Below are positions 1 through 41,502 of a DNA stretch of 41,502 bases, piece by piece. Each line of letters begins with the position of its first letter. The stretch's first letter is position 1. Location: IMG/VR virus record IMGVR_UViG_3300019766_000003. One strand, written 5' to 3'. The notes beneath the pieces were generated by a model. It worked only from the letters and a program-made list of their open reading frames with translations, ran no database searches and had not been told where the DNA came from. Source of the stretch: a virus. The translations under genes and the position numbers were made by a program.

Positions 1-123
1 ATTAGCCAGTACCCACAGTTTGCCATTTATAAACATTTAGAATAAAGTGTATCAAAAGTTGACCGGAGGATTATATGGCACTTGTTGTCGGAACAGATAC
101 ATATGCAGACGTTGCAACCGTAG
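1..123. repeat. Terminal direct repeat, copy 1 (identical to 41380-41502). Either a circular-assembly overlap or a short DTR.
   Basis: Direct comparison: attagccagtacccacagtttgcc...gttgcaaccgtag occurs at both window ends, 123/123 identical. Confidence 0.95.
20..48 (+). promoter_or_regulatory. Candidate sigma70-like promoter for the head-tail/tail operon (TTGCCA-17 nt-TAAAGT). A second copy lies at 41399-41427.
   Basis: Hexamers read directly. It lies ~27 nt upstream of the GGAGG RBS and ATG at 75, and follows a 550 bp non-coding region. Confidence 0.3.
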
Positions 124-542
124 ATGCATACCATACACGATATGGTAATTCTACATGGACTGGTACAGAGGCTGAAAAAGAACAAGCTATCTTACGAGCT
201 ATGCAATTCATTGAGCAAAAAACATATATCGGCACAAAAGCAACGCAAGAGCAGTCTCTAGAGTGGCCTAGAATTGATGCTTACGACCGTAACGGATACG
301 AGATCGAAGGAGTTCCGCAGGGCGTTATAGATGCTCTTTGTCAGACTTCATTGAAGGAGCTTTTAGAGCCTAACGTAACTCTCGCCGTTAGAACTGGGCA
401 GAATATCAAAAAGAAAAAGATCGATGTTCTTGAGACTGAATACTTTGAAGGCATACCATCCGCTCCTGTCTATACAGATATCAACGCTTCATTGCGTGGG
501 CTAGTTGTCAGCTCAACTTCAGCAAAGGTGATCAGGGTTTAG
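75..542 (+). CDS. Head-tail connector/adaptor protein (gp6-like)
   Basis: GGAGG RBS. The N-terminus MALVVGTDTYADVATVDAYH...AILRAMQFIE resembles gp6-like head-tail connector proteins. First gene of the neck/tail block. Confidence 0.55.
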   Translation: MALVVGTDTYADVATVDAYHTRYGNSTWTGTEAEKEQAILRAMQFIEQKTYIGTKATQEQSLEWPRIDAYDRNGYEIEGVPQGVIDALCQTSLKELLEPNVTLAVRTGQNIKKKKIDVLETEYFEGIPSAPVYTDINASLRGLVVSSTSAKVIRV

Positions 543-543
543 T

Positions 544-921
544 ATGACAAAGTACGCCCAAGAGATAGAAGACGCATACAACGACCTTAAAGACGCTGGC
601 GTTGAAATGCTTTTAGCTGTTGAGACACAAGGCACATACGACCCGGCAGAATGCATTACTGGGCCATCAACAACGGTGGAATATCCTACATATGGGATAT
701 GGAAAAAAAAGAACATCCAGTCAGCCGGAGATTCATACTTGAACGGCACGCTAATCGCAAGCGGCGACAAGTTCGCACTCATTGCAGCCAAAGGGCTAAC
801 TGTAAGACCTGTTGCTGGGGATAGGCTCAAGGTGTCGGGTGTTGAATACGAGATTCTTAACTCAAAGGCACTTGATCCAGACGACGAACCAATTCTGTTT
901 GATTTGCATGTGAGAAGATGA
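544..921 (+). CDS. Putative head-closure / head-tail adaptor protein
   Basis: Tightly coupled to the previous gene. The C-terminal pattern GDRLKVSGVEYEILNSKALDPD..LFDLHVRR resembles SPP1-type head-tail adaptors. Position is consistent. Confidence 0.4.
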   Translation: MTKYAQEIEDAYNDLKDAGVEMLLAVETQGTYDPAECITGPSTTVEYPTYGIWKKKNIQSAGDSYLNGTLIASGDKFALIAAKGLTVRPVAGDRLKVSGVEYEILNSKALDPDDEPILFDLHVRR

Positions 922-1331
922 TGCCTAAAAAAACAAATTTCAGCCTCGACATATCAAACTTCGCAAAGAAGACAGGACTAAACATAGACACGGTGGTGCG
1001 GAGGTTCACCCTTGAGATATTTTCAGATGTCATATTGCTAACACCTGTCGATACTGGGAGAGCCAGAGGCTCATGGACTGTAGGCGCGTACACATTGCCA
1101 GCAGCATACAATGACGGTGAAGATAAATCTGGCTCTGAGGCTATCGGCAAGGCGACAACCGCAGTGTTAGGGTCTGATCCTGGAAGAAGCGTGTTTCTAG
1201 CGTCCAATTTGATATACATGCCTCCGCTTGAGTATGGATCAAGTCAGAAAGCTCCGCGGGGAATGGTGAGAATCACACTCGCAAAAGCACAACAAACAAT
1301 TGACGGTGTAGTAAAAGAGGTTGTTAGATGA
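918..1331 (+). CDS. HK97 gp10-like neck / tail-completion protein
   Basis: ATGA start/stop overlap. The motif NLIYMPPLEYGSSQKAPRGMV is typical of the HK97 gp10 family. Confidence 0.55.
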   Translation: MMPKKTNFSLDISNFAKKTGLNIDTVVRRFTLEIFSDVILLTPVDTGRARGSWTVGAYTLPAAYNDGEDKSGSEAIGKATTAVLGSDPGRSVFLASNLIYMPPLEYGSSQKAPRGMVRITLAKAQQTIDGVVKEVVR

Positions 1332-1735
1332 GTAGTCAGCTCGAAATAACTAAAGCATTCACAACGCATTTATCAACGTTTGTAAACGACTGGCCTGTAT
1401 CATGGCCTAATGTTGACTTTTCAAACACGGCAGAAAGTTTTTTAGAGATGTTCTTTTTACCAGCGGACACGAATCAGGCGACACTGGGAACCGCTGGCGT
1501 TAACGAGGACACTGGTATTGTGCAAGTCAATGTCATGTATGTGGAAAAAAACGGGACTAAAGATCCGTACACGAAGGCAGACGAATTGATTGAGCACTTT
1601 AAGCGAGGAACGATATTAACAAGTGGAGCGGTCTCGGTGACAATAACAAAGGCGACAATAGCCCCACCGCAGACTTTAGATACACATTATCAAATCCCTG
1701 TTAGCATTTATTACAGGGCATACACTGAGAACTAG
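1328..1735 (+). CDS. Tail terminator-like protein
   Basis: ATGA overlap. Its position is immediately upstream of the tube protein. WPVSWPNVDF...FLEMFFLPAD resembles tail-terminator-like (DUF4128-type) proteins. Confidence 0.4.
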   Translation: MSSQLEITKAFTTHLSTFVNDWPVSWPNVDFSNTAESFLEMFFLPADTNQATLGTAGVNEDTGIVQVNVMYVEKNGTKDPYTKADELIEHFKRGTILTSGAVSVTITKATIAPPQTLDTHYQIPVSIYYRAYTEN

Positions 1736-1743
1736 GGGGAACT

Positions 1744-2649
1744 ATGGCTTTTGCTAGCGGCTCATTCCACGGGCTTCAATACATTGAGGAAGTGACTTTC
1801 GGGACAACTCCTTTGACTCCTGAAATGACATCCTTGCGCCACACTGGTGCCGGGCTTGTGCTTTCAAAGAACTCTTTTCAGTCGGCAGAACTGAGAAGCG
1901 ACAGACAGATTTCAGACTTGAGACACGGTACAAAACAGGTTGGCGGACCAATTGACGTTGAAATGTCTTACGGTGAATTTGATGCTTTTCTTGAGGCTGC
2001 GTTGTTTGGCACATGGGCTACAGATGTGCTTAAAGCAGGCACTACAGAAAAGTTTTTCACAATTGAACGCTTATTCTCTGACATTGCTCAATACGGGGTT
2101 TTTACTGGCTGCATGGTAAATTCTTTCAGTATGAACGTTGTTCCAGATGGTATTGTGACGGCGACATTTGACGTTGTTGGCAAGGGTGCCTCATACTCTG
2201 GAACACCGCTTGATGCCACGCCCACAGCGTCGCAGGCAAATAGCCCATTTGACTCCTTTTCAGGTGTATTGAAAGAGGGCGGCGTTACTATTGGTGTTGT
2301 GACTGGCTTTGATATGACGCTCGATAACGGTCTTGCCGCTCAGTTTGTTGTTGGTAGCGACGAAACGCCAGCAATTACAAACGGTCGCTCCAACTTGACC
2401 GGAAATGTTACAGCATTCTTTGAAAACGCAACCCTGCTGAATAAATTTATCAATGAAACAGAGTCAAGCCTTGAGTTTACGCTGGGGGATGGCGTTTCAA
2501 ACAGTTACACCATTCTTATTCCTCGCCTAAAGTATTCCGGCGGCGACAACACAGTGACAGACGAAGGTCCGGTAACTATCTCCATGCCTTTTCAGGCCCT
2601 GCTTGATGGCGTAACTGGAACAAACATTCAGATTACAAGGATTCCATAG
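1744..2649 (+). CDS. Major tail tube protein
   Basis: 301 aa ORF directly upstream of the chaperone pair and tape measure. RBS gggggaact-ATG. This is the canonical siphovirus gene order. Confidence 0.65.
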   Translation: MAFASGSFHGLQYIEEVTFGTTPLTPEMTSLRHTGAGLVLSKNSFQSAELRSDRQISDLRHGTKQVGGPIDVEMSYGEFDAFLEAALFGTWATDVLKAGTTEKFFTIERLFSDIAQYGVFTGCMVNSFSMNVVPDGIVTATFDVVGKGASYSGTPLDATPTASQANSPFDSFSGVLKEGGVTIGVVTGFDMTLDNGLAAQFVVGSDETPAITNGRSNLTGNVTAFFENATLLNKFINETESSLEFTLGDGVSNSYTILIPRLKYSGGDNTVTDEGPVTISMPFQALLDGVTGTNIQITRIP

Positions 2650-2999
2650 TGGATATTAGCAGATTTGATACAACTGGAACAGTTGATTTTAAGCCAGTTC
2701 ATCCTGTGACGGGTGAAGGAATAGATGACATCGTGCTTACAATCGTCAGCGTAGAGTCAAGACCAAAAGCAACGCATACGCAACTTGACATTATGAACAC
2801 TCCGACTGCCCAAATGAATAGAAGGGCGGCTTCTGAGTGCCTTGTTGGATGGTCCGGGATAGAGTTAGATGGAAAAGTTCTCGAATGCTCCGAAGACAAC
2901 AGGGTAAAGCTGTTTGACACATGCCCCTGGGTCGTTAACCAGATTTGCGCCAAGGCAAGAGACTTGTCCAATTTTTTGCCAAAAGACGAAGAGAACTAG
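2649..2999 (+). CDS. Tail assembly chaperone (G-like, zero-frame product)
   Basis: GTG start overlapping the tube stop (TAGTG). 116 aa ORF immediately before the tape measure, with a slippery heptamer near its 3' end. Confidence 0.7.
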   Translation: MDISRFDTTGTVDFKPVHPVTGEGIDDIVLTIVSVESRPKATHTQLDIMNTPTAQMNRRAASECLVGWSGIELDGKVLECSEDNRVKLFDTCPWVVNQICAKARDLSNFLPKDEEN

Positions 3000-3337
3000 C
3001 AGAAGCCGTAAAGCTCTTTGTCGAAATGAATACCCCCGATGACAAGGGGGTTACGGCATTAAAAACATTTGAACAGGTTGAAAAGACGAATCTGCAATTG
3101 AACATTGATCCAGCAGCGCCGGAAAAGCTCTTACAGTACAGATGTGTCGTTTCTGGAGTGCAAAACAAGCCTGAATGGTTGTTGTTCTGGGATGTGCGAA
3201 CAACAATACCGTCGAACGAGCCAATAAGGATGAGTGAATTAATGGCATATCGCGACATGATGCAAGTTGAGATGACACAGCACGACGTTGCTGCGATCCG
3301 AACAATGGATATAGCGCATAGGCAAGGCAAGAAATGA
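2649..3337 (+). CDS. Tail assembly chaperone frameshift fusion (GT-like). Zero frame to 2978, then -1 frame 2978-3337.
   Basis: The ORF 2945-3337 is in the -1 frame relative to 2649-2999 and overlaps it by 55 nt. It ends in an ATGA overlap with the tape-measure start. Confidence 0.6.
2972..2978 (+). promoter_or_regulatory. Programmed -1 ribosomal frameshift slippery heptamer T_TTT_TTG
   Basis: In the zero frame the codons read aaT TTT TTG, which is X_XXY_YYZ. The -1 frame continues open as AKRRRELAEAVKLF... to 3337. Confidence 0.6.
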
Positions 3338-5634
3338 CAGATATTGCAAGACTAGGCATAGAAGTCGATAGTTCTGATGTGAATAAGGGTACAAAATCAC
3401 TAAAGAGCCTAGAAAGCCAAAGCAGAAAAACAGAGAAGGCCGCGGACAGCGTAGCAAGTTCATTCAATGGGTTTGGCGCTGCAGTTGGCGCTGTTGTTGG
3501 TGCGTTAGCGATTCAAGAGGTCGTCGAGTTCAGCGGTACTCTCATCAATGCCGCAAGCGATGCCGAAGAGACGCAAAACAAGTTTTCTGTTGTATTTGGT
3601 AGCATCAAAGACGAGGCTGAGGGGGCTGCGTCTGCGCTTTCCGAGTTCTACGGCATGTCCGAGGAAGGCAGTAAAGCCGCTCTTGCCGGGGTTGGCGATT
3701 TGCTCACCGGGCTTGGACTTCAGCAAGACGCAGCTTTGGACCTGGCAAAACAGACTGTTCAGCTCGGTACAGACCTTGCCTCTTTTACAAACTTCTCAGG
3801 CGGGGCAGTAGGTGCAACAGATGCACTCACTAAAGCCATGCTTGGCGAGACAGAAGCAGCGAAGGCCCTAGGCCTTGTCCTGAACGAAACCCAGATGCAA
3901 GCCTATTCAGAGCGCTTGGGGCTTGTGTGGAAAGACCTGACAATAGCAGAGAAGGCACAATTACGTCTTAATGCAGCAATAGAGCAAAGCCCTAATGCAA
4001 TTGGAGACTTTGCAAGGTCGAGTAAAGAGCTTGCGAACCAAATGCGCATACTTGACGCAATTGTCGATGACTTATCTGTCTCTGTAGGTAAGGGATTAAA
4101 AGACTCTGCACTTGAAGGCGTTTCAGGCATAACTGGAGCAAGGTCAGAAATTAAAGAGCTTGGCGAAATTGTCGGCTCTCTACTAAACAGCAACTTGTCT
4201 GGTATGTTGTCTCTATTTAAAGACTCTCAAACTGGCGCAATATCGCTCGCAGGATCAATAAACACGCTCAGCAAAGACGTTGTTGTAATAAACGGACAGA
4301 TAAAAATCCTTGGCAACTCAATAGAGCTTGTTTTTGTAGATACCGTTTTAACTGCTGTCGATGCGATATCTTCCGTCCTTGACGTTACAAAGCAGCTTGG
4401 TGCAGCTCTGGGAGCGTTGGCATCTTTTGACTTTGGCGGAACTGGTGACGAGCTTTCAAAGATAGGTGAAATCTCACGATCATTTGGCACAGACACTGTA
4501 GAGAGATTTACCGGAGACATTAACGACCTAAAAGACGGTCTTGATGCTGCCCTTGATCCTGCCAGCAAGATAAAAGAAGAGATAGACGGAATAAACGAAG
4601 CGTCCGCAAGGGCCGCAGAATCTGTTAAGGACTCTGCCGACATTATGGCAGAGCTTGCCAAAAGTACATCAAGCGCAGAAGAACCAACAAAAGAATACTC
4701 TAAGGCCCTTGAACGCGTTCGAGACGCCATTGCAAAAATAACATTAACAACTTCAGAGTACCAGCAATACCAATTAGATAAGACATTTGAGAGAGAGGCT
4801 AGCGTTTTAGGCAAGAACAACGCAGAGCTTCAAAAATACTACTCGATACAAAAAAACATAATCCAATTTAAAAAAGGATTTGCAGATGCTGGGCTTGACG
4901 ACTCTTTCACGGCTAGAAAGCTTGAAGAGGAGCAAGCTTTCAACAAGGCAATAATCCAGCTCAGGGAAGACGAAGTAGAAGCCGCAAAAAAGGCAGTTGA
5001 AGAAGAGGTAAAGGCTCAAGAAAAAGCACTTAACACTCTTCGTTCAAATGTCGAATCAGTGACAAGCAACATAGGCGACGCTTTTGCAGATATGGCGACC
5101 ACTGGGAAGTTTGAGTTTGAAAGCATGGTTGATTCTATAATTGCAGACTTGGCACGGATTGCAGCACAGAGAGCGATAACAGAACCGCTAACGAGCGCTT
5201 TTTCAAGCATTGGCGGAAGTATATTTTCTGGCTTCTTCCATGGCGGCGGCGTTGTTGGAGCAGACTCGCCTTCTAAGACTGCCGATGTAAGCGCATTAGC
5301 ATTTTCAGGTGCGACAAGATATCATTCTGGCGGAATTGCAGGTTTGTCACCCAACGAGGTCCCGGCAGTCTTAATGCGTGGTGAGGAAGTCCTGACACAA
5401 AGCGACCCACGACACAGAGACAACTTTTCAGGGTCTGGCGGTGTAGAGGTCAATGTTTACAATCAAGCAGACGGGACAACTGCGACAGCTGCGGCGACAC
5501 GCACAGCTGGTGGTGGACAGCGAATAGATGTAATAGTAAAAAGAATTGTTGCGAACGACGTTTTAAACAATGGAATGGTTGGGCGAGCTATTCAGAACGC
5601 AAACGGGCTACAATCGCCGACAAGGGGTAGATAA
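3334..5634 (+). CDS. Tape measure protein
   Basis: 766 aa, Ala/Gly/Leu-rich N-terminal half, long coiled-coil middle. Positioned after the chaperone pair. Confidence 0.85.
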   Translation: MTDIARLGIEVDSSDVNKGTKSLKSLESQSRKTEKAADSVASSFNGFGAAVGAVVGALAIQEVVEFSGTLINAASDAEETQNKFSVVFGSIKDEAEGAASALSEFYGMSEEGSKAALAGVGDLLTGLGLQQDAALDLAKQTVQLGTDLASFTNFSGGAVGATDALTKAMLGETEAAKALGLVLNETQMQAYSERLGLVWKDLTIAEKAQLRLNAAIEQSPNAIGDFARSSKELANQMRILDAIVDDLSVSVGKGLKDSALEGVSGITGARSEIKELGEIVGSLLNSNLSGMLSLFKDSQTGAISLAGSINTLSKDVVVINGQIKILGNSIELVFVDTVLTAVDAISSVLDVTKQLGAALGALASFDFGGTGDELSKIGEISRSFGTDTVERFTGDINDLKDGLDAALDPASKIKEEIDGINEASARAAESVKDSADIMAELAKSTSSAEEPTKEYSKALERVRDAIAKITLTTSEYQQYQLDKTFEREASVLGKNNAELQKYYSIQKNIIQFKKGFADAGLDDSFTARKLEEEQAFNKAIIQLREDEVEAAKKAVEEEVKAQEKALNTLRSNVESVTSNIGDAFADMATTGKFEFESMVDSIIADLARIAAQRAITEPLTSAFSSIGGSIFSGFFHGGGVVGADSPSKTADVSALAFSGATRYHSGGIAGLSPNEVPAVLMRGEEVLTQSDPRHRDNFSGSGGVEVNVYNQADGTTATAAATRTAGGGQRIDVIVKRIVANDVLNNGMVGRAIQNANGLQSPTRGR

Positions 5635-5996
5635 TGGCGTTTACTTATTGGCCTTCAGGACTACCGCAAGCTTTCCAGAATGACGGGTATGGCGAGAGGT
5701 CCGCCGACAATACTATCGAGGCAAAGGTAGACCATGGACCCAGTCGTTTGAGAAGGGTTTCAACTGCGAATATGACACCAATTACAGGGACGTTCATTAT
5801 GAACGACGCCCAAAAAGAGCTTTTTGATACATTTTCTAAATCCGTTGAGGCTGGTTCATTTTGGTTTCCAAAGCCACTTGACGACACAAAGCAGGTTTAT
5901 GTTCGTATGCCAATGGATGGGATAAGCACTAGACGTAGCGGTCTTGAATGGGCTGTTTCTTTACGCTTGGAGGTCTGGCCTCATGCCGAGCAATAG
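5634..5996 (+). CDS. Minor tail protein (lambda gpM-like position)
   Basis: 120 aa with a TAATG overlap to the tape measure. First of four tip genes in lambda M-L-K-(I)J order. Confidence 0.45.
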   Translation: MAFTYWPSGLPQAFQNDGYGERSADNTIEAKVDHGPSRLRRVSTANMTPITGTFIMNDAQKELFDTFSKSVEAGSFWFPKPLDDTKQVYVRMPMDGISTRRSGLEWAVSLRLEVWPHAEQ

Positions 5997-6495
5997 TTTT
6001 GTAGAGGCTGTAAATAGGTCTGAAACCAACGAATGTTTTATTTTTTTAGCAGAAATAAACCACTCAGACTTGCAAGAGCCAATTTATCTATCTAGCGACG
6101 CAACCATTCTTTTGCGTTATGACGGGTCTTCAGGAAATCCAGTTTACGGTACGATTCACGACGAAAAAGAATGGCTTTACGCTCCATTTTCAATAGTTCT
6201 CCCAGACTCCCCGCAAGACGGAAAGCAGCCAGTTGCCGATGTTGAAATAGCGAACACAAGTTTTGACGTGGTCAGGGCTTTGCGTGAGATAAGAACATCT
6301 GCCGACGTAAGCTTGAAGGTCGTTTTATCAAGCGATCTTGAGAATGTTGAATACGACATCCCGAAGATGAAGCTAAACACAACAACCACAACAATGACAA
6401 AGATTCAGGGCAAGCTTGGAACGACCTACGCACTCGACGAACCTTGCCCAGCTGTAGATTTTACATCTGGAACTTTTCCTGCGCTGTTTTTATGA
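5983..6495 (+). CDS. Minor tail protein (gpL-like / DUF1833-like)
   Basis: The ATG at 5983 (MPSNSFVEAV...) overlaps the upstream stop. The track start at 5944 is less likely. Pattern FIFLAEINHSDL...YAPFSIVLPDSPQDG...VEIANTSFD. Confidence 0.5.
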   Translation: MPSNSFVEAVNRSETNECFIFLAEINHSDLQEPIYLSSDATILLRYDGSSGNPVYGTIHDEKEWLYAPFSIVLPDSPQDGKQPVADVEIANTSFDVVRALREIRTSADVSLKVVLSSDLENVEYDIPKMKLNTTTTTMTKIQGKLGTTYALDEPCPAVDFTSGTFPALFL

Positions 6496-6923
6496 TCTGG
6501 ACAAACAAATACATAGGGATACCCTTTGAACATCACGGCAGAAGCGCTGGTGGCATTGATTGTGCTGGCCTTGCTATTATGGTTTACAAGGCAGAACTGG
6601 GAATAACAATTCCTGACTGCCCATTTAGATATGATAAATACATGTTTACCAAAGCAAGGCGCGAGCTGTCCGAATACATGACAAACGGAATGAATTGTTT
6701 TATAGAAGTAAAAACGCCAAGAGAATTTGATGTAATCAAGTTTGGTTTTGGCGGAATCCCGTACCACGTTGGTGTATACGCAGGAAAAGGACGATTCATT
6801 CACAGCAGAGAGGGCGCACACGTTAGCATCGAGCAACTTGCAAGCCCTAAATGGTCAAAGAGAATAGTAGGTTATTACAGACATGAAGACAGAATACAAT
6901 CTTCCAGCATTGCACGCACCTAG
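6492..6923 (+). CDS. Tail-associated NlpC/P60 (C40) peptidase, gpK-like
   Basis: ATGA overlap at 6492. Catalytic Cys context GIDCAGLAIMVY and His context YHVGVYAGKGRFIHS. Confidence 0.8.
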   Translation: MIWTNKYIGIPFEHHGRSAGGIDCAGLAIMVYKAELGITIPDCPFRYDKYMFTKARRELSEYMTNGMNCFIEVKTPREFDVIKFGFGGIPYHVGVYAGKGRFIHSREGAHVSIEQLASPKWSKRIVGYYRHEDRIQSSSIART

Positions 6924-9900
6924 CGAAATAAAAAAAGACTCTGTAATAATCAGATTTAGAAAAGACCCGTTCCGGCCTGAAATTGACATATTTCACGGTC
7001 CGAGCGGGATTTCTGCTTTAGCGGCTTTGAGGATCGCTTTTCGCGCGAATGGTATTTCTACAGCAAGAATCTCTCAATATGCTGTCTTTGTGGATGGAGT
7101 TTACTGTAGCTATACAGACTTGCCTTTTATGGTGTTGTATGAAGATCAGGTCGTGCATGTTGCCGCAACTGTCCACGGTGGCGGCGGTGATGGCGGAAAG
7201 AATCCTATCACAACTATAATTTCATTAGCTGCAATTGCTATAGCGCCACAGTTCGGCACCTGGGCTGCTAATGGTATAGGATTTGATATTGGCGTAGGGC
7301 TTTCAGAGCTTGGTGTTGTAAACACTTTTGGTGCCCTTGAGGCCGTGCAGGGTATAGTTGGTGCAATCGCTGCAGGGGCTGTGGTCATGGGTGCTGGGAT
7401 GCTGTCCTCTGCTATTGCACCAGTATCAGCCCCTAGCGCCAACGGCATTTCAGGTCGTCCAACACAGGAAGAATCGAAAAAGCTCTGGTCAATTGACGGT
7501 TCGCGTAACAAGGTCGATCTGTATGGAGTTGTTCCGTTAGTAATTGGCAAAGTGCGATTCTCTCCAAGACTTGCAGCTGTTCCGTATTCATATTTGAAAG
7601 ACGAAGACAAGTTTTATAGGTATCTATATGTGGTGTCACTGGGAGACGTTCGCCTGTCAGGTTTTAAGATTGGAGACACTGCGCTGGAGACTTTTGAAGG
7701 TGTCACAAAGTTTGAGCATCAAGCGTGGTCTGGGGAAGCTTTGGAGTATTTTGACACTGCAATCAAAGAAGAGACTTTGTCAATTCTACTTAAACAGTCA
7801 TCGGGCTGGCAAACAAGGACAACTCCCCTAAAGACAACAAGGGCGAGCGTCGAGGTCACTTTTCAAACTGGCTTAGAAAAGATTGACAACAAAGGCAATG
7901 CAAACGAGCTTACTATTGATTTTGAAGTTCGATTTAGAGAGTTTGGCTCTGCTACTTGGGGCGCGTCTACGGCCTATTCAGTCACAAACAAAACTCGCAA
8001 TCCGTTTCGTCGTGGGTTTGAAATTGAGCTACCAAGCTCTGGTCAATGGGACATCTCTATTAGGCGCATAACTGAGGATCCAGACTATGAAGCCACCACA
8101 GAAACCACGCTTGACAAAGCCCACTGGACTGTATTGCGGTCTTTCACAGAGTACAAGTCAATTGATTACCGTGGGCGAAGGATGACCCTTGTAGAGCTTG
8201 AGATAAAGGCAAGCGACCAGTTGAGCGGGTCTATAGACGAATTTTCTTGTGTCTGCGAGTCGAAAGGACTTGTCACAGATGACTTTGGCAGCTGGACAGA
8301 GGCATACACATCTAATTGCGCCGCTCTTGCTGCGTACCTTATCCAGAACGGAGACGCTGTCGGAGAGGCAGAAGACAGAACAGAGATCGACCACATTGCA
8401 TACAAAGAATTTTATGATTGGTGCGAGCTGTATGGGTGGGAGTATAACTCTGTGATTACATCGCGACAATCAGTGAGAACTACAATGCACAACATACTTG
8501 CAGCTGGTAGAGCTAGCTACTTGTATAGCTTTGGTAGTGCATCCGGTCAGCACTCTGTTGTATTTGACGACCCATCCCAGCCAATAATTGACGCAATTAC
8601 ACCGCGTACCGCGTGGGGCTTTAGTGAGAGAAAAGAGTTTCTTTCAAAACCAATTGACGGGTTGCGATTCCGATTTATCAACGAAGAAAAAGACTATCAG
8701 GAAGACGAGAGAATTGTTTACGCTGACAATGTAGACGCAAGCAATGCTCAAAACGTCATTGAGTGGGAGCAGGATGGAGTTACAACACCCGATCTTGTGT
8801 ACAAGCATGGACGCCTGCGCCTTGCAGAGCTTGAACTTCGCCCCGCAGAATACACATTTAATACAGACTTTCGCTCTATTGCATACTCTCGCGGCAGTAG
8901 GATCAAGGCCGCATATGATGTCACATATTGGGGTATCGTTCAGGGGCGCGTGATGAAGGCCAGTGACGACGGTACATATATAACATCTATTGTTATTGAC
9001 GAAGAGTTCACCATGGAGACTGGTAAAAACTATCAGATTGAGATGATGGGTATGGGGCAATCTGAGACATATGCCGTTAACACTGTTGTCGGAACAGGAA
9101 GAGAACTTTTTTTCACAGCGCAAGTGCCGATTGCGAACGGACCTGTTTTTGACGACCTTGTTGGGCTTGGCGAGACAAGCAGAACAAGCGTCAATTTACT
9201 TGTAACGTCTGTGCAACCCGAAAGCGACATAACCGCAAGGATAACCGCAGTAGACGCAGCTGACAACCTCATGGATGCAATCAGTGGGCCAATACCTGCA
9301 TTTGACAGCAATATAACAGCTCCTAGCAGGGTATTTAAAGAAAAACCATCAACTCCAATAATCGAGTCTGTGCGCTCAGACGAATGGGCAATGCAAGTAA
9401 CATCTGGTGGAAATCTTGTCCCGAGAGTGCAAATAACTTTTTCTGTTCCAGCTGGTGGCGTCGAGGCTGTGACGACAGTTTGCTATGGTCGCAAGGTGGG
9501 CGAACAGGCATGGCTAACACTTGGTACGTCTGGGGCTGCCGACGGCGTTGTATACGCTAATGGAGTCGAAGAGGGTGCAGAGTATCAAATCAGGCTACAG
9601 GCGCAGACAAGACTAGGTGTTGCATCTGATTTTTCTGCCGTTACAAATGAGACTGTAGTCGGAAAGTCGACCCCACCACCGGACGTTTCAGCAGTGCAGT
9701 TTGTTGACGGGTACGTCACATGGCTCTACGAATCAACACCAATTGACTTTGCTGGATTTGAGGTCAGGTACTCCACTCTATCAACAGCAACATGGGACAA
9801 CTCCCTAGCTGCATCTGGAGGGTTAATACTAAATACAAAGTTTGACGCAAGATCGTACAACGGTGCGTTAACTTTTTTCGTCAAAGCCTATGATGTCGCT

Positions 9901-10695
9901 GGAAATCAATCTGTAAACGCTGGTTTTGTGCAAGTCGACCTTGGAGATGTTGCAGAGAGGAACATTCTGGAGCAGATAAACCAAGCGCCAGTATGGGAGC
10001 AAGCACCTTTTCTTGCTTACCCGCCTGGCAATGAGCTGTACTATGAAGAAGGTCGATATGTTTATAGTAGACTGATCAATGCTGATATAGCCGACGGGAA
10101 ACTTGTACCATATGAGGCTGGAGGCTTTTTTGAACCTGGCGACAAGCCTATGTTCAACCCGCCAGACAAGGCTTTTTTCGACAACACAGCCCTTCCGATT
10201 CTGTACCACTTTATTTACGAGGTGCAGCCTAGGCACATAGGCGAAAAAGCTTTTGTATCAGCTGTTTTAATCGGAGAATACACGCTTGAATTTCGTGAGA
10301 TTTCAGCGCCACTTGACGATTCTAACGAATTTATACCTGTTCCAGAGGCTTTTGAAGTACACGACACATTCGGTTATGAGTTTAGGTTTAAGACTATCCC
10401 AGGTCAAACGGTTTCAGACACAACAACATCAGATATAATTGTATCAATCGACGTAGACGATATAGAAGAGGTTATACAAGAATTTTCAGTGCCAATCGGC
10501 GGGGCGAGGTTGCCAATAGTAAAAGAGTACACAGCTATAAAGTATGTCTTACTTGCCCTAAAATCTGAGGCTGGCGGAGCAATATCAGCACAGTACGAAG
10601 ATAAAGACAATATCTTAGGCCCAAAAGTGATAATTTACGACAAAGACAAAAATAGCGTCGCTGGGACAATCTCAGCGCAGGTTAGGGGGTATTAA
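6883..10695 (+). CDS. Host-specificity / tail tip protein (lambda gpJ-like) with an N-terminal gpI-like module
   Basis: 1270 aa. The N-terminal ~220 aa carry GGGGDGGKN followed by a Gly/Ala-rich hydrophobic stretch, as in lambda gpI. The central region is alignable by eye to gpJ (ALVELEIKASDQLSG..., NCAALAAYLIQNG). Confidence 0.8.
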   Translation: MKTEYNLPALHAPSEIKKDSVIIRFRKDPFRPEIDIFHGPSGISALAALRIAFRANGISTARISQYAVFVDGVYCSYTDLPFMVLYEDQVVHVAATVHGGGGDGGKNPITTIISLAAIAIAPQFGTWAANGIGFDIGVGLSELGVVNTFGALEAVQGIVGAIAAGAVVMGAGMLSSAIAPVSAPSANGISGRPTQEESKKLWSIDGSRNKVDLYGVVPLVIGKVRFSPRLAAVPYSYLKDEDKFYRYLYVVSLGDVRLSGFKIGDTALETFEGVTKFEHQAWSGEALEYFDTAIKEETLSILLKQSSGWQTRTTPLKTTRASVEVTFQTGLEKIDNKGNANELTIDFEVRFREFGSATWGASTAYSVTNKTRNPFRRGFEIELPSSGQWDISIRRITEDPDYEATTETTLDKAHWTVLRSFTEYKSIDYRGRRMTLVELEIKASDQLSGSIDEFSCVCESKGLVTDDFGSWTEAYTSNCAALAAYLIQNGDAVGEAEDRTEIDHIAYKEFYDWCELYGWEYNSVITSRQSVRTTMHNILAAGRASYLYSFGSASGQHSVVFDDPSQPIIDAITPRTAWGFSERKEFLSKPIDGLRFRFINEEKDYQEDERIVYADNVDASNAQNVIEWEQDGVTTPDLVYKHGRLRLAELELRPAEYTFNTDFRSIAYSRGSRIKAAYDVTYWGIVQGRVMKASDDGTYITSIVIDEEFTMETGKNYQIEMMGMGQSETYAVNTVVGTGRELFFTAQVPIANGPVFDDLVGLGETSRTSVNLLVTSVQPESDITARITAVDAADNLMDAISGPIPAFDSNITAPSRVFKEKPSTPIIESVRSDEWAMQVTSGGNLVPRVQITFSVPAGGVEAVTTVCYGRKVGEQAWLTLGTSGAADGVVYANGVEEGAEYQIRLQAQTRLGVASDFSAVTNETVVGKSTPPPDVSAVQFVDGYVTWLYESTPIDFAGFEVRYSTLSTATWDNSLAASGGLILNTKFDARSYNGALTFFVKAYDVAGNQSVNAGFVQVDLGDVAERNILEQINQAPVWEQAPFLAYPPGNELYYEEGRYVYSRLINADIADGKLVPYEAGGFFEPGDKPMFNPPDKAFFDNTALPILYHFIYEVQPRHIGEKAFVSAVLIGEYTLEFREISAPLDDSNEFIPVPEAFEVHDTFGYEFRFKTIPGQTVSDTTTSDIIVSIDVDDIEEVIQEFSVPIGGARLPIVKEYTAIKYVLLALKSEAGGAISAQYEDKDNILGPKVIIYDKDKNSVAGTISAQVRGY

Positions 10696-11738
10696 TGACA
10701 AACATATTTACATCGCAAGATACAGGCGAACAGAAGCTTGAAAAAGACTTGAACTATCTTGCAATTTTTTCCAGAGAGTCAGGCGGAACTGCATACGCTA
10801 GCGTTCTTGAGATTTCGAGTACGCCTTCTCTTGAGATTGATTCATACGGTTCAAGAAATAACACAAACGGTATACCAGACCTCTGCCTGTTCAACAGAGC
10901 TTCTTCGGCTACTTTCACGAACCAGCTAGGCCAGATAGAGACGGCTGCAGTGGATCAGTTGAGACATGACTATGACTCGAGTGGTAAATATCTTGGAATT
11001 CTGATAGAAAACCAAAGAACAAACTTCTTACTCAACAGTGCAACGCCAGTAACGCAGTCTGTCTCTCTTTCTGCGGGAGATTACACAACGAGCGTTTATG
11101 GCTCTGGTGATTGTACTTTATCCGGTGGAGCCACTGGAGTCGCAACAGAGGGAAGTGATGTTGTGTTCAACTTGGCCGCTCCAGCTTTAGTAACATTTAC
11201 AGTGTCTGGTTCACTCGATAGATTTCAGTGTGAGGATGGTAAGTATTCAACATCGTTTATATCAACTGCTGGAGTGTCTGCCACAAGAGCAGCTGATAAT
11301 TTTAGGGTATTAACATCCGCTTTTCCGTTCAATTCATCTGAAGGCTCTGTTTTGATTGAGTATAACAGTAGCAACTCAGGAACATGTGCGTGCTCCATAA
11401 ACGACCAGACATACCAAAACAGGCTAACACTGATAAAGAACGCTATCGGCGTTGATAGCTTCAGGCTTTATGTTGCATCTGCAAATGTATTTACAATTGA
11501 CATAGAAAGCTTAAGCTATGCTGCTGCAGCATTTTCCTATAAAGATAGTAGCTTTTATGTTTCTGCAAATGGTAGCGATCCGTTATCTAGCTTAGTTGGA
11601 ACAGTTCCGGCCTTTACACAGTTTGCACTAGGACAGATAACTGGTGGGTTTAACTGTTTGGACGGGCATATAACAAGGGTCGCATATTTTCCAAAGGCTA
11701 TATCGCCAGACGAATTAAAGCTTACATCGAGGAAGTGA
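10695..11738 (+). CDS. Putative tail fibre / receptor-binding protein
   Basis: 347 aa, Ser/Thr/Gly-rich, directly downstream of the J-like gene (ATTAATG). The motif SATRAADNF recurs in phage fibre and lectin-fold proteins. Confidence 0.4.
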   Translation: MTNIFTSQDTGEQKLEKDLNYLAIFSRESGGTAYASVLEISSTPSLEIDSYGSRNNTNGIPDLCLFNRASSATFTNQLGQIETAAVDQLRHDYDSSGKYLGILIENQRTNFLLNSATPVTQSVSLSAGDYTTSVYGSGDCTLSGGATGVATEGSDVVFNLAAPALVTFTVSGSLDRFQCEDGKYSTSFISTAGVSATRAADNFRVLTSAFPFNSSEGSVLIEYNSSNSGTCACSINDQTYQNRLTLIKNAIGVDSFRLYVASANVFTIDIESLSYAAAAFSYKDSSFYVSANGSDPLSSLVGTVPAFTQFALGQITGGFNCLDGHITRVAYFPKAISPDELKLTSRK

Positions 11739-11739
11739 T

Positions 11740-11964
11740 ATGTATAATGATTTTTTTTTAAAATTCAGCGATGCCGAACACGCTCGCTCGGTTATCGGAA
11801 CAGCTCCAAATGGTGAAATTACTGGCATTTATAAAGACTGCTTTTTATTACTAGATCAATATGAAGATTGTGTTATTGTATCCTTGAGGGGAGAATTTTT
11901 GCCAAGTGAGCTTTCCAAGTATGAGACATCAAAACCATCAAGCCTGGTTAGGGTTTGGGCGTAG
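11740..11964 (+). CDS. Hypothetical protein (74 aa) between the fibre genes
   Basis: Start is tightly coupled (TGATATG). No recognisable motif. Confidence 0.5.
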   Translation: MYNDFFLKFSDAEHARSVIGTAPNGEITGIYKDCFLLLDQYEDCVIVSLRGEFLPSELSKYETSKPSSLVRVWA

Positions 11965-11973
11965 GGGGTACAC

Positions 11974-13029
11974 ATGGCTGATTATCCACAACATTTCTCA
12001 ATAATTGAACTTGCCAGTTCAGTTCTTACAAAGCTCAACCAGATTATTGACGCTGGTATAGAACGGACATTTGCTTCCGGAGTCAGCTACGACAACACGG
12101 TCTCCGGCCTGACATCTTCAGATGTCAATGGCGCAATCGACGAGGTAAATGGTCTTGTCGACACTGCAGTAGATGATGCTAACACAGCGATAACAATAGC
12201 TAGCGCAGTCGATGCAAAGATAGGCGAAGTTTCAGTAGCTAACAACGGTCAGTTTTGCGCAGTGGTCGACGGCAAAATTACACCATCGTACAAGATCGCT
12301 ACACAGGTAGAGGCCGAGGGCGGGACGTCTTCAACAACGCTCATGACACCTGAGAGAACTGATCAGGCGATAAATTCCCTCTCCCCGAACAGAAGGAGCC
12401 TGAGGTACTACACCTCAGATGGCGAGCTATTGCCGGACGGTACTTTTGGTCCTCTGGACTTTAACGAGCCAGATGCAAGACAAGTTCAGGTTACTGCCAT
12501 CGGAGGAGGAGGCGGTGCTTACGCCGCTTCAACACCAATAACGTCATCGACTGCAATACATCCTGCTGCCTCTGGTGGTGCTGCAAGGGCTGTTTTTTCT
12601 GCAATTGGATTCGATGAAACAATAACAATCGGAACTGGCGGAACGTCAGGCACAACACCAACAGATGGCGCCGACAGCTCTTTTGGATTGCTAATAGTAT
12701 GTGGAGGTGGGAATAAGGGACAACTTTTGCCAGCTGCGAACTACGACAACATAGTATCTAGGGGGATTGTGTCTTACAACTCACATGACTTAATAACAAT
12801 CCTTGACGTTGAAACTGTTTACAATGACTTTGTTGGCGTTCCTCCCAATTACACGCATAGACCACTAGGCGGATATCCAGTTGGGTTTAGTCAGCTGAAG
12901 GGGCTTTTTGACTCTACCCCTGATGGGCATGGTGCTGGCGGCGCTGGATATAGGACAAACACAAACACATATGAGCTTGTAGACGGACAGCCTGGCCTTG
13001 TTATTGTCGAGGTGTTGTCATGGGCATAA
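11974..13029 (+). CDS. Tail fibre protein with a C-terminal glycine-rich domain
   Basis: RBS GGGGG. Fibre collar-like motif EAEGGTSSTTLMTPERTDQAI. C-terminus AIGGGGGAY...GAGGAGYR...GQPGLVIVEV. Confidence 0.6.
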   Translation: MADYPQHFSIIELASSVLTKLNQIIDAGIERTFASGVSYDNTVSGLTSSDVNGAIDEVNGLVDTAVDDANTAITIASAVDAKIGEVSVANNGQFCAVVDGKITPSYKIATQVEAEGGTSSTTLMTPERTDQAINSLSPNRRSLRYYTSDGELLPDGTFGPLDFNEPDARQVQVTAIGGGGGAYAASTPITSSTAIHPAASGGAARAVFSAIGFDETITIGTGGTSGTTPTDGADSSFGLLIVCGGGNKGQLLPAANYDNIVSRGIVSYNSHDLITILDVETVYNDFVGVPPNYTHRPLGGYPVGFSQLKGLFDSTPDGHGAGGAGYRTNTNTYELVDGQPGLVIVEVLSWA

Positions 13030-13268
13030 CCAACGAAGACAGGCTTTTGGACTCAATCGGGCAGCTATTTGAGCAAAACCGCGAGCTACTAACCAAGGTG
13101 ACTAGGATTGAGACAAACCAGTCTAACCAGCAAAAGCAGATTGATTCTATCCAGAAAGAGTTAAAAGAAATACAGGGTGATAGGAGAAAGGTTTTTGCCA
13201 TGTGGTGGGTTATGACACCGCTCGCAGCTGGAGCCACTGCATACCTTTTCAGGCACTTCTCTGGTTAA
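13020..13268 (+). CDS. Tail-anchored coiled-coil membrane protein (82 aa), function unknown
   Basis: Overlaps the fibre gene's 3' end. Heptad-rich N-terminus and a C-terminal TM segment, FAMWWVMTPLAAGATAYLF. Confidence 0.5.
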   Translation: MGITNEDRLLDSIGQLFEQNRELLTKVTRIETNQSNQQKQIDSIQKELKEIQGDRRKVFAMWWVMTPLAAGATAYLFRHFSG

Positions 13269-13282
13269 GTTTACAAAATAAA

Positions 13283-13314
13283 GGCTATCTGATACTTTTC
13301 AGGTGGCCTTTTTT
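13283..13314 (+). terminator. Rho-independent terminator closing the tail operon
   Basis: 10-bp stem (ggctatctga / tcaggtggcc, two G-U pairs), 6-nt loop, T6 tract at 13309-13314. Confidence 0.6.
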
Positions 13315-13320
13315 AGTGGG

Positions 13321-13377
13321 GAAAATTTAAAAAAATTCAGAAAAATTTAAAAAAATTCAGAAAAATTTAAAAAAAAT
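13321..13377. repeat. 2.8 tandem copies of the 20-bp unit AAAAATTTAAAAAAATTCAG (phased A-tracts), abutting the ATG at 13376
   Basis: Read directly: units at 13321-13340 and 13341-13360, and a partial unit at 13361-13376. Confidence 0.9.
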
Positions 13378-13621
13378 GTACTACATAACAACTAAGCACG
13401 TTGCGATATTTGGAATAATCTGGACCACGGTTCTCGCTGTAATTCCTTTAATGGTTTTTCAAAAGCTTAAAGAGGTTCAAAAGTCCTTAAAAGACCTAGA
13501 GAACAAGCAAGCAAGTGCAGAGATGGCAGACTCTTTACTGACTAAGGCGTTGCAACTAACAGAAAAAGGCAATATTGACCTCAGTGTCAACTCTGCCGGA
13601 AGAGATATAGAAAATGGGTAA
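13376..13621 (+). CDS. Small type-II membrane coiled-coil protein, paralog A (81 aa)
   Basis: N-terminal TM VAIFGIIWTTVLAVIPLMVF, then a coiled-coil region. The C-terminus ends DLSVNSAGRDIENG. No SD; the leader is A-rich. Confidence 0.6.
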   Translation: MYYITTKHVAIFGIIWTTVLAVIPLMVFQKLKEVQKSLKDLENKQASAEMADSLLTKALQLTEKGNIDLSVNSAGRDIENG

Positions 13622-13898
13622 TATTTATTTATTGGCTGGTGCTTGCTTCTTATCTGTTCTTATCTCTTCTGCGATTTGTACTGGCGTGTTGTTTGTCAAA
13701 TACGGCGACAGATACAAGCGGATAGAAAAAGATATGGACTCAGTTAAAGAGCAGCAGCGAGAGAACGCAAGAGAGATATCAGCGGTTAAAGACCAAGTAC
13801 AATACACACAATCAAAGCTCTGCAACGATGTATCACGCCAGCTCAGTATAAATTGTGCAGGAAACGACATTGTAAATGGCGGGAATAGCAATGGCTGA
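13614..13898 (+). CDS. Small type-II membrane coiled-coil protein, paralog B (94 aa)
   Basis: Start overlaps the stop of paralog A. TM LLAGACFLSVLISSAICTGVLFV. The C-terminus QLSINCAGNDIVNGGNSNG matches the tail of paralog A. Confidence 0.6.
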   Translation: MGNIYLLAGACFLSVLISSAICTGVLFVKYGDRYKRIEKDMDSVKEQQRENAREISAVKDQVQYTQSKLCNDVSRQLSINCAGNDIVNGGNSNG

Positions 13899-14109
13899 TA
13901 TTGAACGCCAGCAGCAACAGAAAATAGCTTGTATTGCCGAGTTCATGAAGGCTATAGAGCGTGGTTACAAAGACTCTATGAGTGGTGATACTGTTGAGGT
14001 GAAAGCATCCCTATCAATCAAGCAGGGTGGAATATGTTCGCTAAAGATAAACAGTGGTAAAACAATATCAAACATTTCTGACCTCATTGACAGGTCAAAG
14101 GCTCTTTGA
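13891..14109 (+). CDS. Hypothetical soluble protein (72 aa)
   Basis: The ATG at 13891 overlaps the upstream stop (ATGGCTGA). The track ORF starts at 13876. Confidence 0.5.
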   Translation: MADIERQQQQKIACIAEFMKAIERGYKDSMSGDTVEVKASLSIKQGGICSLKINSGKTISNISDLIDRSKAL

Positions 14110-14148
14110 TAGCATCCTTCTAGCTAAGAGAACCCTTTAGGACCAATC

Positions 14149-14185
14149 AGGCCACTACCCTTTGTCGGGACGGTGGCCTTTTTTT
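14149..14185 (+). terminator. Rho-independent terminator
   Basis: Stem aggccac / gtggcct with an inner ccc/ggg extension, then a T7 tract at 14179-14185. Confidence 0.65.
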
Positions 14186-14197
14186 ATGGAGTTTTAT

Positions 14198-14512
14198 ATG
14201 ACTGCTGTACAAGAAGCTGTAGCGATAATGGACGCTTTTATTCTTGCCATAACAGATGCTGACAACAGTAATTTCAGCGTCTATTCTGACTCTTTGCCGC
14301 CATTGACAGTATACGATAATGGCACAAAGTTTTTTGCGTGGGACGTTGAAAACAGTCGGTTCTTTGTTGATAAAAACTATGTCATGTCAATCCCGTATGA
14401 CTTTAGAAAGACTCCTGAGATTTTAGACATGGTTACAAAGGTTTGCCAATGCACACACGACACTTGCCTTGAATCGATGGCTTATAGTTGGAATCAGACC
14501 ATGGGCGCATAA
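14198..14512 (+). CDS. Hypothetical protein (104 aa)
   Basis: GGAG lies 6 nt upstream of the ATG at 14198. The track start at 14162 would include the terminator hairpin. Confidence 0.6.
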   Translation: MTAVQEAVAIMDAFILAITDADNSNFSVYSDSLPPLTVYDNGTKFFAWDVENSRFFVDKNYVMSIPYDFRKTPEILDMVTKVCQCTHDTCLESMAYSWNQTMGA

Positions 14513-14516
14513 AATA

Positions 14517-14558
14517 GAAAATCCCCCGCTTTCCTCTTGGTTGGCGGGGGTTGTTTGT
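14517..14558. terminator. Bidirectional terminator at the convergence of rightward and leftward transcription
   Basis: Stem cccccgc / gcggggg, flanked by an A-rich run on the left and a T-rich run on the right. Confidence 0.55.
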
Positions 14559-14566
14559 TAATCTTC

Positions 14567-14719
14567 CTATTTTTCTGGAATGATAAACATTTCTGCGTCC
14601 TTGATAACCTCTATAGAATCCTGTCCAAGTGGGAAGTGAAGTCCTTTTTCATCTATAACAGAGAAACAATTGTCTTCAACAAATACGCCGGACTCCGGCA
14701 TATCTTTAACTATTCGCAT
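14567..14719 (-). CDS. Small hypothetical protein (50 aa; below the track cut-off)
   Basis: Manual translation: MRIVKDMPESGVFVEDNCFSVIDEKGLHFPLGQDSIEVIKDAEMFIIPEK. AAGGA lies 7 nt upstream. Last gene of the leftward operon. Confidence 0.4.
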   Translation of the reverse strand: MRIVKDMPESGVFVEDNCFSVIDEKGLHFPLGQDSIEVIKDAEMFIIPEK

Positions 14720-14762
14720 TTCATCATCCTTTTTAAATAGTTGGTTGGGGTATCTTTTTCGT

Positions 14763-14782
14763 GACGTTACGAAAATGATCTA
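14763..14782 (-). repeat. Conserved intergenic element, copy A (minus strand TAGATCATTTTCGTAACGTC)
   Basis: 20/20 identical to 15368-15387, with flanks ~80% similar over ~30 bp. Contains the hairpin TTTTCG-N8-CGAAAA. Confidence 0.85.
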
Positions 14783-14783
14783 T

Positions 14784-15068
14784 TTACTTAGAAACACCTC
14801 TGAGCTTCAAGATAATGCTGTGGGCGTTTGGTTTATCAAAACACTGCATTGCAGCAGCCCGAATATTATCAGTGAGGTAGACTACGCAAGTTTTCCACGG
14901 TGCTGTTTTAGGTGTAAATTCATACACCTCTGAATTTGCTCCCCATGTGTCAATCTCGTACCCTGCATCTGTCTTTCTCAATTCGTCTTGACCAAATACA
15001 CCTGCACTGGAAACAGATGCAAATGCTATCACCATAGCCATAGCCATAGAAACAATAATCTTTTTCAT
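14784..15068 (-). CDS. Small secreted protein (94 aa, cleavable signal peptide)
   Basis: MKKIIVSMAMAMVIAFASVSSAG followed by a hydrophilic domain. RBS AAGGAGA. Confidence 0.7.
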   Translation of the reverse strand: MKKIIVSMAMAMVIAFASVSSAGVFGQDELRKTDAGYEIDTWGANSEVYEFTPKTAPWKTCVVYLTDNIRAAAMQCFDKPNAHSIILKLRGVSK

Positions 15069-15107
15069 GTAAAATCTCCTTTTTAAATGGTTGGATGGGT
15101 TTGTTTG

Positions 15108-15347
15108 TTATTTTCCGTTTATCATTCTTTCTATTTGAGGAGTGATTATAATTCCCTGCTCGACAAGCTCTTGCACTGCCTCTATTCGCTTCTTTTCAAT
15201 CCTTGCCTCGTGTCCAGCTGGTGAAATATAGCTCATAAGGAAAATCAGTCCAAACAATGGCACTGCTGATTTTAAATAAAAACATAAGAAGCAAAGCACA
15301 CCGATCAACACGATGTTATATACCATGCACCAAGCGTATTCAGGCAT
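15108..15347 (-). CDS. Small integral membrane protein (79 aa, two TM segments)
   Basis: Hydrophobic segments AWCMVYNIVLIGVLCFLCFYL and VPLFGLIFLMSYI. RBS AAGGAGA. Confidence 0.65.
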   Translation of the reverse strand: MPEYAWCMVYNIVLIGVLCFLCFYLKSAVPLFGLIFLMSYISPAGHEARIEKKRIEAVQELVEQGIIITPQIERMINGK

Positions 15348-15367
15348 CTACTTATCTCCTTTTCCGC

Positions 15368-15387
15368 GACGTTACGAAAATGATCTA
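15368..15387 (-). repeat. Conserved intergenic element, copy B
   Basis: Identical 20-mer to 14763-14782. Its last 3 nt form the TAG stop of the upstream gene. Confidence 0.85.
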
Positions 15388-15687
15388 CTCTTTATCTGTC
15401 AACTCTGCGGTGATGCCGATGTATCCAGCGCAATCAACTAAATTGTCTGAATTTTCCTGCACTGTATGCCGTGCGACCTTGAACAGTGCAAGCATACATG
15501 AAGCATCGGCCTTTGTTAGCTCGCAGTTCCTGAGCATTACGCCCTTGGATTTAAGGTACGTAGTCCAGAACTGTGCAATTGCTTCAAAGCTATCTTCTGG
15601 TTCACCGTGCTTGTCCACACGGTCCTGTGTAATTGTTTCGGCAGCCTCAAGCAGTACGGCTTTTCGTTTAGGGATATTATCGCTCAT
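15385..15687 (-). CDS. DUF6378-like phage protein
   Basis: The start at 15687 (MSDNIPKRK) forms a TAATG overlap with the upstream small ORF. Pattern DRVDKHGEPEDSFEAIAQFW...KADASCMLALFKVAR...DNLVDCAGY. Confidence 0.55.
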   Translation of the reverse strand: MSDNIPKRKAVLLEAAETITQDRVDKHGEPEDSFEAIAQFWTTYLKSKGVMLRNCELTKADASCMLALFKVARHTVQENSDNLVDCAGYIGITAELTDKE

Positions 15688-15866
15688 TACTCCTTCCACC
15701 CTTCGTCATAAATTTCGCCATCGCTTGCACGCCACATGCCTCGCACCTCATGCTTTCTGCATTTCTTGCAAAAGCGTATATCAGACAGCCCGGAGAAGTG
15801 AGACCATTTGGTCCACTCGTGCTTGCACCAGAATCCTTTGATCCACTGAATAAATGTTCTGTTCAT
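15687..15866 (-). CDS. Small Cys-containing protein (59 aa; below the track cut-off)
   Basis: Manual translation: MNRTFIQWIKGFWCKHEWTKWSHFSGLSDIRFCKKCRKHEVRGMWRASDGEIYDEGWKE. It fills an otherwise unexplained gap. Confidence 0.45.
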   Translation of the reverse strand: MNRTFIQWIKGFWCKHEWTKWSHFSGLSDIRFCKKCRKHEVRGMWRASDGEIYDEGWKE

Positions 15867-15869
15867 ATA

Positions 15870-16160
15870 TTATCCAGACGTTGATTCAACAGGGTTAGGG
15901 AATACAATGTCTTCATCGAAGCCGGCACCGACTCTATCAACGGCAGGTCCAAAGTCTGGTGCGTTCCCGCGGTCCATCTCGTAACCGATTTCTTCCAGCT
16001 TACTAACATCAAATAATGATACGGAACGATCTCCGATAGTGTAAAACCCAATTCGACTAGTTGGGCATTCGTCTAAAATGCGTTGTAGTTTTTTTAACCA
16101 TGCTTTCTCTTTTTTGTTCAGTTCCATACCATCAATCCTTTGTCTTGTTGTTTCTTCCAT
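15870..16160 (-). CDS. Hypothetical protein (96 aa)
   Basis: ATG at 16160 (the track used the TTG at 16163). No recognised motif. Confidence 0.6.
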   Translation of the reverse strand: MEETTRQRIDGMELNKKEKAWLKKLQRILDECPTSRIGFYTIGDRSVSLFDVSKLEEIGYEMDRGNAPDFGPAVDRVGAGFDEDIVFPNPVESTSG

Positions 16161-16272
16161 CAAACCATCTACACTCAGAAGGTTGCTCGTACACGTGTTC
16201 CCATCTAGCTAGGCATAATATATACCCACCGCTTCTTTTGCGACCGTGTTCGCATTTTTCACATAGTCCCAT
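16132..16272 (-). CDS. Possible small zinc-ribbon protein (46 aa)
   Basis: Manual translation: MGLCEKCEHGRKRSGGYILCLARWEHVYEQPSECRWFDGRNNKTKD. It fills the gap 16164-16274. Confidence 0.3.
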   Translation of the reverse strand: MGLCEKCEHGRKRSGGYILCLARWEHVYEQPSECRWFDGRNNKTKD

Positions 16273-16274
16273 AC

Positions 16275-16487
16275 CTACACCAGCCCCAAGAACTTAGCAT
16301 CGTCAAGAGAAATCTGCATGGTGCCTGATTCTCTTGAATCTGCGGAATTAATCAAACTCGTTGCTTTTGAAGTAAGTACGCAAATTACATGGCCGTGAAA
16401 TCCAGTCATTGGGCAAACGTCAATCTGTTTTATCTTCTTTTCTGCAACCTCTCGCACAACCCTATTGCTAACTGTGATTGTCGTCAT
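16275..16487 (-). CDS. Hypothetical protein (70 aa)
   Basis: ORF tightly packed between its neighbours. Confidence 0.55.
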   Translation of the reverse strand: MTTITVSNRVVREVAEKKIKQIDVCPMTGFHGHVICVLTSKATSLINSADSRESGTMQISLDDAKFLGLV

Positions 16488-16488
16488 A

Positions 16489-16791
16489 CTACATCTCCTT
16501 GATCATCTCATCCATGCTTGACTTTAAAACATCACCGGACCAAACGACCTTTTTAAGCTTGCACACCTGCACGGTTATAAGTCCAGTTTCGTGGCCATAA
16601 ACCATGCATTTTGTATACGTGCGCTTACCGTCGGACGACAAATCCTCGTAAAGCTCAGAGCGAGGCCACACCTCAATGAGCTTTGATCCGGTATTTAAGT
16701 TTGTCCAGTATTGATACCGATGCCGCCTATCGCCTTTTTTATACCTGTATGTATCAGGCTTAACGGCTATCAGCTTGAAGTAATCAGCCAC
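16489..16791 (-). CDS. Hypothetical protein (100 aa)
   Basis: GTG start with an upstream AAGGG. No recognised motif. Confidence 0.6.
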   Translation of the reverse strand: MADYFKLIAVKPDTYRYKKGDRRHRYQYWTNLNTGSKLIEVWPRSELYEDLSSDGKRTYTKCMVYGHETGLITVQVCKLKKVVWSGDVLKSSMDEMIKEM

Positions 16792-16876
16792 TAATCTACC
16801 CTTTTTTCTTGCAATAAGTTTTAATTAGCCAGACCGCTTTTACACGGTCCAGCTTGTAAGTAGTTGTTATTGTTGG

Positions 16877-17344
16877 CTAAAATGGAACGTCATCCAATCC
16901 GTTTTCCTCACTTGGAAAAGATGGGCCAAGGTCTTCGTCAGGAGGATTATTGTTCTGCTGCGGTTGCTGATATCCACCCTGCTGATGGTTCTGCTGTTGA
17001 CCCTGTTGCGGAGACTTGTCCAGAGCCTGAATGTTCACACCAACGACCTCCGTTTTATAGCGGTTGGTTCCGTCCTGAGCCTGCCATTTGCGTTTCTGCA
17101 ATTTCCCCTCGACAAGTACAAGGCGACCTTTGGACAAATAGTTTTGTGCAAATTCAGCCAGACCTCTCCACAGCACAATGCTATGCCATTCCACCTTATC
17201 AACTTTGTTTCCTGTCTGACGGTCTTTGTACCCTTCATCCGTAGCAAGTGAAAAGCTTGCGACTGCAGTGCCAGAAGTTGTGTATGAAAGCTTTGGGTCT
17301 TCGCCCATGCGCCCGAGTAAAATAACTTTATTCATTGTAGACAT
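16877..17344 (-). CDS. ssb: Single-stranded DNA-binding protein
   Basis: OB-fold N-terminus MNKVILLGRMGEDPKLSYTTSGTAVASFSLAT...WHSIVLWRGLAE, a Gln/Gly-rich linker, and the acidic tip DDVPF. Confidence 0.95.
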   Translation of the reverse strand: MSTMNKVILLGRMGEDPKLSYTTSGTAVASFSLATDEGYKDRQTGNKVDKVEWHSIVLWRGLAEFAQNYLSKGRLVLVEGKLQKRKWQAQDGTNRYKTEVVGVNIQALDKSPQQGQQQNHQQGGYQQPQQNNNPPDEDLGPSFPSEENGLDDVPF

Positions 17345-17346
17345 TT

Positions 17347-18174
17347 TTATCCTTTGATATCTTTAATAATTTTTTCAGCTTCTACGTGTGTCAACTCGTT
17401 AGCTGATTTTATCTTGCGTCCGATTCGCTTGCAGAGGTCTTCGATTCTTTCCTCTCGTGGTGTGTCACCGTAGAAAGCCATGATCTGCTTTCTCTGCCCG
17501 TTGTTCCAAGGCTCTTCCTTTGGGTACCTTATTCCAATCTCTTTTGCTGCTTCGAGTACGGCGGGGTTCTTTTTTGCTATCGCAGACAGTGAGGCCCATG
17601 TTGTTTCAAGTTCGCCTCTATCCTTAGACGCATAAATCTTTTTCACGTCGTCATTTGGAATGTAAGACTCTTGAGGATTTTTTGCCGCACGATCGTCTTT
17701 AGGAGGCAAAGCCCATTCAGGCAGTTTTGGCGGGTCCCACTTGAAAGCAGATATACCTTTGCCCTTATTCGCTCCTTGGTAGTGCTTTCCTTTTTCGCTT
17801 ATAGTGGCATATCCCTCCTTGAGAGAGTATAGATATCTACCAATGCCCCACTGACTACCCGCTCTTTTCATGGCTCCGGACAAGCCGCCTTTAACGGCCT
17901 CAATTTGTGTATTGTCTGAACCGTCCCATTTTGTTACCCACTCTTCACCGCACTTTATGGATATTCCGCAAAGGATGCCTCCGTTTGGTCCAGTTGCAAA
18001 TTCATTCTTCCAATTCTCAGGTCCACAAACATCGTCGAGTCTATTTTGTATAGCACGACTAGTGACATACGCCAAAACTCTAGCCCACACTCCCCTGGCA
18101 CCATTTCCAGCAGACTGGACCCTCCATTCTATGTCCTCAGCCTTAAAAGGCTCTTGTAGCTTTTCCAAGTTCAT
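17347..18174 (-). CDS. Rad52/22-family single-strand annealing protein (recombinase)
   Basis: IEWRVQSAG...AYVTSRAIQNRLDDV...EAVKGGLSGAMKRAGSQWGIGRYLY is the Rad52-like signature. Adjacent to ssb. Confidence 0.8.
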   Translation of the reverse strand: MNLEKLQEPFKAEDIEWRVQSAGNGARGVWARVLAYVTSRAIQNRLDDVCGPENWKNEFATGPNGGILCGISIKCGEEWVTKWDGSDNTQIEAVKGGLSGAMKRAGSQWGIGRYLYSLKEGYATISEKGKHYQGANKGKGISAFKWDPPKLPEWALPPKDDRAAKNPQESYIPNDDVKKIYASKDRGELETTWASLSAIAKKNPAVLEAAKEIGIRYPKEEPWNNGQRKQIMAFYGDTPREERIEDLCKRIGRKIKSANELTHVEAEKIIKDIKG

Positions 18175-18244
18175 CTACTCACCCCCATCATTATACGGAC
18201 CTTGACGCTTAACGCCTAGTTCTCGCTCTTCTGGTTCTACCGGT

Positions 18245-18745
18245 CTATCGTACATTGAATCCATAATTGGTCCTTATCTCGCACCCAGGAACATCGACAC
18301 CGGACTTGATCGCTTTTTTGATATCAGCAGCCCTTGCAGATATAGATATCTTTTTAAATTCTTCCGGCAGATTTTCAGCTTCAACGCCTACAAAAACAGA
18401 TTCACTTTTTCTGAGGTAAATTGTACTTGTGTTTCCCTTGACCTTTTGCAATCCAGCCTCAGTCATCACTGCCTTAAAATAGTCCTTTGTTCTTGACAAT
18501 GCGTTTTCAGCAGACTTTCTGCGCATTGCAATACGCTTTTCTTCATCTTTCAAAAAAGCGATCCTTGCAGTCTGCTCACGCAACATAAATCCAATCGCGT
18601 CTGCCTTGTCAGCCTCAAGCTCGCCAAGGTCTTGCAGGTAGTCACTCAATGCGCTCTCAAGCTCTTCTCTGTTTTCATCAGTGGCCTCTTCAAGCGCGGA
18701 AAAAGCGGTTTTAATCTCGTCCTGAATCTCTTTTAAACTAGCCAT
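18245..18745 (-). CDS. Siphovirus Gp157-like protein
   Basis: Coiled-coil N-terminus with DKADAIGFMLRE...LKDEEKRI...RRKSAEN...KDYFKAVM. Typical partner of phage annealases. Confidence 0.6.
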   Translation of the reverse strand: MASLKEIQDEIKTAFSALEEATDENREELESALSDYLQDLGELEADKADAIGFMLREQTARIAFLKDEEKRIAMRRKSAENALSRTKDYFKAVMTEAGLQKVKGNTSTIYLRKSESVFVGVEAENLPEEFKKISISARAADIKKAIKSGVDVPGCEIRTNYGFNVR

Positions 18746-18852
18746 TACTTCTTGCCTCTCTTTTTAGATTTAGTATACTTTTCGCACGCCTCTATCACAT
18801 GATAGGTCATTGTGCTCCCCTCTTCCTCTTTTGTTTAATGCTATGTTGTTTT

Positions 18853-19590
18853 TTATATAAGCTTAAGCTGCACTGCATTTGTTTTTTGCTCCACAATGGA
18901 AGTGTCTACACTGTTGAAATCGTCACACATGCTTTCAAATATTGCATATGCCTCACTGTCTTTCTTTGGGTAGCTTTTCCCAAGCGAATACTGATGCACA
19001 GCCTGTCTTGAGACGCCTAGAATCGAAGCTACTGCGCTAAACCCTCCGTGGTGCCTTATTACAGATGCCACCTCCTCTTTACCCCTGTGTCTTCTTTTAA
19101 AGCCTGGAGCGTCTTTTCCAATTAAAGACATGTATTGGTCATCGCAAACTTCCTTTGCAACCCAAAAAGCCTCTTCGATTCCAACATTAAAAAACTCACC
19201 AACCGCCCTCTTCCCATCAAACTCTTTATGTATTTTTCTCTCCGCCAAAAAAGGCAAGCAAGATTCCATTCCAGCGTATTCCAAAAATTTTACTCCAGAC
19301 AAGCTTTCTATCTGCTTTACTCTAGCTTCTACAGTCCTAGTCGTAGCTCCGATCTTTACAAGGCCAAATTCATTTTTTGCAACATAAATAAAACCAGCTC
19401 GAGAACCACCAGAAACAACCTCCCCCAAAGGGAATCCAAAAGCTTCTATGTACTTTTTATAGATTCGCCTAGTTGGGACCGCTCCCTCAGAGTGCATTTT
19501 TAGTGTTGAATATGAGACGCCTGCAATCTTGGCAAGCTTTGGTATAGACATCTGCCGAAGTTCTTTTAGTTCGTATTTTTTGTGTTCCAT
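18853..19590 (-). CDS. Putative regulator: HTH - T5orf172 (GIY-YIG superfamily) - HTH
   Basis: Start MEHKKYELKELRQMSIPKLAKIAGVSYSTL (HTH). Central GFIYVAKNEFGLVKIGATTRTVEARVKQ...KIHKEF...GEFFNV (T5orf172/MUG113). C-terminal FSAVASILGVSRQAVHQY (second HTH). Confidence 0.7.
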   Translation of the reverse strand: MEHKKYELKELRQMSIPKLAKIAGVSYSTLKMHSEGAVPTRRIYKKYIEAFGFPLGEVVSGGSRAGFIYVAKNEFGLVKIGATTRTVEARVKQIESLSGVKFLEYAGMESCLPFLAERKIHKEFDGKRAVGEFFNVGIEEAFWVAKEVCDDQYMSLIGKDAPGFKRRHRGKEEVASVIRHHGGFSAVASILGVSRQAVHQYSLGKSYPKKDSEAYAIFESMCDDFNSVDTSIVEQKTNAVQLKLI

Positions 19591-19597
19591 GTGTTGT

Positions 19598-19625
19598 ACA
19601 ATACACCAAAACCAACAGTTGTCAA
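19598..19625 (-). promoter_or_regulatory. Leftward promoter TTGACA-16 nt-TATTGT, ending 7 nt before the ATG at 19590 (leaderless candidate)
   Basis: Hexamers read on the minus strand. There is no SD between the -10 and the ATG. Confidence 0.45.
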
Positions 19626-19653
19626 GCAATAAAATAATATTTACAAAAAGTTA

Positions 19654-19681
19654 TTGACCTGAAATCTGAAAAGTGTATTCT
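19654..19681 (+). promoter_or_regulatory. Rightward early promoter TTGACC-16 nt-TATTCT
   Basis: Back-to-back with the leftward promoter. Followed by GGAGG and the ATG at 19716. Confidence 0.4.
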
Positions 19682-19715
19682 GACTTCAACGCAACAACAA
19701 ACCGGAGGTAGAGAG

Positions 19716-19889
19716 ATGAAAAATTACACAGTTAACGGAAGAGTCTATACTGTAAAAAAAGAAAACGGTGGTTTCAAGGTGTCTAGTGACAAAATGGTGT
19801 GTCACGACAACGGAAAAGCTTGGGATATTTGGCTTGAAGACATGAAAACGGTTTTTGAATTTATGGACGTTAACAGCGGAAATGCATAA
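19716..19889 (+). CDS. Small hypothetical protein (57 aa; below the track cut-off)
   Basis: Strong RBS ccGGAGGtagagagATG. Translation MKNYTVNGRVYTVKKENGGFKVSSDKMVCHDNGKAWDIWLEDMKTVFEFMDVNSGNA. Confidence 0.55.
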   Translation: MKNYTVNGRVYTVKKENGGFKVSSDKMVCHDNGKAWDIWLEDMKTVFEFMDVNSGNA

Positions 19890-19906
19890 AAAGGTTGGTT
19901 AGAGAG

Positions 19907-20245
19907 ATGACAGTTTATGAATACAAGATCGACACAGGAAACGAAGAATACGACCACATTACAGAGGTCGATGCAGTCGAATATATCCTTGATATAGACT
20001 GTGAAGAAAACATGACACCAGGCGAGACAATCGACTTTCTGCGTGAAAACAGAGTCGGAGCAAAAATGCACTTCGGCGACAACGACGAACGTATTACCAT
20101 CGTGAAGACTGAAGAGCTTGTCTATGACGAGTTCGAAGGAGATTACGTTCCTAGGCATGAGTACGAAGAACGCAGAAGCGAGTATGCACCACGCTCTGTG
20201 TATTCGCCTGAAGAACTGTTGTTCAAGGGGTTGTACAGTGCTTAA
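19907..20245 (+). CDS. Hypothetical acidic protein (112 aa)
   Basis: ATG at 19907 preceded by ttagagag. The track start at 19895 is a TTG. Confidence 0.6.
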   Translation: MTVYEYKIDTGNEEYDHITEVDAVEYILDIDCEENMTPGETIDFLRENRVGAKMHFGDNDERITIVKTEELVYDEFEGDYVPRHEYEERRSEYAPRSVYSPEELLFKGLYSA

Positions 20246-20420
20246 CTCACAGAATAACGGCCCTGTCTACATAGGCAGTGCTAACGGCTGGAGGGCGTAT
20301 GTATCATCACGAATTGATATTGCAAAGCGCATCATTTGTTCTGACGCTGCTAAGTGTGTGTGGTGGTTTGTCTGTGTTATGGGAACTGTTTTTTTAGCCG
20401 CAATAGGCATGGGGGTGTAA
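20238..20420 (+). CDS. Possible small C-terminally anchored membrane protein (60 aa)
   Basis: GTG start 7 nt after AAGGGG. C-terminal hydrophobic segment CVWWFVCVMGTVFLAAIGMGV. The stop is coupled to the next ATG. Confidence 0.35.
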   Translation: MLNSQNNGPVYIGSANGWRAYVSSRIDIAKRIICSDAAKCVWWFVCVMGTVFLAAIGMGV

Positions 20421-20421
20421 G

Positions 20422-21390
20422 ATGAGTATTGTAGACGGAGAATATCGCGACATCGTTCGCAAGGGCGTAGTAGTTGGAAAGATAAATGCAAATGGAGCCG
20501 TGAGAAGGGATTTTGACGGTACGATTTGCAGACCAACTTCTATAAAGAAAAGAAAAGGCATGTACGTATCGATGCGGTCAAAATGTGGTTACCACTCAAG
20601 CGCGGCTGTAGAAGTCCTCTTGAGAGACATATGGGGCGTAAAAATCAAAGACAGCGAAACGTTTTTTGAAAAACTGACAAAAGAACTTGATCCTTTTATT
20701 GAAAAAACAGCCTACGAGCTCGCTGCGGAAAACAGGGAAAAAGTTTCAAGACACCTTGAAGAACATCCAGATTGTGGACCAACAGAGCTGAGTGAAAAAC
20801 TTGGCGTTACAATCAACTTTGCCGCAAAGCAGAGAATGAAGTTTTTTGCTGAAAAAGGAGAGTGGGAGGATAGAAAAAGAAAAAAGATTACGGAGCAGTT
20901 CCAGTCAGACACCATGTTAAAAGGGCCATACAAAGCCGTTGTTATAGACAGCGAGTTTGCTGGAGAGATAAACGCAAACGGAGTCGTAAGGAATCGCAGC
21001 ACAAAGGAAGTATACAGAGTCTCAGAGTCAGGAAAAAGCGTCTTTGTGCAGATGTACGGCTTCGAAAGAAAGGCAAATCTCAGCAAGCTTTTGAATAGAT
21101 ACTGGCCTGATGCAAGACTTAATTTAACAAAGTCTTGGGCAAAATTCATATGCAAACTTGCAGCACAGTCATCTAAAAAGAATATTGTAGCCTGCCTGAG
21201 ATGCGGGGTCGGTATTTCATATGAAAACGATCTGTGCGAATCTTGCAAAGAAGAACTAAATACAAACGAGCCAATGATTACTAAAACATCATTTGCAAAA
21301 CCAGAACCTCGATTTACTGGTATTCTTGCTGGTTTTACAACTCTTAATGCTCGCGAACAATGCAGAGAGATAGCAAGGACAATGAGATGA
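20422..21390 (+). CDS. Putative DNA-binding protein with two NUMOD4-like repeats and a C-terminal zinc ribbon
   Basis: Internal duplication GKINANGAVRRDFDGTICRP / GEINANGVVRNRSTKEVYRV. C-terminal CLRCGVGISYENDLCESC. Confidence 0.5.
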   Translation: MSIVDGEYRDIVRKGVVVGKINANGAVRRDFDGTICRPTSIKKRKGMYVSMRSKCGYHSSAAVEVLLRDIWGVKIKDSETFFEKLTKELDPFIEKTAYELAAENREKVSRHLEEHPDCGPTELSEKLGVTINFAAKQRMKFFAEKGEWEDRKRKKITEQFQSDTMLKGPYKAVVIDSEFAGEINANGVVRNRSTKEVYRVSESGKSVFVQMYGFERKANLSKLLNRYWPDARLNLTKSWAKFICKLAAQSSKKNIVACLRCGVGISYENDLCESCKEELNTNEPMITKTSFAKPEPRFTGILAGFTTLNAREQCREIARTMR

Positions 21391-21563
21391 TACATGACGC
21401 GAGAGGGCAGCACATGAAGCTCAAGTTATTCGACAACTTCGCAATGGTATCAAAGTACCGTACAAACAATCCTACAGCCTCGAAAAAGCAAATGGCCAGG
21501 GCTTTGGGCTTGTCGGTGCAGACTGTTATGAAACACATAAAAGAACTAAAACAGGAAGATTAA
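21387..21563 (+). CDS. Small HTH DNA-binding protein
   Basis: ATGA overlap at 21387. ASKKQMARALGLSVQTVMKHIKEL is HTH-like. Confidence 0.5.
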   Translation: MIHDARGQHMKLKLFDNFAMVSKYRTNNPTASKKQMARALGLSVQTVMKHIKELKQED

Positions 21564-21574
21564 GGAGTATAGAC

Positions 21575-21916
21575 ATGATGAACTTAGAAGATGCAGAAGA
21601 GCTTAAAAAATCGGCTATGGATATTGTAAAGGAACTTAAAAAACACAAGCGAATGAGAGAAAAAGACAGATCGAACATGACACAGAAAGCCATGCAAAAC
21701 CACAGCGCAAACATGACATGGCAAGCTATGGAGATTGAAAAGATGGAAATTAATCTACATGCAATTGCCGTAAATTGCGGCATCGCAGACGACAGAGGCG
21801 ATGAGTATTACAGCGAACCTGTTGACTTTTATCCGTCAAGTTTTCACCACTACCAAGTAAAGAAAAGAATGCCAAGAGTTGTAGAAGCACGGTTGCAGAC
21901 AAAAGCACGAGGTTAG
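21575..21916 (+). CDS. Hypothetical coiled-coil protein (113 aa)
   Basis: RBS AAGGAG upstream. No recognised motif. Confidence 0.6.
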   Translation: MMNLEDAEELKKSAMDIVKELKKHKRMREKDRSNMTQKAMQNHSANMTWQAMEIEKMEINLHAIAVNCGIADDRGDEYYSEPVDFYPSSFHHYQVKKRMPRVVEARLQTKARG

Positions 21917-21918
21917 TA

Positions 21919-22155
21919 ATGAAAGACAAAAAGATATCAGAAACGGCTATGGACCTTTTGTTAAAAGTACAAGAGCTTGAGGAAGAAAACGAAGCTCTCA
22001 AAAAGCAGGCTAGTTCAAAAAAACTAATTTGCCCATACTGCAAAGATGAGCTTGACCCAATTAATTACCACGGTTACTATGAAAAATTTGCCTGCTGGAT
22101 ATGTGACTGCGACGAATTTAAAGAGGTCAGAAGAGTAAAAGGTCAATACGCATAA
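21919..22155 (+). CDS. Small zinc-ribbon protein (78 aa)
   Basis: CPYCKDEL...CWICDCDEF. Confidence 0.6.
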   Translation: MKDKKISETAMDLLLKVQELEEENEALKKQASSKKLICPYCKDELDPINYHGYYEKFACWICDCDEFKEVRRVKGQYA

Positions 22156-22179
22156 ACCCAGAAGCGAGTAGTTTTTTTG

Positions 22180-22208
22180 TTGACAAGCATTAATAAAATT
22201 AATAGAGT
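22180..22208 (+). promoter_or_regulatory. Promoter TTGACA-17 nt-TAGAGT with an ATTAAT-AAA-ATTAAT dyad in the spacer. The -10 ends 6 nt before the ATG at 22215.
   Basis: Consensus -35 read directly. No SD before the ATG. Confidence 0.5.
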
Positions 22209-22214
22209 TTACGC

Positions 22215-22391
22215 ATGAACAAAACAGTAAGGGTAAAAAACGTGATCGCCAAGCTTGAAAAAAAGTATGGCACACAGAAGAAAGTGGCAGAGGCTATTGG
22301 AATGACTGAAACTTGGTATAATCGAATCAGAAACGGTCATCACGTACCGCCTGAAAAAACGCTTATGCTTATGGAATTGGTGGCCAAATAA
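22215..22391 (+). CDS. Cro/YdaS-like HTH regulator (58 aa; below the track cut-off)
   Basis: Manual translation: MNKTVRVKNVIAKLEKKYGTQKKVAEAIGMTETWYNRIRNGHHVPPEKTLMLMELVAK. Immediately upstream of the replication genes. Confidence 0.6.
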   Translation: MNKTVRVKNVIAKLEKKYGTQKKVAEAIGMTETWYNRIRNGHHVPPEKTLMLMELVAK

Positions 22392-22392
22392 A

Positions 22393-23220
22393 ATGCACCG
22401 TGGCTATGTAAAACTATGGAGAAAGTCTATTGACTCTGGCCTGCTTCAAAACGCAGAGGCGTGGCAATTTATGTCGTGGTGTCTCTTAAAGGCTACGCAT
22501 AAGCCACAAAAGCAGCTCGTTGGAAAACAGGTTGTAAAGCTAGAGGCTGGTCAGTTTGTTTTCGGTAGAAAGTCAGCAGCGAAGGACTTGTGCTCAACCG
22601 AGCAAAAGATAAGAACATCTTTGAACTTGCTTAAAAGTCTTGATTTTCTAACCATCAAACCAACCAACAAATTTAGCATAATTACAGTTGTAAATTGGGG
22701 GACTTATCAGCAAGAGCAACCAACAAACAACCAGCAACCTAACCAACAAGCAACCAACAATCAACCAACAAGCAACCAACAAGCAACCACAAACAAGAAT
22801 GATAAGAACATTAAGAATGAAAAGAATAAAGAATATTCCCCCGAACTTGAGAAGTTCGTGGACTCGTTTCAAAAGACTATGGTTGATACTTACGGTGGAC
22901 TTGCACCAAAAATAACAACCAGCAGCAGAAACACTTCACTGGATACGGTTAACAAGCTCATTCGGATTGACGGTCATTCACTGGAAGAGATTAGAGCCGC
23001 GATGCTGTGGGCTGTGAAGGATGACTTTTGGAGCAAGAATGCTCGTTCACTCGGACAACTCAGAAACAAGAGCAAGTCAAACGGTATGACGAAATTCCAA
23101 AACATATGGTCTGCTATGAAGAGTGAGCAAGACAAGAAACCAACTGTCGGGAAAACACCAACCTTTTACAAGGAAAACAACGATGAACTTCCAGCCTACG
23201 CAAGAGGACCGATCGGGTAA
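22393..23220 (+). CDS. Replication initiator / replisome organiser
   Basis: N-terminal winged-helix pattern YVKLWRKSIDSGLLQN...WQFMSWCLLKA...GQFVFGRKSAAKDL. Q/N/T-rich linker. Followed by a DnaC-like loader. Confidence 0.7.
   Translation: MHRGYVKLWRKSIDSGLLQNAEAWQFMSWCLLKATHKPQKQLVGKQVVKLEAGQFVFGRKSAAKDLCSTEQKIRTSLNLLKSLDFLTIKPTNKFSIITVVNWGTYQQEQPTNNQQPNQQATNNQPTSNQQATTNKNDKNIKNEKNKEYSPELEKFVDSFQKTMVDTYGGLAPKITTSSRNTSLDTVNKLIRIDGHSLEEIRAAMLWAVKDDFWSKNARSLGQLRNKSKSNGMTKFQNIWSAMKSEQDKKPTVGKTPTFYKENNDELPAYARGPIG
22718..22795. repeat. About 7 tandem 11-bp repeats (consensus AACCAACAAGC) inside the initiator gene, followed by an AT-rich AAGAAT-repeat stretch to ~22840. Candidate origin iterons.
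   Basis: Units at 22718, 22729, 22741, 22752, 22763, 22774 and 22785, read directly. Confidence 0.6.
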
Positions 23221-23221
23221 A

Positions 23222-23914
23222 ATGATGAAGTTCGATTGCAGCAAGCACGGTCCTTACGAGGTTTTCGGAACGCCATTTGATTTTAGGGGCGGACACAATC
23301 CACCTTGCCCAGAATGTCAGAAAGAAAAGAATATTTCCGACAAGCTGGCAAAAAGCGGTATGCCTCGCAGGTTTTGGGGAACATCTTTTGATGACTTTAA
23401 GCTGATTAACGACAACCAGAAGCGCGTACATTCTGCTCTTGTGGGGTACGCCGATACGATTCTTGACAGAAAATCATGCGGTGATTCCGTGATCATGTAC
23501 GGGAACAAGGGAACTGGAAAAACTAAATACTCATGTGCTATCGCTAAAAAAGCGGCAGAATGCGGTTTAACGGTCATTTTTACGTCAGTGTATAAGATGG
23601 TTCGAAAAATCAAAGAAACGTGGCGTAAGGGGTCACAGGACTCCGAGAGCGACGTTATAGATACCTTTTCAAACGTAGATATCCTGTTCGTAGATGAAGT
23701 CGGTGTTCAATTTGGTACTGAGGCTGAACAAATATTGCTTTTTGAGGTCTTAAATAACAGGTACGAGAACATGCTTCCGACCATTGCAATGTCGAATCTT
23801 GATCAAGAAGGGATTGAGGGCGCGTTGGGCGAAAGGGTGTTTGATAGATTTCAGGATGGAAGCGGGTTTGCTGTTTTATTTAACTGGGAAAGCTACAGAG
23901 GGCGAAAGGAGTAA
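23222..23914 (+). CDS. DnaC/IstB-like AAA+ helicase loader
   Basis: Walker A GNKGTGKT, Walker B ILFVDEVG, then LFEVLNNRYENMLPTIAMSNL. N-terminal CSKHG...CPEC zinc finger. The ATG at 23222 follows the upstream stop. Confidence 0.8.
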   Translation: MMKFDCSKHGPYEVFGTPFDFRGGHNPPCPECQKEKNISDKLAKSGMPRRFWGTSFDDFKLINDNQKRVHSALVGYADTILDRKSCGDSVIMYGNKGTGKTKYSCAIAKKAAECGLTVIFTSVYKMVRKIKETWRKGSQDSESDVIDTFSNVDILFVDEVGVQFGTEAEQILLFEVLNNRYENMLPTIAMSNLDQEGIEGALGERVFDRFQDGSGFAVLFNWESYRGRKE

Positions 23915-23919
23915 TAGAG

Positions 23920-24210
23920 ATGGAAACGTGGTACAAAGTGTCGTTTTATGGCAGTCCAATAATTACAAAGGTTGAGGCGGAAAGAAGCACAGATAAGTTT
24001 ATTGTGCTTAAAAGCGGACGGAGAGAGTCGAAAGAGTCTTGCAATGTCGTTTTTAAAAGTACCGTCGAAGAGTGTCACGACTTGATTTCTGAAAATCTAA
24101 AAAGAAAGATAGAAGCAGCTCAGAACAGAATTGATTACGCATATCGTGAGATTGAAGCGGCAAAAGAGTTGCTTGAAAATGTTTGTTTTATGGACGCGAT
24201 AGAGGAGTAA
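23920..24210 (+). CDS. Hypothetical protein (96 aa)
   Basis: RBS AAGGAG-taatagag-ATG. Confidence 0.6.
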   Translation: METWYKVSFYGSPIITKVEAERSTDKFIVLKSGRRESKESCNVVFKSTVEECHDLISENLKRKIEAAQNRIDYAYREIEAAKELLENVCFMDAIEE

Positions 24211-24215
24211 GAGAG

Positions 24216-24410
24216 ATGAATAGAGCAGGAGTTGTAGAACTTAGAAAGGCACTGCAGCAGGCAACAGTGATGATGCATGCAGGTCTTGATTTTGTTTGTG
24301 TTCCAGTTATCAGTCCAGAGGATAAACAAAAGCTTTTGGCCATTGCCGGAAATAGGCTTGATAAGATCGAAAAGGCTTGCGAGAGGGCTGAAAAGGAAAG
24401 GGGTAAGTGA
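24216..24410 (+). CDS. Hypothetical protein (64 aa)
   Basis: ATG at 24216 preceded by GGAGtaagagag. The track start at 24183 overlaps the previous gene. Confidence 0.55.
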   Translation: MNRAGVVELRKALQQATVMMHAGLDFVCVPVISPEDKQKLLAIAGNRLDKIEKACERAEKERGK

Positions 24411-24706
24411 TGGATAATAGAGAAAGGTTTAAAAAACGAATGGACAAGAGAAAAGCACATTCCGACGTTATTTTCCCAACTCATCCAGCAGATGAAATAA
24501 TTCACGAGAACGCAAAGCTCAAATCCGACAACGCCAAACTGCGCAAGGCTTATCGGTATAAGTGTGCAGAGCAGAAACTGCACGCCATGCTGGCTACTGG
24601 TAATTTTAACGTAGACGCTAAGTTTATAGGCGTTAAATATGATTTTGTGCGAGGAATAGCCGCACAACTCTTCAAAGAAGCAACGCAGGAGTCCGGCAAT
24701 GAATGA
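24407..24706 (+). CDS. Hypothetical protein (99 aa)
   Basis: GTGATG overlap coupling. Confidence 0.6.
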   Translation: MMDNRERFKKRMDKRKAHSDVIFPTHPADEIIHENAKLKSDNAKLRKAYRYKCAEQKLHAMLATGNFNVDAKFIGVKYDFVRGIAAQLFKEATQESGNE

Positions 24707-25115
24707 TAGACCAAAGTGCTTTGGAAAGTACATAATAAATAGTTTCAAGTGCATTGGATGTGATTTTGGATCAGAATGCGTATTTGGAGAGAAAGAGATT
24801 GTCGAACCAGTCGAAGGTTTAGATATCTACCACGAAGCGTTAAAAACGTTCGGATCAGAGCCGCAGCTACTGCAAATGGTCGAAGAGTGCAGCGAGCTTA
24901 CAAAGGCAATTGTCAAGCATATTAATCGTGGTCACGATCCTGACAGAGTGGGCGAAGAACTTGCAGACGTCGAAACTGTTATGAACCAGATTAAAATCTA
25001 CTTGAGCGGTAAAGGCGTGGACTACGCAGCGTGTCAGGCGAAGAGTGTGAAGAGATTAAGGGCTAATATTGACCTGGTGAAGTCATGCCTAGACCCTGCG
25101 ACGACAACAAAATAG
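24699..25115 (+). CDS. MazG-like nucleoside triphosphate pyrophosphohydrolase
   Basis: QMVEECSELTKAIVKH...VGEELADVETVMNQIK matches the EExxE...ExxD MazG helices. Cys-rich N-terminal extension. Confidence 0.7.
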   Translation: MNDRPKCFGKYIINSFKCIGCDFGSECVFGEKEIVEPVEGLDIYHEALKTFGSEPQLLQMVEECSELTKAIVKHINRGHDPDRVGEELADVETVMNQIKIYLSGKGVDYAACQAKSVKRLRANIDLVKSCLDPATTTK

Positions 25116-25330
25116 CACTGCTACTACCATGCTCCGGTAACTGCGACTATTGGACAGGGCAGAGAGAACAAGGCGATTGTCCACACCTGTCGAAGTGCCG
25201 GAGATGGTGGAGCGGTCACAACATGCCAAAGGATAAAGACGCTATCCACAAGTTGTACGTTACTGAGTGCAAAAAGATTGAGGCGGTTGCAAATGTGATT
25301 AAGGTTTTTAAAGCGAGGGTGGTTAGATGA
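25085..25330 (+). CDS. Hypothetical Cys-rich protein (81 aa)
   Basis: Overlaps the 3' end of the mazG-like gene. Its last 6 codons and stop lie inside the 25-bp repeat. Confidence 0.5.
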   Translation: MPRPCDDNKIALLLPCSGNCDYWTGQREQGDCPHLSKCRRWWSGHNMPKDKDAIHKLYVTECKKIEAVANVIKVFKARVVR

Positions 25331-25331
25331 A
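25307..25331 (+). repeat. 25-bp perfect direct repeat, left copy (TTTAAAGCGAGGGTGGTTAGATGAA), containing the SD and ATG of the methyltransferase gene
   Basis: 25/25 identical to 25796-25820. The flanking bases differ on both sides. Confidence 0.95.
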
Positions 25332-25800
25332 AAAACAGATTTTAGACGCTTGTTGCGGTAGCCGGATGTTTCACTTTGACAAGTCTAATCCACTTGTCTT
25401 GTTTATGGATTGTCGTACAGAGGATACAACGTTGTGTGATGGTCGGAAGCTTGTTGTTAAACCTGACGTTATTGGCGACTTTAGAAAAATGCCATTTGAA
25501 AGAGAAAGATTTAACATGGTTATATTCGATCCGCCACATTTAAAAGTCGGTGGTGACAACGCTTGGATGGTTAAAAAATATGGAAGGCTTGAAAAGAACA
25601 CTTGGAAGCAGGATATTAAGAAAGGTTTTTCTGAGTGCTGGAGAGTTTTATCTAAGGGTGGAACAATGATTTTCAAGTGGAATGAAACGCAAATAAAAAT
25701 GAAAGAAATCACGCCACTTTTTCCAGAAAGTCCAGTTGTTGGACACAGGACCACAAACAACCTAAAAACACATTGGACAACTTTTTACAAACAAATTTAA
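25327..25800 (+). CDS. SAM-dependent (probably DNA) methyltransferase
   Basis: Motif I-like ILDACCGSRMF. Motif IV-like VIFDPPHL. Then ECWRVLSKGGTMIFKW. Confidence 0.75.
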   Translation: MKKQILDACCGSRMFHFDKSNPLVLFMDCRTEDTTLCDGRKLVVKPDVIGDFRKMPFERERFNMVIFDPPHLKVGGDNAWMVKKYGRLEKNTWKQDIKKGFSECWRVLSKGGTMIFKWNETQIKMKEITPLFPESPVVGHRTTNNLKTHWTTFYKQI

Positions 25801-25820
25801 AGCGAGGGTGGTTAGATGAA
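25796..25820 (+). repeat. 25-bp perfect direct repeat, right copy, containing the methyltransferase stop and the SD and ATG of the next gene
   Basis: See the left copy. The spacing is exactly 489 bp. Confidence 0.95.
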
Positions 25821-26121
25821 GTGTAAAGAATGCGGAAAAACAGTTGGAAGACGGCAGCGCAATGTAAGATACTGCACCGAATGCAGAAAGTCTGCGTACG
25901 AAAAGCTACCAAGAAACAACAAGATTGAATGGTTTCTTGAGCCAAATTCAATAGGAGTTGCATATATGGGACAACAAGGAATATCAGTTCGTTGCGTTAA
26001 TTGTGGAGAGTGGATTGAACTAACAGGCTCAACGATAATGACACGAGACGACGAAGACGGTGAACCATGTTGTAGCGAAAAGTGTTTAACAGAACATGAC
26101 GAAAAGGCGATGGAGGTGTAG
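25816..26121 (+). CDS. Zinc-ribbon protein (101 aa)
   Basis: CKECGK...YCTECRK...CVNCGEW...CCSEKC. Confidence 0.6.
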   Translation: MKCKECGKTVGRRQRNVRYCTECRKSAYEKLPRNNKIEWFLEPNSIGVAYMGQQGISVRCVNCGEWIELTGSTIMTRDDEDGEPCCSEKCLTEHDEKAMEV

Positions 26122-26123
26122 CC

Positions 26124-26387
26124 GTGAAAGAAGAATATAAACAAGAGCAAATACACTTTGGGAAAAATAAAAGAGGACTTAGCTCAAAGATTGGCGAAGA
26201 TAGAATTATAGTCTTATACACTGACGGTGAGCACTACGGTCTTTCTTGGAGACACATTGTTGACGGTGAGGTTGTGCACAAAGAGGGACGTGCATTCACA
26301 CCGGATGCTATGGCTGCGGTTGTCGAGATGTTTGGACAGCTTAGAGGTCCTTTGCCTGAAGGCGCAACTTGGGATGAAGAACAATGA
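26124..26387 (+). CDS. Hypothetical protein (87 aa)
   Basis: GTG start 5 nt after GGAGGTG. Confidence 0.55.
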   Translation: MKEEYKQEQIHFGKNKRGLSSKIGEDRIIVLYTDGEHYGLSWRHIVDGEVVHKEGRAFTPDAMAAVVEMFGQLRGPLPEGATWDEEQ

Positions 26388-26656
26388 AAGATTTTATTAT
26401 TATATTTATATGCAGCTGCAACTTAGCCTTTTCATTTGTCTCAGACATTTCAATGGGAAAGTTGACAGATATGCAGAAGTCTAACTTTGAACAAATACAA
26501 ACAATCAAGTCAGAGCTTGCATACCACGAAAAGTACTTACAAGCATTAGACGTAAACGCAACAAGTGACCGTATTAGAAGCAAACAAACTAAAGAGATAG
26601 TTGACTTTATTTACAACGGGCTTGGCGGTGACAAACATTTAGGAGGGTGGGAGTGA
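26384..26656 (+). CDS. Hypothetical protein (90 aa)
   Basis: ATGA overlap. The start is uncertain; an internal ATG at 26453 is possible. Confidence 0.5.
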   Translation: MKDFIIIFICSCNLAFSFVSDISMGKLTDMQKSNFEQIQTIKSELAYHEKYLQALDVNATSDRIRSKQTKEIVDFIYNGLGGDKHLGGWE

Positions 26657-26754
26657 TCGTAATTGAGCTACCGTATCCACCTACGGTAAACCACTACTGG
26701 GGCAGCCGCAAGACGTTGACAACTTTAGCAGAGGGTGTTATCAATGTCCCATGA
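26653..26754 (+). pseudogene. RusA-like Holliday-junction resolvase, N-terminal 33-codon remnant
   Basis: GTGA-coupled start. VIVIELPYPPTVNHYWGSRK carries the RusA LPxPPS/TxNxYW signature, then stops inside the first codons of the HNH gene. Confidence 0.45.
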
Positions 26755-27569
26755 AAAAGATTAGCACAAAACTGATAAAAAAAGAGTATGAGAGGCTTGG
26801 CAGCATTTGGAAGGCAGCCGAGTCTCTTGGCATTTCTGGGCAAACAGTTCACAGAAGGCTTGTGGCTGCAGGAGTTGATACTTCTTTAAATGTTTTTAGC
26901 AAGGAGGACAAAAAAAGACTTATCGAAGACTACAGTCTGTATAGAGAAGAAAAAATGCTTGACTACCTTGCAATGGAAATGGGTAGGACAAAGCAATTTA
27001 TTTGTCGGCAGGCTGGAAAGCTTGGGCTAACAAAAAATAAAAAAAGAGGATACTATAAATTAGAAATATCTGGCAAAAAATTTGGAAGACTTACAGCTAT
27101 AAGGGAAACCGGAAAAAAGATAGATGGTTGTTTTGAGTGGTTGTTTTTGTGCGATTGCGGCAATGAAATAAGAAGAAAGGCTAGCCTTGTCTCAGGCGGG
27201 TTTGTTATGTCATGTGGTTGCCTACATCGAGATCGCACATCTAAGGCCTCTACGACACATGGGTTAAGCAAGTCTAGGGTATATAAAATATACAACGGAA
27301 TGATTAGTAGATGCAAACACAAGTCGAGAAGAGATTTTAAGTGGTATGGTGGAAAAGGAATTAAGGTTTGCGACGAATGGAAGAGGAGTTTTGAAAGTTT
27401 TGCTAATTGGGCTGCAGAAAGTGGATACAAAGAAGATCTTACAATAGACAGAATAGACAGCGACGGCGACTATTGCCCGGAAAACTGTCAATGGTTAACT
27501 CTTTCAGAGAACGTAAAAAAAGCAAATATGGAGAAGCATGAAATCTCATCACGCTCAAAAAAGAGATGA
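26751..27569 (+). CDS. Free-standing HNH homing-endonuclease-like protein with N-terminal HTH modules
   Basis: GRLTAIRE...WLFLCDCGNE...SCGC...YGGKGIKVCDEW...LTIDRIDSDGDYCPENCQWLTLSEN (HNH-type C-terminus). N-terminal SIWKAAESLGISGQTVHRRL. Confidence 0.75.
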   Translation: MKKISTKLIKKEYERLGSIWKAAESLGISGQTVHRRLVAAGVDTSLNVFSKEDKKRLIEDYSLYREEKMLDYLAMEMGRTKQFICRQAGKLGLTKNKKRGYYKLEISGKKFGRLTAIRETGKKIDGCFEWLFLCDCGNEIRRKASLVSGGFVMSCGCLHRDRTSKASTTHGLSKSRVYKIYNGMISRCKHKSRRDFKWYGGKGIKVCDEWKRSFESFANWAAESGYKEDLTIDRIDSDGDYCPENCQWLTLSENVKKANMEKHEISSRSKKR

Positions 27570-27817
27570 TTCAGAGCCGAGTATTGTAAGGGCGTTAAGG
27601 CAGGCTGGCGCATATGTACACCGCCTGAACAGGTTTGATTTTGGTTGGCTTTAGAGGGAAATGGTTTCCTATTGAAGTGAAATCTGGAGATAGGAAACTT
27701 ACCAGCAAGCAGGTGCAAATGATACTTGAAATGAAGAACATTGCACCTTTTTACGTAGCCAGAGACCCACAAGAGGCGTTGGATATAATATTTGAAAAGG
27801 AGGTAGAGAGTGAGTAA
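27538..27817 (+). pseudogene. PD-(D/E)XK (VRR-NUC/Hjc-like) nuclease split by an apparent +1 frameshift at the T4 run 27639-27642
   Basis: Frame 1 reads MKSHHAQKRDDSEPSIVRALRQAGAYVHRLNRFD and stops at 27652. Frame 2 continues (L)VGFRGKWFPIEVKSGDRKLTSKQ... Joined, they give the E...D...ExK nuclease motifs. GGAGA lies before the ATG at 27538. Confidence 0.55.
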
Positions 27818-28205
27818 GTTCTACTTAGGGAAAAGAAGTATCGGACGATTGAGCAGGGTTCACCCGCTATTGTCTGCTTGCGTGTGTCTGGCAATTAAAA
27901 AGACAACGCTTGATTTTACTGTTCTGGAAGGAGCTAGAAGCGTTGGACGACAAGAGCAACTTTACGAGACTGGTGCATCTCAAACCTTGGACAGTAAGCA
28001 CCTTGTGCAAGAGGACGGCTATTGTCACGCTGTAGACCTTGGACCATTAGTTGATGGCAAAGTACCTTGGGATACTTGGAACGCCTTTGTGGTGGTCAAT
28101 GAGGCCATGCAAAATGCTGCAGAAGAACTTGGAGTAACTATCACTTGGGGCGGAAGCTGGACGAACTTTAAAGATGGGCCTCATTTTCAAATTGAAGGAG
28201 TATAA
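27810..28205 (+). CDS. Endolysin, peptidase M15 (VanY-like / L-alanyl-D-glutamate peptidase family)
   Basis: GTG after AAGGAGG. LEGARSVGRQEQLYETGASQTLDSKHL...GYCHAVDL...WGGSW...DGPHFQ. Confidence 0.85.
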   Translation: MSKFYLGKRSIGRLSRVHPLLSACVCLAIKKTTLDFTVLEGARSVGRQEQLYETGASQTLDSKHLVQEDGYCHAVDLGPLVDGKVPWDTWNAFVVVNEAMQNAAEELGVTITWGGSWTNFKDGPHFQIEGV

Positions 28206-28208
28206 AAC

Positions 28209-28397
28209 ATGAACGAATATGTTCAACTTGTATTGGACAATTGGGGGTTGATTTTCCCGATTGCCGTAACTGTGGCGAGTGTAGTTGTAAAGCTAACTCC
28301 GACAGAAACAGACAACAAGGTTCTTGCTGTTGTGCTTAAATGCTTTGAGAAAGTGGCAATGAACAATAAACCAGTAGAGGTAAAAAGTGAAAAGTAA
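28209..28397 (+). CDS. Candidate holin (62 aa, one TM segment)
   Basis: Immediately follows the endolysin. TM WGLIFPIAVTVASVVV and a charged C-terminus. Confidence 0.45.
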   Translation: MNEYVQLVLDNWGLIFPIAVTVASVVVKLTPTETDNKVLAVVLKCFEKVAMNNKPVEVKSEK

Positions 28398-28779
28398 ATT
28401 TATCGCATTTGTTCTGATTGTTGCATTCGCAATCATGGCGGCAGGGTGCAAGCAACCACATATCAACAATGTGCCTGAACAAAATCAGGAGATTGAGCAG
28501 TTTATTCATACTGCAAGCATCACGCTCAATGCACTGAGTCAGCAAAAGACAGCAATCCTTGAATCCGCAGTTATGGCCAAAATCAATGGCAAGATCACAG
28601 GGGAAGAGTTAAGCAAAGTTGTTGTGCCGTGCATTAGATTCGACCATGCATTTAGCCATGCTGGCAGTATCTTGCTCGACTTGCGAAAAAATGTTGATTC
28701 CGGACTATCCCCGTCAACCGCGTCGGTAGAGTCAGCACTTGATGGTCTTAAAAAAATCTTACTTGAACTGGAGAAATAA
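28387..28779 (+). CDS. Lipoprotein (candidate outer-membrane spanin component)
   Basis: Signal plus lipobox FAIMAAG-C. Overlaps the preceding gene. Lies in the lysis cassette. Confidence 0.6.
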   Translation: MKSKFIAFVLIVAFAIMAAGCKQPHINNVPEQNQEIEQFIHTASITLNALSQQKTAILESAVMAKINGKITGEELSKVVVPCIRFDHAFSHAGSILLDLRKNVDSGLSPSTASVESALDGLKKILLELEK

Positions 28780-29004
28780 ATGGACTTTGCAGCAGCACTC
28801 GCACTAGGCGAGCTTGTATATAAAATCGGTATGCCAGCATATAAAGCATACTGCGAAACGAACAAAGACAACGCAGACGCATTCACCAAGGAAGCTATTC
28901 AGGCCGTGATTGACAGTCACGAGACGACCGAGGAGACGCTTGAAAGATTGGGCGTAGATTCAGAAGAGTTTATCGACCTTGACAGCAACGACCAGTTAGG
29001 CTAG
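28780..29004 (+). CDS. Hypothetical acidic protein (74 aa)
   Basis: TAAATG coupling. No recognised motif. Confidence 0.55.
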   Translation: MDFAAALALGELVYKIGMPAYKAYCETNKDNADAFTKEAIQAVIDSHETTEETLERLGVDSEEFIDLDSNDQLG

Positions 29005-29090
29005 CTTAACCCTCAACACACTTTCATAAACGAGTGACCACCGTAAGTGTCCTGACGTAATTCGCCGGAAAACACATCTCTCTTGCCTCC

Positions 29091-29126
29091 GCCCCCGTTA
29101 TTAATTTAGCGGGGGCACTTTTTTTG
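29091..29126 (+). terminator. Rho-independent terminator
   Basis: gcccccg-N12-cgggggc followed by a T-rich tract (actttttttgt). Confidence 0.7.
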
Positions 29127-29136
29127 TATTTTGTTG

Positions 29137-29165
29137 TTGACAAGGTTGCGGTGTCGCAATATGTT
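29137..29165 (+). promoter_or_regulatory. Promoter TTGACA-17 nt-TATGTT with the dyad TTGCG-GTGT-CGCAA (29146-29159) in the spacer
   Basis: Consensus -35 read directly. Lies 10 nt after the terminator and 50 nt before the pentapeptide-repeat gene. Confidence 0.55.
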
Positions 29166-29215
29166 GTATCTACAGGTCGAGGCAATTTTATAAATCTTAA
29201 AAAAGGAAAAGAGAG

Positions 29216-29761
29216 ATGAAGATTAAAATTATTTTAGAGCAGCACAAATTATGGCTCGAAACAGATGGAAAAGATGGAGAGCGCGCAGACCTCAGTCACA
29301 CAAACCTCCGTGGCGTAAACCTCAGTGGCGTAAACCTCAGTCACACAAACCTCAGTGGCGCAAACCTCAGTGGCGTAAACCTCAGTGGCGTAAACCTCCG
29401 TCACACAAACCTCAGTGGCGCAGACCTCAGTGGCGTAAACCTCCGTGACGCAAGCCTCAGTGGCGCAGACCTCAGTGGAGCAAACCTCAGTGACGCAGAT
29501 CTCAGTGGCGCAAACCTCAGTCACGCAGATCTCAGTGGCGCAAACCTTGACTTCTCTTGTTGGCCTCTCTGGTGCGGGTCTCTTGGTGTAAAAGTTGATG
29601 ACAAGTTTGTGTGCCAGCTATTTTTTCACTGGTGTAAACTTGACGTATCTGGGTGTTCTCCGTTCATCAGGTATGCGCATCGAGTAATTAGCAAAGGTTG
29701 GGCATGCCTTGGTAATCGCTTTTGTGACACAAGATCAGATATGAACAATAAAAGGCTTTAG
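29216..29761 (+). CDS. Pentapeptide-repeat protein (Qnr/MfpA-like beta-helix) with a Cys/Trp-rich C-terminal domain
   Basis: About 18 consecutive A(D/N)LxX pentapeptides (DLSHT NLRGV NLSGV NLSHT NLSGA ...), then FSCWPLWCGSLGV... Confidence 0.9.
   Translation: MKIKIILEQHKLWLETDGKDGERADLSHTNLRGVNLSGVNLSHTNLSGANLSGVNLSGVNLRHTNLSGADLSGVNLRDASLSGADLSGANLSDADLSGANLSHADLSGANLDFSCWPLWCGSLGVKVDDKFVCQLFFHWCKLDVSGCSPFIRYAHRVISKGWACLGNRFCDTRSDMNNKRL
29286..29550. repeat. About 17 tandem 15-bp units (consensus CCTCAGTGGCGTAAA) encoding the pentapeptide repeats
   Basis: Read directly. High nucleotide identity leaves multiple frames on both strands open. Confidence 0.9.
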
Positions 29762-29769
29762 GGGGTCAA

Positions 29770-29979
29770 TTGAACAAATATTTATCAACGCAAGAATCGG
29801 CTGCTGAGATCGGGGTGTCATCCTCGTATCTCCGGCAGGTTCTTGCTGGCAAGGCAAGTGGCAAGGTTAAGGGCGTTAGTATCGTAGGTGCTGTTAGCAA
29901 AGCAGGAAAGCACTGGATATGGCCCACTGATTTGGTGGATAAAATTAAAAAAGCGAGAGGTGAGAGATGGGTAGACTGA
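29770..29979 (+). CDS. Small HTH protein (excisionase/AlpA-like fold candidate)
   Basis: TTG start after AGGGGG. LSTQESAAEIGVSSSYLRQVLAG. Confidence 0.45.
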   Translation: MNKYLSTQESAAEIGVSSSYLRQVLAGKASGKVKGVSIVGAVSKAGKHWIWPTDLVDKIKKARGERWVD

Positions 29980-30263
29980 TTGAAGATGCGGAACACATTA
30001 TTTCAGTTGTTGAAAAGGCCTACGCAACGGCTGGTAGCGAACATGGTTTTCCAAAAATGCTTAAGACGAAAAAGGATGGCTGCCTATCATTTAAGGGCTG
30101 GGGGAAAGTGTCATTCGAACAAGCAAAGCGTGTGAAGATTCTTGCCGAAGCGTTGGAAGACATAATTGAAACAACAGACGGTAACGAATTGCGATCTAAT
30201 GCAGAGTGCGAGGCGTGTAATATAGCCAAACAGGCCTTAAAGGAGGCTGAGAATGTTGACTAA
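29967..30263 (+). CDS. Hypothetical protein (98 aa)
   Basis: RBS GAGGTGAGAG-ATG. Confidence 0.55.
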   Translation: MGRLIEDAEHIISVVEKAYATAGSEHGFPKMLKTKKDGCLSFKGWGKVSFEQAKRVKILAEALEDIIETTDGNELRSNAECEACNIAKQALKEAENVD

Positions 30264-30528
30264 GAAAGAAGCTCAGGATTTGGTGTGTCCGTATAATGCA
30301 GTAAAGCCAGTTACAACCAATTGCATACACGCACACTGCATGTCATGGCAGCACACTGGGCACAAATGCGCCAAATGCGGTGCTACAAACAGCTTTATGG
30401 ATATCGTAAAGAATTGGTTTAGAAGGCCAATTAGAGAGCAGCACGGTGTAGTCGTATGCACCAAGTGTAGCACAGGGGACAAAGAAGTCAGGGCCGAGCG
30501 AGTCGGTCGGTGTAAACTTTTGAAGTAG
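30253..30528 (+). CDS. Cys-rich small phage protein (91 aa)
   Basis: CPYN...CIHAHCMSWQ...CAKCG...CTKC...GRCKLL. Confidence 0.55.
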   Translation: MLTKKEAQDLVCPYNAVKPVTTNCIHAHCMSWQHTGHKCAKCGATNSFMDIVKNWFRRPIREQHGVVVCTKCSTGDKEVRAERVGRCKLLK

Positions 30529-30538
30529 GTGGTAATAG

Positions 30539-30742
30539 ATGACTAACGACATTGAAAAGTGCAAAATCTGTGGTGGCACTCCTACTGAAGAGAGTAGATA
30601 CGGAGCATATAACACGTGCGGCGGAGACTACCTAGCTTGTACGGTGTGCGGCATATGCACAGACGAGTTTGACACTGTCAGAGAGGCTCTTGACGAATGG
30701 AATAGAATCATGACCTATGGGGAGGAGAGAGAAAATGACTAA
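30539..30742 (+). CDS. Lar-family restriction-alleviation-like protein
   Basis: CKICGG...CTVCGICT...REALDEWNR fits the Lar pattern CPFCGG...C..CG...A..WNxR. Confidence 0.55.
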   Translation: MTNDIEKCKICGGTPTEESRYGAYNTCGGDYLACTVCGICTDEFDTVREALDEWNRIMTYGEEREND

Positions 30743-31112
30743 CGAAGAGTTGAGCTTGAAAGTGGCTGAGTTGCGTGGGGATAGACCTTGGAAGGTATAC
30801 GATTGTTTTGACCTTCTGTGCGCAACCGTCCGTACTGAAAAAGAAGCCAAAAATGCATGTGAGCAGCCTTGCTTTTCATACATTTATGCGCCTAAGAGTT
30901 ACTCCACCGACATGAACCACGCTATGGAGCTGGTGGAGGAGATGTGTGGAAGAGACACAGATTACGAGATAATGAGACGCTGGATAGAAGAAAAGCAGTT
31001 TGAATTTTGTTTTACACAAAAATGTGAACACTTTACAGGCGTTGATATTACACCAGCCCGTGCAATCTGCAAGGCGTACATCGAATGGCAGGAGATGAAA
31101 GATGAAGATTAA
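30735..31112 (+). CDS. Hypothetical protein (phage ABA-sandwich-like)
   Basis: ATG at 30735 after GGAGGAGAGAG. EELSLKVAELRG...YSTDMNHAMELVEEM. Confidence 0.45.
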   Translation: MTNEELSLKVAELRGDRPWKVYDCFDLLCATVRTEKEAKNACEQPCFSYIYAPKSYSTDMNHAMELVEEMCGRDTDYEIMRRWIEEKQFEFCFTQKCEHFTGVDITPARAICKAYIEWQEMKDED

Positions 31113-31473
31113 AAAGTGTCCATTTTGCGGTGGTAAAGACTTTTCAAAGTACGGAAAGTTTGTGGCAGATAAAAAGAAAAGAGACGTCCACGTGCATTGT
31201 CATGGGTGCGGTGCTTGTGGACCAGTTGAAGGTACCGAGCAGGATGCTGTCGAGGCGTGGAATAAACGAGCTGACGGATGGGTTCATGTGGACGATGCAT
31301 TGCCGGAGGAAGGAAAGGCATATCTGTGTCAAATTGAAATACAGGGGGACCTCGGACTGGAAAGGTGGATGGAAGTTGCGTATTTTGTCGAAGATGAAAA
31401 AGAGTTCCACAGACACGATTTCAAAGACAACGTAGGGATAATTGCTTGGCGACCACTGCCGGAAGCTTACTAG
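31102..31473 (+). CDS. Lar-like zinc-ribbon fused to a DUF551-like domain
   Basis: KKCPFCGG...HCHGCGACG...DAVEAWNKRADGW, then VDDALPEEGKAYLC...IIAWRPLPEAY. Confidence 0.65.
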   Translation: MKIKKCPFCGGKDFSKYGKFVADKKKRDVHVHCHGCGACGPVEGTEQDAVEAWNKRADGWVHVDDALPEEGKAYLCQIEIQGDLGLERWMEVAYFVEDEKEFHRHDFKDNVGIIAWRPLPEAY

Positions 31474-31577
31474 GTGGAATAGATATGTCAGACCTTCTTG
31501 ACATTGCATAATGGGATAGGCCGATTGAGTGTGATGGAAAAGAGTGGCGGTGTTAAAAAAAAGTAAGAGAGTGAAAA

Positions 31578-31793
31578 ATGGAAAAAGTTAAATCAATTGC
31601 GGCTCGTGTAAAGATTGAAGATGGACTGGAAACAACTGTAACTTTGACAGACTTGAAAGACGGTGTTTTTAAGTTGGAGTGTTCAACCCTTAGAGGCGAG
31701 AATGGATACACAATAACAAATCAAATATTGTGCGAAGAAACAATGCAAGCTGCTTACTCCTTGATTGGAGAAATGCTTGAAGGCGAAAGTTAA
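31578..31793 (+). CDS. Hypothetical protein (71 aa)
   Basis: ORF with a purine-rich leader. Confidence 0.55.
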   Translation: MEKVKSIAARVKIEDGLETTVTLTDLKDGVFKLECSTLRGENGYTITNQILCEETMQAAYSLIGEMLEGES

Positions 31794-31794
31794 T

Positions 31795-31953
31795 ATGAAA
31801 AATATAGCATTCGTAATATGGGTGCTATGTTGGTACAAGATATACTTTGTGCCGTTTGACCACAAAAAGTACAGACTTGACGCCGTTGCAATTGCTGTAG
31901 TCCTTGGAGTCGGTGTGTTGGCTGGTGTCGGATACTTGTTGTACGAAAAATAA
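31795..31953 (+). CDS. Small membrane protein (52 aa, two TM segments)
   Basis: TAATATG coupling. MKNIAFVIWVLCWYKIYFV...AIAVVLGVGVLAGVGYLLY. Confidence 0.45.
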   Translation: MKNIAFVIWVLCWYKIYFVPFDHKKYRLDAVAIAVVLGVGVLAGVGYLLYEK

Positions 31954-32044
31954 TAAAATCTTCTCAATAGCCCCTAATCGTTGACGGGGCAAGCCTCGGT
32001 AGAATCCTAAACTGCCGGGGCTTTATTAAAAAAAGGAGCGAGTG

Positions 32045-32581
32045 ATGTTTAAGAAAGGCGATAAAGTATTGGTAGAGGCGGTGGTTGTTGGCGAGATAGA
32101 CGAGGACAACGAGGTAGATGTGAAGATAAAAAGACGTTTTGATGGGCTTGAAAGATATCAACATGTTCGAGTAGAAGACGTTAAAAAAAGCACAGAACAA
32201 AAGTGGATTCCAGTTGAAGAGCGTTTGCCGGAAGAGACAAAACAATATGTTGTAACGTTAATTGACGCCTATGACGAAAAAGGGCGCGTTGATGTTGCCG
32301 ACATTGAGTATCACGGATACGGCGAGTGGGATGTGGCAGGAATCACAGAAGTCATTGCTTGGATGGAAGACGGTCTCCCAAAGCCTTATTCTCCACCTGT
32401 TAAACTCCGTGAGTCGTGCGATTTGTGCAAGCACTATGAAGAGTCTACAAAGTCTGGAAAGTGGATTTCAGAGGGGGAGATTGAAATTAAGGCTGATGCT
32501 TATTCAAGTGTTTGCTGGAAGACAAAGCAGTTTACACCAGAGCCGCATTTTATCAACGGTAAACCTTGCGACGAGGAATAA
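32045..32581 (+). CDS. DUF551-like domain protein (178 aa)
   Basis: AGGAG lies 6 nt before the ATG at 32045. KWIPVEERLPEETKQYVV...VIAWMEDGLPKPYSPP. Confidence 0.6.
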   Translation: MFKKGDKVLVEAVVVGEIDEDNEVDVKIKRRFDGLERYQHVRVEDVKKSTEQKWIPVEERLPEETKQYVVTLIDAYDEKGRVDVADIEYHGYGEWDVAGITEVIAWMEDGLPKPYSPPVKLRESCDLCKHYEESTKSGKWISEGEIEIKADAYSSVCWKTKQFTPEPHFINGKPCDEE

Positions 32582-32587
32582 AACAAG

Positions 32588-32617
32588 GCCCTCTGTTAGC
32601 ACAGACAGGGGGCTTTT
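32588..32617 (+). terminator. Rho-independent terminator
   Basis: 9-bp stem gccctctgt / acagggggc (one G-U pair), 8-nt loop, then TTTT. Confidence 0.6.
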
Positions 32618-32638
32618 ACTTTAAAAAAAGGGTTAATT

Positions 32639-32833
32639 ATGACGATTCCAGTTACACAAATAGAATTTTGCGACAAATGTGTACATAGAAGTATTAGGAG
32701 CAAGAACAGGTGGTATTGCCGAAGTCACGGTGCGCTTTATCATGTAAATAGGAAAATGGAGTCAATAACAACCACAGACGGCGTTCCAATCGTGTGCAAT
32801 GTGAGAAGCTCTTGCAAGATTATAGGGCGGTAG
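32639..32833 (+). CDS. Small Cys-rich protein (64 aa)
   Basis: CDKCVHRS...YCRSHG...CNVRSSC. Confidence 0.5.
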   Translation: MTIPVTQIEFCDKCVHRSIRSKNRWYCRSHGALYHVNRKMESITTTDGVPIVCNVRSSCKIIGR

Positions 32834-33137
32834 TATGGCTTTTACTTTTGGAGAGGTTTGGGGTAAAAGGGATTTAGCGGATTGACCCGATCTTGGCGTG
32901 AACGGTGACGGGCTATCGAGAGCCATGGGGCGGACTTAATGCCTAATCACCACTGTAGCCGATAAAGAAGACTGTTTAAAAAGCTGTAATCATTGACAAG
33001 TGATCTTGTGAATGTGTGGTGACGACGACCGGACAGCTACCGTTTGGAGCGGTGGAAAGGTACGGTTGTGCTCTGGTCTTTATAAATGCAACGGGTGTGG
33101 TCTTGCGTAATTTTAACGATTAACCAGAGGTTATATT

Positions 33138-33599
33138 ATGGCTGTAGGGCGGCCAAGCAAATTAGACACCCTCAATATGGAGGCAGTAGAGCTGCTTGCG
33201 AAGAAAGGGTTTACAGATAAAGAAATGGCGAAAGTGTTTGGTGTTACTGAACAAACCTTTAACAACTGGAAGAAAAAGAACAAATCCTTTTTTGAGTCCT
33301 TAAAGGATTGGAAAAGCGTTGCAGACGAACGGGTCGAGCGGTCTTTGTATGAAAGGGCTGTAGGGTATAGTCATCCAGATACGAAGTTTGCAACATACGA
33401 GGGGAAAATAACAGACTCTCAAGAGTACATAAAACATTACGCCCCTGATCCTACTGCCATTATATTCTGGTTAAAGAACCGAAAGCGCGAAGAGTGGAAA
33501 GACAGGTGGGAAGACGACCAAGAATCAAAAGATGAACAGATCACAAAGCTTGAAATCTCAGTGGTAACGCCAGATGGAAATACAGCTAACAGCGACTAA
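33138..33599 (+). CDS. terS: Terminase small subunit
   Basis: N-terminal HTH GRPSKL...LLAKKGFTDKEMAKVFGVTEQTFNNW, then VERSLYERAVGY. Directly upstream of terL and overlapping it. Confidence 0.7.
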   Translation: MAVGRPSKLDTLNMEAVELLAKKGFTDKEMAKVFGVTEQTFNNWKKKNKSFFESLKDWKSVADERVERSLYERAVGYSHPDTKFATYEGKITDSQEYIKHYAPDPTAIIFWLKNRKREEWKDRWEDDQESKDEQITKLEISVVTPDGNTANSD

Positions 33600-34878
33600 A
33601 CCACAGGCCGATTTTTACGCAATTGATGCAAAGTATCCGGCATTTGTGGCTGGCTATGGAAGCGGGAAATCGGAAGCTCTTGTTTGTTCTGCGCTGCTCG
33701 ACTCATTTGAGGGTGGCGCAGAGTCTTTGATTGCCCTCTATGAGCCAACATACGACCTCGTACGCCTTATCCTTGCCCCTAGACTCGAAGAGAAGCTTGT
33801 CGAATGGGGTATCAGATACCGCTACAACAAATCAGAAAACATACTTTATACGTCATCCTCACAAGTAGGTGATTTTATTCTTAGGTCGCTTGATAATCCA
33901 GCTCGTATCATTGGGTATGAGTCTTTCAGGGCAAAAATTGACGAACTGGATACGCTCAAAAGAGAGCAGGCAAGTCTTGTGTGGGAAAAGGTTATCGCCC
34001 GTAACAGGCAGATACCGAAAACCTATGTCAAACAGTCAAGCAAGCCGATTAACACAGTTGGAGTATTCACAACGCCGGAAGGGTTTAGATTCGTCCATGA
34101 TCGCTGGGTTAAAGTTGGCGGTGATGACTATCAGATAATCCAGGCTGCTACAAAATCAAATCCATATTTGCCACCAGATTACATTGAGTCTCTAAGGGCT
34201 TCATACCCACCACAGTTGATTGACGCTTATCTTGAAGGTAAGTTTGTCAACTTAACGGCAGGGACTATTTACGCACAGTATGATAGAGAGTTAAACAGTT
34301 CAACCGAGATGGTGCGAGACAATGACATTTTACACGTTGGTATGGACTTTAACGTAGGTAAAATGGCGGCTGTTGTGCACGTTGTTCGTGATGGTCTACC
34401 ACACGCCGTTGCTGAGGTTTTTGACGCTTATGACACTCCTGATATGCGCAGGATTCTTCAAGAGCGGTACTGGAAGTTTGAAAACGGAAGATATATAAAA
34501 AACAGGACAATTAGAGTCTACCCTGATGCCAGTGGTGGTAGCCGTAAATCCGTAAACGCTTCTGAAACAGATATACAAATTTTAAAGCAAGCCGGCTTTG
34601 TTGTGGTTGCACCTAAGGCAAACCCGCCAGTTAAAGACAGGATAAATAGCATGAACGCAATGTTCTGCAATGCAGATGGCGAACGCAGGTATCGCGTAAA
34701 TGCTGAAAAGTGTCCCACATATGCAGATTGCCTAGAACAGCAAGCATGGGGTAAGAATGGCGAACCGGACAAGACGGCCGGAACTGATCACTTGTGTGAT
34801 GGAGCTGGATACTACATTCACAACCAGTTCCCAATAGTCAAAAAATCTATTAAACGTGCAAAAATCGGAGGCATCTAA
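33574..34878 (+). CDS. terL: Terminase large subunit
   Basis: Walker A AGYGSGKSEA. Nuclease-half acidic motifs (VGMDFNV..., YPDASG). Followed by the portal gene. Confidence 0.85.
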   Translation: MEIQLTATKPQADFYAIDAKYPAFVAGYGSGKSEALVCSALLDSFEGGAESLIALYEPTYDLVRLILAPRLEEKLVEWGIRYRYNKSENILYTSSSQVGDFILRSLDNPARIIGYESFRAKIDELDTLKREQASLVWEKVIARNRQIPKTYVKQSSKPINTVGVFTTPEGFRFVHDRWVKVGGDDYQIIQAATKSNPYLPPDYIESLRASYPPQLIDAYLEGKFVNLTAGTIYAQYDRELNSSTEMVRDNDILHVGMDFNVGKMAAVVHVVRDGLPHAVAEVFDAYDTPDMRRILQERYWKFENGRYIKNRTIRVYPDASGGSRKSVNASETDIQILKQAGFVVVAPKANPPVKDRINSMNAMFCNADGERRYRVNAEKCPTYADCLEQQAWGKNGEPDKTAGTDHLCDGAGYYIHNQFPIVKKSIKRAKIGGI

Positions 34879-36282
34879 ATGCCAGTTGAAACAAGAAAAT
34901 CAGCATATACTGACATGTCGCCACAATGGGAGACTATGCGAGACTTGGCAGACGGACAGCGTGCAGTACATGCGAGAGGCACAAAGTACTTGCCGATGTT
35001 GGCAGAGCAAACTGTTCAAGAGTACGAGAAGTTCAAAAAGCGCACTTGCTTCCTGAATGCCACCGGAAAAACAATTGATTCACTTGTTGGCCTTGTTTTT
35101 AGAAAAGAGCCGACTATTGAAAAAGATTCATCTGCAGACGTCTTTATTGACGATATCTCCGCAGCTGGCGTATCTGCTTATGACTTGTCAAAAACGGCGC
35201 TCACAGAACTTTGCACTGTTGGGCGATATGGGTTGCTTGTAGACTACCCCCGCAACGATTCTGGAGAAATGACCGTTCAAGAACAAGAGGCAAGCGGCGC
35301 AAGGCCGGCGGTAAAATTCTACAGCGCAGAATCCATTATCAACTGGAAAACAGATACAATTAACGGCAAAGAACAGTTGTCGATGGTTGTGTTGCTTGAA
35401 GTCGTAGAAGCAAAGACGCCGTCCGACGAGTTCGATACCAACACGACAGAAGAACAGTACAGGGTGCTTGATTTTGAGGATGGTAAGTATAGACAGAGGC
35501 TAATTGACGCTGATGGCGTTGAAACGGTTATTGATGTCAGAAAACAAGACAAGGCTCTTGATTTTATTCCGTTCCAGATGTTCAATGTTTCAGGCACTGG
35601 GGTTGGTGTAGAAAACCCTCCACTGATGGACCTCGCATACTTGAACATCGACCACTACCAAAAGACAGCAAGCCACAGCAACGCCCTGTATGTTGCCGGA
35701 GCAAGTACACTTGTGATTTCTGGAGAACAAGCTACGGACAACGAAGGCAATTCAAAGGCATTTCACCTTGGCTCGACAACTGCACTGATGCTTGAAAACG
35801 ACACCTCAAAGGCCTACTTCGTCGAGCTTAAAGGCGATAGTATTGGGGCGCTGAGTGAAGAGCGCAACAATCTGAAGTCCGACATGGCTACATTTGGTGC
35901 TAATCTACTGAAAGAGCAAAAGAAGGCCGCAGAAGCAGCAGAGACAGCACGAATAAACAGGGCTGGAGAGTCTTCATGGCTGGCAAGTGTTGCTTCTATT
36001 GTCTCAAGCTCTATCGAGTGGGCGTTGCGCATCGCTCTTGAATGGCAAGGTTTATCTGGAGATATTCGCTTTGAACTGAATAAAGACTACATGCCAACAA
36101 CAATGGACGCGCAGACATTGACAAGCTTAATCAACGCCCTGCAGACTGGTGCAATCAGCTTTGATACTTTTTGGTACAACCTTGTTCGTGGCGAAATTGC
36201 GCCAGAAGGCATGGACGCAGAAACAGAACAAGAAAAGATTGAAGCCGGACAGTATAGCATGGGTGATAGCGGGGTGGCATAA
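34879..36282 (+). CDS. Portal protein
   Basis: 467 aa, starts 1 nt after terL. The N-terminus WETMRDLADGQRAVHARGTKYLP...EYEKFKKR resembles DUF4055-type portals. Confidence 0.75.
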   Translation: MPVETRKSAYTDMSPQWETMRDLADGQRAVHARGTKYLPMLAEQTVQEYEKFKKRTCFLNATGKTIDSLVGLVFRKEPTIEKDSSADVFIDDISAAGVSAYDLSKTALTELCTVGRYGLLVDYPRNDSGEMTVQEQEASGARPAVKFYSAESIINWKTDTINGKEQLSMVVLLEVVEAKTPSDEFDTNTTEEQYRVLDFEDGKYRQRLIDADGVETVIDVRKQDKALDFIPFQMFNVSGTGVGVENPPLMDLAYLNIDHYQKTASHSNALYVAGASTLVISGEQATDNEGNSKAFHLGSTTALMLENDTSKAYFVELKGDSIGALSEERNNLKSDMATFGANLLKEQKKAAEAAETARINRAGESSWLASVASIVSSSIEWALRIALEWQGLSGDIRFELNKDYMPTTMDAQTLTSLINALQTGAISFDTFWYNLVRGEIAPEGMDAETEQEKIEAGQYSMGDSGVA

Positions 36283-37346
36283 TGCCAACACCACAAGAGA
36301 AACTAATTGACGCACACATAGGGCACTCGCTCGATCTTTTAAGGCTTTCCTCCGGCGACTGGCGACAGGTCAAAAAGATTTTGCTTGACCTTGAAAAAGA
36401 CCTGATTAAGCAGATTGCAGATATCGACGTTAATAGACCAGTTCAGGCTATATACCGAAGGCAGAGGCTCACAAAGTTACTTGAATCCACGCAAGAGACT
36501 ATCAAGCAAAAGTATGAGCTGATAAGATACGAGCATTCGTTGATGCTTGAAGACGTTGCAGAGTACGAGAACGCATTTACGCGCAAAAACTTGAACGCGT
36601 CTTTTGGTGTTGATATAGCCGCAGATGCTATAACCACCACACAGGCAAAGGCGATTGTTAATGACACGCTGATACTTGGAGCTAGTGCCGCTGATTGGTG
36701 GGCAAGGCAAGAGGCGACTACACAAGCAAAGTTCGCCGATGCTATGCGTCAAGGATGGGAGCAAGGCGAATCTATCGACCAGATGGTTAGGCGTGTGCGT
36801 GGCACAGCATCCACAACAGGCATAATGGACGTATCAAAACGTGATGCTGAATCACTTGTGCGAACTTCTGTAGCTGCAATTTCTGGACAGTCTAGGGTGG
36901 ATACGATTGAAGCGAACGATGACTTGTTAAACGGATATATCCATGTATCTACTTTGGACAACAGAACAACGCTCCAGTGTATGGTTAGGGATAATAAAAA
37001 ATGGAACATGAAAAAAGAACCAATCGGGCACTCCATACCGTTCAGGCAAACCCCAATCCATTGGCAATGCCGGAGCACAATAGTTCCGTGGCTGAAGTCA
37101 TGGGAAGAGCTTGGAAGCAAAGTTAAGGTTAAAGTTCCTGAAAAGATGAGATCAAGCTTGGATGGATATGTTCCAGCTAAAACAAGCTACGAAGACTGGC
37201 TCAAGTCGAGAACGAAAGAAGACCAACTTGATATACTCGGTAAAACACGTTTTAACCTTTGGGAAAAGGGTGAATTGACCCTGCGTCAAATGGTCAACAC
37301 CAACGATAGACCGCTTACAATTGACCAATTGCGCAAGAAGTTGTAA
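36282..37346 (+). CDS. Head morphogenesis protein (Mu F / SPP1 gp7 family)
   Basis: TAATG overlap with the portal gene. VSTLDNRTTLQCMVRDNKKW is the MuF-type motif. Confidence 0.75.
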   Translation: MPTPQEKLIDAHIGHSLDLLRLSSGDWRQVKKILLDLEKDLIKQIADIDVNRPVQAIYRRQRLTKLLESTQETIKQKYELIRYEHSLMLEDVAEYENAFTRKNLNASFGVDIAADAITTTQAKAIVNDTLILGASAADWWARQEATTQAKFADAMRQGWEQGESIDQMVRRVRGTASTTGIMDVSKRDAESLVRTSVAAISGQSRVDTIEANDDLLNGYIHVSTLDNRTTLQCMVRDNKKWNMKKEPIGHSIPFRQTPIHWQCRSTIVPWLKSWEELGSKVKVKVPEKMRSSLDGYVPAKTSYEDWLKSRTKEDQLDILGKTRFNLWEKGELTLRQMVNTNDRPLTIDQLRKKL

Positions 37347-37415
37347 AGTTGCATTAAACATTTTGTTGATAAATATTAACCCCTGTTAGAGACAGGGCGA
37401 TATCCAGAGGATAAA

Positions 37416-38072
37416 ATGGCATTTGATCCGAGCGACCCAAAAGACAAAGAGTTACTTGACGGCATGATTAACAAGGCGGTTGCAGATGCAACGTCGGGAC
37501 TTATTGCAAAGCGTGACGAATTGCTTGCAGAGGTGAAAGGGCTTAAAGGCACAAAAACACAGCTCTCAGAGGCTGAGCAAAAGCTTGCAGAGATTGAGGA
37601 AGAGAAAGCAAGAAAGGCCGGAGACTTTGAAAAGATTGAAGCCGATTTGCGTGCAAAGATTGCGGCGGAAAAAGAAGGCTTTGAAACAGAAAAGGGTAAA
37701 TTGCAGAACCAGCTTGAGTCACTGCTCATTGACAATGGGCTGAAAGAGCAGTTGATCAAGGCGAATGTGAAGAAAGAATTTATTACGGCGGTAGAAGCTT
37801 TGCTGAGGGGTAAAGTCTCCATTGCTGAAATTGACGGTATCCCTTCTGCTGTTGTTGATGGTAAGCCTTTGGGCGAATTTATTTCTAATGATTGGGCAAA
37901 GAGCGACGAGGGCAAAGCCTTTGTGCTTGCGCCTGGAAATTCTGGAGGCGGCGCTTCCGGCGGTACGCAGAGCGTAGGAAACAAGAAATTTAACGAAATG
38001 ACAGAGGCCGAAAAAGTAGCACTGTATCGGGAAGCCCCCGAAAAGTACGAAGCGGCTAAAAACGTCAAATAA
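37416..38072 (+). CDS. Scaffolding protein
   Basis: Highly charged, coiled-coil (E/K/A/L-rich) 218 aa ORF immediately upstream of the capsid gene. Confidence 0.65.
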   Translation: MAFDPSDPKDKELLDGMINKAVADATSGLIAKRDELLAEVKGLKGTKTQLSEAEQKLAEIEEEKARKAGDFEKIEADLRAKIAAEKEGFETEKGKLQNQLESLLIDNGLKEQLIKANVKKEFITAVEALLRGKVSIAEIDGIPSAVVDGKPLGEFISNDWAKSDEGKAFVLAPGNSGGGASGGTQSVGNKKFNEMTEAEKVALYREAPEKYEAAKNVK

Positions 38073-38084
38073 GGATTTTAAAAC

Positions 38085-39098
38085 ATGGCACTTGTACAGC
38101 TTGCGGACATTATTGTCCCTACCATTTACCTGGATATTCCGGCCGTTGATTCCCCTGAAAAGATTGCGCTATTGCAGTCTGGAATTGTAACGCAGTCCCC
38201 ATTCTTCAATGAACTTGCAGGTCGTGAGGGTTGGGTTCGAGAGCTTCCGTTTTGGAATGACATTGATCCTACATCCGAGCCTCTTTTGGCTACAGACGAT
38301 CCAGCAGATGTTGGCGTAGCTCAGAAGATCAACCAGTCTGAACAGATTACACGCAAGTCTATTCTGGCAAAGGGATGGAGTGCGTCAGACCTCACAGCAC
38401 AGATTAACATGGGCGCAGAACCCATGACGCAGATACGCAACCGAGTTGATATGTACTGGTCCCGCCAGTGGCAGCGCAGACTTATTGCCACTGCAAACGG
38501 CGTACTTGCAGACAACGTAGCAAACGATTCCGGCGATATGGTGAATGATATTGCTATTGAAGACGGCGATAACGCAACAGCAGCAAACCTTTTCAGCCGC
38601 AGCGCTTTTACCGCATCCGCCTTTACACTCGGTGACATGTTTAACGACATTCAGGCAATTGCCGTTCACTCTGTTGTGATGAATCGTATGGTGGACAATG
38701 ATGACATTGATTACATTCCTGATTCTCAGGGGCAGTTGACTATCCCAACATTCATGGGCCGCCGTGTTATCGTTGACGACTCCATGCCAGTTGTTGCTGG
38801 TGCTACATCCGGCTTTAAATACACATCCATTCTTTGGGGTTCAGGCGCATTCGCATACGGGGAAGCAGAACTTCCAAACTCTGTAGCTGTAGAACGTGAG
38901 GAGGCGCAGGGCAACGGTATGGGCGTTGAGACACTTTGGACCCGTAAACAGTGGATTCTCCATCCTGCAGGCTTCAAGGTAAGTGCTACTCCGGCAAACA
39001 ACAGCTTTACAATCGCAGAGCTTTCAGCCGCAGCAACATGGGACCGTGTCGTTGTGCGCAAAAACGTGCCAATGGCATTCCTGATTACTAACGGCTAA
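38085..39098 (+). CDS. Major capsid protein
   Basis: 337 aa ORF after the scaffold gene, followed by a strong terminator. Composition and position are typical. Confidence 0.8.
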   Translation: MALVQLADIIVPTIYLDIPAVDSPEKIALLQSGIVTQSPFFNELAGREGWVRELPFWNDIDPTSEPLLATDDPADVGVAQKINQSEQITRKSILAKGWSASDLTAQINMGAEPMTQIRNRVDMYWSRQWQRRLIATANGVLADNVANDSGDMVNDIAIEDGDNATAANLFSRSAFTASAFTLGDMFNDIQAIAVHSVVMNRMVDNDDIDYIPDSQGQLTIPTFMGRRVIVDDSMPVVAGATSGFKYTSILWGSGAFAYGEAELPNSVAVEREEAQGNGMGVETLWTRKQWILHPAGFKVSATPANNSFTIAELSAAATWDRVVVRKNVPMAFLITNG

Positions 39099-39110
39099 TC
39101 AGCTAACTAT

Positions 39111-39147
39111 AGGGTGCTTGGCTTAATGGTCTCGCACCCTTTTTTTA
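39111..39147 (+). terminator. Rho-independent terminator after the capsid gene
   Basis: agggtgc-N16-gcaccct followed by T7. Confidence 0.75.
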
Positions 39148-39162
39148 TACAGGGAGTTAATT

Positions 39163-39423
39163 ATGCCTACATTTGAGGAGATAATGACTTATGAACGAAA
39201 CAAAAGATACAAAAAGCTCAGAGAAGGAAGCCAAATACGATCTTTGGGACGTGACAAAGTACAAGCTGAGAAAGAAACAGAAAGAACGGAGGAGAGAGAA
39301 CGAGCAGGAATAGCGGAACTGTCCCGCTCTGATTTGTACAAGCTCGCAAAAGACGAAGGGCTTGATGTTTCGTGGAAAGGTTCCTCGAAAGAAGAATTAC
39401 TTGAGCTTTTGGATGGTGAATAA
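39163..39423 (+). CDS. Small charged protein with a Rho-N/SAP-like C-terminal motif
   Basis: LSRSDLYKLAKDEGLDVSWKGSSKEELLELL. Confidence 0.5.
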   Translation: MPTFEEIMTYERNKRYKKLREGSQIRSLGRDKVQAEKETERTEERERAGIAELSRSDLYKLAKDEGLDVSWKGSSKEELLELLDGE

Positions 39424-40250
39424 TGTCTTTCCCAAAAAATCTCGGTGACGTAAAGTACTATTTTGAGTCTGTTTTTAACCCTCGCAATTCAATAAACGTC
39501 GAGATTCAGGATCAATATAGCCCTATTGTGAATCTTTACCTTTACGAAGTCCTTGATACTATCACGCTTGACGTTGCGGCTAGCGTAGACGATACATCTA
39601 TCACTGTGACGACTACTGGTCTAACCCCGCTTGTAGGTCAATATGTCTGCCTGAAAGAGGGCGTGGAGTTTTTCCAAGGACGCATTAGCTCTGTAACGCC
39701 AGTTGCTGGAAACCAATATACTCTTGGAATGAACTCACCGCTTGACTATCCGTTCACGACGAGCGGCGGTTGCTCCATCACGTCAATTGACTTGAATGTT
39801 GACGGGAGTGTAACCCCTAAGGTCTTTGGGGTCTCACCGGAGGCTTTATCAGCTGGTATCGCATGGGACATTACAAGGATGATGCTAGTTATCTCTGACA
39901 GCTCTTCAATGGATGATGGGAAGTTTGGAGGTATCACTGGCGGACTATCTAATGGGATTGTGTTTAGGGTAAAGAGAAATGGGACAAGGGACAATATCTT
40001 TAACGCCCGTACAAACGGAGACTTCCGCCTACAGGCTTATGACCTGCAGTACATCGACGCTACACTTGGTCCGGCTGGGCAGGAGTCGCTAGGAGTCAGG
40101 CGTTCGTTTAATGGTCCAGACAAAAATGGGGTTGCAATCCGGCTTGTTAATGACGAAGATCCAGACGAGTTTCAGTTGATTGTCCAAGACGACTTAACAC
40201 TTCTTGACAGCTTTCACATGGTCATTCAAGGACACGTAGTTCAGGAGTAA
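39423..40250 (+). CDS. Hypothetical virion-associated protein (275 aa)
   Basis: TAATG coupling. Beta-rich composition and location in the head module. No recognised motif. Confidence 0.5.
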   Translation: MSFPKNLGDVKYYFESVFNPRNSINVEIQDQYSPIVNLYLYEVLDTITLDVAASVDDTSITVTTTGLTPLVGQYVCLKEGVEFFQGRISSVTPVAGNQYTLGMNSPLDYPFTTSGGCSITSIDLNVDGSVTPKVFGVSPEALSAGIAWDITRMMLVISDSSSMDDGKFGGITGGLSNGIVFRVKRNGTRDNIFNARTNGDFRLQAYDLQYIDATLGPAGQESLGVRRSFNGPDKNGVAIRLVNDEDPDEFQLIVQDDLTLLDSFHMVIQGHVVQE

Positions 40251-40295
40251 AAAAAATCCCCCCTTCCTTAACTGGTTGGGGGGGGGTGTCTTTTT
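40249..40295. terminator. Bidirectional terminator (A7-CCCCCC-loop-G9-T-rich)
   Basis: Read directly. Lies at the convergence of the rightward head genes and the leftward two-gene insert. Confidence 0.6.
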
Positions 40296-40668
40296 AATAG
40301 CTGAGCATAAACAATATCGCTTCGTTTTCCGCCACAGCTCTATTGAACAGCTCTCTCTTTTTGGCGTCGTCGCCTACAATCTTAATCGCAGTCAATACAG
40401 CAATGGACTCGTTGAGCGCATTTGGACAGTCTCTTGCTCTTTTGGTCAGTAGCCCAGTATCCTCCTGAAACACATATTTCTCGAAAATATCAAGCCACTC
40501 TGCGTTTCTTTTTTCTTTAAGCTTGTTATGTCGCCGCTCTTTTTCTTTTTTGCCTTCCGCAGCGCGCCGCCGTATCGCTTTTGCCTTATCTAATATTTTA
40601 TTCAACATTGACATGTACCGGATTGCTACTTTCAAGTTCCTCTCTAATTTAATCAATCTCTTGATCAA
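40294..40668 (-). CDS. Hypothetical basic/helical protein (up to 124 aa; start uncertain, TTG 40668 or ATG 40614)
   Basis: Long minus-strand ORF ending in the bidirectional terminator. Confidence 0.5.
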   Translation of the reverse strand: MIKRLIKLERNLKVAIRYMSMLNKILDKAKAIRRRAAEGKKEKERRHNKLKEKRNAEWLDIFEKYVFQEDTGLLTKRARDCPNALNESIAVLTAIKIVGDDAKKRELFNRAVAENEAILFMLSY

Positions 40669-40822
40669 TAGAAATTAGCTTGCTGTGAATCTTTTGGAGC
40701 AATTCAGTACGCTCTCGCTCCATTCTGCGCTGTTCGCCGATACGGAAGTACCAGAGGGCCACAGAACGGAACAAAAGAAAAAATAACGCCATAGCCAAAA
40801 AAGAGCCTATTAAAACATTCAT
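40649..40822 (-). CDS. Small N-terminally anchored membrane protein (57 aa; below the track cut-off)
   Basis: Manual translation: MNVLIGSFLAMALFFLLFRSVALWYFRIGEQRRMERERTELLQKIHSKLISIDQEID. GGGGTG lies 6 nt upstream. Confidence 0.4.
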   Translation of the reverse strand: MNVLIGSFLAMALFFLLFRSVALWYFRIGEQRRMERERTELLQKIHSKLISIDQEID

Positions 40823-41379
40823 TGAAACACCCCGTTAATGTTTATGTTTTTAAAGATTGCTATTTGGAAGCCTGAAAAATAAGTGCATAGAGGGGTCAGC
40901 CTTACAGAGTAAACCTGTTCCCCTATACACTATAAAAACTTGCTCTTCGGAGCCGCCTTTCATTTTTAGTGCCAGTGCATCCAGATACGGTGCAAAGTCT
41001 CACGCTACTTTACGGCATGTATCTGCCGTCGCACCCAGCTTCGTGATTTAGAGTTGCTGTGTTGGAGTGGTGCGGCCTCGTTGTTCCATAGAAGCATATC
41101 CCCAACCGTATTACCCGACAAGATATGCAGAGCGATTCTATCCGCTAGAATCCGGCTCAAGGTGTAATTCTCATCACCGTGTCCGCGTATCACGCAACCA
41201 ATCGAAAAAGGCGCAATGACCAAAAAATAAACCCCCAAGGGAAAATCAAGTGCTTAAGTCGATCTCCACAAGGGGGTTCTAAAATAATATTTAAATGTGT
41301 TTCAAGACTTAAGCAAGTTGAAAAGACCACAAAGCACTTGAGCTGTCAAGCGAAAATGTCCAAGGTCTATATTATTTCG

Positions 41380-41502
41380 ATTAGCCAGTACCCACAGTTT
41401 GCCATTTATAAACATTTAGAATAAAGTGTATCAAAAGTTGACCGGAGGATTATATGGCACTTGTTGTCGGAACAGATACATATGCAGACGTTGCAACCGT
41501 AG
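41380..41502. repeat. Terminal direct repeat, copy 2 (identical to 1-123). Includes the duplicated promoter candidate and the first 49 nt of the connector gene.
   Basis: 123/123 identity with the window start. Confidence 0.95.

Follow-up and report, generated by a model that had tools for sequence, protein, structure and literature searches.

Small membrane proteins of the XhlA type, such as XhlA of phage PBSX and gp24.1 of phage SPP1, are the closest described counterparts of the locus analyzed here. They are characteristically around 80 to 90 aa long, combine a coiled coil with a C-terminal transmembrane (TM) segment, and are encoded after the tail genes. Proteins of the XhlA/gp24.1 type act only jointly with a second holin (PMC6316719, PMC5589764), and these lysis partners have been characterized only in Gram-positive systems, whereas Gram-negative cases are known from annotation alone. 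Other points of comparison are single-TM holin-like proteins of the BhlA/UviB type (ca. 70 to 120 aa, N-terminal TM helix, coiled coil, short interaction segment at the C-terminus), the Rz-type i-spanins, which are small proteins with an N-terminal TM helix and a charged coiled coil, and lambdoid morons like lom and bor.

The window studied here, a 41,502-nt stretch of viral DNA (IMG/VR record IMGVR_UViG_3300019766_000003), carries a block of five small genes (X, A, B, C, and D) at the junction of its tail genes and its leftward early genes, with the following features:

13020..13268, plus strand: gene X, 82 aa; open reading frame whose start overlaps the stop of a 351-aa fiber gene
13283..13314, plus strand: intrinsic terminator T1; stem of 13 bp, G.U pairs included, followed by U6
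13322..13375, no strand assigned: A/T-rich tandem repeat; 20-nt unit AAAATTTAAAAAAATTCAGA x 2.7 (TRF), abutting the ATG of A
13376..13621, plus strand: gene A, 81 aa; TM helix 9-27, coiled coil ca. 28-66, tail 68-81
13580..13618, plus strand: tail motif of A, LSVNSAGRDIENG; regular-expression match at the C-terminus
13614..13898, plus strand: gene B, 94 aa; TM helix 10-28, coiled coil ca. 29-78, tail plus a GNSNG extension
13842..13880, plus strand: tail motif of B, LSINCAGNDIVNG; regular-expression match
13891..14109, plus strand: gene C, 72 aa; soluble product, translationally coupled to B
14087..14115, plus strand: sigma70-like promoter motif within the 3' end of C, TTGACA-17-TGaTAGCAT; a consensus match only, partly coding
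14150..14185, plus strand: intrinsic terminator T2; 8+3-bp hairpin, then U7
14198..14512, plus strand: gene D, 104 aa; acidic, soluble product; last plus-strand gene, conserved with the X-D block

An earlier note on this DNA had described A, B, and C as a three-gene unit, and this holds: all three open reading frames are present, with 8-nt overlaps at both A/B (ATGGGTAA) and B/C (ATGGCTGA). A and B each have a single Met start and no dual-start motif. C starts at 13891, which gives the 72 aa likewise assigned by gene callers, and the sister lineage no longer has the alternative ATG further 5', at 13876 (AAT to AAC). D is preceded by GGAG 6 nt 5' of its ATG. A, B, and C are real genes under selection, and purifying selection extends to all five genes from X to D: dN/dS is 0.25 for A, 0.08 for B, and 0.09 for C, while comparison with the sister contig L001 gives pN 0.11 and pS 0.77 for X and pN 0.26 versus pS 0.82 for D (60% identical protein).

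A and B have the common architecture that had been read from them before (N-terminal TM helix, coiled coil, like tails), as seen by hydropathy and heptad register. The best 19-residue Kyte-Doolittle windows score 2.44 in A (residues 9-27) and 2.30 in B (residues 10-28), and one uninterrupted heptad register runs through each of A, B, and X. AlphaFold models B as one helix (residues 2-89; pLDDT 76, tail at 51-58), which makes a fold search with this model uninformative, and a PDB search with the A/B profile finds GCN4-pIQI coiled coils (E ca. 4e-4). With BhlA/UviB-type proteins A and B share an analogy of architecture only, and the Pfam families Holin_BhlA, DivIC, and FtsL gave no match for A/B at E <= 1. 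Both B and its sister-lineage copy B' have an N-terminal flank free of K and R (MGNIY and MDDIC) and 4 to 5 K/R just after the TM helix, so the positive-inside rule leans toward an N-out/C-in topology for B. Cysteine is absent from A, and B' has V and A in place of C70 and C81 of B. In A, it is the TM part that diverges fast (62% identity).

Whether A and B are also paralogs, as the earlier note held, is less clear-cut. BLASTP aligns them at 29% identity (E 3e-5), and none of 3000 shuffles reaches their Smith-Waterman score of 58 (shuffles 25 +/- 4.6); the tail, the common architecture, and the adjacency of the genes all speak for paralogy. However, the soluble parts without the tail are not significantly similar (score 29 versus 22 +/- 4.2; 231 of 3000 shuffles).

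Nearly all similarity between A and B sits at the C-terminus, where both proteins end in [LI]S[VI]N-x-[AS]G[RN]DI-x-NG. The near-identity of these ends, noticed before, is well beyond chance: the tails DLSVNSAGRDIENG (A) and QLSINCAGNDIVNG (B) agree in 9 of 14 residues, and not one of 20000 C-terminally anchored shuffles equals their score. The duplication that gave A and B is an old one: their tail DNA is about 69% identical, and the codons of the nine residues in common carry five synonymous differences. The sole homologs found keep the motif, which speaks against a merely recent local duplication.

This conservation could in principle be a by-product of nucleotide constraint imposed by the ribosome-binding site and start of the next gene rather than the mark of a functional peptide, which we regard as very unlikely. 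It would fit that the motif DNA of both genes contains an AGGA/GGAAG-like element followed 9 to 12 nt on by A-ATG-G, that B takes its ribosome-binding region and its start codon from the tail DNA of A, and that the final 45 nt of A agree with L001 in protein and DNA alike despite a gene-wide pS of 0.58. In B', however, the first ATG is gone (AAT to AAC), and the tail (ISVNASGRDIING in L001) keeps its residues through synonymous changes in the codons for G, I, and N (GGA/GGG, ATT/ATA, AAT/AAC), which shows constraint at the protein level; the five synonymous differences between the tails of A and B argue in the same direction. Judging from these sequence comparisons, the tail peptide itself is under selection, and RNA-level constraint may add to it in A only. 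A putative third copy of the tail in C (LKINS-GKTISN compared with LSVNSAGRDIEN) was rejected, since the similarity is marginal against A (reached by 77 of 5000 shuffles), does not show against B, and yields no BLASTP alignment. A resemblance of the tail to pentapeptide repeats was rejected too; it came down to a loose regular-expression match in the phage's own pentapeptide-repeat protein, with a register that does not fit.

Homologs of these proteins are confined to a narrow lineage. An exhaustive HMM search of 1.84 billion representative proteins returned only two sister-lineage copies, in clusters P0004 (the relative of A) and P0002 (the relative of B, 76% identical to it), and a word-indexed search of 5.8 billion proteins found each of A and B together with one relative, and X with two. 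Pfam, PHROGs, NCBIfam, PADLOC, and the PDB hold nothing significant for the proteins with the tail motif, in agreement with the previous impression that the motif lies outside known families. By the reach of these searches, A and B are a lineage-restricted orphan family. At the DNA level, 50,697 phage records contained no match to the region by megablast or blastn, tblastn against phages with B, X, D, and the lipoprotein discussed below gave nothing usable, and IMG/VR scans with the A/B alignment, D, and X found no relatives. C has no family or PDB match, and its single-sequence AlphaFold model (pLDDT 58) is too poor for a fold search. Homologs of D were not found in family, PDB, phage tblastn, or IMG/VR searches, and the identical D protein had no alternative genomic contexts. 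A scan of GTDB genomes with gpJ revealed no close relative; the host is very probably Gram-negative, as suggested by an outer-membrane-type lipoprotein, a lambda J/K-like tail tip, and N-like and Lar-like genes.

X had been described as a mirror image of A and B, a coiled-coil protein with a C-terminal TM anchor. The orientation is right, with an N-terminal heptad coiled coil (ca. 8-56), a DRRK motif, and a weakly hydrophobic C-terminal segment, but as a TM anchor this segment is marginal (KD 1.32 at residues 58-76, VFAMWWVMTPLAAGATAYL). XhlA (PF10779) is the top Pfam match in all three members of the X family (best E 1.2e-4), though the 20.4 bits of X stay below the gathering cut-off of 34.7. 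A comparison of X with SPP1 gp24.1 by hhalign is not significant (E 0.057, probability ca. 1%), and BLASTP yields no alignment of X with B. X nevertheless shares with XhlA and gp24.1 its length (82 versus 83 aa for gp24.1), the N-terminal coiled coil, and a C-terminal membrane segment, and with gp24.1 also a gene location immediately behind the tail genes where the late operon ends, with more small membrane proteins following. The XhlA-type feature set is thus found in X with the caveat of the marginal segment; differences are the sub-threshold score and the lack of an adjacent endolysin gene.

The two rho-independent terminators proposed to bound the cassette of A, B, and C both fold and are conserved almost without change in the sister lineage. 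T1 folds with -21.2 kcal/mol (z -5.9) compared to only -10.6 for the opposite strand, and its region is identical at 46 of 47 positions in L001, where the sole change converts a G.U pair to G-C. The spacer between C and D, which contains T2, is ca. 95% identical in L001, versus a pS of 0.56 to 0.8 in the flanking coding DNA, and GGTGGCCTTTTT is common to both terminators. A built-in consensus terminator scan missed T1 and T2, whereas a separate genome-wide scan for hairpins with T-runs found both among only three strong plus-strand terminators. The third, at 39112-39146, lies 3' of the capsid gene within the late operon, suggesting that terminators in this phage act as read-through attenuators. 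No Q-like antiterminator was recognized in our search, and an Rfam search of 12900-14800 found no family.

A consensus scan detected no sigma70-like promoter between T1 and the ATG of A. The promoter motif at 14087-14115 has 10 of 12 consensus matches plus TG, and its -35 box, spacing, and TGnTAnnnT are all kept in L001. The tandem repeat upstream of A (13322-13375) contains A-tracts phased at 10 nt and no Shine-Dalgarno sequence; it occurs once in the window, varies between 1.7 and 2.7 copies across metagenome contigs, and is degenerate in L001.

The idea that this cassette is an insulated moron finds little support in these results. It resembles lambdoid morons in bordering the tail module and in its flanking terminator, but differs from them in that we detected no promoter of its own, no marked compositional shift (GC 39-42% versus 44.3% for the genome), and no sign of lysogeny, with no integrase found in the phage. 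Moreover, the X-D block is constant in L001 and the further contig L012 while the upstream fiber genes have been swapped, so that it is part of the backbone of this lineage rather than a mobile insert, and its function is not tied to receptor specificity. Given the missing integrase and the terminator inside the late operon, late read-through seems a better fit than expression from a prophage.

Our tentative reading, to which we give a probability of roughly 0.3, is that A and B serve in timing host lysis as parts of a late-made inner-membrane complex with the XhlA-like X, under holin-type control. A and B would be bitopic inner-membrane proteins, probably N-out/C-in, whose TM helix runs on into a coiled-coil stalk, and the stalk would end in a short, flexible, conserved peptide that may dock to a common partner; candidates are the other paralog, the co-translated soluble C, or X. 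By position and strand, A to C belong to the distal end of the structural operon and would be made late, in smaller amounts than the virion proteins because transcription would have to leak, or be antiterminated, past the conserved T1. The membrane complex of A and B with X, whose gene is translationally coupled to the last fiber gene, could then join in, or time, the permeabilization of the inner membrane, as a multi-component holin or holin-accessory set like XhlA/XhlB of PBSX or gp24.1/gp26 of SPP1, apart from the endolysin. The predicted endolysin (27810-28205) is a soluble M15-type enzyme without signal sequence (phrog_465, E 2e-49), so that the phage needs a hole-former, and no holin family was recognized anywhere in the window. 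Counting against a lysis role, none of the holin, antiholin, or XhlA families shows significant homology, the dual-start motif that holin genes often carry is missing, the tails of A and B (EKGNIDLSVNSAGRDIENG; NDVSRQLSINCAGNDIVNGGNSNG) are net acidic or neutral, unlike the highly charged and usually basic C-termini of canonical holins, and each protein has one TM helix and a coiled coil where XhlB has two TM helices. A and B also lie 14 kb from the endolysin gene and are not adjacent to it like canonical holin genes, while a 62-aa single-TM protein (28209-28397) adjoins the endolysin and is by position the simpler holin candidate.

A different part in lysis would fall to A and/or B if they were i-spanin equivalents that pair across ca. 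14 kb with an orphan lipoprotein (28387-28779), using the tail as contact site to bridge or fuse the inner and outer membranes. A six-frame lipobox scan with all start codons found no other credible lipoprotein gene in the genome; the one at 28387-28779 sits in the lysis cassette, encodes a long, helical-looking protein with a weak Lpp-like match (E 0.0045), and no canonical spanin pair was recognized. Kongari et al. 2018 list 31 phages with an orphan lipoprotein, and distant i-spanin genes would have escaped detection there (PMC6139136); the two-component spanin pairs that are known, however, are never more than about 1 kb apart, and intermolecular disulfides are described as general for them (PMC6139136). 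The scan showed no lipoprotein gene within 12900-14600, nor any within 14 kb of the cassette, and A and B have no conserved soluble cysteines, given that A has none and those of B are lost in B'. B matches Rz-like PHROGs in register (phrog_8821, E 3.6e-4; phrog_739, E 0.018; phrog_4349, E 0.041), but the phrog_8821 match is absent in the 76%-identical B' (E <= 0.1) and neither A nor its sister-lineage copy A' matches a spanin family, a pattern that fits a match at the level of composition and architecture. A and B are also much shorter than Rz-type i-spanins, with soluble parts of 40 to 65 aa, lack an adjacent or embedded o-spanin gene, and in the case of B and B' show a charge pattern that leans against the N-in/C-out topology of i-spanins, with no positive N-terminal flank in B. 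The lipoprotein gene is overlapped by 11 nt by that of the 62-aa TM protein, a more natural partner. Altogether, the i-spanin-like bridge suggested in the earlier note appears quite improbable.

Less improbable, yet still doubtful in our view, is a role in superinfection exclusion or host-envelope takeover, in which the tail of A and B would bind a component of the host envelope or divisome and either block incoming DNA or alter division or the envelope. Small bitopic phage proteins are known from T4 Sp, and the divisome proteins FtsB and FtsL, a pair of like architecture that acts as a hetero-oligomer, display a C-terminal peptide on a coiled coil anchored in the membrane. A and B would follow the same plan by analogy, with an unrelated tail motif. 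The junction of tail and leftward early genes is rich in small membrane or secreted proteins, comprising besides X, A, and B a 94-aa protein with signal peptide (14784-15068) and a 79-aa two-TM protein (15108-15347), a crowding typical of accessory regions that serve host interaction. Orphan status and the fast-diverging TM part of A would also fit genes in an arms race, but B and C evolve slowly (dN/dS 0.08-0.09), unlike such genes. Lytic phages normally make their exclusion proteins early, whereas the consensus scan found neither an early nor a prophage promoter, and an integrase was likewise missing. Pfam (including DivIC/FtsL), PHROG, and PADLOC searches gave no matches, with PADLOC silent on A, B, C, and D and returning only coiled-coil noise for X. 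Furthermore, receptor masking is hard to square with the lack of co-variation between the block and the receptor-binding genes. The results speak neither for nor against an anti-defense function, the further role raised in the earlier note, and the same holds for superinfection exclusion as such.

About one in eight phages of Gram-negative hosts has no recognizable spanin and many have no recognizable holin (PMC6139136). In the phage described here, neither a holin nor a spanin was identifiable alongside the soluble endolysin and the orphan lipoprotein, and the late operon ends in a conserved set of oppositely anchored coiled-coil membrane proteins. In a broader reading that we put forward as rather unlikely, X, A, B, and C would form an undescribed envelope module of a Gram-negative phage, either an oppositely anchored multi-component holin or the distant inner-membrane partner of the orphan lipoprotein, and in either case the tail peptide N-x-[AS]-G-x-D-I-x-N-G would be a new docking motif. 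Should these not be lysis proteins, they would be one more lineage-restricted set of small membrane proteins, as is common in phages and of modest interest alone. If they are, they would constitute a new sequence family with an interaction motif of its own and a Gram-negative counterpart of the XhlA-type two-holin set.

The window (GC 44.3% over 41,502 nt) is essentially a complete siphovirus-like genome, and sequence identical to it is present on a metagenome contig of 41,608 nt. It encodes a lambda-like tail tip (tape measure, NlpC/P60, and a J-like protein of 1270 aa), a leftward early operon (SSB, Rad52-like, and Gp157-like), an N-like antiterminator, and Lar/DUF551 genes. Its large terminase shares 64% identity with those of Jersey-like and Kagunavirus phages; no integrase was recognized in the window, and none of 50,697 phage records is related to it at the DNA level. 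The host is probably Gram-negative, judging by the single outer-membrane-type lipoprotein, the lambda-like tail tip, and the N-like and Lar/DUF551 genes. A 275-aa ORF just upstream of a DnaC/IstB-like gene holds an 11-nt tandem repeat (AGCAACCAACA, 6.7 copies at 22715-22789) that may be an iteron-type replication origin inside an O-like gene.

The earlier note had described three small genes (A, B, and C) between two terminators (T1 and T2), and this observation holds, since the ORFs, the 8-nt overlaps of A with B and of B with C, and two strand-specific terminators composed of a hairpin and a U-run are all confirmed:

11974-13029, +, last fibre gene, upstream of X
13020-13268, +, X
between X and the A-proximal repeat, +, terminator T1
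13322-13375, A/T-rich tandem repeat of 54 nt between T1 and A
13376-13621, +, A
13614-13898, +, B
13891-14109, +, C
between C and D, +, terminator T2
14198-14512, +, D

X, A, B, C, and D are all genuine genes. The sole diverged relative spanning the entire X-D block is a 2.4-kb contig of a sister lineage (L001), against which the window shows dN/dS of 0.25 for A, 0.08 for B, and 0.09 for C; pN is 0.11 for X and 0.26 for D, with pS saturated for both. Upstream of this conserved block, the receptor-binding genes differ in L001 and a second sister-lineage contig, L012: compared with window positions 10695-13029, a different fibre end and a 194-aa protein (L001 1-766, L012 1-777) replace the fibre genes of 347, 74, and 351 aa directly upstream of X. 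This replacement is a swap of receptor-binding modules that breaks where X starts. On the minus strand, the leftward operon terminates in three small genes (14567-15347). Two of their products add to the envelope-directed accessory proteins at the junction where the cassette lies: one of 94 aa carrying a signal peptide (14784-15068; phrog_27004), and one of 79 aa that has two TM helices and ends in a charged C-terminus (15108-15347; phrog_1930).

A and B each begin with a strongly hydrophobic N-terminal helix and have one unbroken heptad register running out from the membrane; GCN4-pIQI coiled coils resemble their profile, and AlphaFold models B as a single long helix whose tail is of low confidence. 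Their similarity is highly significant and located in the final 14 residues, without which the soluble parts are alike only to shuffled-sequence level. Four tails are available for comparison: LSVNSAGRDIENG (shared by A and its sister-lineage copy A'), LSINCAGNDIVNG (B), and ISVNASGRDIING (B', the sister-lineage copy of B); each of the four proteins ends in Asn-Gly. Because B and B' use different codons at three conserved tail residues, and A and B at 5 of 9 identical ones, the tail is under selection as a peptide, and its likeness in A and B stems neither from a recent duplication, as considered in the earlier note, nor from gene conversion. The last 45 nt of A are identical in DNA between lineages; this stretch contains the ribosome-binding region and start codon of B, which probably impose an added constraint.

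A word-indexed search of 5.8 billion proteins returned, besides the query itself, only one relative for A, one for B, and two for X; the same two clusters were all that the A/B profile retrieved when 1.84 billion cluster representatives were searched exhaustively with HMMER. For A, B, C, and D, there was no significant match in Pfam, PHROGs, NCBIfam, PADLOC, or PDB sequences.

The translation of X is coupled to that of the fibre gene, so X is presumably a late protein. It shares size, genomic position, and polarity (a coiled coil followed by a membrane segment) with XhlA and SPP1 gp24.1, and XhlA is the top, sub-threshold Pfam match of all three members of its family. Holin components of the XhlA type do no harm by themselves and kill when combined with a second membrane protein (PMC6316719; PMC5589764). 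The endolysin of this phage, a soluble M15 peptidase, depends on a hole-former, and the genome has no recognizable holin family. On these grounds we tentatively favor, at a probability of roughly 0.3, that X would join A and B, and perhaps C, in an inner-membrane complex late in infection; this complex would contribute to, or time, permeabilization of the membrane, and the conserved tail would be a docking peptide.

The earlier note had proposed an i-spanin-like bridge, in favor of which B gave a single suggestive PHROG match (Rz-like phrog_8821, E 3.6e-4), lost in the 76%-identical B'. Further defining features fail: no lipoprotein ORF lies near the cassette in any frame, the sole credible one being 14 kb away, and the two genes of every known spanin pair lie within ~1 kb of each other (PMC6139136). 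Conserved soluble cysteines are absent, and in B and B' the residues ahead of the TM helix carry no positive charge and those behind it several, a pattern that would favor the topology opposite to that of an i-spanin. We therefore regard A and B as distant i-spanins as very improbable. A host-envelope or exclusion role for A and B is easier to entertain and still rather unlikely. The reading as a moron or insulated cassette is weak, given that the stretch from T1 to A has no promoter-like site, composition is near genome-typical, there is no sign of lysogeny, and the block is conserved.

The claim that the lysis cassette lacks an obvious i-spanin needs qualification, since a 62-aa single-TM protein is present (28209-28397), by position a holin or short i-spanin, whose gene shares 11 nt with that of the lipoprotein. 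This unusual cassette (27810-28779) comprises the M15-type endolysin, the 62-aa protein, and the overlapping 130-aa lipoprotein (lipobox MAAGC; weak Lpp-like match; no relatives among phage records); the soluble parts of the latter two have one cysteine each, and no holin or canonical spanin is recognizable in it. Just past it, 17.7 tandem copies of a 15-nt unit encode a 181-aa pentapeptide-repeat protein (29216-29761), which matches several functionally uncharacterized PHROGs.

T1 and T2 each form a strong, strand-specific hairpin with a U-run behind it (U6 in T1, U7 in T2), and both are almost invariant in L001, where T1 differs by a single change that makes for a better base pair; 56-82% of synonymous sites in the flanking genes are changed. 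They are two of only three strong plus-strand terminators in the genome. The third (39112-39146, -15.2 kcal/mol, U7) lies directly 3' of the putative major capsid gene (38085-39098) within the late operon, implying that late transcripts read through or are antiterminated, although no Q-like gene was recognized. T1 and T2 are therefore better read as attenuators that would set a lower dose of the distal genes. All space from T1 to the ATG of A is occupied by a perfect 20-nt repeat with A-tracts phased at 10 nt (2.7 copies in the window and five metagenome contigs, 1.7 in three others), with no Shine-Dalgarno sequence before A; the repeat could tune A expression or form bent DNA. The C-D spacer (14087-14197) is ~95% identical to the sister lineage, with neighboring synonymous sites largely changed, and has a conserved sigma70-like promoter motif (TTGACA-17-TGnTAnnnT) with T2 ~30 nt downstream; it has no Rfam match and may encode a ~65-nt small RNA or an attenuating leader of D.

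The feature described in the earlier note is genuine and well delimited. A and B form an orphan family restricted to this lineage, and their C-terminal motif is under selection. In architecture they belong with the small bitopic coiled-coil membrane proteins of phages, which are a familiar class, and there is no evidence yet for placing them beyond the known kinds of lysis or envelope function.

Follow-up and report, generated by a model that had tools for sequence, protein, structure and literature searches.

The described system closest to the locus analysed here is that of mycobacteriophage LRRHood, in which genes 43-46 occupy 1.35 kb between 29-bp direct repeats (Pope et al. 2011, PMC3029335). 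One copy of that repeat forms the very 3' terminus of the gene before the insert, and in relatives of the phage (Cali) a single-copy empty site is present at the corresponding place (PMC3029335). In the same work, gene 68 of mycobacteriophage Island3 was described to end with a copy of the C-terminal codons of its upstream gene, ~50 bp in length, and Pope et al. related both the LRRHood and the Island3 cases to the boundary-sequence model, in which recombination takes place at short boundary sequences (PMC3029335). For lambdoid phages, such boundary or 'linker' sequences belong to the model of Susskind and Botstein, which we give here as it is cited in that paper (refs 21-22 in PMC3029335). 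Repeats around cargo have also been described for T4-type phages, where the PeSLs, promoter/terminator repeats flanking ORFans, recombine with one another, whereby genes are deleted and mini-circles arise (Arbiol et al. 2010, PMC2839356). With regard to the enzymes, Rad52-like recombinases drive short-homology exchanges, and pairing becomes efficient from a segment length of 23-27 bp with Redbeta versus 31-34 bp with RecA (De Paepe et al., PMC3945230).

The locus considered here belongs to the virus record IMGVR_UViG_3300019766_000003, and by the window we mean the whole stretch of 41,502 nucleotides that was analysed. It represents the complete genome, ~41.4 kb, of an uncultured phage with a lambda-like layout and a circular assembly, in which the ends overlap by 123 bp. 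The genome encodes an N-type antiterminator, a DnaC/IstB-like loader, DUF1382, a MazG-like gene, an M15 peptidase and structural genes, and its leftward operon holds a Rad52/22-family annealase, an SSB and a Gp157 homologue. The repeat locus sits among accessory genes, flanked by the replication genes on one side and the lysis genes on the other, and Pfam marks on the called genes indicated no IntI-type integrase within 5 kb of it. In a megablast search of the locus against GenBank phages no match was obtained, leaving the genome without a close relative there. In the GTDB genomes, the prophage genes most similar to its large terminase reach no more than 61% identity and belong to Gammaproteobacteria, with marine MAGs, Colwellia and Enterobacterales among them, and from these prophage relatives of the terminase we infer that the host is probably a gammaproteobacterium. 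Neither the flanking genes nor repeat-like sequence were present in the terminase-bearing GTDB relatives. The features referred to in the following are these:

25085..25330, plus strand: gene for an 81-aa Cys-rich protein, present in four lineages, which anchors a variable slot
25307..25331, plus strand: left repeat copy, with which the 81-aa gene natively ends (FKARVVR and stop); it holds the SD GAGG and, in an ATGA overlap, the start of the methyltransferase gene
25327..25800, plus strand: gene for a putative 157-aa class I SAM-dependent methyltransferase (MTase; phrog_954 'DNA methyltransferase'), with motif I LDACCGS and motif IV DPPH
25796..25820, plus strand: right repeat copy, a duplicated junction, with the MTase stop followed by the SD and ATG (25816) of the 101-aa gene
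25816..26121, plus strand: gene for a 101-aa zinc-ribbon-like ORFan, with SD and ATG from the right repeat copy
25334..26486, plus strand: lineage-specific block comprising the MTase gene, the right repeat, the 101-aa and 87-aa genes and the first ~34 codons of a 90-aa gene
17347..18174, minus strand: gene for a predicted Rad52/22-family single-strand annealing recombinase (PF04098, E 3e-18, 66.5 bits vs a cutoff of 20.3)
16877..17344, minus strand: SSB gene adjoining the recombinase gene (PF00436, E 7e-35)

The 25-mer TTTAAAGCGAGGGTGGTTAGATGAA occurs at 25307-25331 and at 25796-25820, at a start-to-start distance of 489 bp, and its position was confirmed as the initial annotation had reported it. 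There is no third copy in the window on either strand, even when up to three mismatches are allowed; a shuffle control gave a match in 0 of 100 trials, and analytically ~8e-7 exact 25-mer pairs are expected in 41.4 kb. The 123-bp overlap of the circular assembly aside, the pair is the longest exact dispersed repeat of the window. The edges of the repeat are sharp, since the adjoining bases differ on either side (upstream T vs A, downstream A vs G). The left copy makes up the eight final codons, including the TGA (F K A R V V R and stop), of the ORF at 25085-25330, and contains a GAGG 8 nt before the ATG of the ATGA overlap with which the MTase ORF starts at 25327. The right copy is read in another frame, in which it provides the last two MTase bases and the TAA stop at 25798-25800, then the same GAGG and the ATG at 25816 of the ORF at 25816-26121; from the MTase stop to this ATG there are 15 nt. 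The earlier reading, by which the left copy gives the stop of the upstream gene together with the SD and ATG of the MTase gene and the right copy gives the MTase stop together with the SD and ATG of the next gene, was thus confirmed. A '35-aa' call for the upstream gene was rejected, the DNA being identical and the difference lying with the gene caller only. Among the other gene junctions of the window the best resemblance to the 25-mer was 15/25, which corresponds to the SD/ATG background.

The arrangement resembles that in LRRHood in that perfect direct repeats of 25-29 bp are involved, one of which ends the upstream gene while the other lies just before the next gene, and in that the repeat is missing from other phage groups. 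With the PeSLs it shares repeated expression signals around cargo; PeSLs, however, consist of a promoter and a terminator stem-loop and exist in many copies, whereas the 25-mer is a translation signal only and exists in two copies. Neither copy showed promoter-like or terminator-like sites, the site counts being equal to the shuffle expectation. Classical morons, in the Hendrix/Juhala definition, bring their own promoter and terminator. The present locus is like them in having an accessory gene of atypical composition between two genes of a temperate phage, but differs from them in that the MTase ORF is without its own promoter or terminator at the borders and is joined to the operon by translational coupling.

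The unique DNA between the two copies amounts to 464 bp and consists of one complete ORF and nothing extra. That these 464 bp hold a single ORF only follows from a 27-member alignment, in which the MTase of the window is full length, with a normal N-terminus and an end two residues past the last invariant Lys; the earlier description of the gene as a precise cassette was therefore correct. In this alignment of 27 sequences, residues L6, D7, C10 and G11 as well as D68, P69, P70 and H71 are invariant. The match to the phrog_954 profile extends over the full length (residues 2-156, E 4e-77), the score against Pfam Methyltransf_11 was 19.3 bits, under the gathering cutoff of 21.2, and the sole match in the PDB was a weak one (1ve3, E 9e-4). 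As a putative DNA MTase, the protein may have an anti-restriction role. Its gene has a GC content of 0.373, where the genes average 0.437 (sd 0.031), and ranks third lowest among 66 genes, which is suggestive of a foreign origin, though not proof of it. Homologues are numerous, more than 7,700 at E < 1e-30, the nearest being 67% identical, and the family is spread over phages of Firmicutes, Actinobacteria and Proteobacteria; homologues ~58% identical are found in phages of Staphylococcus, Listeria (A118, A006), Gordonia, Vibrio and Klebsiella, and a tblastn search with the MTase returned 261 phage records. By this distribution the MTase is a widely exchanged gene, and composition and distribution together suggest that it would be a newcomer at this slot. 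Its closest relatives were considered as donors and discarded, as their flanks are not comparable and the best of them is only 67% identical.

The origin of the repeat itself became apparent from three diverged sister lineages of the same metagenome project (L019, L021 and L022), which were reached via 90% clusters of the flanking genes and one alignment-based scan. The 81-aa gene is present in 3/3 of them, with a nucleotide identity to the window of ~92% in L019, ~92% in L021 and ~87% in L022, and in each of them it ends in a diverged repeat, the DNA aligning through the repeat. The diverged repeat is TTTAAAGCGAGGGTTGTAGGATGAG in L021 and L022 and ...TTTAAAGCGAGAATAAGATAATG in L019, and the C-termini of the upstream protein, each followed by the stop, are ...KVFKARVVR in the window, ...FKARVVG in L021 and L022, and ...FKARIR in L019. 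Since all three lineages end the 81-aa gene with a diverged version of it, the 25-mer is the native 3' end of the upstream gene. Judged from these alignments, it is specific to the lineage and is not a module travelling with cargo. The initial annotation had proposed a scar of homologous exchange at a conserved translation-initiation module; the scar stands, but the conserved module does not, as its place is taken by the lineage-specific 3' end of the upstream gene. Both copies in the window have G15, T18, A19 and A25, where L021 and L022 have T, A, G and G. Because the right copy agrees with the left one in these four diagnostic bases, it was drawn from the window lineage or a very close relative of it. 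The zero differences within 25 bp are a weak sign of recency, the chance of this being ~0.1 at a lineage divergence of ~8%.

The gene that follows the 81-aa gene varies between the lineages. In L019 the downstream slot is occupied by a radical-SAM gene (phrog_9298), which starts at a TAATG overlap, and in L021 and L022 the 90-aa gene follows directly, with about 100 bp in place of the block at 25334..26486 of the window and homology resuming at window position 26487. In L022, the ATG within the diverged repeat starts the homologue of the 90-aa gene via an ATGA overlap. No MTase, 101-aa or 87-aa genes were detected by tblastn in the L021 and L022 loci. Since the 25-mer is the native tail of the 81-aa gene and the gene downstream of it varies, the right copy is a duplicated junction. 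The slot upstream of the 81-aa gene is variable as well: it is empty in the window, contains an 85-aa gene in L019 and L021, and contains a different methyltransferase (phrog_757) in L022. Because its upstream and downstream slots vary between lineages, the 81-aa gene is the conserved anchor of an accessory-gene hotspot, and by the same comparison its tail is the translation start signal for whatever gene comes next. As for a single-copy relative of the LRRHood type, L021 and L022 have one diverged copy and are without the MTase but also without the 101-aa and 87-aa genes, and L019 carries other cargo. The expectation that relatives would show alternatives at this junction was hence borne out with respect to other cargo (the radical-SAM gene in L019, no MTase/101-aa/87-aa block in L021 and L022), but not with respect to the exact empty site.

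The empty-site junction was defined as GATTAAGGTTTTTAAAGCGAGGGTGGTTAGATGAAGTGTAAAGAATGC (25306 joined to 25821), and the junction of an excised circle as ...TTTTTACAAACAAA, the repeat and AAAACAGATTTTAGACG (25795 via one copy to 25332). The exact empty site, namely the 81-aa gene, a single copy and the 101-aa gene, was not found in any contig, and among the ~19 contigs matched by the exact proteins of the three genes there was none with an empty site, all being filled and of the same clone. In this the window differs from LRRHood, where the cargo comprises four genes instead of one ORF and an exact empty site exists in Cali. No circle junction was visible in any contig, and no lineage was found in which the MTase gene is followed by non-repeat sequence. 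The exact 25-mer was absent from IMG/VR and from 160 related loci (2 Mb), the 21-mer core of the repeat was absent from the GTDB genomes, and the exact 25-mer was likewise absent from the JGI contigs, a zero that is weak since this set is partial and the scan missed contigs known to carry the repeat. Two suggestions made at the outset, that related genomes would contain an empty-site variant and that the same 25-mer would flank other cargo in relatives, thus found no support in these collections. In GenBank phages, IMG/VR and a set of 5.8 billion proteins, the 81-aa and 101-aa proteins had homologues only within the 90% clusters to which they belong, a result to be read with the fact that the protein search of the 81-aa gene missed the L022 homologue that the alignment-based scan later found. 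No further lineages came to light among the cluster members of the 87-aa and 90-aa genes. One contig, L020, begins exactly at 25332, the first base past the left copy, and runs through the right copy. All contigs with the MTase or the 101-aa gene are of one clone (99.2-100% identical), so that the order of events and the type of crossover proposed below are a matter of likelihood.

The account of these observations that we consider reasonably probable is an unequal crossover by which the tail of the 81-aa gene was duplicated between the MTase and the 101-aa gene. In this phage group the slot downstream of the 81-aa gene is variable, and the tail of this gene, with its RBS and an ATGA or TAATG overlap, serves whatever gene stands there. 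Two close relatives would have had different genes after the same anchor, one being arranged as anchor, junction and MTase and the other as anchor, junction and 101-aa gene, so that the 101-aa gene would once have stood directly after an 81-aa-type gene with the tail serving as its RBS. One unequal crossover between both parents, with the joint lying at the stop of the MTase gene in one and ~24 nt short of the end of the anchor gene in its partner, possibly at a shared TTTAA, would then have brought the MTase and the 101-aa gene behind the anchor. By duplicating the junction, this crossover would have left the MTase and the 101-aa gene each with an SD and a start codon, and the foreign, low-GC MTase ORF would have ended up between two translationally coupled genes. 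A duplication of the size of the junction would survive because only recombinants carrying the SD would still translate the 101-aa gene. The two copies would now be a substrate for the precise loss of the MTase gene by the Rad52-type annealase of the phage. Recombination between the copies in silico removed 489 bp and left the 81-aa and the 101-aa ORFs intact with an ATGA overlap, in keeping with the earlier view that a seamless deletion would leave a functional junction. From its profile match, the Rad52/22-family protein is a candidate enzyme for such short-repeat recombination, and given the Redbeta minimum of 23-27 bp, 25 bases would be just enough for the phage annealase.

Exact direct repeats enclosing precisely one ORF could also have come about by an insertion of the Campbell type, in which a circle with one copy and the MTase ORF would be inserted by the annealase into the junction of the 81-aa and 101-aa genes and would cycle in and out. 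The length of 25 bp, which falls in the pairing minimum of the Redbeta type (PMC3945230), the Rad52-family annealase encoded by the genome, the ability of PeSL-flanked ORFans to form circles (PMC2839356) and the start of the L020 contig exactly at 25332 are all compatible with this, yet we regard it as rather unlikely. As this end of the upstream gene is peculiar to the window lineage, the circle must come from that lineage, and the first duplication is left unexplained; the 25-mer has no other context in IMG/VR, the partial JGI contigs, the GTDB genomes or the related loci; there were 0 empty sites among ~19 contigs; and the L020 contig reads through the right copy, which is unexpected if an empty-site variant co-occurred. 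Because insertion of a circle presupposes an earlier duplication, we rank it second to the unequal crossover. An extended reading, for which we see little likelihood, is that of a docking site free of integrase and attC, formed by the RBS-bearing tail of the 81-aa gene together with the Rad52-type annealase, at which promoterless single-ORF cassettes (MTase, radical-SAM and others) would be acquired, be stacked and be lost again via ~25 bp of homology and small circles.

The copies might instead be held identical by selection or gene conversion as a shared translational control site, with one RBS or operator for two co-regulated genes, that has nothing to do with gain and loss. Either copy does serve as SD and start codon, and short RBS words do recur at consecutive junctions in other phages. 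However, the identity reaches 8-11 nt 5' of the SD, into a part that is coding in one copy and stop plus spacer, in the other frame, in the other copy; RNA folding of the copies was no better than that of shuffles (z = +0.96 and -0.41), the 25-mer had no Rfam match, and no third gene using the sequence was found in the window, all of which makes a control site quite improbable in our judgement. We see only the slightest chance of a mobile-element footprint, that is a transposon target-site duplication or an integron-type cassette: direct repeats do surround a single promoterless ORF, and the GTTAGAT within the repeat, as read from the letters, fits the integron core GTTRRRY, but terminal inverted repeats are absent from the ends of the insert, the insert is too small for a transposase, and the 15 nt that separate the MTase stop from the next ATG leave no space for an attC site, so that the transposon and integron readings were both rejected. 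A target duplication of 25 bp is, to our knowledge, not typical of transposons. Finally, although the sequence is a metagenome-derived contig, an assembly artefact or chimera, the possibility raised at the start as one that would undo the finding, is exceedingly unlikely because both copies are exact and have identical flanks in ten assembly records from three pipelines (ENA k141 contigs, JGI and Logan), some of them possibly from the same sequencing runs, and the final k-mer sizes implied by the contig names (k141) exceed the length of the repeat. We conclude that the repeats around the MTase gene are a real scar of recombination at the boundary of genes, located in a slot whose cargo varies, and that they offer a plausible route to the precise loss of this gene.

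We also surveyed 77 homologous MTase ORFs and 844 neighbouring control ORFs from IMG/VR for the longest word common to their start and stop regions. In MTases and controls this word was usually 6-8 bp, and words of at least 13 bp were present in 2/77 MTases versus 8/844 controls, a difference that is not significant (p = 0.20); the 25 bp of the window were the longest word in the survey. In one further locus (L062), a 16-bp word, GGGAGCTGAGGGATGA, stands on either side of the homologous MTase, and both the upstream gene and the MTase end in ...GAEG followed by the stop, with ATGA overlaps. On this sequence comparison, L062 is an independent second case of a repeat-bracketed MTase. In one relative of L062 (L187) the exact 16-mer is found once, there followed by a different gene, and in another (L185) four or five genes in a row finish with variants of it, each with ...SGAEx and stop. 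These three loci have true recurring boundary sequences, whereas the window has only a two-copy duplication. The linker model is matched by the window in so far as a short homology lies exactly at a gene boundary in a lambda-like accessory region and coincides with stop/start overlaps; a boundary sequence, however, should recur at many junctions and across phages, which is true of the L062/L185/L187 group but not of the 25-mer. The L062 MTase, ending with the same ...GAEG as its upstream gene, is like the Island3 case, from which the window differs in that the duplicated codons are read in the other frame and the MTase takes only Ile-stop from the repeat.

The case of the window therefore differs from the published ones in detail, not in kind, the details that set it apart being a translation-only signal, a single ORF, the ATGA coupling and a lambda-like phage with a Rad52-type annealase. 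The same logic is already contained in Pope et al. 2011 and Arbiol et al. 2010, and is not conceptually new. What the locus offers is an example, at base resolution, of how a promoterless and apparently foreign ORF can be slotted between translationally coupled phage genes with neither of them silenced, namely by means of a duplicated junction that comprises the last codons of the upstream gene, the SD and the ATGA. Together, the three sister lineages and L062 suggest that RBS-bearing gene ends mark variable slots for accessory genes, and the locus bears on the old debate as to whether illegitimate or short-homology recombination is behind phage mosaicism. It also leads to a prediction, since precise 489-bp deletions, possibly with circles, would be expected at a low frequency that depends on the annealase. 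Should the improbable docking-site reading be true, temperate phages would have an integron-like cassette system in which an anti-restriction MTase is carried reversibly. If the MTase does protect from restriction, its gain and loss would shift the host range of the phage.

The slot directly 5' of the 81-aa gene (25085-25330, upstream of the methyltransferase gene) also proved variable when the window was compared with three diverged sister lineages from the same metagenome project (L019, L021 and L022). The genes concerned are:

L022 4406-5008, a DNA methyltransferase different from that of the window (phrog_757, E 6e-61)
L019 405-662, an 85-aa gene (phrog_1714)
L021 763-1020, an 85-aa gene (phrog_1714)
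Window ~15858-16121, minus strand, the homologue of the 85-aa gene (phrog_1714), elsewhere in the genome

In the window itself, nothing occupies this slot.

Downstream of the locus, the window carries what appears to be a gene replacement; the features of this region, with one contig that covers part of it, are:

Window 26647-26754, RusA-like resolvase remnant, a 35-aa ORF keeping only the first ~29 codons of the resolvase
Window 26751-27569, HNH endonuclease gene (phrog_374, E 2e-56), directly after the 35-aa ORF
L013 1536-1810, the part of this contig lying beyond its match to the window

Since L021 has an intact RusA of 124 aa at the position equivalent to the remnant, most of RusA appears, from this sequence comparison, to have been replaced by the HNH gene in the window. 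The L013 contig (ENA ERZ27248154 k141_103372) is identical to window 25585-27119; past this point, which falls within the HNH gene, its sequence becomes unrelated. The contig represents a variant without the remainder of that gene, or else a chimeric assembly.

We found that gene-end words also recur in an IMG/VR phage group unrelated to the window, namely L062, which has a homologous methyltransferase, and its relatives L185 and L187:

L185 2351-3960, recurring gene-end words
L187 2935, the same
L062 2989 and 3468, the same

In this group four or five small genes in a row all end in ...SGAEx-stop, encoded by GGGAGCTGA...ATGA, which combines an SD with a stop/start overlap, and different genes follow the same word depending on the phage. 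A second recurring word, CGGAAAGYAAGGAGGGGTGAAATG, encodes ...KAESKEG-stop. These gene ends clearly exemplify boundary sequences of the conserved type.

Within the window, two junctions resemble the 25-bp direct repeat bracketing the methyltransferase gene (the 25-mer) or its duplication. An RBS-plus-start pair at 29204-29228 and 31090-31114 is 22/25 identical (AGGA..GATGAAGATTAAAA), with six genes in between, and both genes started from it begin with MKIK; it may be a weaker, older duplication like that of the 25-mer, or chance. The junction at 29947-29969 (AAAGCGAGAGGTGAGAGATG), 5' of the gene at 29967 and downstream of a gene ending in ...KARGERWVD-stop, matches the 25-mer at 15/25 positions, with AAAGCGAG and GGTG aligned in register, which makes it either a third copy that has degenerated or an SD-driven chance likeness.

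Other repeats lie elsewhere in the genome:

Window 1-123 and 41380-41502, exact 123-bp terminal overlap
Window 14727-14782 and 15077-15099 / 15359-15387, two direct-repeat pairs of 23-29 bp, 91-93% identical
Window 22715-22793, 11-bp tandem array of five or six AGCAACCAACA-like units
Window 29216-29761, pentapeptide-repeat protein gene with 15-bp periodic repeats at 29238-29592

The exact terminal overlap marks the contig as a circular (or circularly permuted) assembly, with a genome length proper of 41,379 bp. The direct-repeat pairs, in the divergent regulatory region between rightward late and leftward early genes, may be operator or attachment-type sites. The 11-bp array sits within a 275-aa replication-initiator-like gene and resembles the iterons of the origin within lambda O; another reading is that it codes for a Q/N/T-rich linker. 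Here L022 is 96.5% identical to the window, though mosaic elsewhere. Repeat number in the pentapeptide-repeat gene is polymorphic within the population, since this gene is 60 bp shorter in the JGI contig of L005/L015 (161 aa vs 181 aa).

Finally, several short contigs start or end exactly at lineage breakpoints: L020 (JGI Ga0193963_1034369) starts at window 25332, the first base past the left repeat, and Logan and ENA contigs end at 26491/26492 and start at 25109. These coincidences hint at co-occurring variants that branch at the lineage breakpoints in assembly graphs.

Follow-up and report, generated by a model that had tools for sequence, protein, structure and literature searches.

The usual annotation of phage pentapeptide-repeat proteins (PRPs) follows Qnr and MfpA and makes them likely inhibitors of gyrase or mimics of DNA. 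The 41,502-nucleotide viral stretch IMGVR_UViG_3300019766_000003, hereafter the window, holds a complete 41.4-kb tailed-phage genome that encodes such a protein, which the initial annotation described as a stand-alone moron of the DNA-mimic type. The question raised by this locus is whether the analogy holds and, if it does not, which parts of the protein are likely to carry its function. The portal protein of this phage shares at most 34% identity with any cultured phage, and a megablast of the PRP region against deposited phages gave no match.

The gene and its repeat array

The gene and the parts of its product are as follows, in window coordinates:

29204..29207, + strand: Shine-Dalgarno AGGA, as read from the sequence, 8 nt 5' of the ATG
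29216..29761, + strand: PRP gene, an open reading frame of 181 aa (long allele)
29219..29260, + strand: predicted N-terminal capping helix, aa 2-15 (AF2 pLDDT 88-96), with invariant H10 and near-invariant W13
29285..29554, + strand: array of 18 pentapeptide units, in-frame A/V/T-(D/N)-L-x-x, predicted to form about 4.5 beta-helix coils
29549..29758, + strand: C-terminal module (C-module), aa 112-181, beginning D112-F-S-C-W-P117-L-W119-C120-G-S, then two predicted helices with Q134 and H138

The 181-aa reading frame and its roughly 18 pentapeptides lie where they were first described, and the last 70 or so residues, noted earlier as a Cys- and Trp-rich domain, contain seven Cys and four Trp. 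The protein scores 134.8 bits with PF00805 (Pfam; cut-off 20.2, E = 6e-40). With its 18 units it falls within the superfamily as delimited here, that is, by at least eight contiguous A(D/N)LxX pentapeptides and a score above the Pfam gathering threshold, and its identification as a phage-borne PRP stands.

The AF2 model has a pLDDT above 90 over residues 24-112. Foldseek matched it to PRPs of known structure (E = 1e-8 to 1e-7), and it superimposes on 2o6w with an rmsd of 1.2 A over 96 columns. Based on this model, the protein is predicted to adopt an Rfr-type beta-helix that is right-handed and quadrilateral. The best structural and sequence matches are the cyanobacterial Rfr PRPs (Rfr23, 2o6w; Np275/Np276, 2j8k; Alr5209, 6omx; HetL, 3du1), which share with it the regular A(D/N)LxX units, the beta-helix and the N-terminal capping helix. 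Alr5209 and HetL are also its top NCBIfam models, although it remains below both cut-offs (80 vs 125 and 69 vs 260 bits, respectively). Moreover, the Rfr PRPs differ from it in being cellular and in having no DFSCWPLWCGS C-module.

At the DNA level, the array is a tandem repeat with a 15-bp period and 17.7 copies at 29283-29547, in which CCTCAGTGGCGTAAA is present four times. It uses only 15 distinct codons; given the codon usage of the phage itself, 32.6 would be expected, and the lowest number in 2000 simulations was 27. Specifically, CTC accounts for 17 of the 18 Leu codons in the array and for 11% of Leu codons genome-wide. The array DNA, whose 15-bp units the initial annotation had called unusually homogeneous, is much more uniform than the protein demands, and the earlier proposal of a recent expansion or homogenisation is supported.

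Change in array length

Copy-number variation of the units had been suggested from their uniformity, with the reservation that this uniformity might be an artefact of assembly collapse. The features that bear on this are:

29310..29369, + strand: 60-bp segment (4 units, 20 aa, one coil) missing in the 161-aa allele, with placement ambiguous up to 29339-29398
29310..29338, + strand: 29-bp direct repeat GTGGCGTAAACCTCAGTGGCGTAAACCTC, exact, copy 1 of the pair that flanks the 60-bp indel
29370..29398, + strand: copy 2 of this 29-bp repeat, located 60 bp downstream of copy 1

In an exact-protein look-up, the 181-aa allele was found on 9 independent contigs and the 161-aa allele on 4. The window and the short-allele contig L001 have 0 mismatches in 14,164 bp (about 14.2 kb) outside one 60-bp indel, and each of 30 alternative registers of the deletion gives the exact short allele. 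An exact-pattern scan for the 5' end of the gene returned a single contig from metagenome_contigs, which was already known, and none from viral_contigs. Both alleles have been assembled repeatedly by different pipelines, and the variation in repeat number is no artefact of assembly. In having this unit-number polymorphism, with 9 long and 4 short contigs, the gene behaves like an intragenic VNTR. Judging from its sequence, the pair of 29-bp direct repeats is a substrate for slippage or unequal recombination.

Variation of the same kind occurs throughout the family of proteins that share the C-module. Array length differs in 48 of the 72 family pairs whose ends are at least 90% identical, by a multiple of 5 aa every time. 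The differences among close relatives range from 5 to 70 aa, and in one lineage, whose ends are identical, the array measures 62, 87, 107, 117, or 132 aa. Complete members (n = 45) contain 1-18 units, and the array spans about 1 to at least 26 units across the family; the 97-aa member encoded by the cultured Blautia phage Montmirail contains two. Lengths seem to be distributed bimodally, and all unit-level indels are in frame. Additionally, the longest exact internal DNA repeat has a median of 45 nt over the family genes, while neighbouring genes have none of 12 nt or more. Overall, these comparisons show that the array gains and loses whole 15-bp units via slippage or unequal recombination between long exact repeats, and that its changes in length outpace the accumulation of point mutations at the ends of the protein. 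A preference for steps of a whole coil (20 aa) was considered and rejected, such steps being no commoner than those of 5, 10, or 15 aa.

Comparable changes have been described elsewhere. The repeat tract of E. coli tolA, an intragenic VNTR, also consists of in-frame tandem units, and slippage or recombination alters their number among genomes that are identical in other respects (PMC3477136). The PRP array differs from tolA-type VNTRs in residing in a phage and in encoding a structured beta-solenoid, where each unit would add a 90-degree turn and a rise of about 1.2 A. Among phages, the near-identical P22-like isolates L and ST64T differ by the in-frame loss of a 15-bp pentapeptide in orf232, a gene of the early left operon, and in the Caulobacter Riverwalk-cluster phages the PRP gene loses whole pentapeptides in frame (375 bp, GB2A vs RW). 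These repeat indels are mentioned only in passing in the literature. Because the C-module, used as a tblastn query, matched only Blautia phage Montmirail and nothing in the PRPs of L/ST64T or RW/GB2A, those proteins represent other PRP lineages.

Conserved ends and the likeliest role

The window protein belongs to a widespread phage and prophage PRP family that is previously unstudied, and a literature search found no functional study of a phage PRP of the same type. The C-module occurs in 441 clusters (50% identity), nearly always as the C-terminal part of a protein 80-230 aa long. The family is encoded on 333 viral-contig stretches, and all four members examined individually lie in phage or prophage regions. 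Both ends of the protein are conserved across the 441 clusters and many phyla. H10, P117, C120, and Q134 are invariant in the 64-member alignment and in the alignment of 155 non-redundant members, and D112, L118, W119, G121, and H138 are conserved to at least 97% in both. In the array, conservation is limited to the Ala and Leu that face inward. In the family arrays, the inward codons 1 and 3 are strongly constrained (pN of 0.05 and 0.014, respectively), while at the outward codons 4 and 5 pN (0.32-0.38) is above pS (0.13-0.17), and in 65 of 78 arrays pN is the larger of the two. The C-module itself has no match in Pfam, NCBIfam, or PADLOC, and a word-index search returned only 10 short fragments.

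Family members are co-oriented with early genes, and the genes found most often beside them are Mu Gam-like, Sak4-like, PDDEXK exonuclease, SSB, SNF2, and Ant genes. Obligate partner genes were not found, the best neighbour cluster being present at 9 of 95 loci with weak enrichment. In prophages, the copies are part of the early lytic operon and lie downstream of Cro, Ant, or excisionase.

Most likely, the protein interacts with the host early on, by way of its conserved ends. In the explanation that we tentatively prefer, while giving it somewhat less than even odds, the protein is a cytoplasmic member of a phage-specific PRP subfamily distinct from Qnr/MfpA. Selection would act on the two ends, namely the N-terminal helix (H10, W13) and the C-module of about 65 aa (D112, C120, Q134, H138), and the beta-helix between them would be a rigid insert of variable length. 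Through these ends, the protein may act early in infection on a host or phage component of DNA transactions or defence, and the helix may serve as a spacer, a steric block, or a variable surface. The combination of conserved ends and a fast-changing array is more in keeping with a variable spacer than with a DNA mimic like Qnr. Several observations count against this explanation. No homologue of known function points to a target, and enrichment of neighbours is weak for every gene family at these loci. The C-module motif is the least confident region of the AF2 model, with a pLDDT below 50 for residues 117-120, so that the arrangement of the invariant residues is not readable from it. The window has the gene between its lysis and packaging genes, outside the early region, and the promoter is only a candidate. 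Additionally, two-unit forms could be decaying genes instead of showing the helix to be dispensable.

A possible but doubtful elaboration is that the protein works as an "accordion" effector, in which the N-terminal helix and the Cys/His C-module do the work and the beta-helix is a hypermutable ruler or surface, with its length and outward residues under diversifying selection in the arms race of phage and host. Its changes could allow escape from host sensors of the protein or tune its reach to the target.

Alternatively, the array could be a neutral expansion, a slippage-prone tract tolerated in a minor gene, where length has no function. The in-frame indels, the tolerance of any multiple of 5 aa, and the homogenisation of arrays at the DNA level would all be expected of it. 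However, the ends are invariant over many phyla, reading frames are intact, the lengths appear bimodal, and the inward and outward codons evolve under the contrasting regimes described above, and this makes neutral expansion unlikely.

It is also unlikely that Cys120, His138, Gln134, and Asp112 make the C-module a small centre for catalysis or metal binding, comparable to a metal site or to a hydrolase or transferase of the Cys-His kind, for which the beta-helix would present or select the substrate. The polar Asp/Cys/Gln/His set is conserved in the 155 non-redundant members, and position 170 switches between His (75-83%) and Cys (11%). The motif is also poorly modelled as a monomer, as would be expected if a cofactor or partner were needed. 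On the other hand, the module is only about 65 aa with two predicted helices, it lacks a Pfam or NCBIfam family, and Foldseek against the PDB gave nothing significant (best E = 2.7). A classical four-ligand zinc site formed by C115, C120, H138, and H/C170 was weakened by the larger alignment, in which C115 (74%) and H/C170 (86%) are too variable for such a site.

DNA mimicry, genomic setting and implications

The mechanism named first in the initial annotation was binding of gyrase in the manner of Qnr, MfpA, McbG, and AlbG, where a dimeric beta-helix occupies the DNA saddle of gyrase or topoisomerase IV and modulates supercoiling or protects from poisons. The predicted PRP fold agrees with this, as does the location of family members among DNA-metabolism genes, and the only PRPs with a known mechanism act on gyrase (PMC8145042, PMC10886550). 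QnrB1, AhQnr, EfsQnr, MfpA, AlbG, and McbG resemble the window protein in superfamily fold, in the size of the long forms, and in an alpha-helical C-terminus, and its two C-terminal helices could serve dimerisation. In contrast, topoisomerase-targeting PRPs have about 8 coils (PMC8145042), or more, in a conserved length of 180-220 aa, with a single-helix head-to-head dimer, an electronegative DNA-like surface and, in Qnr, loops. The window protein has 4.5 coils of variable length, no loops, and an unrelated two-helix Cys/His module. It scores 60.3 bits with the Qnr NCBIfam model (cut-off 240), 47.8 with MfpA (cut-off 360), and 25-43 with the Qnr subfamily models (cut-offs 425-500). The Qnr-family models have a fixed length of 211-221 positions, whereas the present family changes by any multiple of 5 aa.

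In the structural comparison, the nearest structures are cyanobacterial Rfr proteins and not those of Qnr or MfpA. The 181-aa protein has a net charge of 0 and a pI of 7.0. Net charge, the sole measure of charge used, is -4 over the 111 aa of the helix part, with a family median of -4 and a range of -29 to +16, so that neither an electronegative DNA-like surface nor a conserved acidity is indicated by it. The helix surface is not conserved, and members with 1-3 units are unable to form a beta-helix, which argues against a gyrase-binding DNA mimic. Overall, this mechanism is improbable.

The label of moron depends on the genomic setting, in which the PRP gene is the promoter-proximal member of a small cluster of accessory genes:

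29091..29126, + strand: intrinsic terminator at the end of the lysis cassette, with a 10-bp GC-rich stem, 6-nt loop, and U-run
29137..29165, + strand: sigma-70-like promoter candidate TTGACA-17-TATGTT, a 10/12 match to the consensus
29146..29159, no strand assigned: dyad TTGCG-GTGT-CGCAA in the promoter spacer, a single exact occurrence in the genome
29770..32833, + strand: co-directional accessory genes with no intervening terminator predicted
30539-30742, + strand: first of two Lar-like genes, in the cluster downstream of the PRP gene
30717-31112, + strand: Phage_ABA_S gene, in the same cluster
31102-31473, + strand: second of the two Lar-like genes, in the same cluster
32042-32581, + strand: DUF551 gene, in the same cluster

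The strong terminator reported before the gene is real and beyond chance. Its stem (29091-29116) and T-run have a dG of -20.7 kcal/mol (z = -4.7), none of 200 shuffles is equally stable, and the sequence is the same in 13 of 13 related contigs. The promoter described as consensus is present, but sites of its score class occur at chance frequency (9 in the window vs 8.2 +/- 3.1 simulated). The candidate is plausible because of its position only: it is intergenic, directly 3' of the terminator and 50 nt before the ATG. Similarly, the dyad is present in the spacer, yet statistically unremarkable (TTGCG-N4-CGCAA with one mismatch has 4 sites vs 1.7 expected, a count reached by 10 of 100 shuffles), and its reading as an operator gains no support. 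A repeated operator was rejected, as the genome has no second exact copy.

The gene does not stand alone, since the next one begins 8 nt past its stop codon and no + strand terminator is predicted between it and the small terminase gene (TerS). That it is a moron expressed constitutively from a prophage by its own promoter, with a benefit to the lysogen such as superinfection exclusion or toxin protection, is very unlikely. The terminator followed by a -35/-10 match directly 5' of the gene, and the presence of other members in integrated prophages, agree with such a role. However, the promoter score is at chance, a downstream terminator is missing, the complete genome yielded neither a recognisable integrase nor a repressor or other lysogeny gene, and the prophage copies lie within early lytic operons. 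The gene is carried by all 13 related contigs, no further close relatives were present in the collections, and none of the related genomes lacks it, which also leaves the label of moron doubtful.

An Ocr/ArdA-style polyanionic mimic directed against restriction-modification, BREX, or other DNA-sensing defences is the most improbable reading: the gene heads a cluster with two Lar-like restriction-alleviation genes and the family is found in early operons, the usual place of anti-restriction genes, but the protein is non-acidic (18 D+E vs 18 K+R, with outward-facing positions chiefly Asn, Ser, and Gly), only PRP structures were matched, there is no sequence or fold likeness to Ocr or ArdA and no such PHROG annotation, two-unit forms could not mimic DNA, and the PRPs McbG and QnrB failed to inhibit BREX in a test (PMC7261183).

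For one large phage family, the evidence runs opposite to the usual annotation. The conserved and presumably functional parts are the ends, including a C-module with no match in the databases searched. The beta-helix that joins them differs in length among genomes identical elsewhere and can be reduced to very little. The repeat fold alone is a poor basis for assigning function, and differences in repeat length between metagenome assemblies should not be dismissed as errors. The natural long, short, and minimal alleles form a concrete set of variants, and phage Montmirail with Blautia coccoides, together with Blautia prophages such as those of Blautia producta DSM 2950, offers a cultured system. 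If the accordion reading were true, the locus would be a phage contingency locus built on a beta-solenoid.

Copy-number alleles of the repeat array

The pentapeptide-repeat protein (PRP) of the window matches Pfam PF00805 (E = 6e-40), and its array comprises 18 in-frame units fitting A/V/T-(D/N)-L-x-x, with a period of 15 bp and 17.7 copies (TRF). Together with a modelled beta-helix, these results bear out the initial annotation of a phage-borne, 181-aa protein with about 18 pentapeptides. The array is built from only 15 distinct codons, compared with 32.6 predicted from phage codon usage (minimum 27 in 2000 simulations). CTC encodes 17 of the 18 Leu residues and AGT 14 of the 15 Ser residues, while genome-wide each represents 11% of the codons for its amino acid. 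This uniformity indicates that the units are related via recent duplication or conversion, beyond the effect of protein constraint alone. The array also yields long spurious ORFs at 29251-29448 (plus strand) and 29249-29524 (minus strand), whose PQWRK... and TEVCATEV... repeats may be mis-annotated by gene callers.

Relative to the 181-aa PRP, its closest match among database proteins, P0001 (161 aa), is missing exactly 20 aa. This short allele is present on four contigs (two JGI and two ENA assemblies), and the exact 181-aa protein on nine (ENA/MEGAHIT, JGI and Logan assemblies). In the short-allele contig L001, 14,164 of 14,164 positions outside the array are identical to the window, and the sole difference is a 60-bp indel. 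An exact 29-bp direct repeat at 29310 and 29370 brackets this segment, so that 30 equivalent registers are possible for the indel. Because a 29-bp repeat is too short to confuse assembly at k=141, and because at least two pipelines assembled each allele, the difference is a real polymorphism and not an assembly artefact. It is the product of slippage or unequal recombination, and the copy-number variation anticipated in the initial annotation was strikingly right. Two further short-allele contigs, L002 and L003, differ slightly from the window in haplotype: 20 SNPs fall in about 100 bp (26497-26598) inside the ORF at 26384-26656, and the sequence is identical for kilobases around it. The cluster resembles either a small recombination patch or a hypervariable segment.

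A phage family with a conserved C-module and a variable array

The evidence strongly supports assignment of the PRP to a phage-specific subfamily with a previously undescribed C-terminal module (C-module, residues 112-181) and a hypervariable solenoid. Its members possess an N-terminal helix (...L..H.KWL....GERADL), a pentapeptide array, and a C-module that starts (A)(D/N)LDFSCWPLWCGS. An alignment of 64 full-length members shows no variation at H10, P117, C120 and Q134 and next to none at W13, G21, D112, L118, W119, G121 and H138. Across 155 non-redundant members, P117, C120 and Q134 still show no exception, and conservation reaches 97% or more at D112, L118, W119, G121 and H138. In the array, conservation is confined to the inward-facing Ala and Leu. 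In a minority architecture (P0004, P0010, P0034 and P0050; 243-280 aa), an N-terminal domain of about 95 aa that is without Pfam annotation takes the place of the short helix, and a long array and the usual C-module come after it.

Searches of Pfam, NCBIfam, PADLOC and PDB sequences gave no match to the C-module, and Foldseek found nothing structurally related (best E = 2.7). An exhaustive search with the 72-aa module alone returned 441 clusters at 50% identity; with few exceptions, their proteins are 80-230 aa long and carry it at the very C-terminal end. Two long outliers among the hits, P0147 (2354 aa) and P0162 (636 aa), matched in 6-10 stretches each and are probably Cys-rich repeat proteins outside the family. 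Family loci were confirmed 333 times in IMG/VR contigs and 57 times in species-representative genomes. The hosts are mostly Clostridia but also include Desulfovibrio, Gammaproteobacteria, Bacteroidales and others. Blautia producta DSM 2950 (NZ_CP039126.1; loci L010-L013, L015 and L058) carries seven copies in one genome. Three of them share one sequence with a 117-aa array, and a fourth possesses the same ends and a 132-aa array; therefore, several related prophages or elements that differ in array length occur in a single cell line.

Hypervariability of the array is well supported across the family. Array length differs in 48 of 72 pairs whose N-terminal helix and C-module are at least 90% identical, always by multiples of 5 aa (5, 10, 15, 20, 25, 30, 45, 55 and 70). 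A preference for whole-coil steps was sought in these pairs and was absent. One lineage with 100% identical ends contains arrays of 62, 87, 107, 117 and 132 aa. To this lineage belongs a protein of Blautia phage Montmirail (ON453898.1, 5720-6013), which at 97 aa retains both ends and only two pentapeptides. Montmirail is a cultured temperate phage, and its natural 'arrayless' allele offers a tractable experimental system. The arrays of 45 complete C-module hits range from 1 to 18 units and seem to fall into two groups (1-6 and 10-18), a bimodal pattern.

The same homogeneity is evident in the DNA of other members. In 49 non-redundant arrays, the longest exact internal repeat has a median of 45 nt, while neighbouring genes contain none of 12 nt or more, and a median of 95% of the Leu codons in an array are the same codon. 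The window array lies at the modest end of this range. Divergence between units (median pS 0.06, median pN 0.19; pN > pS in 65 of 78 arrays) comes from repeats undergoing conversion and is suggestive only. The non-synonymous part is concentrated at the outward codons 4 and 5, and constraint is tight at the inward codons 1 and 3. Neutral expansion of the array is a less likely explanation for this variability. Similar repeat loss has been mentioned in passing for other phage PRPs: compared with ST64T, phage L has a 15-bp deletion of one repeat in early-left orf232, and compared with RW, Caulobacter phage GB2A has a 375-bp deletion in its PRP gene. No systematic description or functional study was found in the literature, and phages are absent from a 2021 review of PRP structure and function.

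Locus and phage genome

The first 123 nt of the window are identical to positions 41380-41502, indicating that the phage genome is complete at 41,379 bp (44% GC) and either circular or terminally redundant. A nucleotide search of deposited phages found no relative, and the portal protein does not exceed 34% identity to that of any deposited phage.

Features of the phage genome and the PRP locus
1-14 kb: tail genes
After the tail genes, leftward: early block with Rad52-like recombinase, SSB and Gp157
After the leftward block, rightward: early and replication genes
26751-27569: HNH endonuclease with N-terminal HTH, just 5' of the lysis cassette
27810-28205: endolysin, after the HNH endonuclease
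Between endolysin and PRP gene: holin-like gene, then lipoprotein gene
29091-29116: terminator stem, with U-run
29137-29165: promoter-like TTGACA-17-TATGTT, with dyad TTGCG-GTGT-CGCAA in its spacer
8 nt before the ATG at 29216: Shine-Dalgarno AGGA
29216-29761, plus strand: PRP gene (181 aa), between the lipoprotein gene and a run of small genes
30539-30742 and 31102-31473: paralogous Lar-like restriction-alleviation homologues (phrog_599, PF14354), in the PRP-headed cluster
30717-31112: Phage_ABA_S gene, flanked by the Lar-like pair
32042-32581: DUF551 gene, in the PRP-headed cluster
After the run of small genes 3' of the PRP gene: TerS, TerL, portal and capsid

All of the features named in the initial annotation were found in place, and the terminator is indeed strong (-20.7 kcal/mol, z = -4.7). 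The proposed consensus promoter is present and plausible, but its score is at chance (nine 10/12 matches in the genome, 8.2 +/- 3.1 in simulations). Likewise, the operator-like dyad lies in the spacer but is at chance level, with no second copy found in the genome. The gene is not stand-alone. Because the next gene starts 8 nt past its stop codon and no plus-strand terminator is predicted before TerS, the PRP gene heads a cluster, whose Lar-like, Phage_ABA_S and DUF551 genes may constitute an island with anti-restriction or accessory functions, set between lysis and packaging.

Phage HNH genes often adjoin the terminase; that of the window does not. The leftward early block is headed by a 258-aa protein (18853-19629, minus strand) in which an N-terminal HTH is fused to a T5orf172/MUG113 (GIY-YIG-like) domain and a P22 Cro-like HTH, which is unusual for a regulator. 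That the PRP is a moron of benefit to the lysogen is doubtful. No integrase or repressor was recognised in the complete genome, although on contig L001, identical to the window apart from the 60-bp indel, Pfam marks Cro-like and N-antiterminator-like proteins.

Family members occur in phages and prophages, co-oriented with their neighbours. They usually belong to an early operon: Cro, Ant or excisionase precedes them, and genes for DNA-end and recombination functions follow or surround them. In contrast, the window gene follows the lysis genes, from which a strong terminator and a plausible promoter separate it, and precedes the packaging genes. Among 95 loci, the neighbours include Mu Gam-like proteins (9), two Sak4-like families (6 each), Ant upstream (6), and PDDEXK exonuclease, SSB and SNF2 (5 each). 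As no single neighbour occurs at more than nine loci, the PRP functions without a dedicated partner.

Predicted structure and possible role

An AlphaFold2 model built with the family alignment (mean pLDDT 86) contains an N-terminal capping helix (residues 2-15), a regular beta-helix (24-112, pLDDT >90) and two helices (129-141 and 149-172). The most conserved motif, at residues 117-120, is poorly modelled (pLDDT <50). Structurally, the model is closest to cyanobacterial Rfr-type PRPs, and its matches to Qnr, MfpA and AlbG are weaker.

That the PRP is not Qnr-like is well supported. The initial annotation proposed a Qnr/MfpA-type DNA mimic targeting gyrase, but the PRP scores far under the cut-offs of the NCBIfam models for topoisomerase-protecting PRPs. 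Such proteins possess about eight coils (PMC8145042), compared with 4.5 here, and all Qnr models span 211-221 positions, while length in this family is unconstrained. Moreover, its net charge is 0 (pI 7.0; family range -29 to +16), and the outward helix positions, mainly Asn, Ser and Gly, form no conserved surface. An Ocr/ArdA-type polyanionic mimic directed against restriction is not supported either, on the same grounds, since the protein is not acidic, forms with 1-3 units are unable to build a beta-helix, and tests of McbG and QnrB showed no inhibition of BREX (PMC7261183).

As to target and mechanism, the reading that fits best, although tentative, is an accessory protein whose target is the host or DNA transactions and which probably acts in the early phase of infection. 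Its specificity would reside in the conserved N-terminal helix and Cys/His C-module, and the beta-helix would serve as a rigid, length-variable spacer or a variable surface. Less probably, the C-module could be a small Cys-His enzyme or metal centre. The finding corrects a common annotation reflex for PRPs, and the natural length variants can be used in experiments.
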